From NCBI GenBank assembly GCA_000004985.1, contig GG738870.1: a stretch of DNA of 64,000 nucleotides; one strand, given 5' to 3'. Position numbers and translations under genes: made by a program. This DNA is from Naegleria gruberi. Its lineage: Eukaryota. Below, one piece after another: positions 1 through 64,000 of this stretch. The notes under the pieces are model-generated. The model was given only the letters and a program-made list of their open reading frames with translations, had not been told where the DNA came from and did no database searches. How positions within the stretch are numbered: position 1 is the first letter of the stretch; each line of letters begins with the position of its first letter.

Positions 1-260
1 TGAAATAATTTTACGTTTTGCCAGAGACTCCTCAACACTTGGTTCATTCGAGTCATTAAAAATTGTATTAGCCTTGACAATTTTCGAGTCCTTTTGATCG
101 GAAATCCAAATTTCATCCAAATCATCATGTTCCATCTCCCTTCGTCTCTTGATGCCATTATTATTAAAACTATTGCTACTGGGTGATGAATAGACTAGTT
201 GATCGTCAGCCATTTCGGAATCATTATCAGACATCATGAAGGTTTCATCTTGTTGCATTT
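1..260 (-). CDS. 5' end of a hypothetical protein gene running off the left edge of the window
   Basis: Minus-strand ATG near 260 opens an uninterrupted frame to position 1 (MQQDETFMMSDNDSEMADDQLVYSSPSSNSF...). No recognisable domain. Confidence 0.3.
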
Positions 261-296
261 TTTTCTCTAAAATAATGGATTGTAAACTCTAACGAT

Positions 297-1559
297 TTAT
301 TGTTTAACCTGTTCCTTCTTTCCAAGACCAAGAAGAGACATTACGAAGGCAATGAAAGCAAAGAACCAAGCAAATGCATCTTGTTGTTGTGGTGTTGAGG
401 TGTCTTGTTGTTGGAGTGTTTGATCCTTCTTGGCTTGTTTCTTCTTCTTAATGAACTCTGGCACTTCAATAACATCTCTATCAACTGAGATTCTGTTAAT
501 ATGTCCTTCAATATTTTCAGAATCAATAACTTCAAATTGACTGCTATTGGATAATAGAGAAGGTATAGCATCAACAATACCAATACTCTTTACATTTTCA
601 CAATAGTCCGAGTAGATTAAATTGGATTCACTATCGACAATGTAGAATCGTCTCAACAATTTCTTACTGGAAGCTTTGAGAATGGCTTCATCTTCATAGG
701 CAATACGTGTCACTAATCCTTCAATAATATTCTTCTTGACAAGTTCAATAATAAATTCATCAGAATTTTTAACAGACTCTATTGTTTGAACGACACCACT
801 AATAACACCACTCAAAACAATTTCCATAAGTTCAGATTCATCTTGTACTTTCTTTTCCTCAAGTTGTAGTTCAATATTGGTATTTAAAAAACATTTCACT
901 CTCTTTTCCTTTCTATTCACTTTCCAAATATAATTCTTTTCAAATGATTTTTCCAATGTATTTTCAAGCTCATCAATCAAAGAATCAATGTTTTTACCAA
1001 CTTTCAGCTTGACGTGATATGGAAGGACACACAAATATTCCTTTAAACTGTTTGATGATATTGCTGACTTTTCAGTGAAAGAAACTGTCAAATCTTGTCT
1101 TTGTTTTCCGTTTTCAAACACAAATCCCTGAGGGACAAGTCCACTTGCTTCATCCTTTTGCAAATTGACAAAATAAATTTGAGAACCTTCCTCAGATTGT
1201 ATACTTTCAATGCTTCTCACATAAAGAGCAATCACATCACTCAATCTTTCCTTTACATTATACGAAAAATCCTTCAAATAAAAACCAGAAATCCTCACAT
1301 TAGATGGCAATGATTGTTGAAGAATTTGTACTTGTTTTTGAAACCACTCCGATGATACATTAGAGAAGGAACTTTTAGCCTTTTCCGATTCGAGAGAAGA
1401 TATGAGAGAAATAGTATGATGAAGAATTTCTTGATCTTCTTCCTCTTGTTTGTACCCGATCGAAAGAAGCAAACCAATATCAAAGTTTTCTTGTTGATCA
1501 ACTCGCTTTTTTAAATTACTCAAAAAATCAACAGATGTATTCAAGGCTTTTTGACTCAT
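297..1559 (-). CDS. Hypothetical 420-aa protein with a C-terminal transmembrane segment (tail-anchored topology)
   Basis: Intact ORF beginning at an ATG. The C-terminus AFAWFFAFIAFVMSLLGLG is hydrophobic and followed by a short basic tail. No family recognised. Confidence 0.55.
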   Translation of the reverse strand: MSQKALNTSVDFLSNLKKRVDQQENFDIGLLLSIGYKQEEEDQEILHHTISLISSLESEKAKSSFSNVSSEWFQKQVQILQQSLPSNVRISGFYLKDFSYNVKERLSDVIALYVRSIESIQSEEGSQIYFVNLQKDEASGLVPQGFVFENGKQRQDLTVSFTEKSAISSNSLKEYLCVLPYHVKLKVGKNIDSLIDELENTLEKSFEKNYIWKVNRKEKRVKCFLNTNIELQLEEKKVQDESELMEIVLSGVISGVVQTIESVKNSDEFIIELVKKNIIEGLVTRIAYEDEAILKASSKKLLRRFYIVDSESNLIYSDYCENVKSIGIVDAIPSLLSNSSQFEVIDSENIEGHINRISVDRDVIEVPEFIKKKKQAKKDQTLQQQDTSTPQQQDAFAWFFAFIAFVMSLLGLGKKEQVKQ

Positions 1560-1638
1560 TTTTTTTAATAATTTTTAATAAATTAAATATTATTTAATAT
1601 TATTTAAAATTAATAATGCAATATATTACAGTAACAAA

Positions 1639-1998
1639 TTAATTATCAATAATTGAGACTTTCAATTTGTGTAACTCATCAAGTCTCCCTTCATTCTCAA
1701 CCAACTTTACAAAGTCAACCAATTTGAACTGATCCAAAAGAACTGTTCTCGTTTCATTAAACTTTTCTGTATAGTACTTGAGTTTTTCCTCTTCATCCAA
1801 ACTCAACATTTCAATTTTAAATTCAACAAGAGCCAATTTCTTTTCCATTAAATTCGATTCTAATGATGGTGAAGATGATGAGGAGGAGGAATGAGAGTTT
1901 GTGGCTCCGTTTTCATTACGTGTGGCAATTGGTGTATCAACTCTTCTTGCTCGGAATGGTCCGTAGGGAATCAAATCTCTGTATGATGCTGATGACAT
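1639..1998 (-). CDS. Small Ser-rich coiled-coil protein (119 aa), hypothetical
   Basis: ATG-initiated ORF flanked by very AT-rich intergenic DNA. Confidence 0.4.
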   Translation of the reverse strand: MSSASYRDLIPYGPFRARRVDTPIATRNENGATNSHSSSSSSSPSLESNLMEKKLALVEFKIEMLSLDEEEKLKYYTEKFNETRTVLLDQFKLVDFVKLVENEGRLDELHKLKVSIIDN

Positions 1999-2030
1999 TT
2001 TTTTTGATAGTAAATTTTTGTAATGGGTTC

Positions 2031-3350
2031 ATAACCCGCTAAAATATTTCCACGTAAATATTTTTATTTTTTCATTAATTTTTTCGCACTTTTGTTAACA
2101 AAAATTCAAGTCAAACTTTATTGATTTTCGTTAATAATTAACAAAAAAAACGAAATAAAAACGTAAACGTTTGTTGGGAAAAAAATTTCAAATTTACAGG
2201 TAAATTAACGCTAAATTTTATCGTAAATTATTGACGATTTTTCAATAATGTTTAACGTTAAATATTATTGAAAAATGTATCAANNNNNNNNNNNNNNNNN
2301 NNNNNNNNNNNNNNNNNNNNNNNNNNNNNNNNNGTTCTCTCGGAAGCTCACAAATTTCAACACTATTACTTGATCGTCATGTTGAATAGTCAACTGCGAT
2401 AATTGGATGATATCTTGATTTTAGACTTTGAGTGTACCAGACTTAGTTATTATCTGAATCTGAATCCGAATCTGATCAAGGCATGAAATCAAAATCTCCA
2501 ATTTTAGATCAAGATTGAAAGGCAACTCTCTCAAATTTGTGGCTATGATTCTATGCATGTATTATATGAATGAATATTGCAGGATATGATGGCCATGATT
2601 CCAGTTCTTTATTGGGAGAAATTCGATCTCCTCTTCCTGAAACAAAAATATCCTTCATTTCTTCACAAATCTTATTCGCTGATTTAATATCTTGCTGAAT
2701 TGGAACATATGTTGTTGAAAGAGTGAAAATGAGTCCTTCTCCAAAAAGGCAGAATTCATGCTAAAGGGCAGTATAATCAACAGCATTTTACAAGTTCAGT
2801 TCACAGAAAATTTGAAGGTCCTTCTTTACGGAAACAAATCTTGCTAATCCTTTAACACCTGCAGAACAAGTTCAATAGAATCCATTACGTATTATGATAC
2901 TTGTCAATTATGTGATCTTCTTGATCTGAATGAACCCTTAAATTCAGGACAATGTATTGCTGGCAACTATGTAGTGAGTAAGAAACGAGATGCTTTGATA
3001 CAAAAACAAAGAAGGTTTGTCAGGTTGAGTCCTTTTATAATGACTTTTCTTCAATACAGCTTGCTATTGAAGAACCGAAACGTATCATTGAGATATCAAG
3101 GAAAAAGGGTTCCGTGTGTTATTCTTGACCCTTCCAAACAGGCCTAACAAGTATATTACAACAATCAATACATTTAATATTTGACTTTATTAATTTCAAG
3201 ACTTGGTGAAATTTCAAATACTTTCGAAAAAATTTACAAGTCGAGCTTGGGCAATTCTACATTTCGCTCACATCGCAAAAATCCATTAACAAAAAATCGT
3301 TAAAAGTCAAGCCAGCATTTGCGAAAAGGGTTTAGCGGGTAATTTAACTT
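2031..3350. mobile_element. Possible relic of a non-autonomous DNA element (MITE-like) bounded by short inverted repeats; contains the assembly gap
   Basis: cataACCCGCTAAAat at ~2031-2046 recurs inverted as ggGTTTAGCGGGTaa at ~3329-3343. TTTTCGCA/TGCGAAAA and caagtcaa/ttgacttg motifs are also mirrored. The ~1.3-kb interior has no ORF over 60 codons yet is GC-richer than normal intergenic DNA. Confidence 0.2.
2284..2333. other. Assembly gap (50 N)
   Basis: Run of n characters in the sequence. Confidence 0.99.
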
Positions 3351-3391
3351 TTTATTAAAAATTAAATATTTTCAAAAGCTTTACAAAAAAA

Positions 3392-4339
3392 ATGAGCAAT
3401 TTGCAGATACCTAATGTTATGTTACACAATGGACTTGCCATGCCAATTGTCGGATTGGGCACTTGGGAAGTTAATAAATCACCAGAATGTGAAGAAGTAA
3501 TTGAACATGCTATTGATATTGGATATCTTCATATTGATACTGCTTTTATTTATTATAATGAGAAATTAATAGGAACTAAATTACAGGAAATTTACGGAAA
3601 AACCAATATTAAAAGAGAGAATTTATTTATTACTAGTAAATTACCTCCAACAAAGGTACATTCCGAAGAAATGATTAGAGAAACATTTTTCCAATCCCTG
3701 AGTGATTTGCAAACTGATTATGTGGATTGGTAAGTAGTGTAGAATCCGAGAAGTGAGAATTAATTATTATTTCGGAAATGTTGAAGTTATTTAATTCACT
3801 GGCCTGGAACAAGTAAATTAAAGGTTAACAGCGATCAAAATAGGATTAATAGATTGGCAACATGGCGCGCTTTGGAAAATTTGTACAGGGAAGGAAAGGC
3901 AAAATCTATTGGTGTCAGTAATTTTACATTGAAACATATGAATGAATTATTGGAGGATATCAAGTCTAGAGATAATGGCATAATTCCACACGTAAATCAG
4001 ATTGAATATCACCCATTGCTTTACAAAACTCATAAGGAATTGGAAAAATTATGCAAGGAAAACAACATTGTCATTCAAGCTTATTCTCCACTTGCTCATG
4101 GTGAATTAATGACAGGAAAATATGGTGAAGTCACTTCTAGAGAATGTTTGCAATGGATTTTACAGAAGGGACATGTCATTTTGCCAAGAAGTGTCAAGAG
4201 AAATCACATGGAAGATAATTTCAAGGCAGTTACAGACTTTGCAGCTGGTATCATTGATGACCAAACCAGATTGAGTAGATTGGACTCTTTAGTTTCTGAT
4301 GAAGTTAGAGTTTGTTGGGATCCTGAACAAATTGCTTAA
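3392..4339 (+). CDS. Aldo-keto reductase, 2 exons (~3392-3729 and 3787-4339; one 57-nt GTAAGT...AG intron), ~296 aa
   Basis: AKR hallmarks: GLGTWE; D-[C]-YLIHWP recovered only after splicing (exon 2 supplies YLIHWPGTSKL...); ATWRALE...AKSIGVSNF. The ORF-track 3854 start is a TTG artefact inside exon 2. Confidence 0.85.
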
Positions 4340-4344
4340 AACAC

Positions 4345-7095
4345 TTATTTATTTCTCTTTTGTTTCTTATTCTTGTTTTGAGCAGGAGCCTTAGTTGTTG
4401 GCTTTTGTTTTCTCTTCTTGTTACCTTGTTCTGGATTCTTTTCTCTTTGGAGTTCTTCCTTTTCTTGTTGGAGAAGTTCGTCTTCATCGTCGTCCATCAA
4501 TTGGGCAACTTCGTCTCTATTTGCCTTGTCAGAAACTGTTGTGATATCAAAGCCATAACCTTCAGTTTCACCTGGCATGGTATCTTCATCGTCACTTTCT
4601 TGTTGTTGCAAAAGTTCCATGACTTGCTCGTCGTCCATTTCATTGAATGGATCTTCATCGTCACTAAAGTTGTCATCCATGGCAGCAAGGAATTCTTCCT
4701 CTCTTCCCTTTGAAAGTTTCTTCTTTTCTTCCCTTGCTTCTCTTTCCTTTTCGAGTTCATCCTTTCTCTTGAACTTTTCAACCATAAACTTGTGGAAGAA
4801 TCGTTCATCAGCCTTAACTAATTCGTCTGGCAACTCAGCAAAGTCCTTAGTGTTAACACCGGAAGCTCCTCTGATAACTCTTTCAGCAGCTTGAGCGGCC
4901 TTTGACTTGGAGAACAAACCTGAACCCTTTTCCTTCATGGCCTTCTTAGAAACTGGCTTGAACATCATCTTGTCAATGAAGGCAGTGGTTGAGAAGTCAA
5001 CAATTGGGTTACCCTTGTAGAGAGTTTTACCTGATTGAGAAAAGATGTGATCAACGAATTCAGCAACACTTGGATGGAAATGATGCTTGAGAATGTTGAG
5101 TTCCCATAAACCAGTTGTCAAGGCATTGGCAGCTTCTGGTTTTGGAGTTGTTGGGTCATAATCACTGCTTTCTGTGAATGGATTAGTACCTCTGGCCTTT
5201 TGTGAAGCAACAGTCTTCTTCTTTGAATCAACTTGCTTTTCAGATCCTTCAGATGTCTTCTTTGGAGCAAATCCATCGATAACAATTTCATTACCAACAA
5301 TTTTAACAGATTCATCCTTTGTTGAGAGAACTCTTGTTTCAACCTTCTTGGCTTCAGCTTCTTCTTCATCATCAAAATCTTCGAATGCTTCTTCTTCATC
5401 ATCTTCCATATCTTTAGAACCATCGGATTTCTTAGGTGTCAAAAAGTTCTTTTGTTGAATCATACTCAAATGAAGACCAGGTTTAACCTTAAGAATTTGA
5501 TCAATAACCATGAGAACAGCAGCACTGTAACCTGGATTTGAACAAGTGAAACAACTTTGTAAAATTCTCTTACAGAAAGCAGCAACTCTCTTGAGATTCA
5601 AATCTTCACGAACTGTTTCATAGACAACCAACAACAAGTTTTGAACCTTGAAACCAGTATGTCCTTCATCAAGTAATTTATCGTAAAGCAAGGTGTAGAA
5701 ACGTGTCAGCGTTCGTTCATCATTGGAAATAAAAGCAATAGAGTAAATTAATTTACAGGCATTAACAGCAGTAAGCAATGGAGTAATTCTGGCAATCTTG
5801 AAAAGTAAATTGAGGGTATCTTCATCAGGTGAGAACATTGTCTTGGTATGTTTTAAACTCTTGAACATGCCTGAAAGCAAAGATCCAAGGAAGTTAGTAT
5901 TTGTAAGATTTTGAGTCTTGTCTTCCTTCTTCTTCTTCTTTTGAGATTTAACCAAATCCAAATATTCACCCTTTAAAACATCAACACAACTCTTCAAAAC
6001 AAAATCGGCAACATCAGCATCGTGTTCAGGTGTATAAGTCATGTTTGTTAAGAAAGATGCAGCGAAACCTCTCTTTGAAGCATCCATCTTGTTATTTAAC
6101 AAAAATTCACAAACTGATTTACACAAGAACATCTTGTCCAATGAGGTAACCAAGTGAGGATTGTTTTCAACTCGAGAATTGACGAGAGCAGTCAAATAGT
6201 ACAATGCTCTGGCATTAATAGAATTCTTTGGATCAGCAAACTTTGTGACCAAGAGAACAATTAAAGTATCTCTCCTTTCTGGACTAGCCTTAATCAAGTC
6301 ACGAATATTTCTCATAGTTCTTATTGTCACAACATCCAAAGCATTGGCTCTTTCTTTGATATTTTCAGCCAAAACTTCATTAATGAATGTTTGATACTTC
6401 TTCTTGAGTAATTCTTCAAAATACCATGCTCCTAAAACGCTTCCAACTTGTTGCATATTTTCCTTCTTCTTTTTCTTGTTATTTAAACGTTCAAAATGAT
6501 GAACAGCTTGATATATTGTTGACATAGATATTGATGAATTGTTTGATTTTTCTCTTTCTTTAAAATCAAAAAGTGTTCTGTGTGTAAGAAGTAAATTTTG
6601 GAACAAATCTGTAGAAGTCTTGACAGCAAGTTCTGCAGCTCTGTGATTCTTAGGGTGATTACAAATTGTAATCAATTCATCAATGTGGTTCAGTCTCAAA
6701 ATTGGCTTTTCTTGTACAAGCAAGGACAAGGAAGCAATTTTATCCATGATTGTACCCTTTTCAATGAATTCCTTTTCGAATTGATCTGCTTCCGATTCGT
6801 GATTTGTTAAAGCATTTTGATGTTCCTTCTTTGCAATACTATATAATTCTTGTACTTGTAAAAGTGTAAGTGTTTTCTTTTCATCAATTTCAATATTAGA
6901 ATCGGCAATTAATTGTTGTAAATTTAACTCATCCTTTCTCAACTGTGTGGCCCAAGTTGGTTCTGTTCTTTTCTTTTGAGAAGTTTCATCTTCTTGTTCT
7001 TCCTCCTTCTTGATGGATTCATCCACAACTTCCTCTTCCTTCTCCACGGAACCACCAAATAAATCTTCTGGTTTTGTTTCTTGTGATTTGCTCAT
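4345..7095 (-). CDS. CBF/Mak21 (Noc1, CEBPZ-like) nucleolar pre-60S biogenesis protein, single exon, ~916 aa
   Basis: Long helical-repeat protein with a CBF-domain-like RFYTLLYDKLLD motif, acidic Asp/Glu stretches and a KKRK-rich C-terminus. The first ATG (MSKSQETKPEDLF) is 33 nt inside the TTG-started ORF-track model. Confidence 0.55.
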   Translation of the reverse strand: MSKSQETKPEDLFGGSVEKEEEVVDESIKKEEEQEDETSQKKRTEPTWATQLRKDELNLQQLIADSNIEIDEKKTLTLLQVQELYSIAKKEHQNALTNHESEADQFEKEFIEKGTIMDKIASLSLLVQEKPILRLNHIDELITICNHPKNHRAAELAVKTSTDLFQNLLLTHRTLFDFKEREKSNNSSISMSTIYQAVHHFERLNNKKKKKENMQQVGSVLGAWYFEELLKKKYQTFINEVLAENIKERANALDVVTIRTMRNIRDLIKASPERRDTLIVLLVTKFADPKNSINARALYYLTALVNSRVENNPHLVTSLDKMFLCKSVCEFLLNNKMDASKRGFAASFLTNMTYTPEHDADVADFVLKSCVDVLKGEYLDLVKSQKKKKKEDKTQNLTNTNFLGSLLSGMFKSLKHTKTMFSPDEDTLNLLFKIARITPLLTAVNACKLIYSIAFISNDERTLTRFYTLLYDKLLDEGHTGFKVQNLLLVVYETVREDLNLKRVAAFCKRILQSCFTCSNPGYSAAVLMVIDQILKVKPGLHLSMIQQKNFLTPKKSDGSKDMEDDEEEAFEDFDDEEEAEAKKVETRVLSTKDESVKIVGNEIVIDGFAPKKTSEGSEKQVDSKKKTVASQKARGTNPFTESSDYDPTTPKPEAANALTTGLWELNILKHHFHPSVAEFVDHIFSQSGKTLYKGNPIVDFSTTAFIDKMMFKPVSKKAMKEKGSGLFSKSKAAQAAERVIRGASGVNTKDFAELPDELVKADERFFHKFMVEKFKRKDELEKEREAREEKKKLSKGREEEFLAAMDDNFSDDEDPFNEMDDEQVMELLQQQESDDEDTMPGETEGYGFDITTVSDKANRDEVAQLMDDDEDELLQQEKEELQREKNPEQGNKKRKQKPTTKAPAQNKNKKQKRNK

Positions 7096-7411
7096 TTTTT
7101 TTGAGTGTTGTTTTTTCAAAAATTTCAAAAAAATATTGAATGTTGGATGTTGATGATTAATATTAATATTGATATTATTAATAATTGATGAAGGTATTAA
7201 AAAATACTATTGAATCAATTGACCGTATTATTCATAGTATTGTTGGGCAATATTAGAAATTAAAATTTTTAATATTTTAGAATGATTGGGCTTGTTGTGA
7301 TAACGGATGAGAGTAAATGGCGCCAATCTTTTTTCTTCCGTTACGATTTTTTCATCTTAAAAAAAACGAGTAATTTAAGCGATAGAGAAGACCATCATCA
7401 TTAACTTCACC

Positions 7412-8542
7412 ATGCGGCAAGATAAGGAAAGGTATGAGTTTATGATGGAGGATAGAAAACCAATTTATGAACGAGTTGGGCAAATGCAATTGGAGAGGTA
7501 CGAAAAGGAAAAATTAAGAAAGCAACAACAACACGAGGAAGAGAGAAAAAAACTGAGAAGTGCTCCGGCCATAAGCAGAGAATCACAAAGAATTGTTGCT
7601 GCTATGAAAAATAGGGTTCCAATCACTGATAGAGTAAATAGTATTGATGATCAAACATTAATGGAAAAGGAGAAGGCAAAAAGAAGATTTATGGAAGTTA
7701 AAAAGGAGGAGCTTGAAGATTGTACATTCCAACCACAAGTTAATCCAGTCTCTAAGAAGATTGTACAATCAAAAACAAAGCAACAATCATTCTTTGAAAG
7801 GCAAAAGATGTATGAAGCAAGAGAAAAGATGAAACAGGAATACATGTCAAAAACAGAGCAAGCTCAATATAATTTCAAACCATCTATTTCAAAAACATCG
7901 AATGATATTTGTAAGAAGAATCTAAATAGAGCAGGTACAATGGAAGATATTTATGATAGGCTCACTAACAGAGACAAGAAGAGAATGGATCACATCAAAA
8001 CAGAGATTGCAGAACAATACTATTCTAAATTTTCATTTCATCCAACGATTAATCAAGTTTCAAATGTAATAGCTGCTCCAACCGACTTGGAAGAGCTTGT
8101 CAATAATTCCAAAAGTAAGAGAATCAAAGAAGAACTCACTCTTAAAGTTATGGAAAAAGAAAACTATAGTTTCCAACCAACCCTAGTATCACAAAATGAT
8201 AAATATCTTCAAGACAGAAAACCTTATGCAGTAATCAACGAGCAAGAAAAATTCTTGAAACAAAAAGAAATTAAGAGAGCTAAGGCACTTATAGAATTAG
8301 AGTGTGAACAACTCCAAGAATGTACATTCCAACCAACAATTAATGAAGGAAAGCCTTCACTAGAAGCAGATACCCCTATAGTAATTAAGGGTCTAGGTAG
8401 ACATATTGAAAGAAGAGAACGAGCCAAGAGAATTGAAGAAGAAAGGCGAGAAAGAAACGAAGAAGTATTCAGACCTAAAGTATATTCTAAGAAAGTGGGA
8501 GGAGCCACAATTATGGAACCATTTTCATTTAACTACAACTAG
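7412..8542 (+). CDS. Coiled-coil protein with five degenerate [CYF][TSN]F[QKH]P-x-[IVL][NS] repeats, 376 aa
   Basis: Repeats EDCTFQPQVN, YNFKPSIS, FSFHPTIN, YSFQPTLV, ECTFQPTIN spaced through a K/E-rich helical protein. Family not identified. Confidence 0.55.
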   Translation: MRQDKERYEFMMEDRKPIYERVGQMQLERYEKEKLRKQQQHEEERKKLRSAPAISRESQRIVAAMKNRVPITDRVNSIDDQTLMEKEKAKRRFMEVKKEELEDCTFQPQVNPVSKKIVQSKTKQQSFFERQKMYEAREKMKQEYMSKTEQAQYNFKPSISKTSNDICKKNLNRAGTMEDIYDRLTNRDKKRMDHIKTEIAEQYYSKFSFHPTINQVSNVIAAPTDLEELVNNSKSKRIKEELTLKVMEKENYSFQPTLVSQNDKYLQDRKPYAVINEQEKFLKQKEIKRAKALIELECEQLQECTFQPTINEGKPSLEADTPIVIKGLGRHIERRERAKRIEEERRERNEEVFRPKVYSKKVGGATIMEPFSFNYN

Positions 8543-8578
8543 ATTTAATCACAATTCTTTTACTAAATTTGTAATTTA

Positions 8579-9805
8579 TTAAAAGTTAGTGCCTTTAAAA
8601 ACAGCAAAATTCTTAGTTTGAGAATATAAATCCTCTAATTGTTGATAACTAGCAATTACTGAATCTGAAATTGAATGTCTATCACTTTTGTCGTCCTTAA
8701 AGTCAGGTGAGATTCTTCTGATCGTTTGCTTCTTTTCCTTACTGTTATAATTCCTAGGGTATTCATAGTCATTATTTAGAGACACGTCACTCTTTGAATC
8801 ATCATCAAAATTATCAAAACTTGGTGGAATATTTCTAGTGTTTGGCTTTTCTCGCTCCTTATATTTACTACTTGGTTCTGAATATTTGAATTCTTTCAAG
8901 TCCTTTTCTCGTGACTCATATTTTTGTTCATATCTTGGTTTATCCATATTATGCAATTGGTTTACTCTACCACTGCCGCTAGTTGGTTGTTTCATGGAGG
9001 ACAATCCATTACTATCAGCCAAAAAACCAGCACTTGCTCGAAGCAATGAAAAGGTGTTTTGGTCTGTCAATTTACAAATATCAATATCAGAAGAAAATGG
9101 AGGAATGTTTGTCTTTAAACATAAATCAACCTTTTCCTTAACGGAATCGGAATAAGGTTGACGAGAGAGAACTGACTCGGTCATATCAATAGATCTCATA
9201 TTTTTCTTCAGTTGATCTATTTTCGTATCTAGTGGTTCTGTCATATCATTTTCGATATCTTGAAGTGTTCTTAGGGAGTCCTGAAGTAATGATTCCAATC
9301 TTTGTTTCATCATTCCATATGTTTGCATTATTTGTTTTTCCATCATTTCCTTACTTTGTCTAACATCTTCTCTAACAATATTGAAATGTTCCAACGAGGT
9401 TGTATTTTGTTTCTTGAGGTGAGTTAATTTTTGTTGAAGGTATTCTCTTCGTTTTGATTCCATCATGTTATTATTATTACTAAGACTTGGAGAATGGGTT
9501 GGAGATACAGAGGATTCATAGCTTGGTGGTAGTTCATTAGAGTACATTGATTTTCTCGTCCTTGATGCTGGATTTGGTTCAGAGGACATTGGTGCATAAC
9601 TTGAATAGGTTTTTGATGATGGAGGACCAATATCAAAATCAGGGGTTAGAGAAGAATATCTTGGAGGAGGGGACTTTCTTCCCCCACCAGATCTTGACGA
9701 CCTTTGATTATTTGTAGAAGAAGAAAATTGTTCATTCATTCCATTATTATAATTATATTGTTGGCCTTGATGGTGTCGTTCCATCATGCGATCATTGTTG
9801 AACAT
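8579..9805 (-). CDS. Ser/Asn/Pro-rich low-complexity protein with a central coiled coil, ~408 aa
   Basis: ORF-track start at 9841 is a TTG. The first ATG gives MFNNDRMMERHH.... Confidence 0.45.
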   Translation of the reverse strand: MFNNDRMMERHHQGQQYNYNNGMNEQFSSSTNNQRSSRSGGGRKSPPPRYSSLTPDFDIGPPSSKTYSSYAPMSSEPNPASRTRKSMYSNELPPSYESSVSPTHSPSLSNNNNMMESKRREYLQQKLTHLKKQNTTSLEHFNIVREDVRQSKEMMEKQIMQTYGMMKQRLESLLQDSLRTLQDIENDMTEPLDTKIDQLKKNMRSIDMTESVLSRQPYSDSVKEKVDLCLKTNIPPFSSDIDICKLTDQNTFSLLRASAGFLADSNGLSSMKQPTSGSGRVNQLHNMDKPRYEQKYESREKDLKEFKYSEPSSKYKEREKPNTRNIPPSFDNFDDDSKSDVSLNNDYEYPRNYNSKEKKQTIRRISPDFKDDKSDRHSISDSVIASYQQLEDLYSQTKNFAVFKGTNF

Positions 9806-9950
9806 TATTTTTGAAAAAATTGTACAAGCAAAAGGCGCCAAAATTGTTTTTTGATTCTGAATATTAGCGCTTTCAATGAAGATACAAAATGAATTTACAG
9901 AGTAATTGGCGCCAACTGTTTCATTGATTCACAGTATTTTCCATCTTAAA

Positions 9951-11043
9951 ATGAATGAGCAAAACTCTTCCACAACATCCGCTCCAGAGGAAAGACAAAG
10001 AGGTTTGAGCAATGGAGAAGCAAGCTCTTCAATCTTCCAAACACCATCAAGAAACAACAATGAGGAAGGTTTTTCTGCCTCAACACCCTTCTCGGCTTTT
10101 AGAACAGCTAAGAAGGAGGAAGAACAATCATCATCACAAGGAGGAAATGAAGTATCAGCAGTTAAGGCTAAATATACTGAAAAAACACCATCAGCAGTGA
10201 AATCAGAAACTAGAAATTTGTTGAAGAGAATGGATACAGATGATGCTCTGGAAGCCTTTGAACAATTGTACACTTTGAGTTTGTTTGGTAAGTATCAAGG
10301 TGATCGTTTAAAATTAATAACAATCACACAAACAGCCAGTCACAGACAGCAAATGCTCGATACTGGAGTTATCAGTTCCCTCACTTTGGCATTAAAAACA
10401 AAGCAAAATCGTATCAGGGAATATTGTGCAAGGACTCTTCAATTATTTGCTCAAGACGGAGAAGAGAGTTGTATCGCAATGAAGAGACTCAATATGTGTA
10501 ATTCTAGTTTGGAAATTATTTCTAAAGTTGATGATTTGAATGTAAGAATAACTGTAGTTGGATTAATTTATTGGCTCTGTCAAAATCGTATGTAAATAAT
10601 TATTAGATATATTCAAAATTTCCCATACAATAGCACATTGTAAAAAAGAATTTGTTGATATGGGAACTGAATCCTACATTAAGGAAATTTCAAATAAGAA
10701 TAAGGATCCAATGCTTGCTAAATATTTGAATTATGTATTACACAGTCTCTCCAGTAGAGTGAAAAGTAGAGAAGAAATGTTGAATGAGATTCTTCTCCAA
10801 CAAAAGGAAATGCAAGCTTTGGAACAAGAAAAGAAACAAGACTTTATCCCATATGTAAATCCATCTCCAAGACACTTTTTCAATATTTCTAAAACCCCTT
10901 CTTCCTCTCCAATGACAACCCCAAGAAAAAAGTTAGATTTCTCCACTCCTTCAAAAGCTAACACATCCTTTTCTCAAACTGAAAAATCCACAACCCTAAG
11001 ATCTGAATTGGTTTACGAATCTGATGAATTTGGAGGTCAATAA
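9951..11043 (+). CDS. Hypothetical protein, 2 exons (~9951-10587 and 10634-11043; 46-nt GTATGT...AG intron)
   Basis: Exon 1 (...VGLIYWLCQN) joins in frame to the 10660 ORF (PHCKKEFVDMGTESYIK...) across a GTATGT...caatag intron. First ATG is at 9951 (MNEQNSS). Confidence 0.5.
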
Positions 11044-11156
11044 TCTCTTTAACTTTTCAACTCCAAACTCAAAATGATTTGCATCAGAATAAAAGTAAGC
11101 CTATTGAAATTCTGCTAATTACCGTTGCATTTGTAAATTGCACTAAATTTCAAAAA

Positions 11157-13971
11157 ATGCCCAGACACCATGTTGAATTATTCACACCAGAATTTAGGCA
11201 ATTGATTTTGAACAGTTGCACCCAAAACGAAAGCTCATCCGTATCATATTCTCCATCATTTAATTATGAGGAAGTTAATCATGAAACAGAACCACAAATT
11301 CGTTTGTCTATCCGATTCAAACCAGAAAGTACAATTGCAATAATTGAAAAAAGATTGCTCCGAGCTGATTTGGATATCATATTTAAAATGTATAATTTAA
11401 AAAGAATTTTTGGATTTCAAGTTTTGAATAGATTTGATGAGGGAAGTTCTAAGAAATTATTATCCGAATGTGATTTCTCTCAAGCACAACAAATGGCTGA
11501 AATTATTGAATACATGTTCGTGAAAGATCTCTCTAAACAATTATCCAATCATATCAAAGTACGTAAATGACAATATAGTATAATAATCACTGATTTTTTC
11601 AGGTTAAAATGGCTACCATTAAAGATGTGACAACTATCGTAAACGAGGTCAATCAATGGGTTACAACAACACTAGCCCAATTCAATAATCAAGAAGAAAT
11701 AGTCTTAACTCCAATTGAAAAAAGCTATTCATATTTCTCTGATAAACCATACAGTAAGTACTTACTATTTTTACATATAATAGTTTACACATTTCAGAAG
11801 CCAATCAAAACAAAATTACCAAAAAGTCAGATAATTACGAGCTTAATACCATCAAATTTATGCATAAGGGCTCATTTTCCATTGAACAATTTTTTTCTAA
11901 TAAGATTTTCGAGAAGCAATGTATTACAGAGAAGCAGCCTAACCCTCTTTCTAAAAGATTTTTACACAAATCTGTGTTTATTAGATCCAAAAATTGTATT
12001 GTAACATATGGAGGGTTTGCAATTGGAAAAGGAATCACTGACGACATTATCAAATTTGATTTGGAACAAAAGAAAGCTACTCAATCAACAAGTAGAAAGG
12101 GAAGAATCTTTCACACCTTTGATTACCTTCCACACTTGAATAAGATGGTAGTTTATGGAGGAATTGAAAAAACTGGATCCATTTCCTCTGACTTAATTAG
12201 TATTTCAATGGACTTTTCTTCGGATGTCAGAAGTAATGAGTTTTTACCACCTCTATGCTGTCACTCTGCAGTTACACTTTTTGACACTCTCTACATATTT
12301 GGGGGTTTTAATGGAAGCACCTCAAAATATTCCAATACCATGTACTCATTACATATTCCAACATTAAGTATCAAATCTTCAGCATCCAAATTTTGTCCGA
12401 GTGAAAGAATTGGATCTGCAATGACCATAGTTGGGGATAATATTTTTGTTTTTGGAGGAATGGATTCTAATGGAAATATTCTCTCAGATATTTACAGATA
12501 TAACATTTCACAAGATTTATTCCATCCTATCTTATCTGATGAATATGCCATTAATCCAAAATTATGCTTTTCTAATATGTTTATTATAGGAAATAATATC
12601 TACCTATTTGGAGGTTGGAATGGTGTAGAATGGAATAATTCTCTTTTTGAAACAAGCAAAGAAGAATTTAAATGGAAAATAGCAAAAGGTTATACTAATA
12701 GTATTAGTTCTGATTTTAATTCATATAATCCTATGAGTAGTATTGTACCTGTATCAGAGAAAATAATTTACTTACTAGGAGGATTGGACTTACCTTTCCC
12801 TTTCATTTCAATACTGGACACATTTGCTACTTTAGCGACTGGAAAAATTGACTTTACAATTTCAAATACAAAGCCAAGTTACAGAATATTTCAACACAAA
12901 CGTCAAACAGATGAATTTTTACTCTCACAAACATACTTGAATTGGTTTAAGAAGCAAATTCCAGAAGAGTGTGACGTGACCATTCTTGTTAACATCCCAA
13001 ACCAAGTTGAGCAAGAATTATTTTATGGATTCAAGTTAGTTCTTGTAAGATCACCAGTATTGTCAAGAAAAATATTGGAACAAGAAGGCCATAATAAGTG
13101 GCGTAATTTGAAGCATGGCAGCCATGCTGTTATCCTCTTGGATGATTTCCCATCAAACGTAGAAAATTTGAGAAGGTCATTCAATTCAGTTTTGGAATAT
13201 TTATATTCTGGATCCTTCTCAACAAAGGATTTAAAGTCTGAAGATTATTCAGACATTTACAAGGTGGCCTGTTACTTAGAAATACCACTACTTTACAAAG
13301 CTCTTGATGGAACACTCAATGTTGATGATTCACTGGAAACAAAGAATCTATTATCCACTATAACCATTCAACTTGACCATTTATTCAGCCCATGTGAAAC
13401 CATTTCGAATATTGAAGATTTCATGACAACTATTGATGAAAATCCAATTGCACCTGGAATGGTGAAAATCATTGCCCCTACCTCATTAGATAGCTCAACA
13501 TATCAATCTATTCTTGTCCACAAGTTTATTTTGACTCAAAGATGTAGATATTTTAATGCTGTGTTTGAAATGAACTTCCTAGAGTCTCATACTAGAGTTG
13601 TTTTAATTGAGCAGAATACCTTCAAAGGTCTATTGTCAATTTTACATTTTGTTTACACTGGTAATATTGTGGAGCTAGATCTTTCCAACGCAGTAGAAAT
13701 CTTCATGTCTTCATTCCAATTTGAACTGGAAGAACTAATGGAAGCTTCTAAACTATTCATTAGAGAACATGAATTTGATGTATTTACCACTATTCGACTA
13801 TTAGAGATTTGTGAAACAGTAAATGATAAGATCATGCAAGATTATTGCAAGTATAGCATTGCTAAACGTTACGAAATAGTTATGAAACATGATCCATCAG
13901 CACTTGATAATTTAAGTAAGGTATCTAGAGTGGATATAAATGATTTAAGAAAGTCTGTTTTGAAGCACTAG
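11157..13971 (+). CDS. Kelch-repeat / BTB-BACK protein, 3 exons (~11157-11558, 11603-11753, 11798-13971), ~908 aa
   Basis: Kelch-type blades with repeated YGG/FGG motifs (e.g. IVTYGGFAIGKG, MVVYGGIE, LYIFGGFNGS) are followed by a BTB-like region (CDVTILVN...QELFYGFKLVLVRSPVLS, ...VLIEQNTFKGLLSILHFVYTGNI). Introns are 44 nt and 44 nt with GTACGT and GTAAGT donors. Confidence 0.7.
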
Positions 13972-14571
13972 ACAATTCTTGGATCTAAAATGAAATGTCG
14001 AAAAAGATCTTGTAATATTTAGAGAAAGCCAAGTGATCAAGTTTCAAACATTTAAGGTTGAAGGATAAAATTGGTTACAACTTTTTCGGAAATGATTAAT
14101 ATTGGGCAGTAAATATGAAATGACTTCCATAAGAATTAAGATACAAATTGAATATCTTTAAAATTTGTTAGTCAACCAAATTCAATTTGAATGCTCTATT
14201 TTTAAAAAATTGAAAGGAGTTTAGTATTTTGGATATCAATTCGAAACCTTCATTCCTTACAAGGATTTTAAGTAAGAAGAAGCCTCATCATCTTTAATTT
14301 CATCACCCAGCCAAACACGATATCAATAGAGATTGAAACCTCCATCAACACCCGAGTAATGCGATGTCATTAGCCAACTCCAGCCCGACAATCGCTCAAC
14401 AGGACATTTCCGACTCAATGCCTTTGTTTTTTTAATAACACAAAGAAGAATTGCAGCGCAGTGAAGGGTTGTTTGAAATTTTACTTCAACCAAAAGGCAG
14501 GAGCGCTTTTCATGATAAAACCGTTAGAGAAAAAACATTAAAAAAAACAAAACAACAACTAAACATACAGA

Positions 14572-15084
14572 ATGGTCCACCATCAATGCAAAATCGTCGT
14601 TCCTATGAGCAAGGAAGCCTATTGGAAAATTATTTTCTCGGATGAATTTGATACATTCGCTGCACCATACCTTAAATTCAAAAAGATTGAAATTGAACAT
14701 GATACTGCTTGTACCGAACCAAATATTTTGAAGAGAAGAGTTAAAGTTTATCCCGATTATGCAATTCCAAGTGCCATGTTGTGGTATTTGGGCCAAACAG
14801 AATTCCACTACATTGATGTCCAACAAAGAGATGAAGCAAAGCAAGAAATTATTTCACATACAATTCCTCCAGTCCATGAAGATTATCTTACAATTTCAAC
14901 TCGTCAATATTTCGAACCAATTGATGATAATAGTTGCACACATATTATGGAAATTGAAGTTTCTTGCTCTGCTTGGGGTATTGGTACAATTGTAGAATCA
15001 GCTATCGTTAGTGGTGTTGAAGAAGGTTATGGTTTATTACCAAAAGCTTTGGAAGCTTTCCTTGCTTCAAAGGCCAACAACTAG
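14572..15084 (+). CDS. Hypothetical 170-aa protein
   Basis: ATG immediately follows an acceptor-like ...catacag. A GC-richer block ending in T7 at ~14330-14445 may be a non-coding 5' exon. Confidence 0.4.
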   Translation: MVHHQCKIVVPMSKEAYWKIIFSDEFDTFAAPYLKFKKIEIEHDTACTEPNILKRRVKVYPDYAIPSAMLWYLGQTEFHYIDVQQRDEAKQEIISHTIPPVHEDYLTISTRQYFEPIDDNSCTHIMEIEVSCSAWGIGTIVESAIVSGVEEGYGLLPKALEAFLASKANN

Positions 15085-15328
15085 GTTCATAATTAATTTA
15101 TTCACAATATCTCTCCACATTTTCACCTCTACACACACCAACCCAATTCTATCTTCATCATCTATATAATGTACAAACAATTAACTCACGCATTATAAAA
15201 ACATTTTTGCAATTATTATTATGAAAATATTATTTTAATATTTAGGAATTGGAGGAGATGATTATTGTGATGAAGGAGATAATGTAATTATTGAGTGTTC
15301 GGAATATTAAGGTAATAATCCAAATATG

Positions 15329-16810
15329 TTATTTATTCTCAGACTTGGCTTGGAAAGTTTTATATTTCTTTACAATCGCTCTCAATGCTTGGGATGTGAC
15401 CTTGTCTGAAAATGCTTGTTCAAAGTTCAATGCCAAAGGAGCCCAAGGAGAATATTGAGAAAGGAAAGAGCAATGACCCCCGTGTTGTGTCTCAATAATA
15501 TATAAATTCTTAGCTCCATTGGCATGAACAATTTCAGACATTTTGGCTGAATCATATGTAATGACTTGGTCATCTTTGGCCAATATGCAAAATACTGGAG
15601 CATGATATTCTTCATCTCTTGATGAGTTATTATGAGATGATTCTTCCTCATTACTTTCATCATAGTAGATATCTTCTCCCAATTGATTCACAGTTGTCTT
15701 GACACGTGTGAGTGTCTTTTCTCCTGAAATTCTTTGTAAATGTTTCATAAATGTTGATCTCTTATTATAAAAATCAATGTTAATATCATTCAAATCGTGC
15801 ATTGGTTGAGTAAGAAAGGTATCAATATGTTTAACAGTCTTACACTTTTTCATAAGTTCGTCGTCCAAGTGAGGTAATTCCCTCTTAATCAATTCCTGAT
15901 TGTTATTGAAAACATTCATAATAAATGTGACCATAAACTTGTTATAGGCAGGATTGGTTTCCAAAGAAGAAAGAGTTTCTAGCATATCAAAAGGTTGTGA
16001 AACAGTCACTGCTCCAATAACCTTTGGATTCTTTTTCACTTTTGTTGATCCCAATTGTTTGGTAATATTGACCCCACCAGCTGAATAACCAACAAGTAAA
16101 ATCTCAGCTCCTTCATAGGACTTTGATACTATATCAATAACTCTTTCAACAGTTCTCTTATGTGAATTGAGGAAGAATTTTGCCTTCTTCAATTTAATAT
16201 TTCTCTGTGAATGACATCCAGGTCTATTAAAAACTACAATATTGTATTCATCCTCAACACTTCTAATTAAGCTGTGAATATAGTACGATTCTGAAGATCC
16301 TGTAATCCCTGGAAATACAAGTAGTGTTGGTTTCTTTTCATTTGATTCCTTTTTAGGTTTATAAAAATCCAAACAAATATCCTCCAAAGATGGATCAAAA
16401 TCCTCATAAAACTTGGTTTCAAATTGTAAATTATCAGATCCAAGGAATAAATCTCTAATTGGTAACAGTAAGGTTGGCATTACATCATGTAAAAGTGAAA
16501 AGTTTCCAATCAAGAGTGGAAAACGATACTATTTTCCAATTAAATTATTAAAATATCAATATACTGTATGCCACTCAAAACAAACCTTTTCTTCCAAGTA
16601 TGGCACTTGATAGTCTCCAACTTTTTTTGTCTTGTCTAAAGTTTTTAATATCGGAATGTCTCGTAACAGTTCCTTGCACGATTCTTCCTTGTCATTGAAG
16701 TGAAGAATTGGATTTTCATAATTGAATAAATAGTGCCACAAACAAGCACCTCCAGAGAGTGACAAAAGAGAGGCTAATCCTGTTGAGAGCATTTTCTTTG
16801 ATAAAAACAT
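15329..16810 (-). CDS. Alpha/beta-hydrolase of the ABHD1/ABHD3 / yeast EHT1-EEB1 (YheT) type, 2 exons (~16810-16565, 16528-15329; 36-nt intron), N-terminal TM anchor
   Basis: GYSAGG nucleophile elbow; LLVFPGITGSSESYY; an N-terminal hydrophobic segment. The exon join (...FEWHT|YRFPLLIGNF...) restores one frame. The TTG ORF-track start is replaced by the first ATG (MFLSKKM). Confidence 0.75.
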
Positions 16811-17132
16811 AAAGTTGTTTGGTGATACTTTTTTATTTGACCATTGAGGAAGGACCAAGAGCAACAAGGAAAGAAGAGGTTTCGTTCATTAGGATGTTTT
16901 TTTGTGTACGATTTTGTGCCGATAGTGCGATGATATTATAAAAACTACTTATTTTACAATGTATTTACAAGTTTATTAAATTTACAATTATTGGAATAAA
17001 CCATTCAGTGAATCCAAAAAGTCTAAATTATTTTGTTGTAAAGAAGTTCCATTAACATTCATAGCAAAGGTGTGATCATTCATTGCTGCAAAGGCATCAA
17101 ATGAAGGAAGGAAAGCATCTTCGTTATTATTA

Positions 17133-18964
17133 CTAGTTGGATTGAATTGTGGTACTTGTTGAGGATCCAAAAATATTATTATTATTGTTAGTATTGTTGA
17201 GGAAGTGTTGAAGAGTTTGGTCTGTATGTGCAGTGCTGTTGTTTGCTCCAAGCATCAACGGCATCATATCTTGGCTATAGAGGTAAGGAGTATAAAAGTT
17301 TGGATTGGAATTAATCATAGAGAAGACATCAGTATTATCAAAGTTATTCAAATTATTTGTGTTTGGATTACTTGTAGTGTTGTGTCGTTGTACTTTGAAT
17401 AATTCTGCTTGTTCAAGAAGTAATTCAATATCTCTTATCAATTGTTGGAATCTAGTCTTGACAACTTCATACTTTGTACCCAAAAGTTTAAGTGCCTTTA
17501 AGTCGTCACTCAAAGCTCTTACTAACATGTCATCTTGGTAAGCAGCAAGATCTTTGACTAATAAATTATAGTGAACTCTAGCGGCAATGGCCAAAGATCT
17601 GATTACAATGACAGGAGCTAATTCGAATGTAGGTATTCTTGTAAGTGAGGTAATTCTATCAGCAGCTTCTTTAACTTGAATGGAATCTTTGAGGCCATGC
17701 TTTTCCAAGACCTTAATTCTCATAGTATCAAGATACATCAAATAAACAATTTTGCTCAAATCCTTCTTTGAGGAACACAAAGTATCTGTACAGGATGTGC
17801 TGAGTGATGTAGTCAAGAGGTCAAGTTTTTTCATCTTTTCTGAAAGTTCTTCTTCACAAACAATAAATCCATTCTCAGATGATTCAATATTAAGTTCTGG
17901 GTGGTTATGAATGATGAGAGATAACAATCTATTCAATAAGAAGCAACATTGAGCCTTATCTTCTTCCATAGCCAAATGTATGACTGTTGTTAAACCCTTC
18001 AAAAAGGATGAATCTGTTTCACTAGTGTTATGTTTTTGTTGTTCAAGATAAAAGAGAACTGAATTCAAATAGAATTTAGCACCCAAAAAGTCTCCTTCTC
18101 CTACAAGGTAACTTGAAAGATAGGCATATGAGCAAACAACATTAAAATCTGTGATATTATCAAAAACTGTGGAAACGGTTTGTCTTGATCTTTGGTAAAG
18201 TTGTTTTGACAAATCATGTTGACCAATTCTTTGGAAGCAAACAGATTGTAAAGCATAGAGCAAAGCCAAATCAGGTACATCAATTTCATGCATAAACTTC
18301 TTCTTTTTAACAGCACCAGTGACAACACTACTGTTGGACAAGGAATGACTCATCAACTTATCCATCTTTGATCTTTGGTTAACTGGTAAAGAATCTCCAA
18401 CAATTTCCTTATAAACATCAAAGCAAAGCTTTTTGATATATTCTTCAGATAATCTTGTTGCCGATTGGTCTATGGTTATTTCCTTTGGTGAAATTGAAGT
18501 ATTTTCTGCTGAATCAGTTCCGTATGAGGTTGCAGCTCCAGGTGTAACAAATTCAGAGTCAATGTTTGGTCTAATTTCGTTTGATTCAGTGTGTTTTCTC
18601 TTTCTCATATTACTTTGAGCATCCTCAGGAATGACAGAGTCTTCCTCCTCTTCTTCTTCATGGTTATGTAATTCGGGAATAGCCAAAGGATTTTCGTCTC
18701 CACCCTTCTTTGGTTGTGGTCCTCTCTTCTTTGGTGATCTATACGAACACTCTTTTCCAAGTCTCTTACAATTACTACAGTTAGGAAGTTTTTTATCACA
18801 TTTACGATGTCCTTTTCTACACTATATAACACTACTATTAAAACAGGCTATAATATTTTACCATCACTTACCTGCACACAAGCTATTGCCGAAAATTGTT
18901 CAATAGGTTGTTCACGAAGGCTGTTAGATAATTTTCCTACTTGTACTTCTTCTTCGTTAATCAT
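17133..18964 (-). CDS. Zn(2)-Cys(6) fungal-type zinc-cluster transcription factor, 2 exons (~18964-18872, 18821-17133; 50-nt intron), poly-Asn C-terminus
   Basis: Splicing gives ...ACVQ|CRKGHRKCDKKLPNCSNCKRLGKEC, which is C-x2-C-x6-C-x6-C-x2-C-x6-C. The intron falls after the first Cys pair. Exon 2 coincides with the 17133-18686 ORF. Confidence 0.75.
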
Positions 18965-19405
18965 TTTTGATGTCAGTCACTTTAGATGATGGTGATGATC
19001 AATTAGAAATTCGTATGATGTTGTTGAATCGTAAACGTTTATCAGCGAACGTTCTCTCTCGCGAAAGCACAAACTACTACTATTGGACAATTTCTCTCTG
19101 CGCTCGCAATGGAGGGTGCGGCCGTATTTTTTCAAGAATGATTGCTTGCAGGCTCTAGTAGCATAAAGAGGGTTTATTAAACAATTGTACGCACGAGCTA
19201 GGTTAACCCTATGCGGATTTTCAAGGTTTTTGATTGTAAAGCAGCTTGTTATGTTGTTGAAATCGGCAACTACATTTACTACTATTATAGAGTGGTAGTA
19301 ATTACTGTGAAGAGATGGAAATCCATTGCAGAATCTTTTCAATTTGGAAGTTGGATTACATGGGCTTTGACTTTTGGGAACCAAGTCAATTAAGGAATAA
19401 TGTGT

Positions 19406-21599
19406 TTATTGAGTGTCAAATCTTGAGAGTGGATGAGCTTCAGTAGTAAACACATACTTATCTAGAGGAATTTGGTCATCTGTGAATAATAAATACAAAT
19501 ATTTGAGAGTTTCAGAAAGGAAGAAGGATTCCATAGCATTATCTCTCACACCGTCTACAATTAGAACATTCTTCAGACCTGCATAGGCAATTGGAGTCTT
19601 ACAATGCTTTTCAATAGATTGGAAAATGTTCCAACCCCATTCCTTGTACATTTTATCACCAGTTAGTCTGTACAAAATAAAGATTGATTCAATTGCTTCT
19701 GGTCTAAGAATGTAATGAGGAGCTTGAAGGGAGAAATCATCTGTTTCACTTGAAAAGTTTACAATTTCACATCCAATACCTGTTGGTTGTCTTTTGTAAA
19801 TTTCGTAACATGTACGAGTAAGTTCCTTAGCCAAATTCATATCTTCATCCAATTCTTCTCTTGTAACATTCATTCCAATATTACTTGATTCGAGAGATCC
19901 AAGAGCTAACATGCCACCCTATAGTTTGATAATTAGGTGTTAAAATAATGAAACAAATAATAATACTTACAGCAAAACAAACCAAATGGTCAAATTTTGT
20001 TTGTACAACCCCACCTCTCATTTCTCCAATATAGACTAATTTGTTTGGAGTTGATCTTTTGATAAGATATTTCTTGAGACCTCTAACAAATTCTCTGTAC
20101 ATTCTGTGGAATTTTTCATCTCCTGTCATCAAGTATTGCTTTAAAAGATATTCGTAAAAACTATCTCCTAAAGCTCCTAAAGTGATATGGTCTCCATGGA
20201 AAGCACCATTTTCAGTATTGAGATAGCTTGGATAAAGACCTTCATATGCCTTGGTTTGAGAATCCAATACTTCCATGATTTTTTGGGCATGTTGTGCAAA
20301 TCTTCTATCACCTGAATGTTTTGACAAGTATTTAAATTCCAATTGAATAGATCCTGCTTCAGATAGAATTGATGTGGTTCTATGCCAATCAGCATTTCTA
20401 AAAGATCCTGATTGAAGATTAACCTCAGTGTGAGGGAAAGATGTATCCTTATGGAATGCAGGCAATAATTTTTCAGCAATTTCTTGTGCCTTATACAAGT
20501 AGACAGAATCTTTTGTAAGGTCGTAGATACTCAAAAATCCCTGTATTGTAATTCATCATTTGAATTGTGAAATAATGTAATTTGTGAAATTGTTAAATTA
20601 TAATGAGAATATTTCAAAACTTACACCAACATAACGAATGGTAGTTTCAAAAACAGATACCCATTGGTCTTTATCAAAGCTAAGAGTACTGATAAATTGT
20701 TTGCTTTTCTCCAACTCATCCTTCAAACCCATAATAAACATAGTATCTAAACTGTCAACAATAGTCGCAGCCATATTTCCAAAGTTGTCTCTTGACTAGA
20801 TATTTTAGAAAGGATTAATTTAAACTCAACTTACATCATTTGTTAATGGTCTTACTTCATCATGTCCCCATGCATATGTTTCATAACCTCTCCATGCATG
20901 TAAAAATGCATTTCTTACAGAGTTTCTTCTGAATTCATCTGTAGTTTCATCTGCAATTTCAACAGATGGAAAATCTTGAGGAGTGTGCTCTTCCTTTTGC
21001 TCTGCATGAGTGCTTGGCTGTTGAGATTCTGATTCCTTACTAATAATCTGCTTTTCATGTTTGGATTCTTCATTAACTATGTTTGAAGTCGGCAGAGGAG
21101 CTGATTCTTGCTCTGTTATGATGCTTTCCTCTGGTTTAGCTTGTGATTCCAATTGTTGTAAAGTTGATTGTTCTGATGTTTGTTCATTTGATAATACTTT
21201 ATCTGTAATACTTGGTTCATTGTTATTATTATTTGTTGGTTGTTCATAATTTTGATCTTTTTCAGTCTCAACTCTGAGTTGTGAATTCAACATATTGCCT
21301 CTCTGTTTAATTTCTCTCTTTCCATCAAAATAGATTTTCAATGCAAAAATCACACCTCCTAAAATTAAAAAGAAAATTACTAAAGTGGTGATTGTATTGA
21401 TGGTTGAGCGTTGGGCTTTCTTTCCTTTAGATTTACTTTCGTCATCCTCCGATGTGTTACTAACACTATCATTTGATTCTATTGCTCGCGATGATCTATT
21501 TCTAAGCGTAGTAGAATTATCACTTCTCTCATTAGTTGCCGAAGCACTGTTTTGACTAACACGTGGCAATTCTTCTTCACCTGCCAATGTTGAAGACAT
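19406..21599 (-). CDS. Class I alpha-1,2-mannosidase (glycoside hydrolase family 47), type-II membrane protein, 4 exons (~21599-20835, 20795-20625, 20540-19971, 19918-19406), ~672 aa
   Basis: AWGHDEVRPL; VFETTIRYVGG|FLSIYDL restored across an intron; ...VCFA|GGMLALGS; ESFFLSETLKYLYLLF. An N-terminal cytosolic tail is followed by the TM helix TLVIFFLILGGVIFAL. Introns are 39, 84 and 52 nt. Confidence 0.85.
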
Positions 21600-21766
21600 T
21601 TTTTTGTAATGGTCATAATTACTCTTGTTTTACTATCTCGGAGAAGTAACTCCACAAGAATGGTGTGTTAAATAATCAAGATTTTTAGGATGGATTGATA
21701 GATTTTCTACTCTACGGTACCAGAGAACAACATAGATTGTGATAGAGTTACCAGTTCTGTTATTTA

Positions 21767-22537
21767 TTAAGGAAGTTGAGCGAGGATGATATGAGAACAT
21801 GGCAAGGAGGAAAGTGCTGGGTCAGATTGTAAACCTTTCTGGAGAGCAGCTACGGTCAAAACTTTCTCCTCTGTGAATCTGCCTGAGAGTTCAATAATTT
21901 CTGCAGCAATATATTCCAACAAGGCTGAAAAACCAGCACAAATACAAGTCAAGCTCACTTCTCTGCAAAACACATCTTGATGAAATTCAAAGTGTTCCAA
22001 AATAAACTCCTTAACTTGTTCAAAATCAAAGGAGAGATGAATCACTTGGTGAGTGACAGGTTGTTCACCATTTGAACGATCAGTAAACTTGTAAATTGCT
22101 TTAATACTTTCAGAATGTGCAAATGGTTTCAAATCTTCAGCAACATTTTCCTTGGTTATTTCTTCAAACAAGTCACCACTTGTATAATTATCGGGGTCAT
22201 TCAATTGTGCTCTTTCAATGCTTTCTGGTGTATGTTCCTTCATGTACTTGATGATTGAAGCTTCTCCTTCTGATGAGGTTTTTAAAGTGAAAACTTTTCT
22301 CTGATTCTCTCCTCTATTCATCAGTACATAAATCAAGAAGTGATGAAGGAAATCAGAGAAGGTTTTTCTAGAAGTTTCATTCCATGATGCGCTTGCTGAA
22401 TATTTTTCAATGACCTTCTCCAAATCGAATTTAATACTAAAATCGAGGGAAAGATTGTTGGATTCTCCTGTTGTTAGTTCAGGTTTCTGATCTTCGTTGG
22501 TTGTTGTTGATGTAGCAATGAATTCGGCTTCAGACAT
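21767..22537 (-). CDS. Protein with a C-terminal histone H2A-like fold preceded by a ~170-aa N-terminal region, 256 aa
   Basis: AGFSALLEYIAAEIIELSGRFTEEKVLTVAALQKGL closely parallels H2A alpha2-L2-alpha3 ([34 protein letters not shown]). Confidence 0.5.
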   Translation of the reverse strand: MSEAEFIATSTTTNEDQKPELTTGESNNLSLDFSIKFDLEKVIEKYSASASWNETSRKTFSDFLHHFLIYVLMNRGENQRKVFTLKTSSEGEASIIKYMKEHTPESIERAQLNDPDNYTSGDLFEEITKENVAEDLKPFAHSESIKAIYKFTDRSNGEQPVTHQVIHLSFDFEQVKEFILEHFEFHQDVFCREVSLTCICAGFSALLEYIAAEIIELSGRFTEEKVLTVAALQKGLQSDPALSSLPCSHIILAQLP

Positions 22538-22769
22538 TTTTTATTTGATTGTTGTGTGATTGGCCAGAAATTGGTGGAATGTTTACCTTTCTGTTGTAAA
22601 GGAAGAACAAATTCCATACCCGTTCTTCACTGTAATTTGCTGTTTAATTCAAGGTTACAGTTTTTCCAAAGCTTAAGATACAGAAACCATTGCAAAATTC
22701 ACTCACAATGATTGCAATATCTTGAACTCCTTGTGCACAAGGAAAGAGATGACAAGATCAAGCTAAAAA

Positions 22770-23639
22770 ATGAAACAAATCCTCCCAGAATTGTGGATTG
22801 AAATCTTTGTGAATCTTTTTGATGGTTTTAATGAGCAGTGGCAATTTTCAAGTATGGCAAACTGTGCGTTGGTTTGCAAGGAATGGCACAAGATGTTAAA
22901 TTGGAAAATTGAAGCAACTCAAGGTACAAACTTGAACTTGTTGAAAATACTTGCTAATAAGCACTCCATTTCCATTCTACATGATCCACCCACTGATAAC
23001 TTGACCGAGAAGATGGACATGAAAAGATTGTTTGCTCAAAATATCTTGCCGTATGAATGTCCAAAAGATTTTGAATTAGTTTCATATAATGGAATGACTG
23101 GTCTCAATTATGTCAGTGGGGGAATAGCAAGAATATTCAAAATGAGTTTCAATACCAATGTATTTGGAATTCACTTTTTGAGAAGAATGATCAAACATGA
23201 TGAGAAAATTAGAGAATTATTTTCAGCTTTGATGAAGGAAATAATTACCATTGTAGCCGGTTCGGTTCCTATTAGTTACTTAAAAACTTACGAATATCAG
23301 AACATTTCCATAGATTGTAATATTAAGGAACGGTTTGAGTATTTTACAAGTTGTGAAAGAGAATCATTCTATCCACAAATGTATGTAGGCAGATCATTTG
23401 AGGATGTCAAGCAGGAATTTGACAACAACTTGTTTGACTTTTTGAAAAAAGTGATTGGAGGAGAGGAATGTGTTGAAGAAATCTCCAACCTTGAAGAATT
23501 TCTAGCTTTCATTAAGAAAGAATGTCCAATTGTTACTGAATATAAAAGTTGTTTGATTGGAATTCTTGGGTCATTGGCTGTAGTATTTGTTACCAATAGT
23601 GGAAAATGCATCTTTTTTGAATACTCAGCAGATGATTAA
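22770..23639 (+). CDS. F-box domain protein, 289 aa
   Basis: N-terminal LPELWIEIFVNL...ALVCKEWHKML matches the F-box consensus. Confidence 0.55.
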   Translation: MKQILPELWIEIFVNLFDGFNEQWQFSSMANCALVCKEWHKMLNWKIEATQGTNLNLLKILANKHSISILHDPPTDNLTEKMDMKRLFAQNILPYECPKDFELVSYNGMTGLNYVSGGIARIFKMSFNTNVFGIHFLRRMIKHDEKIRELFSALMKEIITIVAGSVPISYLKTYEYQNISIDCNIKERFEYFTSCERESFYPQMYVGRSFEDVKQEFDNNLFDFLKKVIGGEECVEEISNLEEFLAFIKKECPIVTEYKSCLIGILGSLAVVFVTNSGKCIFFEYSADD

Positions 23640-23845
23640 TAAATTTGAGAATTACAATATGGTACTACTCCCAGTAAATTTCAAAACAGTAGATACCACA
23701 CATCAAAAGCTTGTCATTGTAAACCACCTGAAAGTATGGGTTGTGTATTTCAATGAAAATGTAACATATATCTCCGAGGAGGAAAGTGTTAAATAAACAC
23801 ATTAGTGTATTTTGAATAGCTCTTTCTGCTCAGCAACGTTAAAAA

Positions 23846-24871
23846 ATGAGAAAACAACATTGTTTTCTATTCCTCATTGTACTATGCCACTGGTCAACCA
23901 TGATTCTCGCTCACTGCCCACCTGGATATTATGATAATAATGTCCCACATGAGAGCAGATGTATCCTTTGTGGTTTCGGTCAGTACTGTCCAGGCAATGG
24001 CCAATATTTCAATTGTCCTTCTGGAACCATTGCTCCAAATACAGGAATGTCATCTTGCACAAAATGTTCATACAGCAATAGAACCAACAGTGCCTCAACT
24101 GTTTGTTTGTTGGCAGACACTCCAAATAATGCGCAAGAAGCTCTCGAATATGGTACAGACTCCGGTGATGACAACTTGGATCTATTCAAGATTAGTGCAA
24201 AGCAACAATTTTACTTTACCACTATTGAAACTGCTGACATACCATTAGATAGATCTCATCCCATTCAATACAGCTTCGTTGCTACAAACAGGAAATACGA
24301 CATTCCACTCATTGTGATCGCTTCCACTAAAACTGGTCAACCAAGCAAGAGCAACTTTCAATGGATTGCCTCTGGACAAAATGCCACACTCATTATTCCA
24401 GTCGACTGGATCGATACAAACACAAACTTTATTGGTTTATACTTCTCTATCATCCCATCTGTTGATTATACCGTTCCATTTCTTGCAACAACTTTTAAAC
24501 ATTTCAGAGGTGAAATATTCGCAATTCCAAATAGAAAGGTTAGTCAAGATTTCAAGACTTTTCAGTTTATGACAAACCAAGCAGTTGTTGAATGGAGTGG
24601 AATTCCATCCTTGAGAAAGGTGAATGTTTCTGTGACATTAAGTGATTTGACTCATCAAGATGATTCCAATCTATTCTTTAGTTTGTGTTATTCAACTATT
24701 CCAACAATTGATTTTCCAAACTTTTTCAATTCCAATATGGTTGTCAGAGGTAAAGTCAATAATCAGATCAATATCATTCTGGAAAATATATCTGGAGGAA
24801 AATTGAAACTAGGTGTCGTTGGTGGTCTAATTGACTTGGCAAGAATCACTGCAGAACTTGTCATCTTGTAA
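23846..24871 (+). CDS. Secreted protein: signal peptide, then an ephrin-receptor-like (GCC2/GCC3) cysteine-rich module, then a beta-rich domain; 341 aa
   Basis: Hydrophobic N-terminus; CPPGYY...CILCGFGQYCPGNGQYFNCPSGTIAPNTGMSSCTKC spacing typical of GCC2_GCC3 repeats. Confidence 0.55.
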   Translation: MRKQHCFLFLIVLCHWSTMILAHCPPGYYDNNVPHESRCILCGFGQYCPGNGQYFNCPSGTIAPNTGMSSCTKCSYSNRTNSASTVCLLADTPNNAQEALEYGTDSGDDNLDLFKISAKQQFYFTTIETADIPLDRSHPIQYSFVATNRKYDIPLIVIASTKTGQPSKSNFQWIASGQNATLIIPVDWIDTNTNFIGLYFSIIPSVDYTVPFLATTFKHFRGEIFAIPNRKVSQDFKTFQFMTNQAVVEWSGIPSLRKVNVSVTLSDLTHQDDSNLFFSLCYSTIPTIDFPNFFNSNMVVRGKVNNQINIILENISGGKLKLGVVGGLIDLARITAELVIL

Positions 24872-24953
24872 TAATTGTCTTATTAAACTCTGGTTTATTG
24901 TAATAAATTTAAAAGATTTAACAAATCCATATTAAACAAAAAAAATACCACCA

Positions 24954-25697
24954 ATGAGATTCGAGCCATCGGAAGAGGATTTGAAATATTTTGATCGGAA
25001 TTTATTTCATGACATGGGAGAGATTAAAACATTGCTATCGTTCTATCATTACTATTCGTGCCAGGAATTAATGTTTGAAAAATTGAAAATAACAAAGGCT
25101 GGTGTAGGAAAATGGTATGGTTATGATCCATTTATTAAAATATGCATGAGCAAATACATGATGGGGAGTAAACCATCTTGTTTGGAGAAGTGGAGTGATG
25201 TAGATTGGATGGAAAAGGATTTCACAGCTAGGGAAAGAAGGGATTTATTCAAGAAAATTGCAACTTGCAATCATTCAGTCAGTAGTCCTAAACTAGATGA
25301 GGATGTGGGTGTGACAAAACATTATATAGATTTATTGGAGAAAAGGACTGGGTTGTCTTCCAAACTCTTGCCCCAGCTCTATAAAAATCTGTCAAAAGCC
25401 CCAATTCAACAAGATGAATTTAGTCTTGCTGCGGAAGATGTTCAAAGAGTTATTAAAGAAAATGGTCTGGAAAACCAAGCACAACTTTCTGAATATGACA
25501 GGGAATTGAATTCAAAACTGAAACATTTTCCATTGAAATATTCACTCTTGTCCACAGATTATTTTGCAAATTATACAATGGGATGTATAAGAAACTTTGT
25601 AGAAAGAAATCATTTATTTAGCAATGAGGAAATCTTAGATAGAACTCTAATTTCTCAACAATTGCATTGCATACTGGGCATTGAAATAGAAAGATAA
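24954..25697 (+). CDS. Hypothetical 247-aa protein
   Basis: Intact ATG-initiated ORF with ordinary composition. Confidence 0.4.
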   Translation: MRFEPSEEDLKYFDRNLFHDMGEIKTLLSFYHYYSCQELMFEKLKITKAGVGKWYGYDPFIKICMSKYMMGSKPSCLEKWSDVDWMEKDFTARERRDLFKKIATCNHSVSSPKLDEDVGVTKHYIDLLEKRTGLSSKLLPQLYKNLSKAPIQQDEFSLAAEDVQRVIKENGLENQAQLSEYDRELNSKLKHFPLKYSLLSTDYFANYTMGCIRNFVERNHLFSNEEILDRTLISQQLHCILGIEIER

Positions 25698-25917
25698 GAT
25701 TTTTGTTAAATATTTTAGTATAACACCCTTTCCATTCCTTTCTCAATACATTTCCAATAAAGTTTAATCTATTAACCATGCTAGTCTGGTTCCTTGTTCT
25801 AACCTTCAGCAAAACCAAGCATGATTTTGGTCTCTTCAAAACAAGATCAAAACAAATCAAACAAAAACTATCAGTGCAACCGTTGCTGAATAATAATAAA
25901 TAGAGATCGAAATCATC

Positions 25918-26951
25918 ATGGGGTTCAACGTTACGACCTTGCTCTTGGACAAGTTCACCGAAGAGTTGAAGAAAGGCTATGAAAAAACCTACGGAGGCTT
26001 GAATTCAAACTACAAAGTAAGTGTCAAATATTCAAATATAATCTAATCATCATCTTCTCCCACAGGAAATTATTTGTTGGGCTGCTAATATGGCATTGGA
26101 TATTATTTCTAATAGTGATGCTTTGTATCATAATGTTGAACATACAATTCATGTCACTTTGGTTGGTCAGGAGATTTTGAGAGGTAAGTTGTGTGGCTAG
26201 AGATTATTTCGGAGGCTAATATCATCATAGGTAAACATATTAAAGAAGGAGGAGTGTCATCAGAAGATTGGCTTCATTGTATCATCAGTCTCTTGTGTCA
26301 CGATATTGGTAGGTTTTATATTTAAATATTTGATGACAATAACAAATCAATATTATTATGACAGGATATGTTAGAGGAGTTTGTAAAAAGGATAACATTG
26401 AACAAGGAATATTTGCTACTGGAAAAGGAGAAGAAACAGTAACTGTAATATCAGGCTCAACTGATGCTTCATTAACCCCTTATCATGTCGATAGAGGCAA
26501 ATTATTTGTTGAGGAAAGATTTAGTGGACATTCTCTGATTAAGGTATCAGTTATTCAAAAGAATATTGAGCTCACTAGATTCCCAGTTCCAATTGGAGAA
26601 GATCCAAAAGATTCTAATGGGTATCCAGGTATTGTTAGAGCAGCTGATTTAATTGGTCAATTATCAGAACCTCGTTATTTACAAAAAATTGCAGCTCTCT
26701 ATTATGAATTTGCAGAAACAGGAACAGCAATCAAGCTTGGTTACAAATGCCCAGGTGATTTGAGAAACTCCTATCCTAAATTCTATTGGAAATCAGTTTA
26801 TCCTTATATTAAGAATATTTTACCATTCCTCAACACAACTCAAGAAGGTAAATTCTATCTTGCTGGTCTCTATGCCAATGTCTTCAGCGTTGAGCATCTT
26901 GAAGGATCAATCTCTCCTGTCGATGAAGCTCCTGTAAATGTTGAACACTAA
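25918..26951 (+). CDS. HD-domain metal-dependent phosphohydrolase, 4 exons (~25918-26016, 26066-26185, 26231-26308, 26365-26951)
   Basis: H...EHT...V in exon 2 and LLCHDIG in exon 3 form the H...HD signature. Three GTAAGT/GTAGGT...YAG introns of 46-56 nt keep one frame into the 26358 ORF. Confidence 0.7.
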
Positions 26952-27327
26952 ACCATCATACTATTGTAAAATAAATTCATGAAATTACTTGTACAATTGT
27001 TTTAAAGGTTTTCTTAATACGTTTTTACACTGAATAAAAAGGCAGGACATAGTTACCAGTTATCTACTGTAAATTAATTTCACCAATCAAGACATGGTTT
27101 ATTATCTTTGATAGAGAATCATGGAAAATAGGAAAGCAATAAAAACTCTCTCTAAATGACCGACATGTCCACGAATTAAAAGTACAATAAGCACAACGAG
27201 TTCAAGTTTTGTTGTCAATGTTATTGCGACACTTCACCAAAAACTGGCTGTATTCTTTATCCTTCCTCAAAAAAAAAACAACTAACCTCTCACTCCACAC
27301 TACGTCATCATCATTCTAGAGAAGAAA

Positions 27328-29726
27328 ATGGTCAACAGTGAATTGAACAAGCTTCCATTCCATGAACAAGAATTGATCGAAAAACATTTGACCAATATGA
27401 ACTTATTGGGAGGATTGGATCATTATGACCATGCTGGATATTTAAAGTACTCCGATAGGATGGGTAATTCATCATCTGGCTCTGAGATTTTCATTCATCA
27501 AGACTTGTTGAAAAACAATAGTAATGTTTTGGAGATGAATCACACAAGCAATTCAAAACAATTAAGTTTTGCCGATCCTGATATTCGTAAACAGTTAATG
27601 GATGAATATAATAAGCATATTTTAAATCCTTACGGTAATGGTCTTTCTAGATTGTTTGATTGTGTGGATTTGCACGCTAATCAAAGACCAAATGATATTG
27701 CCATTCGTGAATATAATACTGGAGAAGATGTTACTTGGTCTCAGCTTCAGCTCAGTAGTAGAGCTATTGCTGCCAAAATGTTATCTTTGGGATCCTTTAA
27801 AAAGGGAGATATCGTTGTTACTCATCTTCCTCTATTGAAGGAACATTTGTATTTTATGTATGCTTGTTGGAGATTGGGAGTCATTGTTGTTCCACTCGAT
27901 TTACGTTTGAAAGATAGTGAAATTTGTGTTTCTTTGGATAAATTATTAGGCATTACACCAAATGATACAAAGGGAAATGGAAAGGTTAAAATGTTTGTCT
28001 TTTTGGGTAAAACTCCAATTCATGATTTCCGTCCTATCATTGACCAAGTAATGGATAGATTTGTTTCAAAAATTCCACATTGGATTCAATTCCAAAAGGA
28101 AAAGGAATTTATCATGCCACGTGCTGTTAGTGTTACTGACTTTTTGTCTGATGCCAAGAGTGTGTATATTATGAACAGAATTAAGGAACTGTCACTTGGA
28201 ATGATCCTTCCATCCTCTTTAGTATCAACAGTCGCTTCAATGGAAGCACAATGCACACGTCGTACACCAAATCTCATTATTTTCACAACTGGATCAACTG
28301 GTGTTTCAAAGGCCGCTATTCTTTGTCATGAAGGTATTTTAATGCAAAATTTGGCTACCAAAATTGCATTTACAGGTATCTTCCCTAATCCACACAAATT
28401 GGTCAACTTGTGCAACCTTCCTCCATCACATGTTGGTTGTCTCACTGAACAAGTTTTGACAGCCATCTATGGAGGTGGTCAATTGGTTATTATTCACGTT
28501 TTTGAACCAGAAAAATCCCTTGATGCAGTTCAAAAGTACAAATGTAACCTTATTGGACAAATTCCAGCCCTTTTCTCAATGGTAAGTTTTTTTAAAATGT
28601 TCAATGAACAAAATCTAACTCTATTAGGAATGGGCTTTACCTAACTATAAAAAATATGACATTTCAAGCTTGGGAATGGCAATTTATGGTGGTCAAGCTG
28701 TTACTAAGCCATTCTTGCATAAAATGCAAGCTATGGCTCCATATATTGGTTCAGGATTGGGACTTACTGAAACAGCTGGTTTTTGTACATATACTCCAGT
28801 TGGTATTTCTGTTGATCAAATGTCTCTAAGTATTGGATTTGATGCTCCTTTCTGCCCAATTTCAATTCGTGATCCTCCAAGAAAAGTCACTTGTCCAAGA
28901 ACAGGCAAAGTCTTCTTAATTGCAGGAGAAGAAAAAAAGCCAGGAGAAGTAGGTGAAATTTGTCATAATGGACCTCAAATCTTCCTTGGTTATTTGAATG
29001 ATTCCAAGACAACAGGTGAAACTATCATTCCAATAGATTTGGATACAGCAGCTAAATTGGATTATTCAAAGATTTTGAATTATGATCCAATTGATGGAAA
29101 TTTGAATGGAACAAACAAATCAGGAATTGTCAACCAAACCCACCCAGTTAATTATTATAATCTCCTTTTATATACTGGTGATATTGGTTCATATGATTCA
29201 ACAGGTCTTCATTTTGCTTCCAGAAGAAAATTCATCATCAAGCCAAAAGGATATCAAGTCTTCCCAGGTGAAGTTGAAGAACATTTGGAACAACACTTTA
29301 AATTATTGGGAGCTCCTCAAAGTTTGAAGAATGGAAAGCTTTGGGATATGGTAAAGTCAAGATTTGAGGAACAAAAAGATGAAAGCGCTGTTTTAAGAGT
29401 TGGTGTTGTTGGTGTGGAGCATGAAATTTATTCTGAAGCTGTTGTTGCTGTCGTTGAATTGAAGAAAGACCTTGTTGAGCTTGCCAAACAACACACAACA
29501 GATCCAGAACGTTGGTTCGATTTAATTTTGAATGAGAAGGAAATTATAGAAGCATGTAAGGATATTGCTGCTTATAAGAGACCTTCCTATGTTTTCTTCT
29601 ACCTCCTGGAATGGATATGCCTCTCAATAGAACAGCCAAGATTGATTATTTGGCCTTACAAGATTTTGCCAAGAAACAAGCTGCTGCTTTGGAACAAAAG
29701 AAGAAACTTCGTTACTCGTCACTCTA
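27328..29726 (+). CDS. Adenylate-forming enzyme (acyl-CoA synthetase / AMP-binding family), 2 exons (~27328-28581, 28628-end; 46-nt intron), with an apparent frameshift near the C-terminus
   Basis: FTTGSTGVSKAA (AMP-binding core), YTGDIGSYD...IIKPKGYQVFPGEVEEHL (A7/A8), and LPPGMDMPLNRTAKIDYLAL (the A10 Lys motif) seen only in the -1 frame from ~29595. The ORF-track frame runs on to 29785. Confidence 0.75.
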
Positions 29727-30460
29727 AGAAGAATATTAAAATTATTAACACAAAATATCTTATTGTAAACCATCTTCTTTCATAAAGAGTTTCACTTGTA
29801 AAAACACCTTGCAATATTAACATTAAATAATTCACTCTCTTCAACTCTTCCCATCACAATAAGGTTTAGTATATTTAAAGAACCAACCTCAAAAAAATAC
29901 TCATCATCTAAACTTCCTTAAAAACAAACTGAGTATTTATCAATATCCAACTCTCTTCAAAGCATTTCACAATTTTATACAACACCTTCACAACATAATT
30001 AATCAACATCTGTAGTTGTATAACCTATTACCTTATTTCTATTTTTATCAATTGTGTATGAAAAAATACCCTTCCTTTTATTGCTCAAAGGCAACTTCTT
30101 CCTGTCTTGCCTCTTCTGTTCTATGAATCTTTTATTACTCCGTGATTTGGCTTTTTCGGTAGCCATTTCGATGACAAGTCGTTAAAGTGATTCTCCAGCA
30201 TAAATTTGACGTCTTCGCTGCTCAAAAGGATTTGTGCTCAAATTCCGTCTAAAAATAAAATCAAAAAAAAAACACCTAGAAAACCAACGTAAATTTTCTA
30301 CAACGGTTTTCTTCTAGACAAGTACTGCGACTCTAATTTTACGATTACTTTGCGTGAATAATTTATTATTGGCTAATTTCATCATTCAACGGATTTTCCA
30401 TTATACAACAAATTGGAAGTAAAAGGATTTTAGGATAAACGTTTATCATAAAACATCAAA

Positions 30461-31609
30461 ATGAGACAACAAATTATGGAAGGAGAAACATTTGATATAC
30501 CGGAATATTATAAATTGGAAAAGATTATTGGTAGAGGATCGTATGGAGTTGTTGCTAGTGCTCTTGATACGAGGACTAATGAACGAGTTGCCATCAAGAA
30601 GATTTCCAATATTTTCCAAAAAAACAAGGACTATCAAAAACGTATTGTTAGAGAGTTGAAAATTCTAAAACACTACAATAGTGTTCATGGACATGAGAAT
30701 ATTGTTCAATTGAAGGACTTGGTTGTTCCAAGATCTGAAAATGAACTGAAGGATTTGTTCATTATAACTGAGTTGATGGATTGTACTGTTAGAGACGTTT
30801 TAAAGAGTAATCAAGCATTTACTGAAATTAACACCATTTACTTTTTGTATCATATGTTGAAAGGGTTGGCCTTTATCCACAGCTCTGGTATTGCTCACAG
30901 AGATATCAAACCTCAGAATATTTTGGTCAATGAGGTTTTCAGAATTGCCTACTGCGACTTTGGTTTATCGAGAGGAGTTGATATTGACTCTAAAATTTCT
31001 ACTAACGATGTTGCCTCAATGTGGTACAGGTCTCCTGAAGTTATTCTTGGTTATGAATATGGAATGAAACCAATGGATATTTGGGGTATTGGTTGTATTA
31101 TGGGTGAAATGCTCGCTTCAGGTAAAGTTTTATTCCAAGGTTCTTCTGCTCTCGATGTATTAGACAAACAACTTGAATTACTTGGTACACCAGAAGAAAG
31201 TGCAGTTAAAGGTTCTTTCAAAGCTGTCAAGTATTTCAAGTCGCTACCAGTCAAACAAAGACCAGACTGGAAAACATATTTCCCTAACGCCTCTCCAGAA
31301 GCTCTTGACCTGCTGTCCAAGATGTTAGAATTTGACCCAGATAGAAGAATCACAGCTGAACAAGCTCTTCAACATCCTTACCTTTCGTGTATTAGAGAAC
31401 AATACATGAGTGATGAAGAAATAGTGTGTAATTCTAAGTTTGACTATAGATTTGATGAATCTATGAAAACAGAATCTGTGCGTAAATTCCTTTATGAAGA
31501 ACTCAAACAATTTGTCCAATACAGTAACACATCTCCAAACCCAATAGTGAAGGATGAAACTGTGACATCACCACTTCCAACATCCAGAACAATTGGATGT
31601 ACTAATTAG
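30461..31609 (+). CDS. CMGC-group MAPK-like protein kinase, single exon, 382 aa; activation loop T-N-D instead of T-x-Y
   Basis: GRGSYGVV, VAIKK, HRDIKPQNIL, DFGLSR, WYRSPE. The loop reads STNDVASMWYRSPE where MAPKs have TEY. Confidence 0.8.
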   Translation: MRQQIMEGETFDIPEYYKLEKIIGRGSYGVVASALDTRTNERVAIKKISNIFQKNKDYQKRIVRELKILKHYNSVHGHENIVQLKDLVVPRSENELKDLFIITELMDCTVRDVLKSNQAFTEINTIYFLYHMLKGLAFIHSSGIAHRDIKPQNILVNEVFRIAYCDFGLSRGVDIDSKISTNDVASMWYRSPEVILGYEYGMKPMDIWGIGCIMGEMLASGKVLFQGSSALDVLDKQLELLGTPEESAVKGSFKAVKYFKSLPVKQRPDWKTYFPNASPEALDLLSKMLEFDPDRRITAEQALQHPYLSCIREQYMSDEEIVCNSKFDYRFDESMKTESVRKFLYEELKQFVQYSNTSPNPIVKDETVTSPLPTSRTIGCTN

Positions 31610-31788
31610 TTCATTCACCTCGATTTTGTTGAGGTTTTAATAACGAGAGACACTTGGTGAATGATACTAACGTGATGAATCCAATTGATTCATCATTTTT
31701 GCCAATCACATTCATACAGAGTCAGCCCAAATTGCTAGGATTTATTTATTTAATTTAACGCTAGTAGTAAAATAAAACCCAAATAAGG

Positions 31789-33351
31789 TTAAACTTGCTT
31801 TAAAAATTGTTTGTATTCTTTAGCTATGGAAAATAGTTCCAAACAACCACAAGTTTTGCAGTGGAAAGAAAGACAAAATTCAGGGCTATTGAATTCCTTG
31901 TAGCTCACCAATTCTAAATCACTTGCTACTTTGTAAAGTTGACCAGCTTTTTCCTTGTTTGTATTGGCGAAAAATCTAGCTGCAGAAACTAGCATATATG
32001 CCAACTCAATAGGATGTCTTACTATGGGAAAAAAAGATTCATAATTGTGATATTGAGCAATCTCTTCCGTCAAGTCTATCTTGATTGCTACCTTGAATTT
32101 GATCAATAAGTCATTAGTAAAGTGTAGAAATAGAGAAATTAATTGTCTCCCTTCATTTGCTAAATTATAAACATTGAGGAAGTGTAAATAGAAATTAAAG
32201 TATTTGAAAATTGAATTGTACATGTTTTGTGGGTAATAATCCATGTGGGTATTCTTTGGAGTTTGGCTATTTGAAATGGAAATTCCCATATTCATGTACA
32301 ATTCCAACGACTTTCTGAGATGGTTTCCAATTTTTTCTACAATTTCTGGTGAGGCCTTTCTGCCATGTACTCCAACAAGAAATTGGGCCATGTTGAAGTG
32401 AGATTCTGCATTGAATGGAAATATTTCCTCAGTGCACATTGTTAATACCATCTCTGCATGTGAAAACTCAAACATCTTATACAATATCCAAACATAGAGT
32501 AATACTGGTTGCATTCTAATAGATGAATTCGTACTTGATCCATTCAGTGATTCCAAAAATCCTTTTTTCTCCTTATTCATCATTAAATTAATACATTCTT
32601 CACAATTATTGAGAGCTTCTACATAATCTTCGAGTAGAAAATAACACAAACTTTTCATATAATAAAGTAAATAATCTCTTCCAAATGAAGAAACATCATT
32701 TCTCGTCAGCAAAGCTATTCCCTCTAAACATTGTATGTATTCTCCTTCCAGAAGATGTCTATAACTATTAATAACATATCCTCTATTGGTACCATCAAAA
32801 TTGAAATTCAAAAATCTCAAATCATTAATAATTTGTTGTTTTGGTATTTCATCGTCTGATTTAACAATCATTGGAATTTTCAAATCAAATATTGAACGTT
32901 GAAAAGCATTTCTTTCCTTTGCCAAATCGAGTGGCATTGGTAAATAGAGTCCATAATAATCAAACAGTAGAGAAAATGGACCAAATGACACTCTTTGATT
33001 GTTTCCAACATTAGATTCATTCACATTTTCCATTGAATTATTATCCTTCAAATTTTCCAAACACTCTTTCATCATCTCTTGTGTTGATTTTAATAATTTT
33101 CCAAATAATTTCGGATCAGTCTTTGCCTGTTCATCATAACTGCTGCTCATCACTGCTGGAAAATTAAATTGTCTTTTATAAAATTCCATCGATGAATCAA
33201 TAATTGATGTTGAATTATTCTGCTTCTTCATTTCGGGAATTAATTGATGAATAATTCTTTCCAATCTTTCTCTCTTCTTTTGAACATCTTGATTGCCATT
33301 GAAAATTAAAGGCTTCCTTGTAGATGGCGATGATTGTATTTGATCTTTCAT
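31789..33351 (-). CDS. Hypothetical 520-aa all-helical (TPR-like) protein
   Basis: Intact ORF. Repeated helical hairpin composition. Confidence 0.45.
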   Translation of the reverse strand: MKDQIQSSPSTRKPLIFNGNQDVQKKRERLERIIHQLIPEMKKQNNSTSIIDSSMEFYKRQFNFPAVMSSSYDEQAKTDPKLFGKLLKSTQEMMKECLENLKDNNSMENVNESNVGNNQRVSFGPFSLLFDYYGLYLPMPLDLAKERNAFQRSIFDLKIPMIVKSDDEIPKQQIINDLRFLNFNFDGTNRGYVINSYRHLLEGEYIQCLEGIALLTRNDVSSFGRDYLLYYMKSLCYFLLEDYVEALNNCEECINLMMNKEKKGFLESLNGSSTNSSIRMQPVLLYVWILYKMFEFSHAEMVLTMCTEEIFPFNAESHFNMAQFLVGVHGRKASPEIVEKIGNHLRKSLELYMNMGISISNSQTPKNTHMDYYPQNMYNSIFKYFNFYLHFLNVYNLANEGRQLISLFLHFTNDLLIKFKVAIKIDLTEEIAQYHNYESFFPIVRHPIELAYMLVSAARFFANTNKEKAGQLYKVASDLELVSYKEFNSPEFCLSFHCKTCGCLELFSIAKEYKQFLKQV

Positions 33352-33404
33352 TTCATTTTTTTTAATAATAAAATAAATTTAATAAAAATAATTAAATTAG
33401 GAAT

Positions 33405-34425
33405 CTAGTCAATTGAAACATGCTTAGCAACAACTGGTTGGAGTAATGAAGCAACAGATGATGGGCAACAAAACATGATATAATCATTACCAGTTCTAGT
33501 TCCATCGAAGAAAACTGGTTGACCATTCTTTCTTAATAAACAACCACCAGATTCATCCAAAAGTGCAGTAGGAGCTGCAGAATCCCAATAACTACTCTTA
33601 CAACTGAAATTGAAATATAAATCTCCAACTCCACTTGCAAGTAAAGCAACTTTTCTTCCAAAACTTCCACATGGAACTCTTTGGTCAACACCCAATTCAT
33701 TCAAAATATTTTCAGTTGGCTTATCATAATTTGATTTGGAAATTAAACATTTAGCTTGCTTTACAGTTTCTGGTGTGAATTGATTCATTGAAATGGTTGA
33801 CTTTTCCTTCTTATCTTTAATAACATAAGCTCCATAACCCTTGACTGCAAAGTACATTTCATCTTGAGGAGCACAATAAACACATCCCATCACTGGTTTA
33901 CCATCCTTACATAATCCAATCATTACAGCCCATTCACCAGTATTTGCAATAAAATCTCTAGTTCCATCAATTGGGTCAACATAAAATACAAGACCTTCTG
34001 ATAAATCCTTTGTGGCATCTGTGTTTCTAGAACTCACACCTTCTTCACCAATAATTCTAATATCTGATGAATTTTCTGTTAAGAAATGCTTTTCCAATTC
34101 TCCAATTAAAAACAAATTGACCTTTTTATCAACAATAGTTACTAAAACGAAACTTTCAATTCCCAAGAACATGGAAAATAAACAAACCTGGTGAATCATC
34201 TTTTTTAATTTCAATATCCAAACTAGCACTATTCTTACGATCAATACAAAACTTATTAGCTAACAATCCGGCTTGATAGGCCATGATCAGACATTTTTCA
34301 AGTGTTTCATCATATTCCGATCCTAATCCAGATGCCAATTCCTTGACGATCTTTTCATAGATATCTCTTGATGGAATTTCCTCTGGAGTAAAGGCAACAA
34401 CTTCTTCCTCGTTTGATGATGGCAT
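33405..34425 (-). CDS. Inositol-monophosphatase-superfamily phosphatase (closest to 3'(2'),5'-bisphosphate nucleotidase CysQ/BPNT1), 2 exons (~34425-34188, 34141-33405; 46-nt intron)
   Basis: IGEEG...; FYVDPIDGTRDF metal-binding motif; WDSAAPTALLDESGG. The exon join ...DDSP|VTIVDKKVNLFLIGELEKHF is in frame. Confidence 0.8.
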
Positions 34426-34503
34426 TTTTTTTGTTATTTATTATAATTTAATAAGTTTTAATTATTGAATTTGAATCTTCATATCTGACCATTCTTAATT
34501 TAC

Positions 34504-36084
34504 TTAAATGATATTATCGGAGGGAGGGAAAAGTCCAGTAATGAAAACTTCTAATCTATTTGAAACCAATGATTGATACTGAATTTCACTCAATCTCCTC
34601 ATTGTTCCAGCCATTTTAGGAAAGATGGATCTACATTCATTAGCTAGCTTTCTGTTATTTGAGAAGAGAGGGCGGCCATTGTAGTTTCTGTGTGAAAAGC
34701 AAGCTGTTAGTAAATAATAAATATTGTACAATAGATGAATGCAATCATAGCAACCAACATCTGAAAAATGTTCAAATTGACTAAGTTTCTCCTGTGCGAA
34801 TTGGATAGTTTTTAAAATTAGTTCAGCCTCAATCTTTTCATTGGAATTATGTACAATTTGAGAAACATTCATTGGATTGTCAATGACTCTAGTGAGGATG
34901 GGTAAGAGTAATCTCTTGAATAGCTTATTTACAAGTAGTGAGTGATGAGTCCACGACAAGGTTGATACAAATTGTGAGAATGTTGGTGTCAAGACTGAGG
35001 TGATGATTGTTGAAATACTGCTTGTGTCAAAATCATCATATTTGAATATTTGACAAAGTGTAGCAATTACTTTTTCTTGTGTTGGAAATTCTCTTTCCAT
35101 TCTTTCTAATAAATTATGGATTAGTGGTAATATTTTCCCAAAGCTTAAAGGATCTACAATATTCATGTTGTATTCAGTCTTGAAGGAAAGTACTTTGATT
35201 GAAAAGTAGGTACGTAATAGAAATACAGTTGCTTCGAATAGCTCTTCCTCTGTTAAATCATCAATTTTAGATGAAATAAAATCCAAACATTTCTCCATAT
35301 TGAAAGCAATAGATGTTATTACATGTTGAGGCAGATTATAATATTGAAATTGCTCAACCCTACCCTCAAAATTGTAAGAGATTGCAAATTTTTGGAGTAA
35401 ATGCTTCATAGATGGAATGTTATCGATTTTTGATTCATTCAATGTCTTAATATCCTCCTTCGATAGATTGTTAGATGTTAAGAGATCTATATCTACGAGA
35501 AAATATTTTGTAATGTCCTTTTCCAAACAATCCTTCCTCATTTTCTCACAATGATCTCCATAACTAATTGTATTTTCTGAAAGATTCAAATCATCTATTA
35601 ATTCAGATCCAAAATATTTTGACATGATTTCTTTCTTTTCGTCTTTAGTAAGAACCGTTTTTGATTTTTTATCCAGCTCCTCAATTTGTCTATCTAGCTC
35701 AGCATGGAGCTTCATAATTCGTTTGTTTTCATCAAAATCCCTTACACTATCCATTATTTCTTTCAATCCTCTTTCAAAATAATCATCATTCACAATAACA
35801 GATTCATCCCACCTTTGCTGATGTGATGATGGTTTAATTGGGCTCAAGGAAAGAGGATCATAAAATAACAAATCATCACTTGCAATACTTAAATGACTAA
35901 TGGATTTTTTGTCAATCTTTTTCTTAAAACAAGACAGACTCATGGAAGATCCTAATTTCTCTCTCATCAAAGCTGGTTTCCGATTGACAGTGTCTCGTAA
36001 GCAAGCAAAATGCCGATGAGAAAGCGGTTGCAATGAATTTGTATTTGAAGTGGTGGTGAGTGAATTATTTTTGTGTGGCGTCAT
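34504..36084 (-). CDS. Hypothetical 526-aa protein
   Basis: Intact ORF. No recognisable domain. Confidence 0.45.
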   Translation of the reverse strand: MTPHKNNSLTTTSNTNSLQPLSHRHFACLRDTVNRKPALMREKLGSSMSLSCFKKKIDKKSISHLSIASDDLLFYDPLSLSPIKPSSHQQRWDESVIVNDDYFERGLKEIMDSVRDFDENKRIMKLHAELDRQIEELDKKSKTVLTKDEKKEIMSKYFGSELIDDLNLSENTISYGDHCEKMRKDCLEKDITKYFLVDIDLLTSNNLSKEDIKTLNESKIDNIPSMKHLLQKFAISYNFEGRVEQFQYYNLPQHVITSIAFNMEKCLDFISSKIDDLTEEELFEATVFLLRTYFSIKVLSFKTEYNMNIVDPLSFGKILPLIHNLLERMEREFPTQEKVIATLCQIFKYDDFDTSSISTIITSVLTPTFSQFVSTLSWTHHSLLVNKLFKRLLLPILTRVIDNPMNVSQIVHNSNEKIEAELILKTIQFAQEKLSQFEHFSDVGCYDCIHLLYNIYYLLTACFSHRNYNGRPLFSNNRKLANECRSIFPKMAGTMRRLSEIQYQSLVSNRLEVFITGLFPPSDNII

Positions 36085-36922
36085 TTTTTTTAGTTTTTGT
36101 TGTTTTGGTGGAATCGAGTAGACACTGGAACAACAATAAATTATTGTTCTGTTGAATCATTTCAAAATTCAATTCCAATGCTTGTTTTTTTCAGATACTG
36201 ATGGTTCATTGTGTGGTCATGCTTCAAATGCTTTGTGAGTATTATCTCATTCAAGCCTTTCAAAGATGAAACACAAGAAGACACCTTCTAGATGATCTTC
36301 AAATCAACACAACATTAATTACTTCCACAATATTATCCCATTGCATTAAAATTAATATTATTATTGGAAAGATATTATATTCTATTTTATTGGCCCTTTC
36401 TGTTTGTTCCAGTATTAATATGCTTACATGAATTGCCTCTTAATTGGTCTACAATAGCACTAAGAAAGAAATTCAAAATTCTTAGAGGAGTTCTTTTCAG
36501 TTTTACAATATCTCTGGCTGTTATCATATTTGGAATTTGTGTGGTAATGTTAGTGTGACTGAAAGATATGGAAATGCTACCACCACAGGTTATTTGACAT
36601 TAATTTCAATCATTTGATAACTTACCCTCTGAACACTCCCAAAAAAAACATCTGTATTTTGACAGAACTCGAATTCTTAGGTGAATGAACCAAAACTTTT
36701 GTTCTTTTACATTTTCAATAAAACGCTAGAAAATCAAACAAGTGCTATCATCAACTATCAATGTGCAAAAATATTGGTAAAAAAAGCGAACACATCATCT
36801 TCTGTAGTTTCGCCGATTGTTGTTGTTCATTCATTTGGAAAACATAATATTTTGATCAACAAGTTTTATTGATCAAAGAGTTTAATTTATTCAATTTATC
36901 CATACAATTATTGTACAAAAAG

Positions 36923-39900
36923 ATGCCTCCAAGAAGAACAAGATCATCAGGTAAAAAGCGATCCACTAAATATGTAGATTATTCATCGACTGATGCTGAG
37001 GAAGATCTTGATGAATATGTTACATCTGATGAGGAAGAAAAACCAAAAGTAAAGGCACCATCACGTGTTCCTAAAAAGAAATTAAAAAAGACAACAGAGG
37101 AACGTATTAAAGAAGTAGTCGGAGATTCACAAAATGTTGAAGAGGAAAAAATGATGAAATGGTTGATGAAGGTGAATCTGCCAATATCAATACTAAACGT
37201 TTATTGGATGCCAGAAGTAAAAAAGCTAAAAGAATGGATTGGGTAAGTTGTTATCTGTGAGTGACGAAGAATTAATATCTTTTGATTGATTTCTGATAGG
37301 AACAAGGATTTTTCTATTTGCCAAAATTTGATTGTTATTTACCAAGACATATTCTACACATGATACTTGAATATGTACCTCCATTCCCATACTTTTTAAA
37401 TATTAGAAGTATTTCGCAACAATGGTTGGACGATTTTGATACTGTTATTTGTCAAAATGTAAAAGAACTTGACTTGGTTCAAAGAAATGATATTGATTAT
37501 GAATTAGTGAGATACAAGTTTCCGTGGTATGATTCAAATTGTACCACTAGAAGAAACAATGACTGTATTAGATTCTTAGCAATTTTATTTCCTAACATTG
37601 AAAAGTTAATTGTTCCTGCTATTGGTGCCACTGTTCGTGTTCCTAATAATATCTTGAAACTTTTCCACAAGTTACAAACTATGGAGATATTTTATGTTTC
37701 CCCACTTACTTTGGATGTTAGCTATAATCCTGCTGAAATTCCTCTCACTTATAGACAAGATATTACAAATATTCAAAACATTACTTATAATAGATATTTG
37801 ACGCAATTTACTTCATCCCTTGTCATGGTAAAAGATGACAACTCATCTCTTATTACATTATCAAATTCACTTATTCCTGAGAATGTAATTTCTTTATTTA
37901 AGTATCTTGTAAAGGAGCAACACTTCTCTCTCAAGAGATTGAATGTTCTATCATTGCCAGAAAATCTGTATAGCAAGGCATTGATTGACTTTATTTTAGA
38001 AGAAAATGTAAAGCATGTAGAAAGAGGATATGGCTCTCCAGAGCTTACCACAGGTTCAAATAGTATTTATATTACCAATGAAGAAATTGCTGATTACATG
38101 TATGAAAAGCAATTTTTCAAAACTCTAATCTCTCCAACAGATATTACATCATACGATTGGGATTTTATTTCTCAAATCTTATCTGGTGTATCCAATCTCC
38201 AAGTATTTAAAATGTTATTTGAACAGGCTAATTTTCCACTAGTTTTTGATGCAGAAATCAACCCATTATTATGGTTAATTCAGAACAATGTATCCAGACA
38301 ATTACCACAAATTATTGAATTCTTATGTACTCGTAATCCATCACTTGTCACATTAGGTAATTCTAAAGGATTTTTGAATGGAGATGAAAAAAATGTAAAT
38401 ATTTTACATTTATACATCACATGTAGTAATGAATACGAAATTAATGAGGATGTAATTGCAACCTTAATCAAGATTGGTTGTGATATCAAGTTTGTTTGTC
38501 CAACAACAGGTAACAATCTCATTCATATTCATCCATGCTCTCCATGTATGTTTATTTTTAATTATTTGACTATTCTAACTCTTAATAGCTCTTATTGATG
38601 CATTACCAGTAGACTTTATTCAAATGAAAAATAATAAGGGTTTTAACCCTTTAGAACGTTTAATCAAAAGAATTGAAATTGAAAATAATATCAGGAATAA
38701 TGATATTTTTTCTGCAATTGATGCATTTGGTAAAGTTTACACAAAATTTGGTTTACCAATCAATGATTTGAAATTTGATAAGAATCAAAACTTACTTCAC
38801 AAATTTATTATCATATCAAAAAATACTGGTATTGTTAACAAATTGATTACTCACGGAGTTGACGCTAATGCTATTGATGAAAGTGGAAATATTCCACTAT
38901 TCTACTATTTAGAAAATGGTTGGCGATCAGATATAGATTTTACAGCAATTATGAATGCAATTTCAGAAGAAACATTGACTAAACAGTTTAACAACAAATC
39001 TTTACTGACCAATGTAATAGAGAGATTCCAACCAGACGAAGCGAATAATTCATTTTACTATTTTGGTAGCTCTTCCTCCAGTAATATTTCAACTCTCGAT
39101 TTGATAGAAAGTCTTCTCTCTAGAGGATGTAATCTAAATGAAGCTCTTTCAGAATTATCTGGAACATATTATGAAAAGGATAATCTTGAACTCAACAGAC
39201 CTATATTTTTGATGCAACTTCTACACTCCATTAGCTCTTCAACCTTGGAAACATTAAGAAAAATCTTTAAACGTTTTGATGATTTTGAAGATATTCTTAT
39301 CAAGCCATGCACTGTGAAAGGTACCCTCATCTCACCACTTTTGTATTTATTATCAATGTGGAAAAACTTTAGATCCAATAGACAAACTGAACTTCATCAA
39401 ACTTTCCACTCTGATGACCCCCTCATTCCTGCAAAATTACTAGAAAACATTATTGACATTCCAAACAAGAAAATCGATGCACTCTTTTACACAATCATAT
39501 CTAGTTCATCTGCTGTAAATTGGCAATATCTTGAAGGTATTTTGGGCGTAACAATTGATACCACATCAGGAGCTTGGTGGTATAGACCAACAAAATTTAC
39601 AGATATTGCAACAAACCTTGCATCCTACAGATATGAAGATGAAGTTTTTGGCAATATTAATGTTGTCCAACTCGCAACAATTATGGGAGCAGACCATTTT
39701 CTCAGACAAATTGAGCAAGTTTTCTCTCAAGCCAACTCTATCCATGTATTAGATACTCTCACCAACGAGCCATTCAAAAATGGTACATCAGTTTTAGATG
39801 AACTAGCAAAGAGAGGACTATTTACTGTTGGAAATATCTTTGTGCGCAAGACTAAAAGTCAATCCAATCCAATAGAATGGACAACGAAACATTTCAGATT

Positions 39901-40984
39901 AGCATTCGAATCAAATAATTTTGAATTCTGTTATCAAACTATTGCCAACTCATTAGATTACATGAATGACTTTACAAAGGAAGAGATTTTACAAATACTC
40001 ATTGGATGTATTGTAGAAGGAAAAAATAGATACATGGAGGATAAGACTTCTCAATTAAGCATTGCCGATTTAATAGCAAACCACTTTAATGGTTTGACTC
40101 CTGAAGAGAGGTTTAAGATGTTTAGTACACGTTTCCAAATTACTGTAAACAAAGAGAGAAAAGATGAAACCCCAGCTTATCAACATTACAGTAATAATTG
40201 GGAAAGCATTTTAGGATCAGCCCTATTTGAAGCCAAGACTGCTTGGTCCAAGACACAAGCCCTCAATTCACCAGAGCCAAAGGAATACTATCTCAGTCTC
40301 TTTGATATATGTTATTTGAAAGGTTTAATTTATCTCTTTTTATATCTTGCACTTGAGGATACAACTGGTAGAAAGAAGAAGAATATTCTTGTACATTCAG
40401 AGCTGAGTCAAGACATTTTAATTTCTTGGCTGACTACTAAGTGTGAAGCTACAGGGAAAACTTGCCTCCACATTATTTGTGAAGATTCTACTCATAATTA
40501 CTATTCTGATAATTATTCATGCAAATGTGATATGATTAATGATTTGGTCAAATATCTTTCCTCAATTGATAGAGAAGATGTGTTTAATATTCAAGATAAT
40601 GAAGGTAGAACTGCAGCCTTTTATGCACTAGAATCAGGAAACTGTGTTGAAACCTTTTTCAAGGCAACAGACCTTTCCATTAAGAATAATAATGGTGAAA
40701 CTGTTAAAGATCTCCTAGATGATCAAGAAAAGGTAACCTATGCCAGATTCTTTGAGGTAAAAGAAGAGAAGAAAGAAAAACCAAAACCAAAGAAACCAGC
40801 CCCAAGAAAAAAGAAAAAGAAATCCAGTGAAGAGGAAGAGGAAGAAGAAGAAAAACCAAAGAGAAGAAGCACCAGAAGAAAAAAGAAGCAAGAAAGCAGT
40901 GATGAAGAGGCTGAAATGGATGATAGCGATGACGATTACGAAGATAAACCAAGAAAGAAGAGAGCAACCAGAAAGAGAAAATAA
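36923..40984 (+). CDS. Large F-box / ankyrin-repeat protein with a basic-acidic N-terminus and a poly-K/poly-E C-terminal tail; 3 exons (~36923-37242, 37300-38545, 38589-40984). Exon 1 needs a 1-nt frame correction in an A6 run.
   Basis: Four ORF-track ORFs join: the A6 run at ~37147-37152 shifts frame to ...KRLLDARSKKAKRMDW. A GTAAGT...gatag intron (57 nt) leads to EQGFFYLPKFDCYLPRHILHMILEYVPP (F-box). A GTATGT...taatag intron (43 nt) leads to LIDALPVDFIQMKNNKGFNPLERL..., with ankyrin repeats (...GNIPLFYYLENG, ...EGRTAAFYALESGN). The C-terminal KKKKKSSEEEEEEEEKPKRR is lysine/glutamate-rich. Confidence 0.55.
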
Positions 40985-41006
40985 ATATACTGTTATTATT
41001 ATCTTT

Positions 41007-42053
41007 CTAAGATGCACTTAACTTTCTGTAAACTATGGAAGGGCCAAAATCTGAGAAATCCTTATGCGAAATCCATTTTTGGTGGAATGTCGATAATGAA
41101 GTTAATATTGATCCTCCAATCCATACACTCTTTTCACGATCAGGTGGTGTTATCACTCTACTTTTAAGTGTTGGAGCTGCAATTGCCCATTTTTCTTTCA
41201 TTTGTTCTTGCAATTTTGCATCAAATCCTGCCATTAGTGAGCTTCCTCCACCCAGAACAGTGTTGTTAACAAACAAATATCTTTGGTCAATCTCAGCACT
41301 GAGAGCAGATTTTAGTATCATATCAGGTATAGATAATTCATCTCCACAAATAGGGCTTGGATCAAACAATAAATTAGCTGCCCTAACAGATTCATCACCA
41401 ATTTCGACTGTTCCACCACCAGGTAAATCATAAATCTTATCACTGGAATCTCCCTTACAATTACACAATTTTTCCTTAATATTATTTACAATTTTCTTAT
41501 TGAAATTCAACTTTCCACTCTCTTTCAATAACTTCATAAGATAGAGTGTGATATCACTTCCTCCAAAATCACTTCTATACAATCCTCTTGTCATCAAATA
41601 ACCCTCATTAATTGGCAAAGCATGACAAGTACCATCTCCGCACATAATAGACAAAGCACTTCCTCTCCCAGATGCATAAATGTTCAATAAACCTTCCCAA
41701 ACAAATTGTGTATAGGGAACTTGAAACGATTCAAATAGAACCTCCACCATTCTTTCTCTATTCGATTTTGGATTTAATATGGTTTCAGTCAGTAAAACAG
41801 CAGAATCTGATGGATTACAACTAACAGCTTGATAAGCATGATTCCAAACTGTTTCCATTCGTTCCCAATCTAAAACAATTCCTCTCTCCATCGGACTCAC
41901 ATAATTATCATCATTGCCATGATCAGAACCCACAACTACTTGATGATCATCAAGTGAAACAATGGATCTACATTTGTATTCACAATCATCTTCTCCCGAT
42001 CGCCCAATCCTGCAATAATAACCTCCATTATCTATCACATATGAATTTTCCAT
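41007..42053 (-). CDS. Actin-family protein (divergent actin / actin-related protein), single exon, 348 aa
   Basis: Collinear with actin: PMERGIVLDWERMETVWNHAY, VLLTETILNPKSNRERMVEVLFESFQVP, CGDGTCHALPINEGY, GGSDITLYLMKLL, IGGSILTSLSTFHQKWISHKDF. Confidence 0.8.
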   Translation of the reverse strand: MENSYVIDNGGYYCRIGRSGEDDCEYKCRSIVSLDDHQVVVGSDHGNDDNYVSPMERGIVLDWERMETVWNHAYQAVSCNPSDSAVLLTETILNPKSNRERMVEVLFESFQVPYTQFVWEGLLNIYASGRGSALSIMCGDGTCHALPINEGYLMTRGLYRSDFGGSDITLYLMKLLKESGKLNFNKKIVNNIKEKLCNCKGDSSDKIYDLPGGGTVEIGDESVRAANLLFDPSPICGDELSIPDMILKSALSAEIDQRYLFVNNTVLGGGSSLMAGFDAKLQEQMKEKWAIAAPTLKSRVITPPDREKSVWIGGSILTSLSTFHQKWISHKDFSDFGPSIVYRKLSAS

Positions 42054-42266
42054 TTTTTTATTTTCTTTCTTTTAATGTTATCCGGTGATGTGTTCGATAG
42101 TTCGATAATCTACATCAATTTAGAACATTAAGTTGTCTATTTTGAGGCAACAACATCAAAGCTTCCGGTTCTTTCTTCATCTTTAGGCAGATTTTAATGT
42201 CAAAGTATTTTTTAAAGTTTAGATTTTACGAGTTCGAGTTGGCATTAGAATTTTAATTCAAAAAAA

Positions 42267-43786
42267 ATGTCGCAACTCAAAACTCCTATGAAAAGCCATG
42301 AAAAATATGTGATTATTCATCTTGATTTGGATTGTTTTTATGCTCAAGTTGAGGAGGTTGAAAATCCAAAATATAGAGATCTTCCTCTTGGTATTCAACA
42401 AAATCAAACAATTTCAACAGTCAACTATTGTGGTAGAATCAAGTATAAAATACCTAAAATGACGAGAGTAAAGCAAGCCCTTGAAATGTGTCCAGAATTG
42501 ATTGTAATACCAGCAAGAATGGAAATTTACAGAGAAGAAAGTAGAAAGATCTTTGATGAATGTATTGGAGAGTGTGTTAATTCATTTCATGGAGATTGTG
42601 TATTGGAAGTTTGTGGAATTGATGAAGCTTATATCAATGTGACTGATGAAGTAAATTGGAGATTGGAAAATGCCACAGAGCTTGGAATTGATGTGAAAGA
42701 TCATAGAGGCAGAAAAGTATCCAAATCAGTCAATTCACAGGATAATCATCTTAATATTGGATCTCAAATTGCAGAGGAAATTAGATGTAATGTATTCAAT
42801 AGCTTGGGTTATACAATCAGTGCTGGAATAGCCCATTCAAAATTTCTCTCCAAACTTGCCTCTAAAAAACAAAAACCAAATGGACAAGCATTAATCTATT
42901 CAGAATCATTTGATGAAGAAATTAACTCTCAAGATGTTTCCATAATTCCCAATGTTGGATATACCACAAAACAAAAATTAGCTGAATTATGCCAAATAAG
43001 TACAGTCAAGCAATTACGAGCACAGACCTATGTGAATATTATCAAATGTTTCAATTCGGATAAGGCTGCAATCAAGGTATTGAACATTGCCAATGGAAAG
43101 TTTGATGAAGAATATGATAGAGTTGTTTCCAAAGGTCCTCCAAAATCTATTGGTTCTGAATTAACGTATGTAGAATTATATTATTATTATTTAACCTCCT
43201 AATCCATCATCTACTCTTAATCTCAAGATTTCTTACCATCCAAACTTATGAGGATTTTGAACAAAAGCTTCGGACCATCACTGGAGACTTGTTTACTCGT
43301 ATTCAAAGAGATTTGAAGAGGAATAGTAATCGATATGCAACCAAACTCACACTTCGTTATTGTCATGGAAGTTACAGAGATCCATATCATTCAGTCAGTT
43401 GCAAAATTACTTCCAACATTTATAATAATTTGAATAATTATGAGGAGAAGGATGAATCCAACATTCATAGTTTGGTCATCAAGATGTTCAAGCAAAAAGT
43501 TTCCCTTCCGTTCAAACTTCAAAGGATGGGAGTGAGTGTTTCTGACTTTGTTGAACCACCAAAATTTGCCACTCCGAAAACATCTACTATTGGTACAAGT
43601 AAAATTGTCAATGAAGAAGAGAAGAGAGAAGGAAATTTGTTGTCCTCATTTTCCCAACAGAGCAGCAACACGAATAAGAAGAGGAAAGCAGACTCTGTAA
43701 GCAATGGAAGTCAGGGAAGGCAAACAAGTATTACTAGTTTTCTAAAAAACAAAGGGGCCTCTCCAATAAAGAAGACAAAACAATAG
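42267..43786 (+). CDS. Y-family translesion DNA polymerase, closest to Pol iota; 2 exons (~42267-43165, 43228-43786; 62-nt intron), ~485 aa
   Basis: IIHLDLDCFYAQVEEVENPKYRDLPLGIQQNQTISTVNYCGR parallels Pol iota VDLDCFYAQVE...PLGVQQKYLVVTCNYEAR. The GTATGT...ctcaag intron keeps the frame into the 43289 ORF. Confidence 0.7.
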
Positions 43787-43973
43787 TTGTTTTACATTGA
43801 AAGAAATATTGTTGTTACCGTGTGATTTATCCCTTGGCAGCATTTTCTTTAAGACAGCATTGGAGAGGAAGCCTTCAAAGCAAAAATACCCTGCAAAATT
43901 TTCTATTGTAAAATAATATTGACGTACTCAACTCGAATTGCTGAAAAAATTTGTTGAAAAAAAATACATTAAA

Positions 43974-44666
43974 ATGAAGCTCAAGATCTCTGACCCTTCC
44001 ACCGGCATGACCAAGATGGTCGTTATTGAAGAAGATGCTGACATCAAATTGAGAGCCTTCTTTGACAGAAAGATGTCTGAAGAAGTTGAAGGTGACAACA
44101 TTGGTCCTGAATATAAGGGATACGTCTTCAAGATTGTTGGTGGTCAAGACAAGTCTGGTTTCGCCATGAAGCAAGGTATTTTGGCTAACACCAGAGTTAG
44201 ACTCCTCCTCGAAAGAGGTTCTATCGGCTTCCAAAAGTGGAGAGGTAGAGACGGTGAAAGAAGAAGAAAGTCCGTCAGAGGTTGTATTGTTGGTCCTGAT
44301 CTCTCAGTTTTGTGTTTGACTGTTGTCAAGAAGGGTGATGCTGAATTGCCAGGTATTACTGATTCCGTTAAACCAAGAACCCACGGTCCAAAGAGAGCCT
44401 CCAAGATTAGAAAGCTCTTCAACTTGACCAAGGCTGATGATGTCAGAAAGTACGTTATTAAACGTGAAAGAAAGGTCGCCAAGAACAAGAAGGTTCTCAA
44501 GGGTGTTAAGGTCCAAAGATTGGTTACTCCAGACAGAATTAGAAGAAAGGCCAAGGAAATCAAGAGAAGTATTAAGAGAGTTGCTGCTTCCAAGAGCGAA
44601 AAGAAGGCTTATGCTAAGCTTTTGGCTAAGAGAAAGTCTGAAACCACAAAGGCTACTACCCACTAA
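43974..44666 (+). CDS. RPS6: 40S ribosomal protein S6, single exon, 230 aa
   Basis: MKLKISDPSTGMTKMVVIEEDADIKLRAFFDRKMSEEVEGDNIGPEYKGYVFKIVGGQDKSGFAMKQGIL... is collinear with eS6. Strong optimal-codon bias (AAG, AGA, GGT, CCA). The ORF-track 43938 start is upstream of the true ATG. Confidence 0.95.
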   Translation: MKLKISDPSTGMTKMVVIEEDADIKLRAFFDRKMSEEVEGDNIGPEYKGYVFKIVGGQDKSGFAMKQGILANTRVRLLLERGSIGFQKWRGRDGERRRKSVRGCIVGPDLSVLCLTVVKKGDAELPGITDSVKPRTHGPKRASKIRKLFNLTKADDVRKYVIKRERKVAKNKKVLKGVKVQRLVTPDRIRRKAKEIKRSIKRVAASKSEKKAYAKLLAKRKSETTKATTH

Positions 44667-44804
44667 ATCATTTTCCTTCCAAAATATAAACACAAAAAAT
44701 TCTAAAATTAATTTATTTTATTGTTAAGATATTTAACATTGAAATGGCTTACTGATGTTGTGATTAAATAAGCTGGGTTGTGACTACTTAAACTTTGATT
44801 AATC

Positions 44805-45870
44805 TTATTGATAGTTTATTTCAATGTCATCTTCGGAATCATCTTCGTAATGTTGTTGGAATTGCCCAAAACTAACTTCTTCATCCTCTTCCTCGTCATC
44901 ATTGTAGTTTGTTTGAGTGATTGGATTGATGGTTGGTGTAGTTATTTGTGAGAGTGGTTCTTCAGTCTTTTCCTTAATAGTTGATTGTGAAACACTATTG
45001 CTAGTTGAACTGTTGTTGATTTGATTTGGAGCAACTTGTTTGGAAATCAAATTATTAGATTGAGGAGTATTATTATTGGTTGAGGTGGATGGTTGAGTGA
45101 CAATTGGAATGTCAACTTCTTCCTTCAAAGGTTGAAAAGTTGTGAAATTATTATTCAAATTAACATTATTGAATTGGTTCATTACTTCCATAAATTTGTC
45201 TTGTTGTGTTGTTTCAAAAGTACTTTGATTATTAATAACAGTTGCTGTTGCAGTTGATTGAGTTTGTCTAGGTGTTTCAGAACCTGTTGGCTCCCTATGA
45301 ATATTCCTATAGGAGGTATCTTTGAATTTAGAATAGACAGTTTGTTCATCCTTGTGCAGAATTGTTGTTGCATTCTCTAGTGATTGATTTAGGTAGGATT
45401 CCAATTCATCATGATGTGACAAACCTCCATGTTTATGATCTAAAATTGTCTTCTCCTGACGAATAATTCTACTCTCATCCATTTGATCATCAATAATATG
45501 TGTGGTGGAGGGATTATTATAAAGATCATAGTCATCATCATCATTCTGAATCGGAATTGCCTCCAATTAATAGTGATGAAGTTTCGTCTCTTGTTGGTGG
45601 TTTTACATCTACTATTGCAGATTGTTGTGAAGGTACAATTCCAAATAATAACAAGAAGGGAGCAAATAATTGATAGAGACATCCCGAATTAACCATTGTC
45701 ATATCACTTTCGTATTGTTTTAATTTGTTGTGAGCAATTTGTTGTTTCTGTTGTTGGATATTCACATTACTAGTATCTAGTGCTGCAATGTTCATAGGAG
45801 GTGTATCATCAGAACTTTTTGACAGTTTAGTTTCTGTCTGACTGTTGTTGGTCTTGTCATCGTGGGTCAT
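44805..45870 (-). CDS. Ser/Thr/Asn/Gln-rich low-complexity protein with one TM helix; two ORFs overlapping by 25 nt in different frames, probably one gene with a frameshift or an unresolved splice
   Basis: ORF 45541-45870 (...LFAPFLLLFGIVPSQQ...NSDSE*) and ORF 44805-45566 (TTG start; first ATG internal) lie on the same strand and overlap. Confidence 0.35.
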
Positions 45871-45981
45871 TTTGTTTTCAAAGATGAAAAATCCAATGGA
45901 CTATTATAAATCGTAATCAATTACATTTACAAAAAAATTAATTTTAATGTGTGATAGCATTGTTGGGTTTATAAAAATCAA

Positions 45982-47792
<1,811 letters not shown>

Positions 47793-48100
47793 TTTTTAAA
47801 TATTTGAAATCACCAAAAGAACCAAAGCCAGCCTTGAAGCAAAATTTAGACAAAAACAAAAATACAACAAGCCTGCCCGCACTGCTTAAAAGTTTTATAA
47901 AATCTTCAATTATGGAGGATATTGAATTGAATCAATTATTGTTGTTGGCATTATTAAATTTTAAAATACAAGGAAAGAAAACTACTTGAAATCCTTACTA
48001 CTTGATAATGATTTCAAATCACTGACATATCCCAATCAAAATCTTGATCACAAGAAGATAAATCTTTTGTAATGCAACATGTCCGTGATTTTGAAATGGC

Positions 48101-49171
48101 ATGATTCAGTGTTTGCAACCCATCAAGGTTTTGAAAAAAATGTTTAACAGACACATCAAATCTATTGTTAAACTGAGAATTTTTACTGGTAAATTGGGAT
48201 CAAATTCATTAACCCTTCCAAACATGGTACACATGATGGAGAGAAGGAATTTTCACACTTGTTTTTCATCACAATCCACCACAATAACTCCACAACAATT
48301 TCATGAGAAGGAATCCGAAGAGCAACAACTCATCATTAAACTCAAGATGGCTAAATCAAAAGGTGGAGCTGCTCTCAACAAGAAGGAGGTGAATTTATTT
48401 GTGGAATTGAAATTAAACATTAATGATCTAGGTAAACTAAAGAAGGAAATTGATCAAGTGGAATTTCAAAAAGCAATTGAAAAATTTAATAGAAAAATTG
48501 TTGAAAAATCAAAACATATGGATGAGAGGATGAATGAAAAGATTGACATGACACAATTTTCAATCAAATTGGGAGAATTTGTTATTCAAAAGAATGTCAA
48601 GAAAAGTAATGTTGTTGAATTTCCAATCAACTTTGAGAATTTTCAAGATTGGAATAAGAAGAGAACTCTTTTATTGATGAAAACTCCAACTTTAAGAGAT
48701 GGAGCTGGTTTAACAACAAAAGAAATTCAATTCCTCAAACAATTCCATTTTGATGGAAAGGTTCTCCAGTCCATTGTGAAACATATAGAAAAGAAACCCA
48801 ATAATATGAATTTTGATCGAGTGTTGTATAATAACTTATCAAAGGCAAAAATCAAACCAACTGTTAAAACAGTTACTAAAATATTAAGCTGGATTGAAGC
48901 TCACTTGATTGGGGTTGATCTAAACAAGAGAAAACACACAATAGGGCGTAAGAAAGAACAATCAGTTTCAAGAAATATTGAGGAAAAAAGAAGAGAAAAC
49001 ACAAGCTTGCTTGAGGAATATGAAACTGAATTGGAAGAATTGCAAGAATCCATTGAAAATCACCTTCTTTCAGAAGATGAATCTTCTCACTTGAGAAAAC
49101 TTTTGAAAGAAAAGGAAGAGCTTATCTCAGAATTGAAAGAAACCCTGAAAGAGTTGGCTGAAAAATATTGA
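48101..49171 (+). CDS. Hypothetical 356-aa Lys/Glu-rich helical protein
   Basis: ATG-initiated intact ORF. Confidence 0.45.
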   Translation: MIQCLQPIKVLKKMFNRHIKSIVKLRIFTGKLGSNSLTLPNMVHMMERRNFHTCFSSQSTTITPQQFHEKESEEQQLIIKLKMAKSKGGAALNKKEVNLFVELKLNINDLGKLKKEIDQVEFQKAIEKFNRKIVEKSKHMDERMNEKIDMTQFSIKLGEFVIQKNVKKSNVVEFPINFENFQDWNKKRTLLLMKTPTLRDGAGLTTKEIQFLKQFHFDGKVLQSIVKHIEKKPNNMNFDRVLYNNLSKAKIKPTVKTVTKILSWIEAHLIGVDLNKRKHTIGRKKEQSVSRNIEEKRRENTSLLEEYETELEELQESIENHLLSEDESSHLRKLLKEKEELISELKETLKELAEKY

Positions 49172-49369
49172 AATTGACTTGAATATTGAACTCGAAAATG
49201 AATTTGACGCCGAAGAAAGTATTTTCTCAGGTGATGGTGATGATGGTTCGTTTTTTGATGGTTTCTTAGACTAAGCCAACTATGCAATTTTGAAGTAATC
49301 AATTTTCATTGTAAAACATTCAATTTCAAAAAAGAGTTTCAATTTGATAAAAAAAATTAAGAAAAAAAA

Positions 49370-50446
49370 ATGAATCAATTACCACAAGAGATAATTGGTC
49401 ATGTTTTTGATTTTCTTGATAGGAATGATTTGTATGCCATGCTGAAGTGTTATCCAGGATTTGTATCTAATTGTTGTCATCATATTCGATTCAAATTGAT
49501 GTATAATTTTATTTCCGAATTGGAATATGATAATAGTCATCAGCCAACATTCAAGTCTAAACGAAAGAAGCGCACTCGTATCAGACACAGACATTTTAGG
49601 AGAGGAGAAGAATATTGGGAAAATTCGAAAAAATTCACACCACGACAAACTTTAATGATTTTTTATCCAAAGAAGAGCCTGAAAGTTCTATTCGAAACTG
49701 TTGGGCCATATTTATTGAGCAAGATCAATAATTGGAAACCATTTGTGGAGAGAGATGAAAAAATGATTAAGAAGTTTTATTATCATTTTTATAATATCAA
49801 GCTTTCATTAGAATTATTCGAATCTAGAATTTGTAATTCAACTATTTATTGTAGGACTTCGTTTAGTTCAAAATCCCTGGAAACTTGCTTGGATATTACC
49901 AAAATTTACAAAACAAGATTACTCAAGTTAAATACCATTATAGCCACTGAGCATTTGGAGAATTTAAGGAATGAATTCTATGCAGCATACACCAAATTAG
50001 TGAAAGAATATAAGGTCAATAATGAATTTTTGGAGGTTTGGAATGAGAAATTTAAATTGACCAACAATATTCTGAGCTATTCGAAATCAGTCCAAAATTC
50101 AAAGAAAGCCATTTCATTTATTATTACAACTCTGTGGACTACCCATGATAATATGTTAGATTTTCTACCCCTCCTTAGAGGTTTGGATAGAACCAATAGC
50201 TCTAAACGTACAGATGCTTCGAGAATCCTTCTTGACATATGCGCCTCCAAAACAACCATTAGTGTTAACTCAGATCAGCATCTGAAAAGAATTCAAAATC
50301 TATTGGAATGTTGCTCCTACTTTAAGCACTCAATTTCTGAATTCAAAACATTGTTGGAACGATTTTTTGATAAGATGGTGGTTGTGCCAGAAATGAAAGA
50401 AGAATTGAACTCTCTTAAAACTCGAGTATTTAATAAATATGAATAA
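49370..50446 (+). CDS. F-box domain protein, 358 aa
   Basis: N-terminal LPQEIIGHVFDFLDRNDLYAMLKCYPGF fits the F-box. Confidence 0.5.
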   Translation: MNQLPQEIIGHVFDFLDRNDLYAMLKCYPGFVSNCCHHIRFKLMYNFISELEYDNSHQPTFKSKRKKRTRIRHRHFRRGEEYWENSKKFTPRQTLMIFYPKKSLKVLFETVGPYLLSKINNWKPFVERDEKMIKKFYYHFYNIKLSLELFESRICNSTIYCRTSFSSKSLETCLDITKIYKTRLLKLNTIIATEHLENLRNEFYAAYTKLVKEYKVNNEFLEVWNEKFKLTNNILSYSKSVQNSKKAISFIITTLWTTHDNMLDFLPLLRGLDRTNSSKRTDASRILLDICASKTTISVNSDQHLKRIQNLLECCSYFKHSISEFKTLLERFFDKMVVVPEMKEELNSLKTRVFNKYE

Positions 50447-50778
50447 CAACTTGAAAGATTTATTAAATAAAAAAATGTCTGTTAATACTACACCTAGATT
50501 TGGATTCAATGCCATTGTTTGCGTCTTTTCATGCTTTCTTTATTATTCAGTGTGGTTACTAGTGACAGTATGTACTACAACTTGTTCCGATTATTGAAAA
50601 TTTCTTACACAACAACAAGCCATTTATTCACAAGGATCAAGAGTGGTTTCTTCAATTCTTTCCGAAGAGAGAATATGCAATCATGTCTATTGCAATATTA
50701 GGTCTTACAATATTATTTGGATTGAGTATAATAATCGGAATAATGATGATCAAGAAATCAATTAAATCATCATAACAA

Positions 50779-51399
50779 TTACAATTTAATGTTTAATTTC
50801 TCCTTGACAAATAATTTTAATTCATCGAATGTTATTGTTTGATGAATTCCTGCATTATTATTTACAAAATGGCACATTTCAACAATTTGATCCTCAACTA
50901 AATTCTCTCCCAATGTTCTAGAGAAAAAGTGAGATATTTCTGCCTTTCCGATTGTTCCCGATTGATTAGCATCCAACAAGTTGAAAATTTCCTTCAAATA
51001 TAAATCATGAATTTCCTCTTTGGTTAATCTATTCTCATCAAGGAATCTAGTATTAATACATTTAATAAAAGTTGGAAAATCTACTTTAATCTTTTCAACT
51101 TTTCTTTCGTTACTTTCATTATTCAAAGCTTCAACCATACTTTCAGGTGAGAAAAATTGAACTAAATCCATCAATTCTTCAATATCCATCACAACTCCGA
51201 TATTTGATCGAATTAAACTGTGCATATCCTTCAATGAAACTTTATTTTCCTTCGCATACATTTGAAACATGACTAATAATTCTTGCTCTTGTTCTTTAGA
51301 TAATGAATGATTTAACGAATTCTTTAATTTATCCATCAACAAGCTTGTAATATCTTCTTGATTTGATGCTGTTCCGATCTGTTGTTGTTGTTGATTCAT
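50779..51399 (-). CDS. EF-hand-containing protein, 206 aa
   Basis: Canonical 12-residue loop DANQSGTIGKAE and a Gln-rich N-terminus. Confidence 0.5.
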   Translation of the reverse strand: MNQQQQQIGTASNQEDITSLLMDKLKNSLNHSLSKEQEQELLVMFQMYAKENKVSLKDMHSLIRSNIGVVMDIEELMDLVQFFSPESMVEALNNESNERKVEKIKVDFPTFIKCINTRFLDENRLTKEEIHDLYLKEIFNLLDANQSGTIGKAEISHFFSRTLGENLVEDQIVEMCHFVNNNAGIHQTITFDELKLFVKEKLNIKL

Positions 51400-51505
51400 T
51401 TTTTATAATTAATTAATAATAAAAATAATTTCAACAATTAAGAATTTGAAATGATGAGAACATTAGAATGATTTACAAATTGAAGAGTGAATAATTGTAA
51501 CTTCC

Positions 51506-52362
51506 TTAATACATCCACTGTTTTTCACAAACACCAGAGATATCTGTATAAGTGTACTAAACGTGAGAAAAAAACAATAATAAATAATTTATTTTGCCCA
51601 ATGCTTTTCAGGTGTCTTTTTCAATTATTAAGGGTTGTAACAAATCAAAACATGAAACTTACCTTTCCCATTTCTTCTAGTTTCTTATTGTGTTCCTCAA
51701 ACATTTTGTGATAGTGTGGTTTAAGTAATTCTGGAATTTCCATTGGCTAGTAGTTTTGAATTGATTCAATATATTATTCCAAGTCCAATACTTCATCAAA
51801 TACTAACCTCATTAAACCAATGGTGTTCTTCCTCATTTAAAATCTTTTGAACTTCCAAATTAATTCTGTTTGCTTTTGTTCCGTATGAAAAATCAGCTGT
51901 GAAAATTCAAACAAATCATAAGAAATTAACAACTAATTAAAACTGGATCCAAAAACATACTCAAATAGGCCATCCAAAAAGGAACCACCAACATTGGAAT
52001 ATAATTTAATGGCAGAGGATCAAATTGCCTTATCCGTATCATTCTTCCAACAGCAACAGTTGCCATCAATGAATAAAATCCTACACAATATTTTGCATTC
52101 ATTCCGAATTAAATAATATGATAAATTAAAAACACAAATAATTATTATCATTGTGGTGAATATTCCATCATGTAATTTCCATACCTCCGAGCCACCATAC
52201 ACGATCCCTCATTGTTGCCATACGTGTGGCAATTTCAAAATCTCTTCTCCTTTTCAGTGTCTTGAGTTTTAGTAATTGTTGTTGAATGGCTGCATCACGT
52301 TGTTTATCTTCAATTTGTTTGAGAATCGGAGTGGTGAAATATCCAACGATTGATTGACCCAT
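51506..52362 (-). CDS. Small membrane protein of the PLGRKT / DUF2368 (UPF0389) type, 5 exons (~52362-52185, 52080-51961, 51896-51808, 51746-51663, 51556-51506)
   Basis: Only exon 1 is in the ORF track. Four GT...AG introns (104, 64, 61, 106 nt) give MGQSIVGYFTTPILKQIEDKQ...RDRVWWLG|GFYSLMATVAVGRMIRIRQFDPLPLNYIPMLVVPFWMAYL|TDFSYGTKANRINLEVQKILNEEEHHWFNE|PMEIPELL...EEMGK|YTYTDISGVCEKQWMY*. The layout (N-terminal helix, two TM segments, YxxDxxYG) resembles plasminogen receptor KT. Confidence 0.45.
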
Positions 52363-52518
52363 TTTTTAATTAATCTCAATTCAACACTGGAGATGAATTC
52401 CAGTAGCGAAATGGAACAATATTAGGTTTCTGATTAGTAGTAGGTGAAATGGTTAATAATATGATATAACAAACTCATTGTTTGCACATATATTCCTTTA
52501 TTTATAATAACATATGAA

Positions 52519-52588
52519 AGGGAGATAGTTCAGTGGTAGAACATGGGATTGTGGTTTTAAGATCAGGGTCCGATTCCCTGTCTTCCTA
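52519..52588 (+). tRNA. tRNA-like Pol III gene with an atypical anticodon arm (possible tRNA-His GUG-like loop or a pseudogene), followed by a T6 terminator
   Basis: Acceptor AGGGAGA/TCTTCCT (one G-U), D-arm GTTC-AGTGGTA-GAAC, T-arm CAGGG-TCCGATT-CCCTG, then T6 at 52593-52598. The 20-nt segment between the D and T arms (TGGGATTGTGGTTTTAAGAT) does not form a canonical 5-bp anticodon stem. Confidence 0.4.
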
Positions 52589-52725
52589 CACCTTTTTTAA
52601 CACAGCTTTTTTGCTTCTTTACACAAGTGTAGTTTTTTGTCCTTTTTTTAAGTTTATTCTAAATGGTTTTTTGCCTTAATTCTAAGATTAATTTAGTTGG
52701 GTTTATTATTAATAAATAATTGATT

Positions 52726-53301
52726 TTATTGACATTTAGTTTCTTCTTCAACCAAAACAATGTGATAACCGTGTTCTGTCTTGAAGATCTTACTGACTTC
52801 ACCTACAGGAGTATTGAAAGCAACCTCACTGAAAGGTCCAACCATTTTAGTTCTTCCGAACCAGCCTATATGATTAGTAATTGTTGAAATGGATCATAAT
52901 TATTTGCATACTTACCAAGATTACCACCCTTGTTCTTTGATGAACAATCAGAGTATTGTTCAGCAAGTTTACCAAATTCAGAAGATGGAACTTTAACATC
53001 TCTTGAGAGCCATCCTTCTTGAAGCTATATTAAATTATTATTATTAATATTTGATCATCAAATTATTATTCCGCATTCATCAATATGATATTGTCACAAA
53101 TAAATTCAACAAATCCGAGAAATTTACCTTCTTCATGACTTCTTCAGCCTTGCCCATCTTTTCGCACAAAATATGACGAGCTTGGACTTCCTTTACGGTA
53201 CCAAGTTTGTCGTCCTTTCCAGAGCTCTTGTCGTTTCCTCCTTTCTTTGCTCCTCCCTTGTCTCCTCCTTTCTTATTGTCAGCAGCCTTCTTTGGTGGCA
53301 T
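52726..53301 (-). CDS. PIN4: Parvulin-type peptidyl-prolyl isomerase PIN4/Par14, 3 exons (~53301-53128, 53024-52916, 52865-52726)
   Basis: MPPKKAADNKKGGDKGGAKKGG...VQARHILCEKMGKAEEVMKK|LQEGW...FGKLAEQYSDCSSKNKGGNL|GWFGRTKMVGPFSEVAFNTPVG...EHGYHIVLVEE is collinear with Par14. Introns are 103 and 50 nt. Confidence 0.8.
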
Positions 53302-53505
53302 TTTGAATTTTTTTTAATTTATTTTTATTAATAAATTGAATTAAACAATGGCTTTCTAAGATTTACCAATGATTGGAAAATGACTTCAGTTGATCATCAA
53401 TTAATAAATCGGCAGTTAGGTTTTATTATTTTCGGTTCGATTGGTCTTGGTTGAATGGAATCAAACAAATGTTCTTAAAATAAATAATTACCAATTCCGA
53501 AAAAA

Positions 53506-53916
53506 ATGATGTACTCCCCTGTTGCTGCCTACGAGCAAGATTTCAAACAATATGAAATTCCTGAAAAGCCATCAAAATTAACAACACAATACATTAAACA
53601 ATTAGTTAACATCAAGGATGAAATGGAAAAGGAAATTTTACATTTAAATCTTTCATTGGATAAGTTAGGGGTTGGATTAAAAGGATCTCTTCTTGATAAA
53701 GATGGTTTCCCAAGATCGGATATGGATTTAAATGATGTTGCTTCAAAGAGACATAGAATTGCTTGTTTGCAAAATGATTTTTCATCACTAATGGATACAA
53801 TTCAAAATTATTTATTTGAATTACATGAAGAAACAAGAGCAAATAATCCAAATTCTCAGGTAATTGATATTAAACCATTTGACGTTGAGAGTTTATACAA
53901 TGAAGATGAATTGTAA
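53506..53916 (+). CDS. Nas2/PSMD9 (proteasome assembly chaperone p27) N-terminal-domain protein lacking the PDZ domain, 136 aa
   Basis: LLDKDGFPRSDMDLNDVASKRHRIACLQNDFSSLMDTIQNYLFELH parallels PSMD9 [46 protein letters not shown]. The ORF stops at 53916 and no PDZ-coding exon is visible before the next gene. Confidence 0.55.
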   Translation: MMYSPVAAYEQDFKQYEIPEKPSKLTTQYIKQLVNIKDEMEKEILHLNLSLDKLGVGLKGSLLDKDGFPRSDMDLNDVASKRHRIACLQNDFSSLMDTIQNYLFELHEETRANNPNSQVIDIKPFDVESLYNEDEL

Positions 53917-54231
53917 TATGTTATTATATTAGAAAGTACAATAGTTCAGATTGTTAAATTATAATTTTCATGAACATTAATTGCTAAGGTTGTATTGTTG
54001 GTAAACTGACTTTCCTGTCTCTTTTAACCATAAGGTCACATCACTGACAAGTGATTGATATAAATTTTCAATTCCATCATTAAAAAAAATCCTTCAAAAA
54101 ACCAACACCTGTTTCATCATTACTTTTTGTTGCTGATCATCAAACCTTGTCGACAACAAACAAATAATTGAAACATTTATCTTCTCGCTAGAACACTGAA
54201 TTGGAATAACAATTTTTTGAGGAAGGAAAAT

Positions 54232-55146
54232 ATGAAAACTTTTAACCGCCCAAATTTTGTAGTGTTTGCCTTGTTGTTGGCCGTTATTTTGGTTTCAACT
54301 TGTGTTTTGGAAATTTACGGAAAAAAACAATCACAACTGGCTCATACCTTTGATACTCAATTTGAAAAGATTTTAAAGTCGGATTTGAGTGGTCTTTCCT
54401 ATGCCGAACAACAAAAAGCTCTCCAAGAGCAAATGAAATCAATTAGCAAACTTACTAAAAATCAATCTGATTTGAAAGTTGCTTGGCAATCATTGGATTC
54501 TGTGGAGGCTAAAATTAAAAAGGAATATATGGAAAATAACAAGAAGGTTATTGTTGCTCATGCAAAGGTTTCAAAGGCTTGCAAACTTGTTCAATATTAT
54601 AAGAATTTGTTGAAGAAATTGCAAATTGAAATTGTCAAGATTAAACTTACCATCAAGAAGACTAAATTGACTAAATCATATCTCAAACTCATCAAAAAGT
54701 ACAAACTTGAAATGAAGAAGGCTTATGAAATTTACATTTCCATTGTTAAGGTATACAGAGAAATCTATAAGGAATACCTTATTTCCAAGAAGGAAATGTC
54801 CAAGCAAATTTCTACCATCAAGATGCAATTGAAGATAATCAAGATTATGAAGCAAAAATTGTACTCTACTCAAAGTTTGGAAATTGAAATTACCAAGTTG
54901 GTTGAAGATTGGGAACACATCATTCATGAAGAAGAAATTGAATACATCCATGAAAAGGAAAAGTGTCATTGTCCAGTTGAGTATAGGCCAGTTTGTGGTG
55001 TTAATGGTCTCACTTATGGAAGTGCTTGTACTGCAAGATGTGCTGATGTTTCTATTCACTATTATGGGGTATGTAAATGTATTCCACAAGAAGTTATTGT
55101 CGTTAAGGAATCTTCCTTGACCTCAGCTATTTCTTCAAGTCAATAA
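54232..55146 (+). CDS. Signal-anchored Lys-rich coiled-coil protein with a C-terminal Kazal-type domain, ~304 aa
   Basis: CHCPVEYRPVCGVNGLTYGSACTARCADVSIHYYGVCKC matches the Kazal pattern (C...PVCG..G.TY...C...C......G.C). Hydrophobic N-terminus FVVFALLLAVILVST. First ATG is at 54232; the ORF-track start is TTG. Confidence 0.6.
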   Translation: MKTFNRPNFVVFALLLAVILVSTCVLEIYGKKQSQLAHTFDTQFEKILKSDLSGLSYAEQQKALQEQMKSISKLTKNQSDLKVAWQSLDSVEAKIKKEYMENNKKVIVAHAKVSKACKLVQYYKNLLKKLQIEIVKIKLTIKKTKLTKSYLKLIKKYKLEMKKAYEIYISIVKVYREIYKEYLISKKEMSKQISTIKMQLKIIKIMKQKLYSTQSLEIEITKLVEDWEHIIHEEEIEYIHEKEKCHCPVEYRPVCGVNGLTYGSACTARCADVSIHYYGVCKCIPQEVIVVKESSLTSAISSSQ

Positions 55147-55611
55147 ACATGTTGTTTAGTGAATCGGCAATAATCTTATTTGAAAGGTTTAAACAAATAT
55201 TGTACTGCCTAGGTATAATGGTTATGGAATCAACCACGATCCATTTACAAATACTTTCATAACCTTGGTATATTCTTGACAATGCACTCTTCAATTAAAT
55301 TAGTAACTCTATGTAATGAAAGATCAAGAAGATAAAAAGAACAATAAGAGATAATCTCTAGAAATGTGAAATACTCATTGACTCATTGACGTTGTAATCT
55401 AAATGGTTAGGTCCACAATCCAGACCTCAAGACAGAGATGTTCTAGTTATGTTACAACATTAACATATCCTTGTGACACATTCAAGATTAAAGTCATGAT
55501 TGTGTGAATCAGTATTTGAGAAAATTTGATCCTAGTAATATTATTGAGTGCTACTACTGGTGTACATTATAATTTAACAAAGTACATGATAATTTACTTG
55601 AATGTGAATAA

Positions 55612-57440
55612 TTAAACTGAAATACTGCTTTCGGCATAGTGAGTAACTGTTTGATCAGTGTCCAAATCTTCAACAAGTCCTTCGAAATTCTTCTTGGTTT
55701 TTTCCAGAGAAAATTCCTTGATTGTTCCATCTCTTGTTGCAACGTAGAGAACATTGTTGGTCTTTCCTCTACATATACTAGTGAATGGCTTTCTAACTTT
55801 CAATACCTATATTATAATTTCCACAAGTTTCGAATAGTTCAGCACCAAATTGAAATATTAACATGGATCATAATAATTAAATCATTGAATAGTTCAATGT
55901 CTACTACTTACACAAACGGTCTTTCCGTGTTTCAAATCCCAAATTCTGACTTCATTGTCATCACCTCCACTAACTAGAATTCTTCCTTTAACCATAATGT
56001 TCTTAATTTTAGTAGAGTGACCTTTCAATTCTCTCTTGAATTCATCACCTTCATCGACACGATACTCTCTAATAATACCATCCCATGAAGCAGTGATTAG
56101 ATGGGTTCCACCTAGTCCATCAATATTCTTTGCAACAGCAATACGACAAACACAATCCTTGGCTTCTTCCATAACTTTCATGCATTTACCAGTTGTGCAA
56201 TTCCATTTTCTAACAGTCCTATCTTGACTACAACTATACATGTGAAATCCATCTTCCATAACTACGAAATCCCATACCCATGATGTGTGTCCTGCAAAGG
56301 TCAATAAAAGTGTACCATCTTCAGTATTCCATTTACGAATGGTTTTATCAGCACTTGAACTGTAAATGTAATCATTTTTAACAGCAATACCAGTTACAAT
56401 ATCTGTGTGTCCTCTAAAAGTTTGTAAACATTCACCAGTTTCAGCATCCCATTTACGAATATCATTATCAAAAGATCCACTATATAAGTGTTTCTTTCCG
56501 TGCAATGTCAATGATGAAATTGTTTTAGTGTGACCTTTAAAGAAATGAAGAATGACTTGACGTTCAGCTGCCCATGATCTTATATCACCATCATCTGATC
56601 CTGTATAAATAACACCTTCAGGTGATGTAATCATCGCAGAAATAAACTTTCCATGTCCTTTAAAGACAAAGAGACATGATCCACTTGGATCCCTATTATT
56701 ATTACAAATTATTATTATTATTATTACAATTGATTGTTATAATTGATTGTTATAATTGATTGTTATAATTGATTGTTATTAAATTGTTATCAGCAATTGA
56801 GTTGGTTACATTGTTAATAATGGATTGTTTTAAAAAAGTGTGTTTGTTGGTTAATAGTAGTAGTATATTAGTTGTATTGGTAGTAGTAGTAGTAGTAGTG
56901 TTAATAACATTCATTATTTTGTTTACAAGTTTGGAAAGTCATATTCAAAGTAGTAATAAATTAATATTATTGTAATCGTTATGAATAATGTCAAATTGAA
57001 CACAAGTTTGTTGTTATTATTGTTTGATGAGTAATTCATCATCATCATTATTCGATAGTGGTAGAATAACAATATTTCATCATCATCAAAATTAATTGAT
57101 ACAAAAAAGAACAGATGAAGAATAGGATGTTGTTGTTGTTATACGAAAGTAATTATCACATCATCGTGATGAAACCCATCATCATCATTGTATTTTCCAT
57201 AGAAAAAGGAATGGTAACAAATAGATGAAATATACACAGATTAAATTATAAGAACTAAACAATATTCGAAACAACAACATACCATTGTCTGAGAGTCGCA
57301 TCATGAGAACCAGAATAAAGCTTTCCATTGAAATATTGAAGTGTGGAAATACTCTTGGCATGTCCAGTAAATTCCTTGCTAGACTCCAACTCATCAGGTG
57401 TTGTACTCTGATCATTGTCAAATGTCAATATATTGATCAT
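55612..57440 (-). CDS. WD40-repeat protein (7 repeats), 3 exons (~57440-57283, 56692-55912, 55806-55612) with a ~590-nt first intron
   Basis: FTGHAKSISTLQY...SGSHDATLRQ|WDPSGSCLFVFKGHGKFISAMITSPEG...: every repeat has the GH...D...WD/WN pattern. The last exon (VLKVRKPFTSICRGKTNNVLYVATRDG...) follows a 105-nt intron. Confidence 0.8.
56693..57282. repeat. Microsatellite / minisatellite-rich long intron
   Basis: 13-bp unit aattgattgttat x4 at ~56727-56778; (tta)n ~56700-56720; (tag)5 ~56879-56897; (cat)n at ~57040, 57070 and 57175; (tgt)4 ~57132. Confidence 0.85.
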
Positions 57441-57886
57441 TGGCAGATTAAATTCACAAATAAATGTTTAAATGACATTTTGATGATAAATTTTATCGAT
57501 AATACAACAACACGTACATTTTGTCCCATTTTTTAAATGTTTTAAAGTGGTACAACCGAAAGACTACTTGTCAATACAGTGAAAAAATTCCATTTATCTT
57601 CCGACCCATCACTACATCAACATTAAAAATTTCAACATCAATTTCATTAAAATTGGATAGTCTATTTTACTCCTTAGAATGAGTACTCAGTGTGTGTGCT
57701 TATTCAGAATTGATTAATAAGATTTTATTAATAATTTTAATGTTACTCATTTACGCAATTTGTAACTAATGTCACAACTTTGAATGGTTCATGAGCATTC
57801 TTTTAGACTATTATTTTGGCTAGATCAGTAATCTTAAATCTTGTTAATTTCAAAAATTTCAAATTAAAAATAAAAATTAATTCAAT

Positions 57887-59265
57887 TTATTTCTTTCTGT
57901 AGAGAGTCTTATTAACAGCAGAAATGATAACATCAGCATTTGGCCAACAAGCTTGTTCAATATTTTCAGCATATGGCACTGGAACATCAACACCAGTACA
58001 TCTGTAAGCTGGAGCATCCAAATAGTCAAAGGCTTCTGATTCCATAACTTGGGCAATGATTTCAGCACCAATACCACAAGTTGGCCAACCTTCTTCAACA
58101 GTAACTAATCTGTTAGTCTTCTTAATAGAAGCAATGATTGGAACCATATCCATTGGACGAATAGTACGCAAATTAATAATTTCAGCACTAATTCCATTTT
58201 GAGCGAGCTTATCAGCAGCAGCAAAGATGTGATTCATGGCACGACCATAACCAACGAGGGTAATGTCCTTACCTTCACGTTCAACCTTTGATTTACCAAT
58301 TTCAATAACAAAGTCCTTATCATTATAAATACTATCAGAGAGTTCAAAAGTTTGACCATACAAAGATTCACTTTCCAAAACAACAACTGGGTTATCATCA
58401 CGAATAGCAGCCTTCATCAAACCCTTATAATCTTCAGCACTCCATGGACAGACAACCTTCAAACCTGGACAGTTGGCATACCAAGCAGCATAATCTTGAG
58501 AGTGTTGAGCAGAGACAGCAGGTGGAGCACCGTTTGGACCACGGAAAACAATTGGACAACTGATTTGACCAGCACTCATATAACGACCCTTAGCAGCACT
58601 GTTAATAATTTGATCGATAGCTTGCATAGCAAAGTTGAATGTCATGAATTCACAAACTGGTCTCAAACCACCCATAGCAGCACCAACAGCAATACCAGCA
58701 AAACCCATTTCGGTAATTGGAGTATCAATGACTCTATGAGCACCATACTTGTCATAGAGACCCTTTGTAATTTTATAAGCACCATTGTATTGAGCAACTT
58801 CTTCACCCAAAATGAAAACTTTTTCATCACGGGCCAATTCTTCATCTAAAGCCTTGTTGGCAGCATCTCTGTTGGTAATCTATTATTGTTGAATAAATGT
58901 AATTATAATTAATATATATTTAGTATTATTGTTGTGTTTGCATTATCATTTGTTGTTGTTAATCCAATCAAAATGGTTAATAAACATTCCATCGATAAAG
59001 TAAATTTCATAAACATCCAAAGAATACAAAGATCATCATTATCCACATCATATATTGTAGCACAAGTAAATATTAAAACAATCGGGTCGTAATCATTCAT
59101 ACATGAAAAAAACAAAAATACAAATTTACAGTAAATTAATTCATCCAATGAAGATATACATACAGCAATTTGAGTAGTATTATTCTTTGTTGAGAAGTTT
59201 CTAGCAGCGTTAACAATGCTAGCTGATTTATTATTCTTGCGCAAGAGGGTTGAAAAGGCTTTCAT
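57887..59265 (-). CDS. PDB1: Pyruvate dehydrogenase E1 component beta subunit, mitochondrial; 2 exons (~59265-59164, 58877-57887) with a 286-nt intron
   Basis: Exon 1 [34 protein letters not shown] is a presequence. Exon 2 [46 protein letters not shown]... is collinear with PDHB. Strongly biased codons (GGT, GCT, GTT). Confidence 0.9.
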
Positions 59266-60247
59266 TTTTTTAGTGTCGATTTTTGGTCATCTCCGTTGTC
59301 CTTCATTTGAAGCAAAACAAAAAAGCCTCTCATCCATTAAAAAGTACTCTAGAACTCTCTAGATTGCATTCTCTCAATATTTTGCTAGAGGCTTGGGTAA
59401 TATATTGTTGTTGGAAAAGATAACAAATGATACTACTTTTTGCTTGCAATATTTTGAAAGAAACACTAGGATGATTTTATTGAACAAGCAAAAAATCGTA
59501 TTGTAAAGTTCGGTTCAGTTTCAACACGTCAATCATAGAATGCAGAATCCTCTGGCAAGTATATTGTTTGCAAATTCAATATTAAAAAACACACAATATT
59601 CATCAGCTAGGCAATTCAAACAATTCAATGCAAGCTATTACTTGATATTGTTGTTTTTCAATCTTCAACATTTTCATTTTTGGTATAATTCACATAAATG
59701 TACATGTTGATATTTTTGAACAATTTTCAAAATATTTGAAAAAATTCATTTCATGATTTTTAAGAGTCACCACCCACTGGATCAAAAACGGTACGTTCCT
59801 CTCTAAGATGATCAAAAATTGTATATTGATTTTTACAAGGTCCCAAGTTGGACCATTATCACGAGTAAGCAGCAGAGAATCAACTCAGGTCTGATCTGTG
59901 GAACGACCAGTTTTTTTCCTTTTCATATTTTTTGTGAAGGTTTTTGGGCTCTTTGTGATTTCGTTTTTTATTCTTGTTTTTGAAAAAAATTTGCATCATT
60001 TGATAATTGCTACTACTCGTATCATCATCATCGCTGTGTTGTAGGGAGAGGAGAGGTTTACACAAATAGTTCTATTGTTGTTTTTCTTGTTGTGGATTTT
60101 GCAAGACTCTCTCAATTATATATAATTTATATATTCATCAGTGTAGTAAAATATATCATCCGATAATAATAGAAAATTGGTGGTGTGATTTTGTGGATAA
60201 AATTACTTTAAACAAGTAGTAACAAATATAAGCAATAGACCAAAAAA

Positions 60248-61183
60248 ATGATTGATGAATCTTCAAGTACAATAACATCATCGTTATCTGATAGCAAGGA
60301 GGATGCTAATGGGTTGATTTCATGTTCTTGTTCATCAAAAACAACAAGATATCGTTTTCTTGCATCAGTATATGGATTTTCTAAAATACAATACTATGAT
60401 TATTCGGATCTTTCAAAATTACGAGAGGACGAATTAAACCTTGGAGAAGATTTTTACTTTTATACTAATTATTATTTAGGAGTTTCCGATGGTGTAGGTG
60501 GTTGGTCATCATATGGAGTTGATTCATCTAAAGTGAGCAGAGATATAATGAATAATTGTAAATATTATGCAAGTGAGGAAGAAAAATGTTTAATTAATTC
60601 TCACAATGGAACAGTATTGAAACCAAATGAAATTTTAACAATGGCATATGACAAAGAATTAGAATATTATAATCAATTGAATATTGATAAACCTCTTGGT
60701 AGTACGACGGCATGCGTGCTACACCTTGATAGTTTAACCTGTTCTCTAAGTTATACCAATATTGGAGATAGTGGTTTTATGATTTTAAGAAAATCTGAAA
60801 TAGAAAATCAACAACAGACATTATTTGTTGCTAAGGATCGTTCACGTATTATTAATGGTTTAGGTAAAGCACCATATCAATTAAGCTTTTTACCTCCAAG
60901 AATGATTGAAACAAAAGAATATTTTCATGATAGCCCTTCAGATGCTGTGACAGAAACTAATATTATAACTCTCAAAGAAGAAGATATTATTATAATGGGA
61001 AGTGATGGACTTTTCGATAATATCAAAACTGATTATGTGGCAGAATATGTGAATGAAATATTTCCAAATGGTAGCATAGATGATGTTCCAAAGTTAGCGA
61101 GGGAGCTTGCAGAAATTGCAAGAAACCAACACCGAAAAATAGATGACATAGTTTGTCTTTGTGCAAAAGTTGTAAAACATTAA
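60248..61183 (+). CDS. PP2C-type protein phosphatase of the PTC7/PPTC7 (SpoIIE-like) family, 311 aa
   Basis: GVSDGVGGW, TTACVLHLD, NIGDSGFMILR, IIIMGSDGLFDNI in the order typical of PTC7. Confidence 0.75.
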   Translation: MIDESSSTITSSLSDSKEDANGLISCSCSSKTTRYRFLASVYGFSKIQYYDYSDLSKLREDELNLGEDFYFYTNYYLGVSDGVGGWSSYGVDSSKVSRDIMNNCKYYASEEEKCLINSHNGTVLKPNEILTMAYDKELEYYNQLNIDKPLGSTTACVLHLDSLTCSLSYTNIGDSGFMILRKSEIENQQQTLFVAKDRSRIINGLGKAPYQLSFLPPRMIETKEYFHDSPSDAVTETNIITLKEEDIIIMGSDGLFDNIKTDYVAEYVNEIFPNGSIDDVPKLARELAEIARNQHRKIDDIVCLCAKVVKH

Positions 61184-61224
61184 ACAATTTAAAAAAGTTT
61201 TCTCCATTCAAGATTTATTTTTCC

Positions 61225-64000
61225 TTAAACGAATGAATCTTCCCCTAAGAATAATCCATCCATCTCAGATTGATCTTGTTGTTGAGAAGAAGATCCCATT
61301 TGATTAATGATTGGTTGTTGAGGATTTTGCATGGCAACAGTTTGTTGCATGAGAGGATTAAATGTTTGGAATTGTTGTGGTTGTGGTTGTGGTTGTGGTT
61401 GTTGTGGTTGCTGTGGTTGAGCAGCAGTATTTTGTTGGAGAAGTTGAAGAAGTAATGAGCTTTGATTTTGGGATTGAATTTGCATTTGAGGAGGATTAAG
61501 AATGGTAGGTTGGTTAATGGTTGGATTAATTACTGTTGGTGCATTATTTACAGTGTTTTCTGGTGGCTTATTCAATATTATCTTATTAAGATTTGTCATT
61601 CCTTGTGGATTTTGAGGTAGTTGTTGTTGTGGATTCTGTAATTGTTGACTTTGTAATTGTTGTTTACGATACTCGTTCATTTGTGCCAACACGTTCAATT
61701 GTCCTGGTGTTAAAGATGAAAGATTTTGAACGTTTCCAACGTTTGAAATATTCGACATATTTTGAACTCCAGCAATATTTTGTTGTTGCATATTTGCTTG
61801 TTGTTGAGCTTGTTGTTGCTGAACAGCTCTCATTTGGAGAGCTTGAAGGATTTGTTGTTGCTGGGAAGGGTTATTCTGGAGAGCAAGCAAAACTTGGTTA
61901 CGTAAGGCAGGGTTTTGTGCTAATTGCTGTTGAAGAGCATTTCTAGACATTTGTTGCTGTTGTTGGATCATTTGATTTCTAAGCATATTTGAGCTTTGGG
62001 CATCTCTCAAATTATTTTGAATTGTTGAACCTGTCATAATGACTGTTTGAGGCTTATTAACTCTTTGTTGCATAATATTCCTATTTTGTTGCATTTGCTG
62101 CATAACATTACCAGATCTATTCAAAGGATTAAAATTCACACCACTAACATTAGTGAACGAATTTTGTTGAACATTTCTTTTTGTGGGATCAGCCTTGAAT
62201 TGAGTAAAATCGACTTTTTTGGAATTTCCTTTCTTTGATGCTTTCGATTTCTTTTCTTCATATTCTTCTTCCTCCTCTTCTTCTTCTTCCTCTTCAGAAT
62301 AAAAGTCTTCATCATCATCTTCATCTTCATCTAGAACAAATTCAGCATCCTTATCAGCCTTCTTATCTTCATCTTCTGCTTCCTTGTAAGATTTCCTCTT
62401 TCTTGGTCTAAGACTTCTTTTAGACTCATCTAATTCGTCTTCATCCACAAGGGAAGTAAAATCTTTCCTAATAGATCTTCCACTTCTTGAGACAGTTTGA
62501 TTATTTTCACTTGATGCGGCTGGTTCTGCTTGTTCAGTTTCAGCAGGTTCAGGCTCTTTGAATTCTTTAACTTCACTCTCATTTTGCTTCTCTATTTCTT
62601 CTTCTCTCTCTTTTGCAACTATAGTGAGATGTTCTTCTCTGGATTTTCTCTTTTCTTCAACACTTAATGGTTCTTGCTCAGGTTCAGGTTCAGGCAACTC
62701 GTTAACTATTGCTTCCAGAGAGGATATTAAAAGAGGTACAGATTTGGCTTCTTCACTATTCTCTTCGAGTTCCTCACTAATCTTTTTGAGCTCCTCAATA
62801 AAATCTTCAAACTCTTTTTTAGTGGAACATTTAATTTCCCAACGAGGTTTTGTTTCTGAATACAGTGATGCAGGTAATTCTGCAAAAAGCTTACCAATAC
62901 TGTCGTAGTACCAATATTTAATACCATCCTGGTCCGATCCAATAGGATCAACAAGCATTGTGATGCCATATTTGCTTCTAGAATAGTCATAAACTCTTTG
63001 ATTTGTTTCAAATTTCCATTCCATGAGAGCTTTGATTATTATCAGTCTCCATGCTGGTGTTAAATCATAGTACTCGTATAAAATGAGAGGATTGACTTTC
63101 CATAACCAATAAATTGGAGGGAGTGAATCTAACTTATTTTTCAGAACAGTCTTCCACTTATCACATTTTGGATCCAAACTTACGAGAGTTTTTCTATCTA
63201 TGGCAGGTCCTTTAACTAACCTTATAAATATATCTGCCAGTAAGCCATTACACTCTCGAGGATTAATTAGAGAATCTTCAAACTCATCAAAATCGAACTC
63301 TGTAATTTTAAGTATTGGCCTTAAAAGTTGAAAACCAACAAAAACATATGGTAATTCCCACATTGATCTTAAAATTTCCAAACTCGTTCTCTTTTCTTCC
63401 TTTTCATATTCTTCAACAATTTTCTTTTCTTCCTTTGCCTTTTTAGCTCTTTCTTTGCGTTCATTATCTATTGGTTGAGCGAGTTCCAATTCTACCTTTT
63501 GTGGAAGTTTGATTTGTTTTTCCTTGTAAATTTCTTGAACTTCTTCTATGGTATACATGTTAAATTTCAAATAAATTTTTTCATTATGACCACCATAGGC
63601 TGAAATATTTTCAGTATAGTTAGTAAATTGATATTCTCGCAGTGTAGGTAATGGTTCTCTATACATCTTATAGACCGGTTCAGAGAGACGATCATCATTC
63701 TCAAAGTAAATTGGATCACAGAAATCAACGGTTGGTTCCTTTTCTTCCATTTCTTCATCTATTATTTCTTCCTCAATTTCTTCTTTTTTAACCTTTTTCT
63801 TTTTCTTTATAGGTTCTTCCTCTAGTTCCTCTTCAAGAGCATCGTCTACAATTTCCTTTTTGACAGATCTTTTTCTCTTAGGTGTCTCTGTCTCTTTTAC
63901 TTCCTTCTTTTTTCTTCCTCTTTTTGGTGTAACTGTTTCAGTTGCTTCTGTAGTTTCAACCTCGTCATTATTTGAAAACTTCTTTTTGTAATTTACACAT
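61225..64000 (-). CDS. DDT-domain chromatin protein (Itc1/Ioc3/ACF1-like) with acidic and Gln/Pro-rich C-terminal regions; 5' end lies beyond the right edge
   Basis: SLEILRSMWELPYVFVGFQLLRPILKITEFDFDEFEDSLINPRECNGLLADIFIRLVKG fits the DDT domain. Downstream WHIM-like LDSLPPIYWLW and LTPAWRLIIIKALMEW. The C-terminal QPQQPQPQPQPQQ run is encoded by a (tggttg)n repeat. The frame stays open through 63751-64000. Confidence 0.55.
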   Translation of the reverse strand, partial: CVNYKKKFSNNDEVETTEATETVTPKRGRKKKEVKETETPKRKRSVKKEIVDDALEEELEEEPIKKKKKVKKEEIEEEIIDEEMEEKEPTVDFCDPIYFENDDRLSEPVYKMYREPLPTLREYQFTNYTENISAYGGHNEKIYLKFNMYTIEEVQEIYKEKQIKLPQKVELELAQPIDNERKERAKKAKEEKKIVEEYEKEEKRTSLEILRSMWELPYVFVGFQLLRPILKITEFDFDEFEDSLINPRECNGLLADIFIRLVKGPAIDRKTLVSLDPKCDKWKTVLKNKLDSLPPIYWLWKVNPLILYEYYDLTPAWRLIIIKALMEWKFETNQRVYDYSRSKYGITMLVDPIGSDQDGIKYWYYDSIGKLFAELPASLYSETKPRWEIKCSTKKEFEDFIEELKKISEELEENSEEAKSVPLLISSLEAIVNELPEPEPEQEPLSVEEKRKSREEHLTIVAKEREEEIEKQNESEVKEFKEPEPAETEQAEPAASSENNQTVSRSGRSIRKDFTSLVDEDELDESKRSLRPRKRKSYKEAEDEDKKADKDAEFVLDEDEDDDEDFYSEEEEEEEEEEEYEEKKSKASKKGNSKKVDFTQFKADPTKRNVQQNSFTNVSGVNFNPLNRSGNVMQQMQQNRNIMQQRVNKPQTVIMTGSTIQNNLRDAQSSNMLRNQMIQQQQQMSRNALQQQLAQNPALRNQVLLALQNNPSQQQQILQALQMRAVQQQQAQQQANMQQQNIAGVQNMSNISNVGNVQNLSSLTPGQLNVLAQMNEYRKQQLQSQQLQNPQQQLPQNPQGMTNLNKIILNKPPENTVNNAPTVINPTINQPTILNPPQMQIQSQNQSSLLLQLLQQNTAAQPQQPQQPQPQPQPQQFQTFNPLMQQTVAMQNPQQPIINQMGSSSQQQDQSEMDGLFLGEDSFV

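Follow-up and report, generated by a model that had tools for sequence, protein, structure and literature searches.

Putative E2F-family binding sites in two adjacent promoter regions of Naegleria gruberi

The canonical E2F/DP site of animal and plant cell-cycle promoters reads TTTSSCGC/TTTSGCGCSAAA; it is promoter-proximal and is often tandem or palindromic. RB is a classic E2F target, and tandem E2F sites are also found at the mammalian p107/RB1 and plant RBR promoters. In the CDE/CHR element recognized by the DREAM complex, the GC-rich, E2F-like part sits close to where cell-cycle genes start transcription and is accompanied by a second block at fixed spacing, the CHR TTYGAA 4 nt downstream. 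Among protists, TGGCGCCA has been described as an "E2F" motif over-represented upstream of Cryptosporidium parvum genes, including genes other than those of replication, such as ribosomal protein genes (Oberstaller et al. 2013, PMC3734150), and in the RblA/E2F/DP system of Dictyostelium discoideum, RB represses S-phase and mitotic genes, mitotic kinesins among them (Strasser et al. 2012, PMC3386910). We found no description of E2F sites in heteroloboseans (Discoba) in the literature. Gene-specific transcriptional control is, to our knowledge, almost uncharted in Naegleria, the brain-eating N. fowleri included, and the same scarcity holds for Discoba outside the highly derived trypanosomatids.

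We analyzed a 64,000-nucleotide stretch of N. gruberi DNA (the window), in which an initial annotation had singled out three copies of a palindromic GC-rich motif as rare for DNA so rich in A and T. Their rarity was borne out: GGCGCC has three matches in the window against 0.40 expected from dinucleotide-preserving shuffles, which supplied the chance expectation for all motif counts, and none of 100 shuffles reached three. By the same measure, TGGCGCCA matches twice (0.06 expected), and GGCGCCAA/TTGGCGCC matches four times over the three sites (0.14 expected). The three GGCGCC motifs are real and very unlikely to be present by chance. None lies inside an open reading frame, and GGCGCC is confined to two intergenic regions, the other ~35 genes of the window being devoid of a site.

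Site A (GTAAATGGCGCCAATCTT, positions 7313 to 7330, minus strand) lies in a 316-bp gap between NAEGRDRAFT_79902 (4345 to 7095, minus strand), which encodes a 916-aa protein of the CBF/Mak21 (Noc1-like ribosome-biogenesis) family, and NAEGRDRAFT_79903 (7412 to 8542, plus strand), which encodes a 376-aa coiled-coil protein with CTFxPxIN repeats. Its core GGCGCC occupies 7319 to 7324, within a stretch, AAATGGCGCCAATCT, found exactly where it had been annotated (7315 to 7329), and the minus strand reads ATTGGCGCC, a TTSSCGS sequence. The NAEGRDRAFT_79903 ATG at 7412 is 88 bp downstream of the core, and the divergent CBF/Mak21 ATG (7095) is 224 bp away. The other two sites share, as annotated, a single 145-bp gap (9806 to 9950) between NAEGRDRAFT_68031 (8579 to 9805, minus strand; 408 aa without a recognized domain) and an ARM-repeat gene (9951 to 11043, plus strand; ~348 aa after removal of a 46-bp intron inferred at 10588 to 10633); their annotated positions, 9831 to 9846 and 9904 to 9918, were off by one. 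Site B (AAAAGGCGCCAAAATT, 9830 to 9845, minus strand; core at 9834 to 9839) reads TTTTGGCGCC on the minus strand and lies 29 bp upstream of the minus-strand ATG of NAEGRDRAFT_68031 at 9805. Site C (TAATTGGCGCCAACTG, 9903 to 9918, not assigned to a strand; core at 9908 to 9913) contains the palindrome TTGGCGCCAA, which presents TTSSCGS on both strands, and lies 38 bp upstream of the ARM-repeat gene ATG (9951). The distance from the core to the downstream ATG, estimated earlier at ~30 to 100 bp, is 29 to 88 bp at all three sites. The E2F-like TTTSSCGC core that had been proposed is present in full at site B only, as TTTGGCGC, sites A and C having TTGGCGC; TTGGCGCC is readable at all three.

None of the four flanking genes is a canonical E2F target: one encodes a ribosome-biogenesis factor and three encode uncharacterized proteins. 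Searching Pfam and PDB at lenient settings assigned no function to the flanking genes, although the ARM-repeat gene gave weak ARMC5/ARMC9-type matches. The NAEGRDRAFT_79903 protein belongs to a widespread, nameless family of 961 relatives without a Pfam entry; a profile search of 1.8 billion proteins, followed by Pfam, cluster-name, and PDB profile searches, suggested no function, and two metagenome scans found no further orthologues. Rfam and tRNA scans detected no noncoding RNA under the three sites.

We compared the orthologous loci, 21 kb each, of N. fowleri (L001), N. lovaniensis (L002), and Willaertia magna (L003), and found a GC-core element at the corresponding places in their promoters. 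Site A corresponds to TTTCGCGCC in N. fowleri (L001 9961), to CCCGCC in N. lovaniensis (L002 9898), and to TTTTCGCGC in W. magna (L003 9932), the aligned promoter sequences being GGCGCCAAT in N. gruberi, TTTCGCGCCATT in N. fowleri, CCCGCCATT in N. lovaniensis, and TTTTCGCGC in W. magna; the N. lovaniensis counterpart, ATACCCGCC, is without the T-run. Site C corresponds to TGGCGCCAAA in N. lovaniensis (L002 12600), TGGCGGCAA in N. fowleri (L001 12701), and TTGGCGCGCAAA in W. magna (L003 13096). In W. magna, the CBF ortholog has been relocated, and a TTTTTGGCGCC of its own precedes its ATG by 70 bp. Hexamers of the form SGCGCS number one or two per orthologous locus, all in these promoters. The cores vary among GGCGCC, CGCGCC, CCCGCC, GGCGGC, and GGCGCGC, but the variation always stays inside TTSSCGS, changes falling only at the degenerate (S) positions. 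Judged from these alignments, the conserved unit is therefore an E2F-type half-site, not a CCAAT box and not the GGCGCC palindrome that the initial annotation had emphasized, in place of which orthologues read CGCGCC, CCCGCC, GGCGGC, or CGCGC.

The annotation had also asked whether the motif is equally frequent in coding DNA. Since N. gruberi itself is covered by the 64-kb window, enrichment was determined in the sister species, the analysis extending over ~190 kb in all. In six related loci totaling 125 kb, the upstream-proximal part, within 120 bp of an ATG, makes up 4.1%. Of 23 TTSSCGS sites, 13 were upstream-proximal (p = 7e-13), and the density was 2.5 per kb there against 0.086 per kb in genes, a ~30-fold difference. 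In the three loci whose choice did not depend on this finding, 4 of 9 sites were upstream-proximal (p = 4e-4). GCGCCA was the top upstream-enriched hexamer that is not A rich, with 10 of its 16 occurrences within 120 bp of ATGs (p = 9e-11). The flanks are also polar: among 23 upstream GC cores in eight sequences, TT-core or core-AA arrangements outnumbered reversed ones 25 to 6 (p = 9e-4). The element thus matches the TTTSSCGC pattern, in which a G/C core containing CG is preceded by a T-run or, equivalently, followed by an A-run. Together, these comparisons indicate that the motifs are a real cis-regulatory element.

The N. gruberi gene set includes E2F, DP, a DEL/E2F7-8-like protein, and RB; their sequences (NgruE2F, NgruDP, NgruDEL, and NgruRB) accompany Medina et al. 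2016 (PMC4862756) as supplementary material. In the protein database, E2F is P0010 (PF02319 and PF16421) and RB is P0006. The search for E2F/DP homologues that had been proposed found both, with the DNA-contacting RRxYD motif intact: the E2F DNA-binding domain aligns to chain A of PDB 1CF7 (E = 7e-25; RRIYD), and that of DP aligns to chain B (E = 3e-28; RRRVYD). The RB promoter, picked beforehand as a test, has a tandem pair of E2F-like sites in each of the four heterolobosean RB loci examined, 15 to 150 bp upstream of the true ATG. The pairs are at 9955/9970 in W. magna (L006), 652/671 in an environmental Naegleria-like contig (L007), 9088/9108 in Acrasis kona (L009), and 5076/5138 in a second environmental contig (L010). 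For the E2F gene itself, no site was found in the 1.3 kb upstream in N. lovaniensis, and in W. magna a site falls within what is annotated as coding sequence. In W. magna and L007 alike, the gene diverging from the RB promoter encodes a kinesin.

We conclude that the three motifs are probably promoter-proximal E2F-family binding sites with the consensus TTSSCGS, here (T)TTGGCGCC. The E2F-like reading in the initial annotation gains from the orthologue substitutions within TTSSCGS, the flank polarity, the upstream concentration, the tandem RB sites, and the presence of E2F, DP, DEL, and RB. Such sites are expected biology, yet apparently new to this group. The E2F-DP heterodimer of N. gruberi would contact the CG core through its winged-helix RRxYD motifs, with polarity set by the T-run flank, and the two-domain DEL/E2F7-8-like protein is a possible further binder of the core. 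Promoter A contains a second conserved block, CGTTACGATT (7339 to 7348, plus strand), 14 nt downstream of the GC core, a spacing that all three Naegleria species keep exactly; a second factor may bind this block, or the block may lie near the transcription start. An initiator-like block, TTTTTCATCTTAAAA (7348 to 7362, plus strand), follows 29 nt downstream of core A, at what is the ancestral start codon position in N. fowleri, and is common to promoter C in exact register, where the corresponding block, TTTTCCATCTTAAAATG (9937 to 9953, plus strand), runs into the start codon at 9951; the initiator-like TCATCTT is 29 nt downstream of both cores. A factor bound ~30 bp upstream of an initiator-like element would be able to activate or repress the adjacent pairs NAEGRDRAFT_79902/79903 and NAEGRDRAFT_68031/ARM, and repression by the RB homologue may work via the conserved motif at the E2F C terminus and end when CDK activity releases RB. 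Binding itself, whether regulation is positive or negative, its timing in the cell cycle, and the transcription start position belong to what we infer here; a mitotic-synchrony RNA-seq data set has been described (bioRxiv 10.1101/2024.01.08.573270).

Conservation and upstream enrichment indicate function and leave the identity of the factor aside. It is conceivable that a different, possibly lineage-specific factor that recognizes a GC core with A/T flanks binds these functional elements in place of E2F/DP; no flanking gene is a classic E2F target, and the second conserved block CGTTACGATT at fixed spacing implies that further factors act at this promoter. We regard this as unlikely, since both the TT/AA polarity and the substitutions observed (GGCGCC, CGCGCC, CCCGCC, GGCGGG, and GCCGCC) match E2F exactly, tandem copies recur at the RB promoters of four taxa, and E2F and DP are encoded with unchanged DNA-contact motifs. 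A general core-promoter or bidirectional-promoter element, which positions the start or excludes nucleosomes and is not gene specific, would fit the fixed distance of ~29 nt to the initiator-like TCATCTT in promoters A and C, as well as the location of most sites 20 to 100 bp from ATGs, several of them in divergent gene pairs. However, such an element would be far commoner than the motif seen: only two intergenic regions among those serving the ~40 genes of the window carry it, and most promoters in the related loci are also without it, making this explanation quite improbable.

A further reading takes the GC core to be incidental to CCAAT boxes bound by NF-Y or to NFI-like TTGGC/GCCAA half-sites. 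The initial annotation had noted an embedded CCAAT/ATTGG, and indeed CCAAT is present in site A, ATTGG in site C, and TTGGC/GCCAA half-sites accompany them. The invariant CCAAT pentamer of an NF-Y site is, however, missing at site B (GCGCCAAAA), and none of the site A counterparts in N. fowleri, N. lovaniensis, and W. magna (GCGCCATTT, CCGCCATTT, and CGCGCTAAA) has it; CCAAT is found in only 2 of 4 orthologues of site C (compare GTGGCGCCAAAG and GTGGCGGCAAC). Since CCAAT/ATTGG is not conserved but the CG core is, NF-Y is not indicated. NFI, a metazoan family, requires TTGGC-N5-GCCAA, whereas the half-sites in TTGGCGCCAA overlap with zero spacing, and we consider the whole reading highly improbable. 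Equally improbable is that the motifs reflect chance or are a neutral, functionless by-product of local duplication of promoter DNA. Flank similarity exceeds that of shuffled controls for B versus C and for A versus C: sites B and C are 74 bp apart, with a flank similarity score of 44 against 29.5 +/- 5.3 in shuffles, and an alignment of promoters A and C keeps exact register for ~65 bp (repeat family D7). The three sites are independent only in part; local duplication may have given B and C, and perhaps A and C, a common origin, so that the three N. gruberi copies possibly derive from one or two ancestral copies and represent fewer independent events in this species. Tandem Repeats Finder did not confirm the B/C unit as a duplication. 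Against an absence of function stand the independent conservation in four species, retained even after gene relocation in W. magna, the strong concentration upstream of genes in loci picked independently, and the recurrence at RB promoters.

Should the E2F assignment hold, the heterolobosean RB-E2F regulon would be definable by a short motif that is easy to scan for; NAEGRDRAFT_79903, NAEGRDRAFT_68031, and the ARM-repeat gene would be nominated as proliferation linked; and the E2F site, 14-nt spacer, CGTTACGATT, and initiator-like block would form a compact module for regulated expression constructs. The paired sites at the RB promoters of four heterolobosean taxa would mean that RB autoregulation reaches into a third major supergroup of eukaryotes. 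More tentatively, and with some doubt on our part, heterolobosean RB-E2F could be wired as in animals and plants, RB autoregulation via paired sites included, with a regulon that in Naegleria goes beyond replication genes to Noc1/CBF and the CTFxPxIN family. The RB feedback loop and the E2F cis-code would then have been in place already in the last common ancestor shared with Discoba, and Noc1/CBF ribosome biogenesis and the CTFxPxIN-repeat coiled-coil proteins would be new proliferation- or mitosis-linked components.

Compared with the systems described above, the Naegleria promoters resemble CDE/CHR in combining a GC-rich, E2F-like element, which may lie close to the transcription start, with a second block at fixed spacing, but that block is CGTTACGATT at 14 nt from site A, not CHR. 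No TTYGAA was found 4 nt downstream of the core at sites A, B, and C, the nearest TTTGAA to core B (9810 to 9815) being 18 nt away, and on these sequence grounds we reject a CDE/CHR (DREAM) element. The C. parvum motif is the same 8-mer, and the genome of that protist is likewise compact and AT rich, with little space between genes; the motif was also identified computationally, and C. parvum encodes E2F/DP. The two organisms differ in lineage (Alveolata versus Discoba), in the distribution of the motif (pervasive over many expression clusters in C. parvum, sparse in Naegleria, with two intergenic regions in 64 kb), and in RB, of which C. parvum has no known homologue, whereas Naegleria has RB and heterolobosean RB promoters carry the sites. 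D. discoideum is, like Naegleria, a free-living amoeboid protist with one RB, one E2F, and one DP; its evidence is genetic and transcriptomic, that from Naegleria a comparison of cis-elements alone, and its repression of kinesins may be set beside the kinesin gene divergent from the RB promoter in W. magna and L007. Relative to canonical E2F sites, the preferred core is GGCGCC instead of CGCGC or GGCGGG, and the flanking genes of these putative, sequence-based sites concern ribosome biogenesis or are uncharacterized, in contrast to replication genes. In consensus, T-run polarity, and tandem or palindromic arrangement, and probably in promoter-proximal position, the Naegleria sites are like those of animals and plants, and the N. 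gruberi E2F and DP domains align to the chains of the E2F4-DP2-DNA structure (PDB 1CF7).

Direct reading of the region places site A (AAATGGCGCCAATCT) at 7315-7329, 88 bp upstream of the start codon at 7412, site B (AAAAGGCGCCAAAATT) at 9830-9845, 29 bp upstream of the minus-strand start codon at 9805, and site C (TAATTGGCGCCAACTG) at 9903-9918, 38 bp upstream of the start codon at 9951. The initial annotation had described a rare GGCGCC palindrome lying ~30-100 bp upstream of start codons; its three sequences and distances hold, as do its coordinates for site A, while those for B and C were off by one base. Long ORFs occupy ~72% of the window, and none contains any of the sites. GGCGCC occurs exactly 3 times in the 64-kb window versus 0.40 expected from dinucleotide-preserving shuffles, which bears out the claimed rarity; TGGCGCCA occurs twice (0.06 expected), and the four matches to GGCGCCAA/TTGGCGCC (0.14 expected) are at sites A, B, and C. 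The shuffles allow for the CpG depletion of the window (observed/expected of 0.41, compared to 0.85 for GpC), against which CpG-containing E2F-like cores stand out.

Site A separates NAEGRDRAFT_79902, a CBF/Mak21 (Noc1-like) protein gene, from the 376-aa ORF at 7412-8542, which is Naegleria gruberi NAEGRDRAFT_79903 (100% identity). Sites B and C lie between NAEGRDRAFT_68031, in which a domain search found no recognized domain, and the ARM-repeat gene at 9951, which has a single short intron. Upstream regions of the remaining ~35 window genes, including those for ribosomal protein S6, a Y-family DNA polymerase, kinases, an actin-like protein, acyl-CoA synthetase, and a GH47 mannosidase, carry no E2F-like site. 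The sole tRNA of the window is tRNA-His (GTG), at 52519-52589 on the plus strand.

We compared orthologous 21-kb loci from N. fowleri, N. lovaniensis, and Willaertia magna, in which orthology of all four flanking genes was confirmed by tblastn. SGCGCS hexamers number only 1 or 2 per locus, and every one falls within the orthologous promoters. Upstream of the 79903 orthologue, the site reads GGCGCCAATCTTTT in N. gruberi, TTTCGCGCCATTTT in N. fowleri, ATACCCGCCATTTT in N. lovaniensis, and TTTTCGCGCTAAAA in W. magna; in the 68031/ARM divergent gap, it reads TGGCGCCAAAG in N. lovaniensis, TGGCGGCAAC in N. fowleri, and TTGGCGCGCAAAC in W. magna. The W. magna CBF gene has relocated 7 kb away, with a TTTTTGGCGCC site of its own 70 bp before the ATG. 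Thus, the GC core varies by species yet remains within TTSSCGS, an E2F-type half-site consensus. Neither the perfect palindrome nor the CCAAT pentamer is conserved among the orthologous promoters of these three species, so that neither the palindromic GGCGCC proposed as the motif unit nor the embedded CCAAT/ATTGG is supported. From this comparative conservation, we conclude with high confidence that the element is functional.

Upstream enrichment, which the initial annotation had proposed to check genome-wide, was found in an unbiased hexamer count over six related loci (L001-L006; 125 kb with called genes), taking the 120 bp before each ATG as upstream. After A-rich words, GCGCCA is the most upstream-enriched hexamer (10/16 occurrences; p = 9e-11), followed by CGCCAA, GGCGCC, and CGCGCC. 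For TTSSCGS, 13 of 23 occurrences fall within the upstream-proximal 4.1% of sequence (p = 7e-13), a density of 2.5 per kb versus 0.086 per kb in genes; in L004-L006, loci picked for other reasons, the count is 4/9 (p = 4e-4). Flank polarity is that of E2F: across 23 upstream GC cores in 8 sequences, TT 5' of the core or AA 3' of it was seen 25 times and the reverse 6 times (p = 9e-4), so the T-run is not just AT-rich background. In the same six loci, AAAAAA is by far the top hexamer just before start codons (146/545 occurrences in 4% of sequence), and many genes have an A-run directly before the ATG. A possible E2F-like site at a DNA repair gene, TTTTGCCGC at L005 position 15211, is 45 bp upstream of a W. 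magna 6-O-methylguanine-DNA methyltransferase (MGMT-type) gene. In N. fowleri (TTTGGCGC; L001 14044) and N. lovaniensis (TTGGCGGG; L002 13868), the gene that follows the ARM gene is likewise preceded, at 23-25 bp from its ATG, by a conserved E2F-like site; its products (2115 and 1527 aa) match CCDC39 weakly. Three promoters in succession carry sites at this locus in both species; N. gruberi has a Kelch/BTB gene where they have this one.

The sites are embedded in a wider promoter architecture. A second block, CGTTACGATT, possibly bound by a second factor, follows the GC core at a spacing of exactly 14 nt in the three Naegleria species (window 7339-7348; L001 9984-9993; L002 9918-9927), and the similarly placed sequence in W. 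magna is AACGTTAAAG; AACGTT is itself enriched upstream of ATGs in the six related loci (8/41 occurrences within 120 bp). Sites A, B, and C have AGYAAWWGGCGCCAA in common, in the same orientation. The promoters containing sites A (7309-7373) and C (9898-9962) align in exact register over ~65 bp at an offset of 2589 bp, in the order AGAGTAAWTGGCGCCAA, 19-20 nt, TTTTYCATCTTAAAA, the last being initiator-like and 29 nt downstream of the core; this local alignment scores 48-58, versus 28.7 +/- 5.4 for shuffles. The register points to a grammar common to both promoters or to an ancient duplication of one of them, in either case with an initiator-like TCATCTT. Sites B and C are 74 bp apart, and their flanks resemble each other (score reached by 8/500 shuffles); the gap holding them is 71-79 bp in the other species, and the N. 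gruberi gap may therefore hold a diverged duplication. TRF called no tandem duplication there. In N. fowleri and N. lovaniensis, this gap holds two GC elements, the second being GCGGG at a distance of 10 nt.

The 79903 protein, in which coiled coil separates CTFxPxIN repeats, is a member of a family found widely among eukaryotes; with a threshold of E <= 1e-3, a profile search gave 961 relatives, one named for the jakobid Andalucia godoyi and none with a Pfam family, PDB relative, or informative name. It lacks an ~85-aa N-terminal extension of its orthologues that holds one further ECTFKPKING repeat. N. gruberi has CTTAAAAAAAACG (window 7348-7414) where the ancestral ATG stood, a position that in N. 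fowleri is 17 nt past CGTTACGATT, and the start has apparently moved to 7412.

RB is a classic E2F target, and heterolobosean RB loci were therefore examined as a test set chosen beforehand. True starts were located by tblastn and ORF reading in all loci obtainable (n = 4), and in 4/4 two tandem E2F-like sites lie shortly upstream: TTGGCGCC and TTTTGGCGCCAAA in W. magna (44 and 29 bp), TTCCCGCC and TTTTTTGGCGGGG in the environmental Naegleria-like contig L007 (about 20-40 bp), CCGCCAAAA and TTTTTGGCGCGG in Acrasis kona (about 95 and 70 bp), and TTCGCGC and TTTTTCGCGGG in environmental contig L010 (about 150 and 85 bp). Their cores vary among taxa, and every one fits the E2F consensus. RB is divergent from a kinesin gene (Kinesin and Microtub_bd domains) in W. 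magna (L006 7474-9793) and L007 (135-594); since the tandem sites lie in the gap common to both genes, the kinesin may be coregulated. Several annotations have RB gene models cut short at the N terminus (L006 10001-10575; L009 9183-9884; L007 693-1245): the start of N. gruberi RB (733 aa) corresponds to about residue 151 in W. magna, the A. kona model omits a first exon with its ATG at L009 9183, and first exons in metagenome contigs are annotated as separate "genes."

Both E2F and DP, whose homologues the initial annotation had proposed seeking, are encoded in N. gruberi. The E2F DNA-binding domain matches the E2F4 chain of PDB 1CF7 (E = 7e-25) with the DNA-contacting RRIYD intact, and that of DP matches the DP2 chain (E = 3e-28) with RRRVYD intact; in the protein database, E2F has E2F_TDP and CC-MB domains, and RB has both pocket domains. 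The E2F C terminus, DDFMFEMESGEGVSDLFL, resembles the RB-binding motif of human E2F1. Medina et al. 2016 (PMC4862756) give N. gruberi sequences in their supplements for E2F, DP, RB, and DEL, the last with two DNA-binding domains. E2F-type sites in Naegleria, well supported by the present comparisons, are to be expected from this gene repertoire.

Chance occurrence of the sites is ruled out by the cross-species data, and NF-Y/CCAAT, NFI, and CDE/CHR readings are ruled out on sequence grounds. The main rival holds that another factor with similar specificity binds the sites. Conservation of TTSSCGS with its pattern of degeneracy, flank polarity, the RB promoters, and the unaltered DNA-binding domains of the encoded factors all favor E2F, as the initial annotation had read the sites; on the other side, the 1.3 kb upstream of the N. 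lovaniensis E2F gene contain no site. In the W. magna E2F gene, a site falls within the called coding sequence. The most economical reading is that sites A, B, and C are probably bound by the E2F family, the identity of the factor being what we infer from these lines together. An E2F-DP heterodimer, or DEL, would recognize the CG core and T-run near the transcription start, and RB would impose repression through these candidate sites.

Our literature search found no description of E2F sites, nor of any defined promoter motif, for Naegleria; a 2026 preprint reports a JASPAR motif scan across Discoba in aggregate only. The putative sites are a useful starting point for work on how heteroloboseans regulate transcription. 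In Dictyostelium, RB/E2F control is already established (PMC3386910), and the E2F motif published for Cryptosporidium parvum (PMC3734150) is identical, as an 8-mer, to that of the N. gruberi sites.

What the first reader, a model, noticed from the sequence alone, without database searches (positions are those of the whole stretch)
29560..29790. Apparent single-base frameshift removes the conserved C-terminal Lys motif of the adenylate-forming enzyme
In the annotated frame the protein ends ...AAYKRPSYVFFYLLEWICLSIEQPRL..., which has no counterpart in AMP-binding enzymes. Shifting by one base at the ttttcttctacc stretch (~29595-29606) gives LPPGMDMPLNRTAKIDYLALQDFAKKQAAALEQKKKLRYSSL*. This is the expected ...LP.T..GKIDR.AL catalytic-lysine A10 motif, with a clean stop at ~29726. 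The cause is either a homopolymer indel error in a draft assembly or a recent inactivating mutation.
Basis: partly seen in the sequence, partly recalled or inferred. Interest (0 to 1): 0.5.

Follow-up and report, generated by a model that had tools for sequence, protein, structure and literature searches.

The report
One missing T frameshifts acyl-CoA-synthetase-like gene
In this Naegleria gruberi sequence, an acyl-CoA-synthetase-like gene lacks a single T near its 3' end, so the catalytic-lysine motif and a probable peroxisome-targeting tail fall out of frame; this is an ordinary lesion (a very recent mutation or a sequencing error), and the public gene model hides it behind a spurious intron.

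Summary
The window is Naegleria gruberi NEG-M. The gene (exon 1 27328..28581, 46-nt intron, exon 2 from 28628) is a class I adenylate-forming (ANL) enzyme.

- **The frame change.** It reads in one frame up to TTC 29597-29599. All homology and codon bias then move to the -1 frame: LPPGMDMPLNRTAKIDY...RYSSL, TAA 29725-29727.
- **Orthologues.** Two orthologues, one from a JGI metagenome and one from Willaertia magna, are collinear and have exactly one more nucleotide at this point.
- **Independent sequence.** A 99.7%-identical N. gruberi-like sequence from run ERR1078381, assembled by two different assemblers, reads TTCTTCTTACC where the window reads TTCTTCTACC. The window therefore lacks one T, from a Leu codon TTA.
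- **Public model.** The public model EFC44000.1/XP_002676744.1 (767 aa) bridges the defect with a spurious 50-nt "intron", 29591..29640. This deletes VFF(L)PPGMDMPLNRTAK, including the catalytic Lys.
- **Second lesion.** The ERR1078381 contig carries its own premature stop (K219*, AAG>TAG at 27982). Each of the two sequences therefore has a different disabling lesion.
- **Verdict.** That second lesion tips me slightly towards a real, very recent strain- or allele-specific mutation (about 0.5) over a Sanger consensus error (about 0.42). Only reads can decide. Programmed frameshifting is unsupported. Scientific interest is low, but the finding is a useful annotation correction.

The parts
27328..28581 (+). 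Exon 1 of the adenylate-forming enzyme gene (NAEGRDRAFT_68043 / EFC44000.1). It covers the N-terminal extension and most of the AMP-binding domain.
   Evidence: ORF listing. The spliced translation aligns end to end with orthologues P0001 and P0002. The exact public model was reproduced from these coordinates. Pfam AMP-binding scores 157 bits.
28582..28627 (+). Genuine intron 1 (46 nt, GTAAGT...TTAG). It moves the frame from 1 mod 3 to 2 mod 3.
   Evidence: The sequence was read directly. Removing it joins ...IPALFSM|EWALPNYKKYDISS..., which is collinear with the intronless orthologue P0001 (...IPALFQMQWALPSFSKYDLSS...). It is used in the public model.
28628..29599 (+). Exon 2 in frame A (codon starts = 2 mod 3), ending ...CKDIAAYKRPSYVFF.
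   Evidence: L003 3459-3554 matches window 29504-29599. Codon-usage log-odds are +0.51 bits per codon in this frame.
29599..29600 (+). Lesion site: one T is missing between these bases. The window reads TTC TTC TA, whereas the independent allele reads TTC TTC TTA (Phe Phe Leu).
   Evidence: The ENA contig L009 and the Logan contig L010 both read TATGTTTTCTTCTTACCTCCTGG where the window reads TATGTTTTCTTCTACCTCCTGG. Orthologue codons at this point are TTC ATT (L003) and TTT TTA (L004).
29600..29727 (+). True C-terminal coding segment, now in frame B: (T)TA Leu, then PPGMDMPLNRTAKIDYLALQDFAKKQAAALEQKKKLRYSSL and TAA 29725-29727.
   Evidence: It is identical to the last 42 residues of P0140, encoded in frame on L009 and L010.
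29620..29649 (+). A10 motif PLNRTAKIDY in frame B. The catalytic Lys codon AAG is at 29638-29640.
   Evidence: MPLNR[TV]AK[IT]DY is invariant across the eukaryotic, archaeal and bacterial homologues aligned. It aligns, in weak sub-threshold local segments, to luciferase ...P.G.TGKID..., the A10 Lys region. It supplies Pfam AMP-binding_C profile positions 66-76.
29716..29724 (+). C-terminal tripeptide Ser-Ser-Leu in frame B, a PTS1-like putative peroxisomal targeting signal.
   Evidence: The window and P0001 end -YSSL, and Willaertia P0002 ends -YSKL. The PTS1 interpretation rests on general knowledge and was not tested.
29600..29785 (+). Out-of-frame continuation of frame A (YLLEWICLSIEQPRL...HLLS, TAA 29783-29785). 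This is the tail the sequence encodes as it stands, and it has no homology.
   Evidence: The best BLASTP E-value is 0.51 against 7 homologues. Codon-usage log-odds are +0.01 bits per codon.
29591..29640 (+). Spurious 50-nt 'intron 2' of the public gene model (GTTTTC...CCAAG). It bridges frame A to frame B and deletes VFF(L)PPGMDMPLNRTAK.
   Evidence: P0290 (EFC44000.1, 767 aa) equals the translation of join(27328..28581, 28628..29590, 29641..29727) exactly. The interval encodes residues conserved in all homologues. AMP-binding_C of P0290 stops at profile position 63 of 76 and scores 20.8 bits, below the cut-off.

Best explanation
The gene encodes a 784-residue class I adenylate-forming (ANL, acyl-CoA-synthetase-like) enzyme. 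Its C-terminal subdomain carries the invariant A10 lysine (PLNRTAKIDY), and the protein ends in a PTS1-like -SSL.

In the NEG-M sequence one T of the ancestral TTC-TTC-TTA (Phe-Phe-Leu) is missing at 29599/29600. Translation of the sequence as it stands runs into a meaningless 61-residue tail. It loses the last 43 codons, including the catalytic Lys and the targeting tripeptide.

- **Shown:** the lesion, its exact position, and its absence from a 99.7%-identical N. gruberi-like sequence and from two orthologues.
- **Inferred, my committed reading:** it is a genuine, very recent, strain- or allele-specific loss-of-function mutation. It probably arose by slippage in the TTCTTCTT micro-repeat, in a gene that currently tolerates disabling alleles in N. 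gruberi. The product as it stands would be unable to carry out the adenylation half-reaction and would not be imported into peroxisomes.
For: **Lesion and position.**

**Ancestral state.** The in-frame allele is P0140, on L009 (ENA MEGAHIT assembly) and L010 (Logan assembly). The orthologues P0001 and P0002 are in frame.

**Youth of the lesion.**
- The rest of the 784-codon reading frame is intact.
- The displaced tail keeps full codon bias and 60-81% identity to the orthologues.

**Evidence that disabling alleles are tolerated.**
- The only other N. gruberi-like sequence available carries an independent nonsense mutation in the same gene (AAG>TAG at 27982, K219*). It splits the ORF into two gene calls.
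- About 16 kb was compared between the two sequences, and every other indel lies outside the long ORFs (for the last one, see the Against line). This is the only gene seen to carry a frameshift or premature stop, one in each sequence.

**Assembly type.** The assembly is Sanger-based (PMC9928731, Table 1). By general knowledge, consensus indel errors are rare in such assemblies, roughly 1e-5 to 1e-4 per base.
Against: - No reads, traces or transcripts of NEG-M could be examined, so a consensus error at a low-coverage spot cannot be excluded.
- Four of the five remaining substitutions between the two alleles are synonymous. The gene was therefore under purifying selection until very recently, which is what one expects if the gene is functional and the missing T is an artefact.
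- The nonsense allele in ERR1078381 is covered by one assembly only. It may be a heterozygous or minor haplotype, which weakens the 'dispensable gene' argument.
- A 2-nt indel at 11150 lies inside the stop-to-stop ORF 11028..11570. I judged it probably intronic but did not verify this, so the statement that no other coding sequence is affected is not fully tested.
- My estimate that 'real' slightly outweighs 'error' rests on rough prior rates, not on data from this locus.
Confidence: 0.5

Rival explanations
1. Base-calling or consensus error in the draft Sanger assembly. The NEG-M genome really reads TTCTTCTTACC, the gene is intact and functional, and both the frameshift and the spurious intron in the public model are artefacts of the record.
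For: - The in-frame sequence exists in a 99.7%-identical N. gruberi-like genome.
- The gene is otherwise flawless over 784 codons, and the displaced tail is perfectly preserved.
- The substitution pattern is 4 synonymous to 1 missense, which indicates recent purifying selection.
- It is the only frameshifting indel seen in coding sequence between the two sequences in about 16 kb (the 2-nt indel at 11150 was judged intronic without verification).
- This is a draft whole-genome shotgun assembly.
Against: - By general knowledge, consensus indel errors in roughly 8x Sanger assemblies are rare. I would expect about 0.01-0.06 per 2.35-kb CDS.
- The site is not a long homopolymer or a GC compression.
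- Such an error would have to fall by coincidence in the one gene that carries an independent nonsense allele in the other sequence.
Confidence: 0.42
2. The 50-nt interval 29591..29640 is a real spliceosomal intron, as in the public model EFC44000.1. The mature NEG-M mRNA would then be in frame and encode a 767-aa protein without the A10 motif.
For: - The interval has GT...AG boundaries and a length of 3k+2, which restores frame B.
- The annotation pipeline chose this model.
Against: - The interval encodes, across its two frames, VFF and LPPGMDMPLNRTAK. These are collinear with and conserved in all orthologues and prokaryotic homologues, including an intronless orthologue.
- In the in-frame allele the same interval is 51 nt of plain coding sequence.
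- Its donor GTTTTC is unlike the GTAAGT of the gene's genuine intron.
- 79 different GT..AG pairs would restore the frame, so finding one is expected by chance.
- The resulting protein lacks the catalytic Lys, and its AMP-binding_C match is truncated at profile position 63 of 76.
Confidence: 0.03
3. Recoding: a programmed -1 ribosomal frameshift or transcriptional slippage on the U-rich tract GUUUUCUUCUA yields the full-length enzyme from the sequence as it stands.
For: - The required shift is -1.
- A P-site tRNA-Phe on UUC 29594-29596 could re-pair with UUU 29593-29595, giving YVFLLPPG..., which has the same length as the orthologues.
Against: - There is no canonical X XXY YYZ heptamer.
- The 104 nt from just before the site (29597) to 29700 fold no better than shuffled sequence (z=+1.32; 190 of 200 shuffles fold at least as well).
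- The shift is not conserved. The closest relative and both orthologues are in frame at this site.
Confidence: 0.02

Closest known systems
ANL superfamily / class I adenylate-forming enzymes (acyl-CoA synthetases, 4-coumarate-CoA ligases, firefly luciferases; Pfam PF00501 + PF13193)
   Same: - The AMP-binding domain scores 157 bits.
- The best solved relatives are 4-coumarate-CoA ligases, luciferases and FadD-type ligases.
- The A8 hinge region ...ASRRKFIIKPKGYQV... aligns to them.
- The frame-B PLNRTAKIDY aligns, in weak local segments, to the luciferase ...TGKID... A10 lysine region.
   Different: - In the window the A10 lysine is out of frame.
- The protein has an N-terminal extension of about 100 aa and several insertions relative to its ~566-aa prokaryotic relatives.
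- No NCBIfam equivalog reaches its cut-off, so the substrate is unknown.
Heterolobosean orthologues: P0001 (JGI metagenome 3300002220, 743 aa) and Willaertia magna ABK040_001556 (P0002, 771 aa)
   Same: - They are 67% and 55% identical over about 92% of the length.
- They share the same insertions and the same C-terminal architecture...AAYKRP.Y..F[IL]PP.M[DE].PL.RTAKIDYL.L..FAK...YS[SK]L.
   Different: - Both are in frame through the site. They have 12 nt where the window has 11.
- P0001 has no intron.
Gene-model artefacts: frameshifts bridged by invented short introns in automated eukaryotic annotation
   Same: The public model inserts a 50-nt GT..AG intron exactly over the frameshift and thereby removes conserved coding sequence.
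   Different: Nothing unusual. This is a textbook instance.
Segregating loss-of-function alleles and incipient pseudogenes in natural or laboratory strains
   Same: Each of two 99.7%-identical sequences carries a single young disabling lesion at a different position, in an otherwise intact and recently constrained gene.
   Different: Zygosity, allele frequency and whether the NEG-M lesion is real are all unknown.

Membership tests
ANL / class I adenylate-forming enzymes | N-terminal AMP-binding domain (PF00501) above the Pfam gathering score | tested here: met
   It scores 157 bits against a cut-off of 29.9, both for the sequence as it stands and for the repaired protein.
ANL / class I adenylate-forming enzymes | A3 phosphate-binding loop T[ST]G[ST]TG.PK | tested here: met
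   FTTGSTGVSKAA is present in the translation and aligns to SSGTTGLPKG of 4-coumarate-CoA ligase. Pro is replaced by Ser here, whereas P0001 has TTGSTGMPKAA.
ANL / class I adenylate-forming enzymes | C-terminal subdomain (PF13193) complete and above the gathering score | tested here: not met
   - Sequence as it stands: 21.9 bits, profile positions 11-65 of 76.
- Public model: 20.8 bits, positions 11-63.
- Both are below the 24.5 cut-off.
- The feature is met only after a 1-nt repair (26.9 bits, positions 11-76) and in the in-frame allele P0140 (27.5 bits).
ANL / class I adenylate-forming enzymes | Invariant A10 catalytic lysine in the same reading frame as the rest of the enzyme | tested here: not met
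   - The Lys codon AAG 29638-29640 lies in frame B, while the enzyme body is in frame A.
- The lysine is in frame in P0140, P0001 and P0002.
- The locus is therefore a member of the family by descent, but the product encoded as it stands lacks this defining residue.
PTS1-targeted peroxisomal proteins | C-terminal tripeptide matching (S/A/C)(K/R/H)(L/M) | tested here: inconclusive
   Willaertia -SKL fits the consensus. The window (frame B) and P0001 end in -SSL, a non-canonical variant. No import test or predictor was available.
Programmed -1 ribosomal frameshift sites | Slippery heptamer X XXY YYZ in the zero frame | tested here: not met
   The zero-frame sequence is TAT GTT TTC TTC TAC, which contains no such heptamer.
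Programmed -1 ribosomal frameshift sites | Stable downstream stimulatory RNA structure | tested here: not met
   Positions 29597-29700 have an MFE of -14.4 kcal/mol against a shuffle mean of -18.6, giving z=+1.32.
Programmed -1 ribosomal frameshift sites | Conservation of the frame change in relatives | tested here: not met
   L009, L010, L003 and L004 are all in frame at this site.
Spliceosomal intron (annotated intron 2, 29591..29640) | GT...AG boundaries, with removal keeping an open frame | tested here: met
   The interval is 50 nt, GTTTTC...CCAAG, and the product is P0290. However, 79 alternative GT..AG pairs do the same.
Spliceosomal intron (annotated intron 2, 29591..29640) | Interior is non-coding, that is, not collinear with conserved residues of intron-less homologues | tested here: not met
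   The interior encodes VFF / LPPGMDMPLNRTAK, which is conserved in all homologues and is plain coding sequence in the in-frame allele.
Spliceosomal intron (annotated intron 2, 29591..29640) | Splice junction observed in transcripts | not testable with these tools
   No N. gruberi transcript data are reachable from here.

The most novel reading that the evidence does not exclude
The NEG-M sequence is correct, and the cell still makes full-length active enzyme by recoding: a -1 ribosomal slip of tRNA-Phe on UUUUC, or polymerase slippage on the UUCUUCU tract. That would be a newly arisen recoding site in a heterolobosean nuclear gene.

A less exotic but more probable reading has a probability of about 0.35-0.5 and an interest of about 0.3. 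Under it, both lesions are real, and N. gruberi populations carry independent loss-of-function alleles of a putative peroxisomal acyl-activating enzyme, which would be gene loss caught in progress.
Probability: 0.02. Interest if true: 0.6.

Novelty: new member of a known kind. Interest (0 to 1): 0.15.

Why it matters
The main value is for curation.

- **The public protein is wrong at its C-terminus.** XP_002676744.1 / D2VGN7 lacks the 17 residues that carry the catalytic lysine, because a predicted intron papers over a 1-nt defect. Anyone using this protein for phylogeny, active-site analysis, or prediction of peroxisomal or lipid metabolism in Naegleria would be misled.
- **A correct sequence is available.** The 784-aa version (...KRPSYVFFLPPGMDMPLNRTAKIDY...RYSSL) can be taken from the in-frame allele.
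- **If the lesion is real**, NEG-M, the standard axenic laboratory strain, is a natural null or heterozygote for this enzyme. With the independent K219* allele, that would indicate relaxed constraint on the gene in N. gruberi.

None of this bears on a long-standing open question.

Tried and rejected
1. **Word-index homology searches were misleading.** The search for homologous proteins with the repaired full-length protein and with the last 162 aa returned no near-identical sequence. I first concluded that no independent copy existed. That was wrong. The exhaustive HMMER scan found P0140, which is 100% identical. Negative results from the word-index search should not be trusted.
2. **Exact-sequence look-ups that found nothing.** These covered ORFs as they stand and a spliced model as it stands with five alternative starts. 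NCBI-side look-ups also failed.
3. **Scan of JGI metagenome contigs with the C-terminal peptide.** It returned only distant relatives (45% and 30% identity) and no N. gruberi-like locus.
4. **Neighbouring ERR1078381 contigs.** L001 starts at 29725 and L007 ends at 27138, so both just miss the site.
5. **Attempts to guess the public model.** Enumerating single-base repairs (58 products), GT..AG bridges (79) and short skips gave too many candidates to test by exact look-up. The cluster look-up of P0140 solved it instead.
6. **Literature.** I found no paper mentioning XP_002676744, EFC44000, D2VGN7, PRJEB11402 or ERR1078381. Nothing specific turned up on Naegleria acyl-CoA synthetases either.
7. 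**Programmed frameshifting** was rejected.
8. **Local repeats and hairpins around the site.** Only short chance matches were found.
9. **Synteny with the orthologue loci.** There is none beyond the gene itself.
10. **Survey of adjacent ORF pairs in different frames across the window, to gauge assembly quality.** It was uninformative, because most such pairs are ordinary introns.
Full report
**What the window is.** The window has 33% G+C. Seven of its ORF products are letter-for-letter identical to GenBank proteins of Naegleria gruberi on a 418,085-bp scaffold. Examples are EFC43999.1 (26358..26951) and EFC44096.1 (34504..36084). The MAP-kinase ORF at 30461..31609 clusters with the shorter public model EFC44001.1 (377 aa) and is itself identical to a metagenome-derived protein. 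A pangenome paper lists the N. gruberi assembly, strain NEG-M ATCC 30224, as Sanger-sequenced (PMC9928731, Table 1).

**Gene structure.**
- Exon 1 runs 27328..28581.
- A 46-nt GTAAGT...TTAG intron occupies 28582..28627.
- Exon 2 starts at 28628.
- Splicing joins ...IPALFSM|EWALPNYKKYDISS..., which is collinear with an intronless orthologue.
- The product is a class I adenylate-forming (ANL) enzyme, with Pfam AMP-binding at 157 bits.
- Its best solved relatives are 4-coumarate-CoA ligases, luciferases and FadD ligases.
- No NCBIfam equivalog reaches its cut-off, so the substrate is unknown.

Frame A (codon starts = 2 mod 3) reads ...AAYKRPSYVFFYLLEWICLSIEQPRL... and continues to TAA 29783-29785. 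Frame B (1 mod 3) is open from 29576 and reads ...LPPGMDMPLNRTAKIDYLALQDFAKKQAAALEQKKKLRYSSL, with TAA at 29725-29727. Four independent measures show that coding moves from frame A to frame B at 29599/29600.

1. The 42-aa frame-B tail hits the exact C-termini of the two orthologues, and also hits Asgard and deltaproteobacterial homologues. The E-values against the orthologues are 1.8e-13 and 8.5e-13. The frame-A tail hits nothing (best E=0.51).
2. tblastx segments that are contiguous in the orthologue loci L003 (3554|3555) and L004 (8223|8224) map to window 29504-29599 and 29599-29700. They overlap by one base.
3. At the DNA level, both orthologues have 12 nt between TAT and CCT CC(T/A), and the window has 11.
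4. Codon-usage log-odds, trained on 22 other ORFs of the window, are +0.51 bits per codon for frame A upstream of the site. Downstream they are +0.54 for frame B and +0.01 for frame A.

Pfam AMP-binding_C is truncated (profile 11-65 of 76, 21.9 bits, below the 24.5 cut-off) for the sequence as it stands. It is complete (11-76, 26.9 bits) after a 1-nt repair. The motif MPLNR[TV]AK[IT]DY is invariant in every homologue aligned. Its Lys aligns, in weak local segments, with the luciferase ...TGKID... A10 lysine region.

**Independent sequence across the site.** The word-index protein search found no near-identical protein. An exhaustive HMMER scan of 1.84 billion representatives with exon 2 as it stands then returned P0140. 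This protein is 350 aa long, 100% identical to the query up to the site, and continues for 41 more residues.
- Its sequence is MAIYGG...AAYKRPSYVFFLPPGMDMPLNRTAKIDY...LRYSSL.
- It is encoded on ENA contig ERZ929261 k127_234596 (L009, = window 27522..29739, 99.7% identical).
- It is also encoded on Logan contig ERR1078381_1227593 (L010, = window 28403..29739). These are two different assemblers working on one sequencing run.
- Both contigs read TATGTTTTCTTCTTACCTCCTGG where the window reads TATGTTTTCTTCTACCTCCTGG.

The window therefore lacks one T of a Leu codon TTA, the same codon as in Willaertia. This sits within the micro-repeat TTCTTCTT. It is not a long homopolymer.

**How the public annotation deals with it.** The 90% cluster of P0140 contains EFC44000.1 / XP_002676744.1 / D2VGN7 (NAEGRDRAFT_68043, 767 aa). 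Its sequence goes ...AAYKRPSY|IDYLALQDF...YSSL. It is exactly the translation of join(27328..28581, 28628..29590, 29641..29727). The model therefore invents a 50-nt intron, 29591..29640 (GTTTTC...CCAAG).
- This intron bridges frame A to frame B and deletes VFF(L)PPGMDMPLNRTAK, including the Lys codon AAG 29638-29640.
- The interval is conserved coding sequence in every homologue and in the in-frame allele.
- 79 other GT..AG pairs would restore the frame equally well.
- The resulting protein's AMP-binding_C match stops at profile position 63 of 76.

I regard this intron as a prediction artefact.

**Error or mutation?** This cannot be settled without reads.

For an artefact:
- The in-frame version exists in a 99.7%-identical genome.
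- The gene is otherwise intact, and the displaced tail is pristine.
- Four of the five other substitutions between the two alleles are synonymous.

For a real lesion:
- The other allele carries its own disabling change, AAG>TAG at 27982 (K219*), which splits the ORF into two gene calls on L009.
- In about 16 kb compared between the window and ERR1078381 contigs L001, L007, L009 and L011, all other indels lie outside the long ORFs. A 2-nt indel at 11150 inside the stop-to-stop ORF 11028..11570 was judged intronic but not verified.
- No other gene in that comparison shows a frameshift or premature stop.
- Two independent disabling differences in the same gene suggest that such alleles are tolerated there.
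- By general knowledge, Sanger consensus indel errors are rare.

The nonsense allele is covered by only one assembly, and its zygosity is unknown. With rough priors I put a real strain- or allele-specific mutation at about 0.5 and a consensus error at about 0.42.

**Other readings.**
- *Programmed -1 frameshifting* is unsupported. There is no X XXY YYZ heptamer, and the region from 29597 to 29700 folds no better than shuffles (z=+1.32). All relatives are in frame at the site.
- *No true intron can repair the defect.* The conserved residues abut on both sides of the site.

**Consequence for the protein.** What follows is inference from established ANL enzymology. The A10 lysine is required for the adenylation half-reaction, so both the product as it stands and the public-model product should be catalytically dead. 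Both alternatives to the true frame also alter or remove sequence leading to the C-terminus. The product as it stands additionally loses -SSL. That tripeptide is conserved with P0001 and corresponds to -SKL in Willaertia, so it probably directs the enzyme to peroxisomes.

**Verdict.** The finding is real and correctly interpreted, but it is an ordinary kind of event. Its practical value is to correct a public protein model and to supply the proper 784-aa sequence. The two independent lesions are a modest hint of ongoing gene loss.

Noticed in passing
window 27982 (compare L009 position 461): The ERR1078381 allele of the same gene carries AAG>TAG (K219*) in exon 1 and D83N at 27574. The other four substitutions are synonymous. 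Each of the two N. gruberi-like sequences therefore has a different disabling lesion in this gene.
   Followed up: partly
window 29591-29640: The public model EFC44000.1 / XP_002676744.1 / D2VGN7 contains a spurious 50-nt intron here. It removes the A10 catalytic-lysine motif, and the model was reproduced exactly from window coordinates.
   Followed up: yes
window about 2035-3339: A 1305-nt segment is present in the window but absent from ERZ929261 contig L011, whose empty site reads GGGTTCATAA|TTTAAC. The segment ends in a 9-nt terminal inverted repeat (CCCGCTAAA...TTTAGCGGG) and is flanked by a TAA/TAA 3-bp duplication. It looks like a non-autonomous PIF/Harbinger-type DNA transposon insertion that is polymorphic between strains.
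   Followed up: partly
L001, L002, L007-L011 (ENA ERZ929261 / Logan ERR1078381, project PRJEB11402): A run labelled as a metagenome contains a Naegleria gruberi-like genome 99.1-99.9% identical to NEG-M across the aligned contig segments. Small differences between the two assemblies near contig ends hint at more than one haplotype. The nature of the sample could not be traced in the literature.
   Followed up: partly
window 29716-29724; P0001 and P0002 C-termini: The orthologue group ends in -SSL (N. gruberi, P0001) or -SKL (Willaertia). These are PTS1-like tripeptides and suggest a peroxisomal acyl-activating enzyme.
   Followed up: no
whole gene 27328-29727: Outside Heterolobosea, the closest relatives (about 43-46% identity over about 86% of the length) are ~566-aa 'class I adenylate-forming enzymes' of Asgard archaea, Syntrophales, Desulfarculus and similar. 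This points to possible lateral transfer or an ancient shared family. Willaertia has two paralogues (P0002, P0005). For N. fowleri only the other paralogue (P0003) appeared among the hits, but that search tool proved incomplete.
   Followed up: no
window 26358-26951: The upstream neighbour (EFC43999.1, 197 aa) hits Pfam PF28239 (Npun_R2479), a family named after a cyanobacterial protein. Its sequence is identical in the ERR1078381 strain.
   Followed up: no
tool behaviour: The word-index homology search missed a protein that is 100% identical over 350 aa, and so missed its cluster, which contains the public N. gruberi protein. The exhaustive HMMER scan found it at once. Absence of hits in the former is not evidence of absence.
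   Followed up: yes
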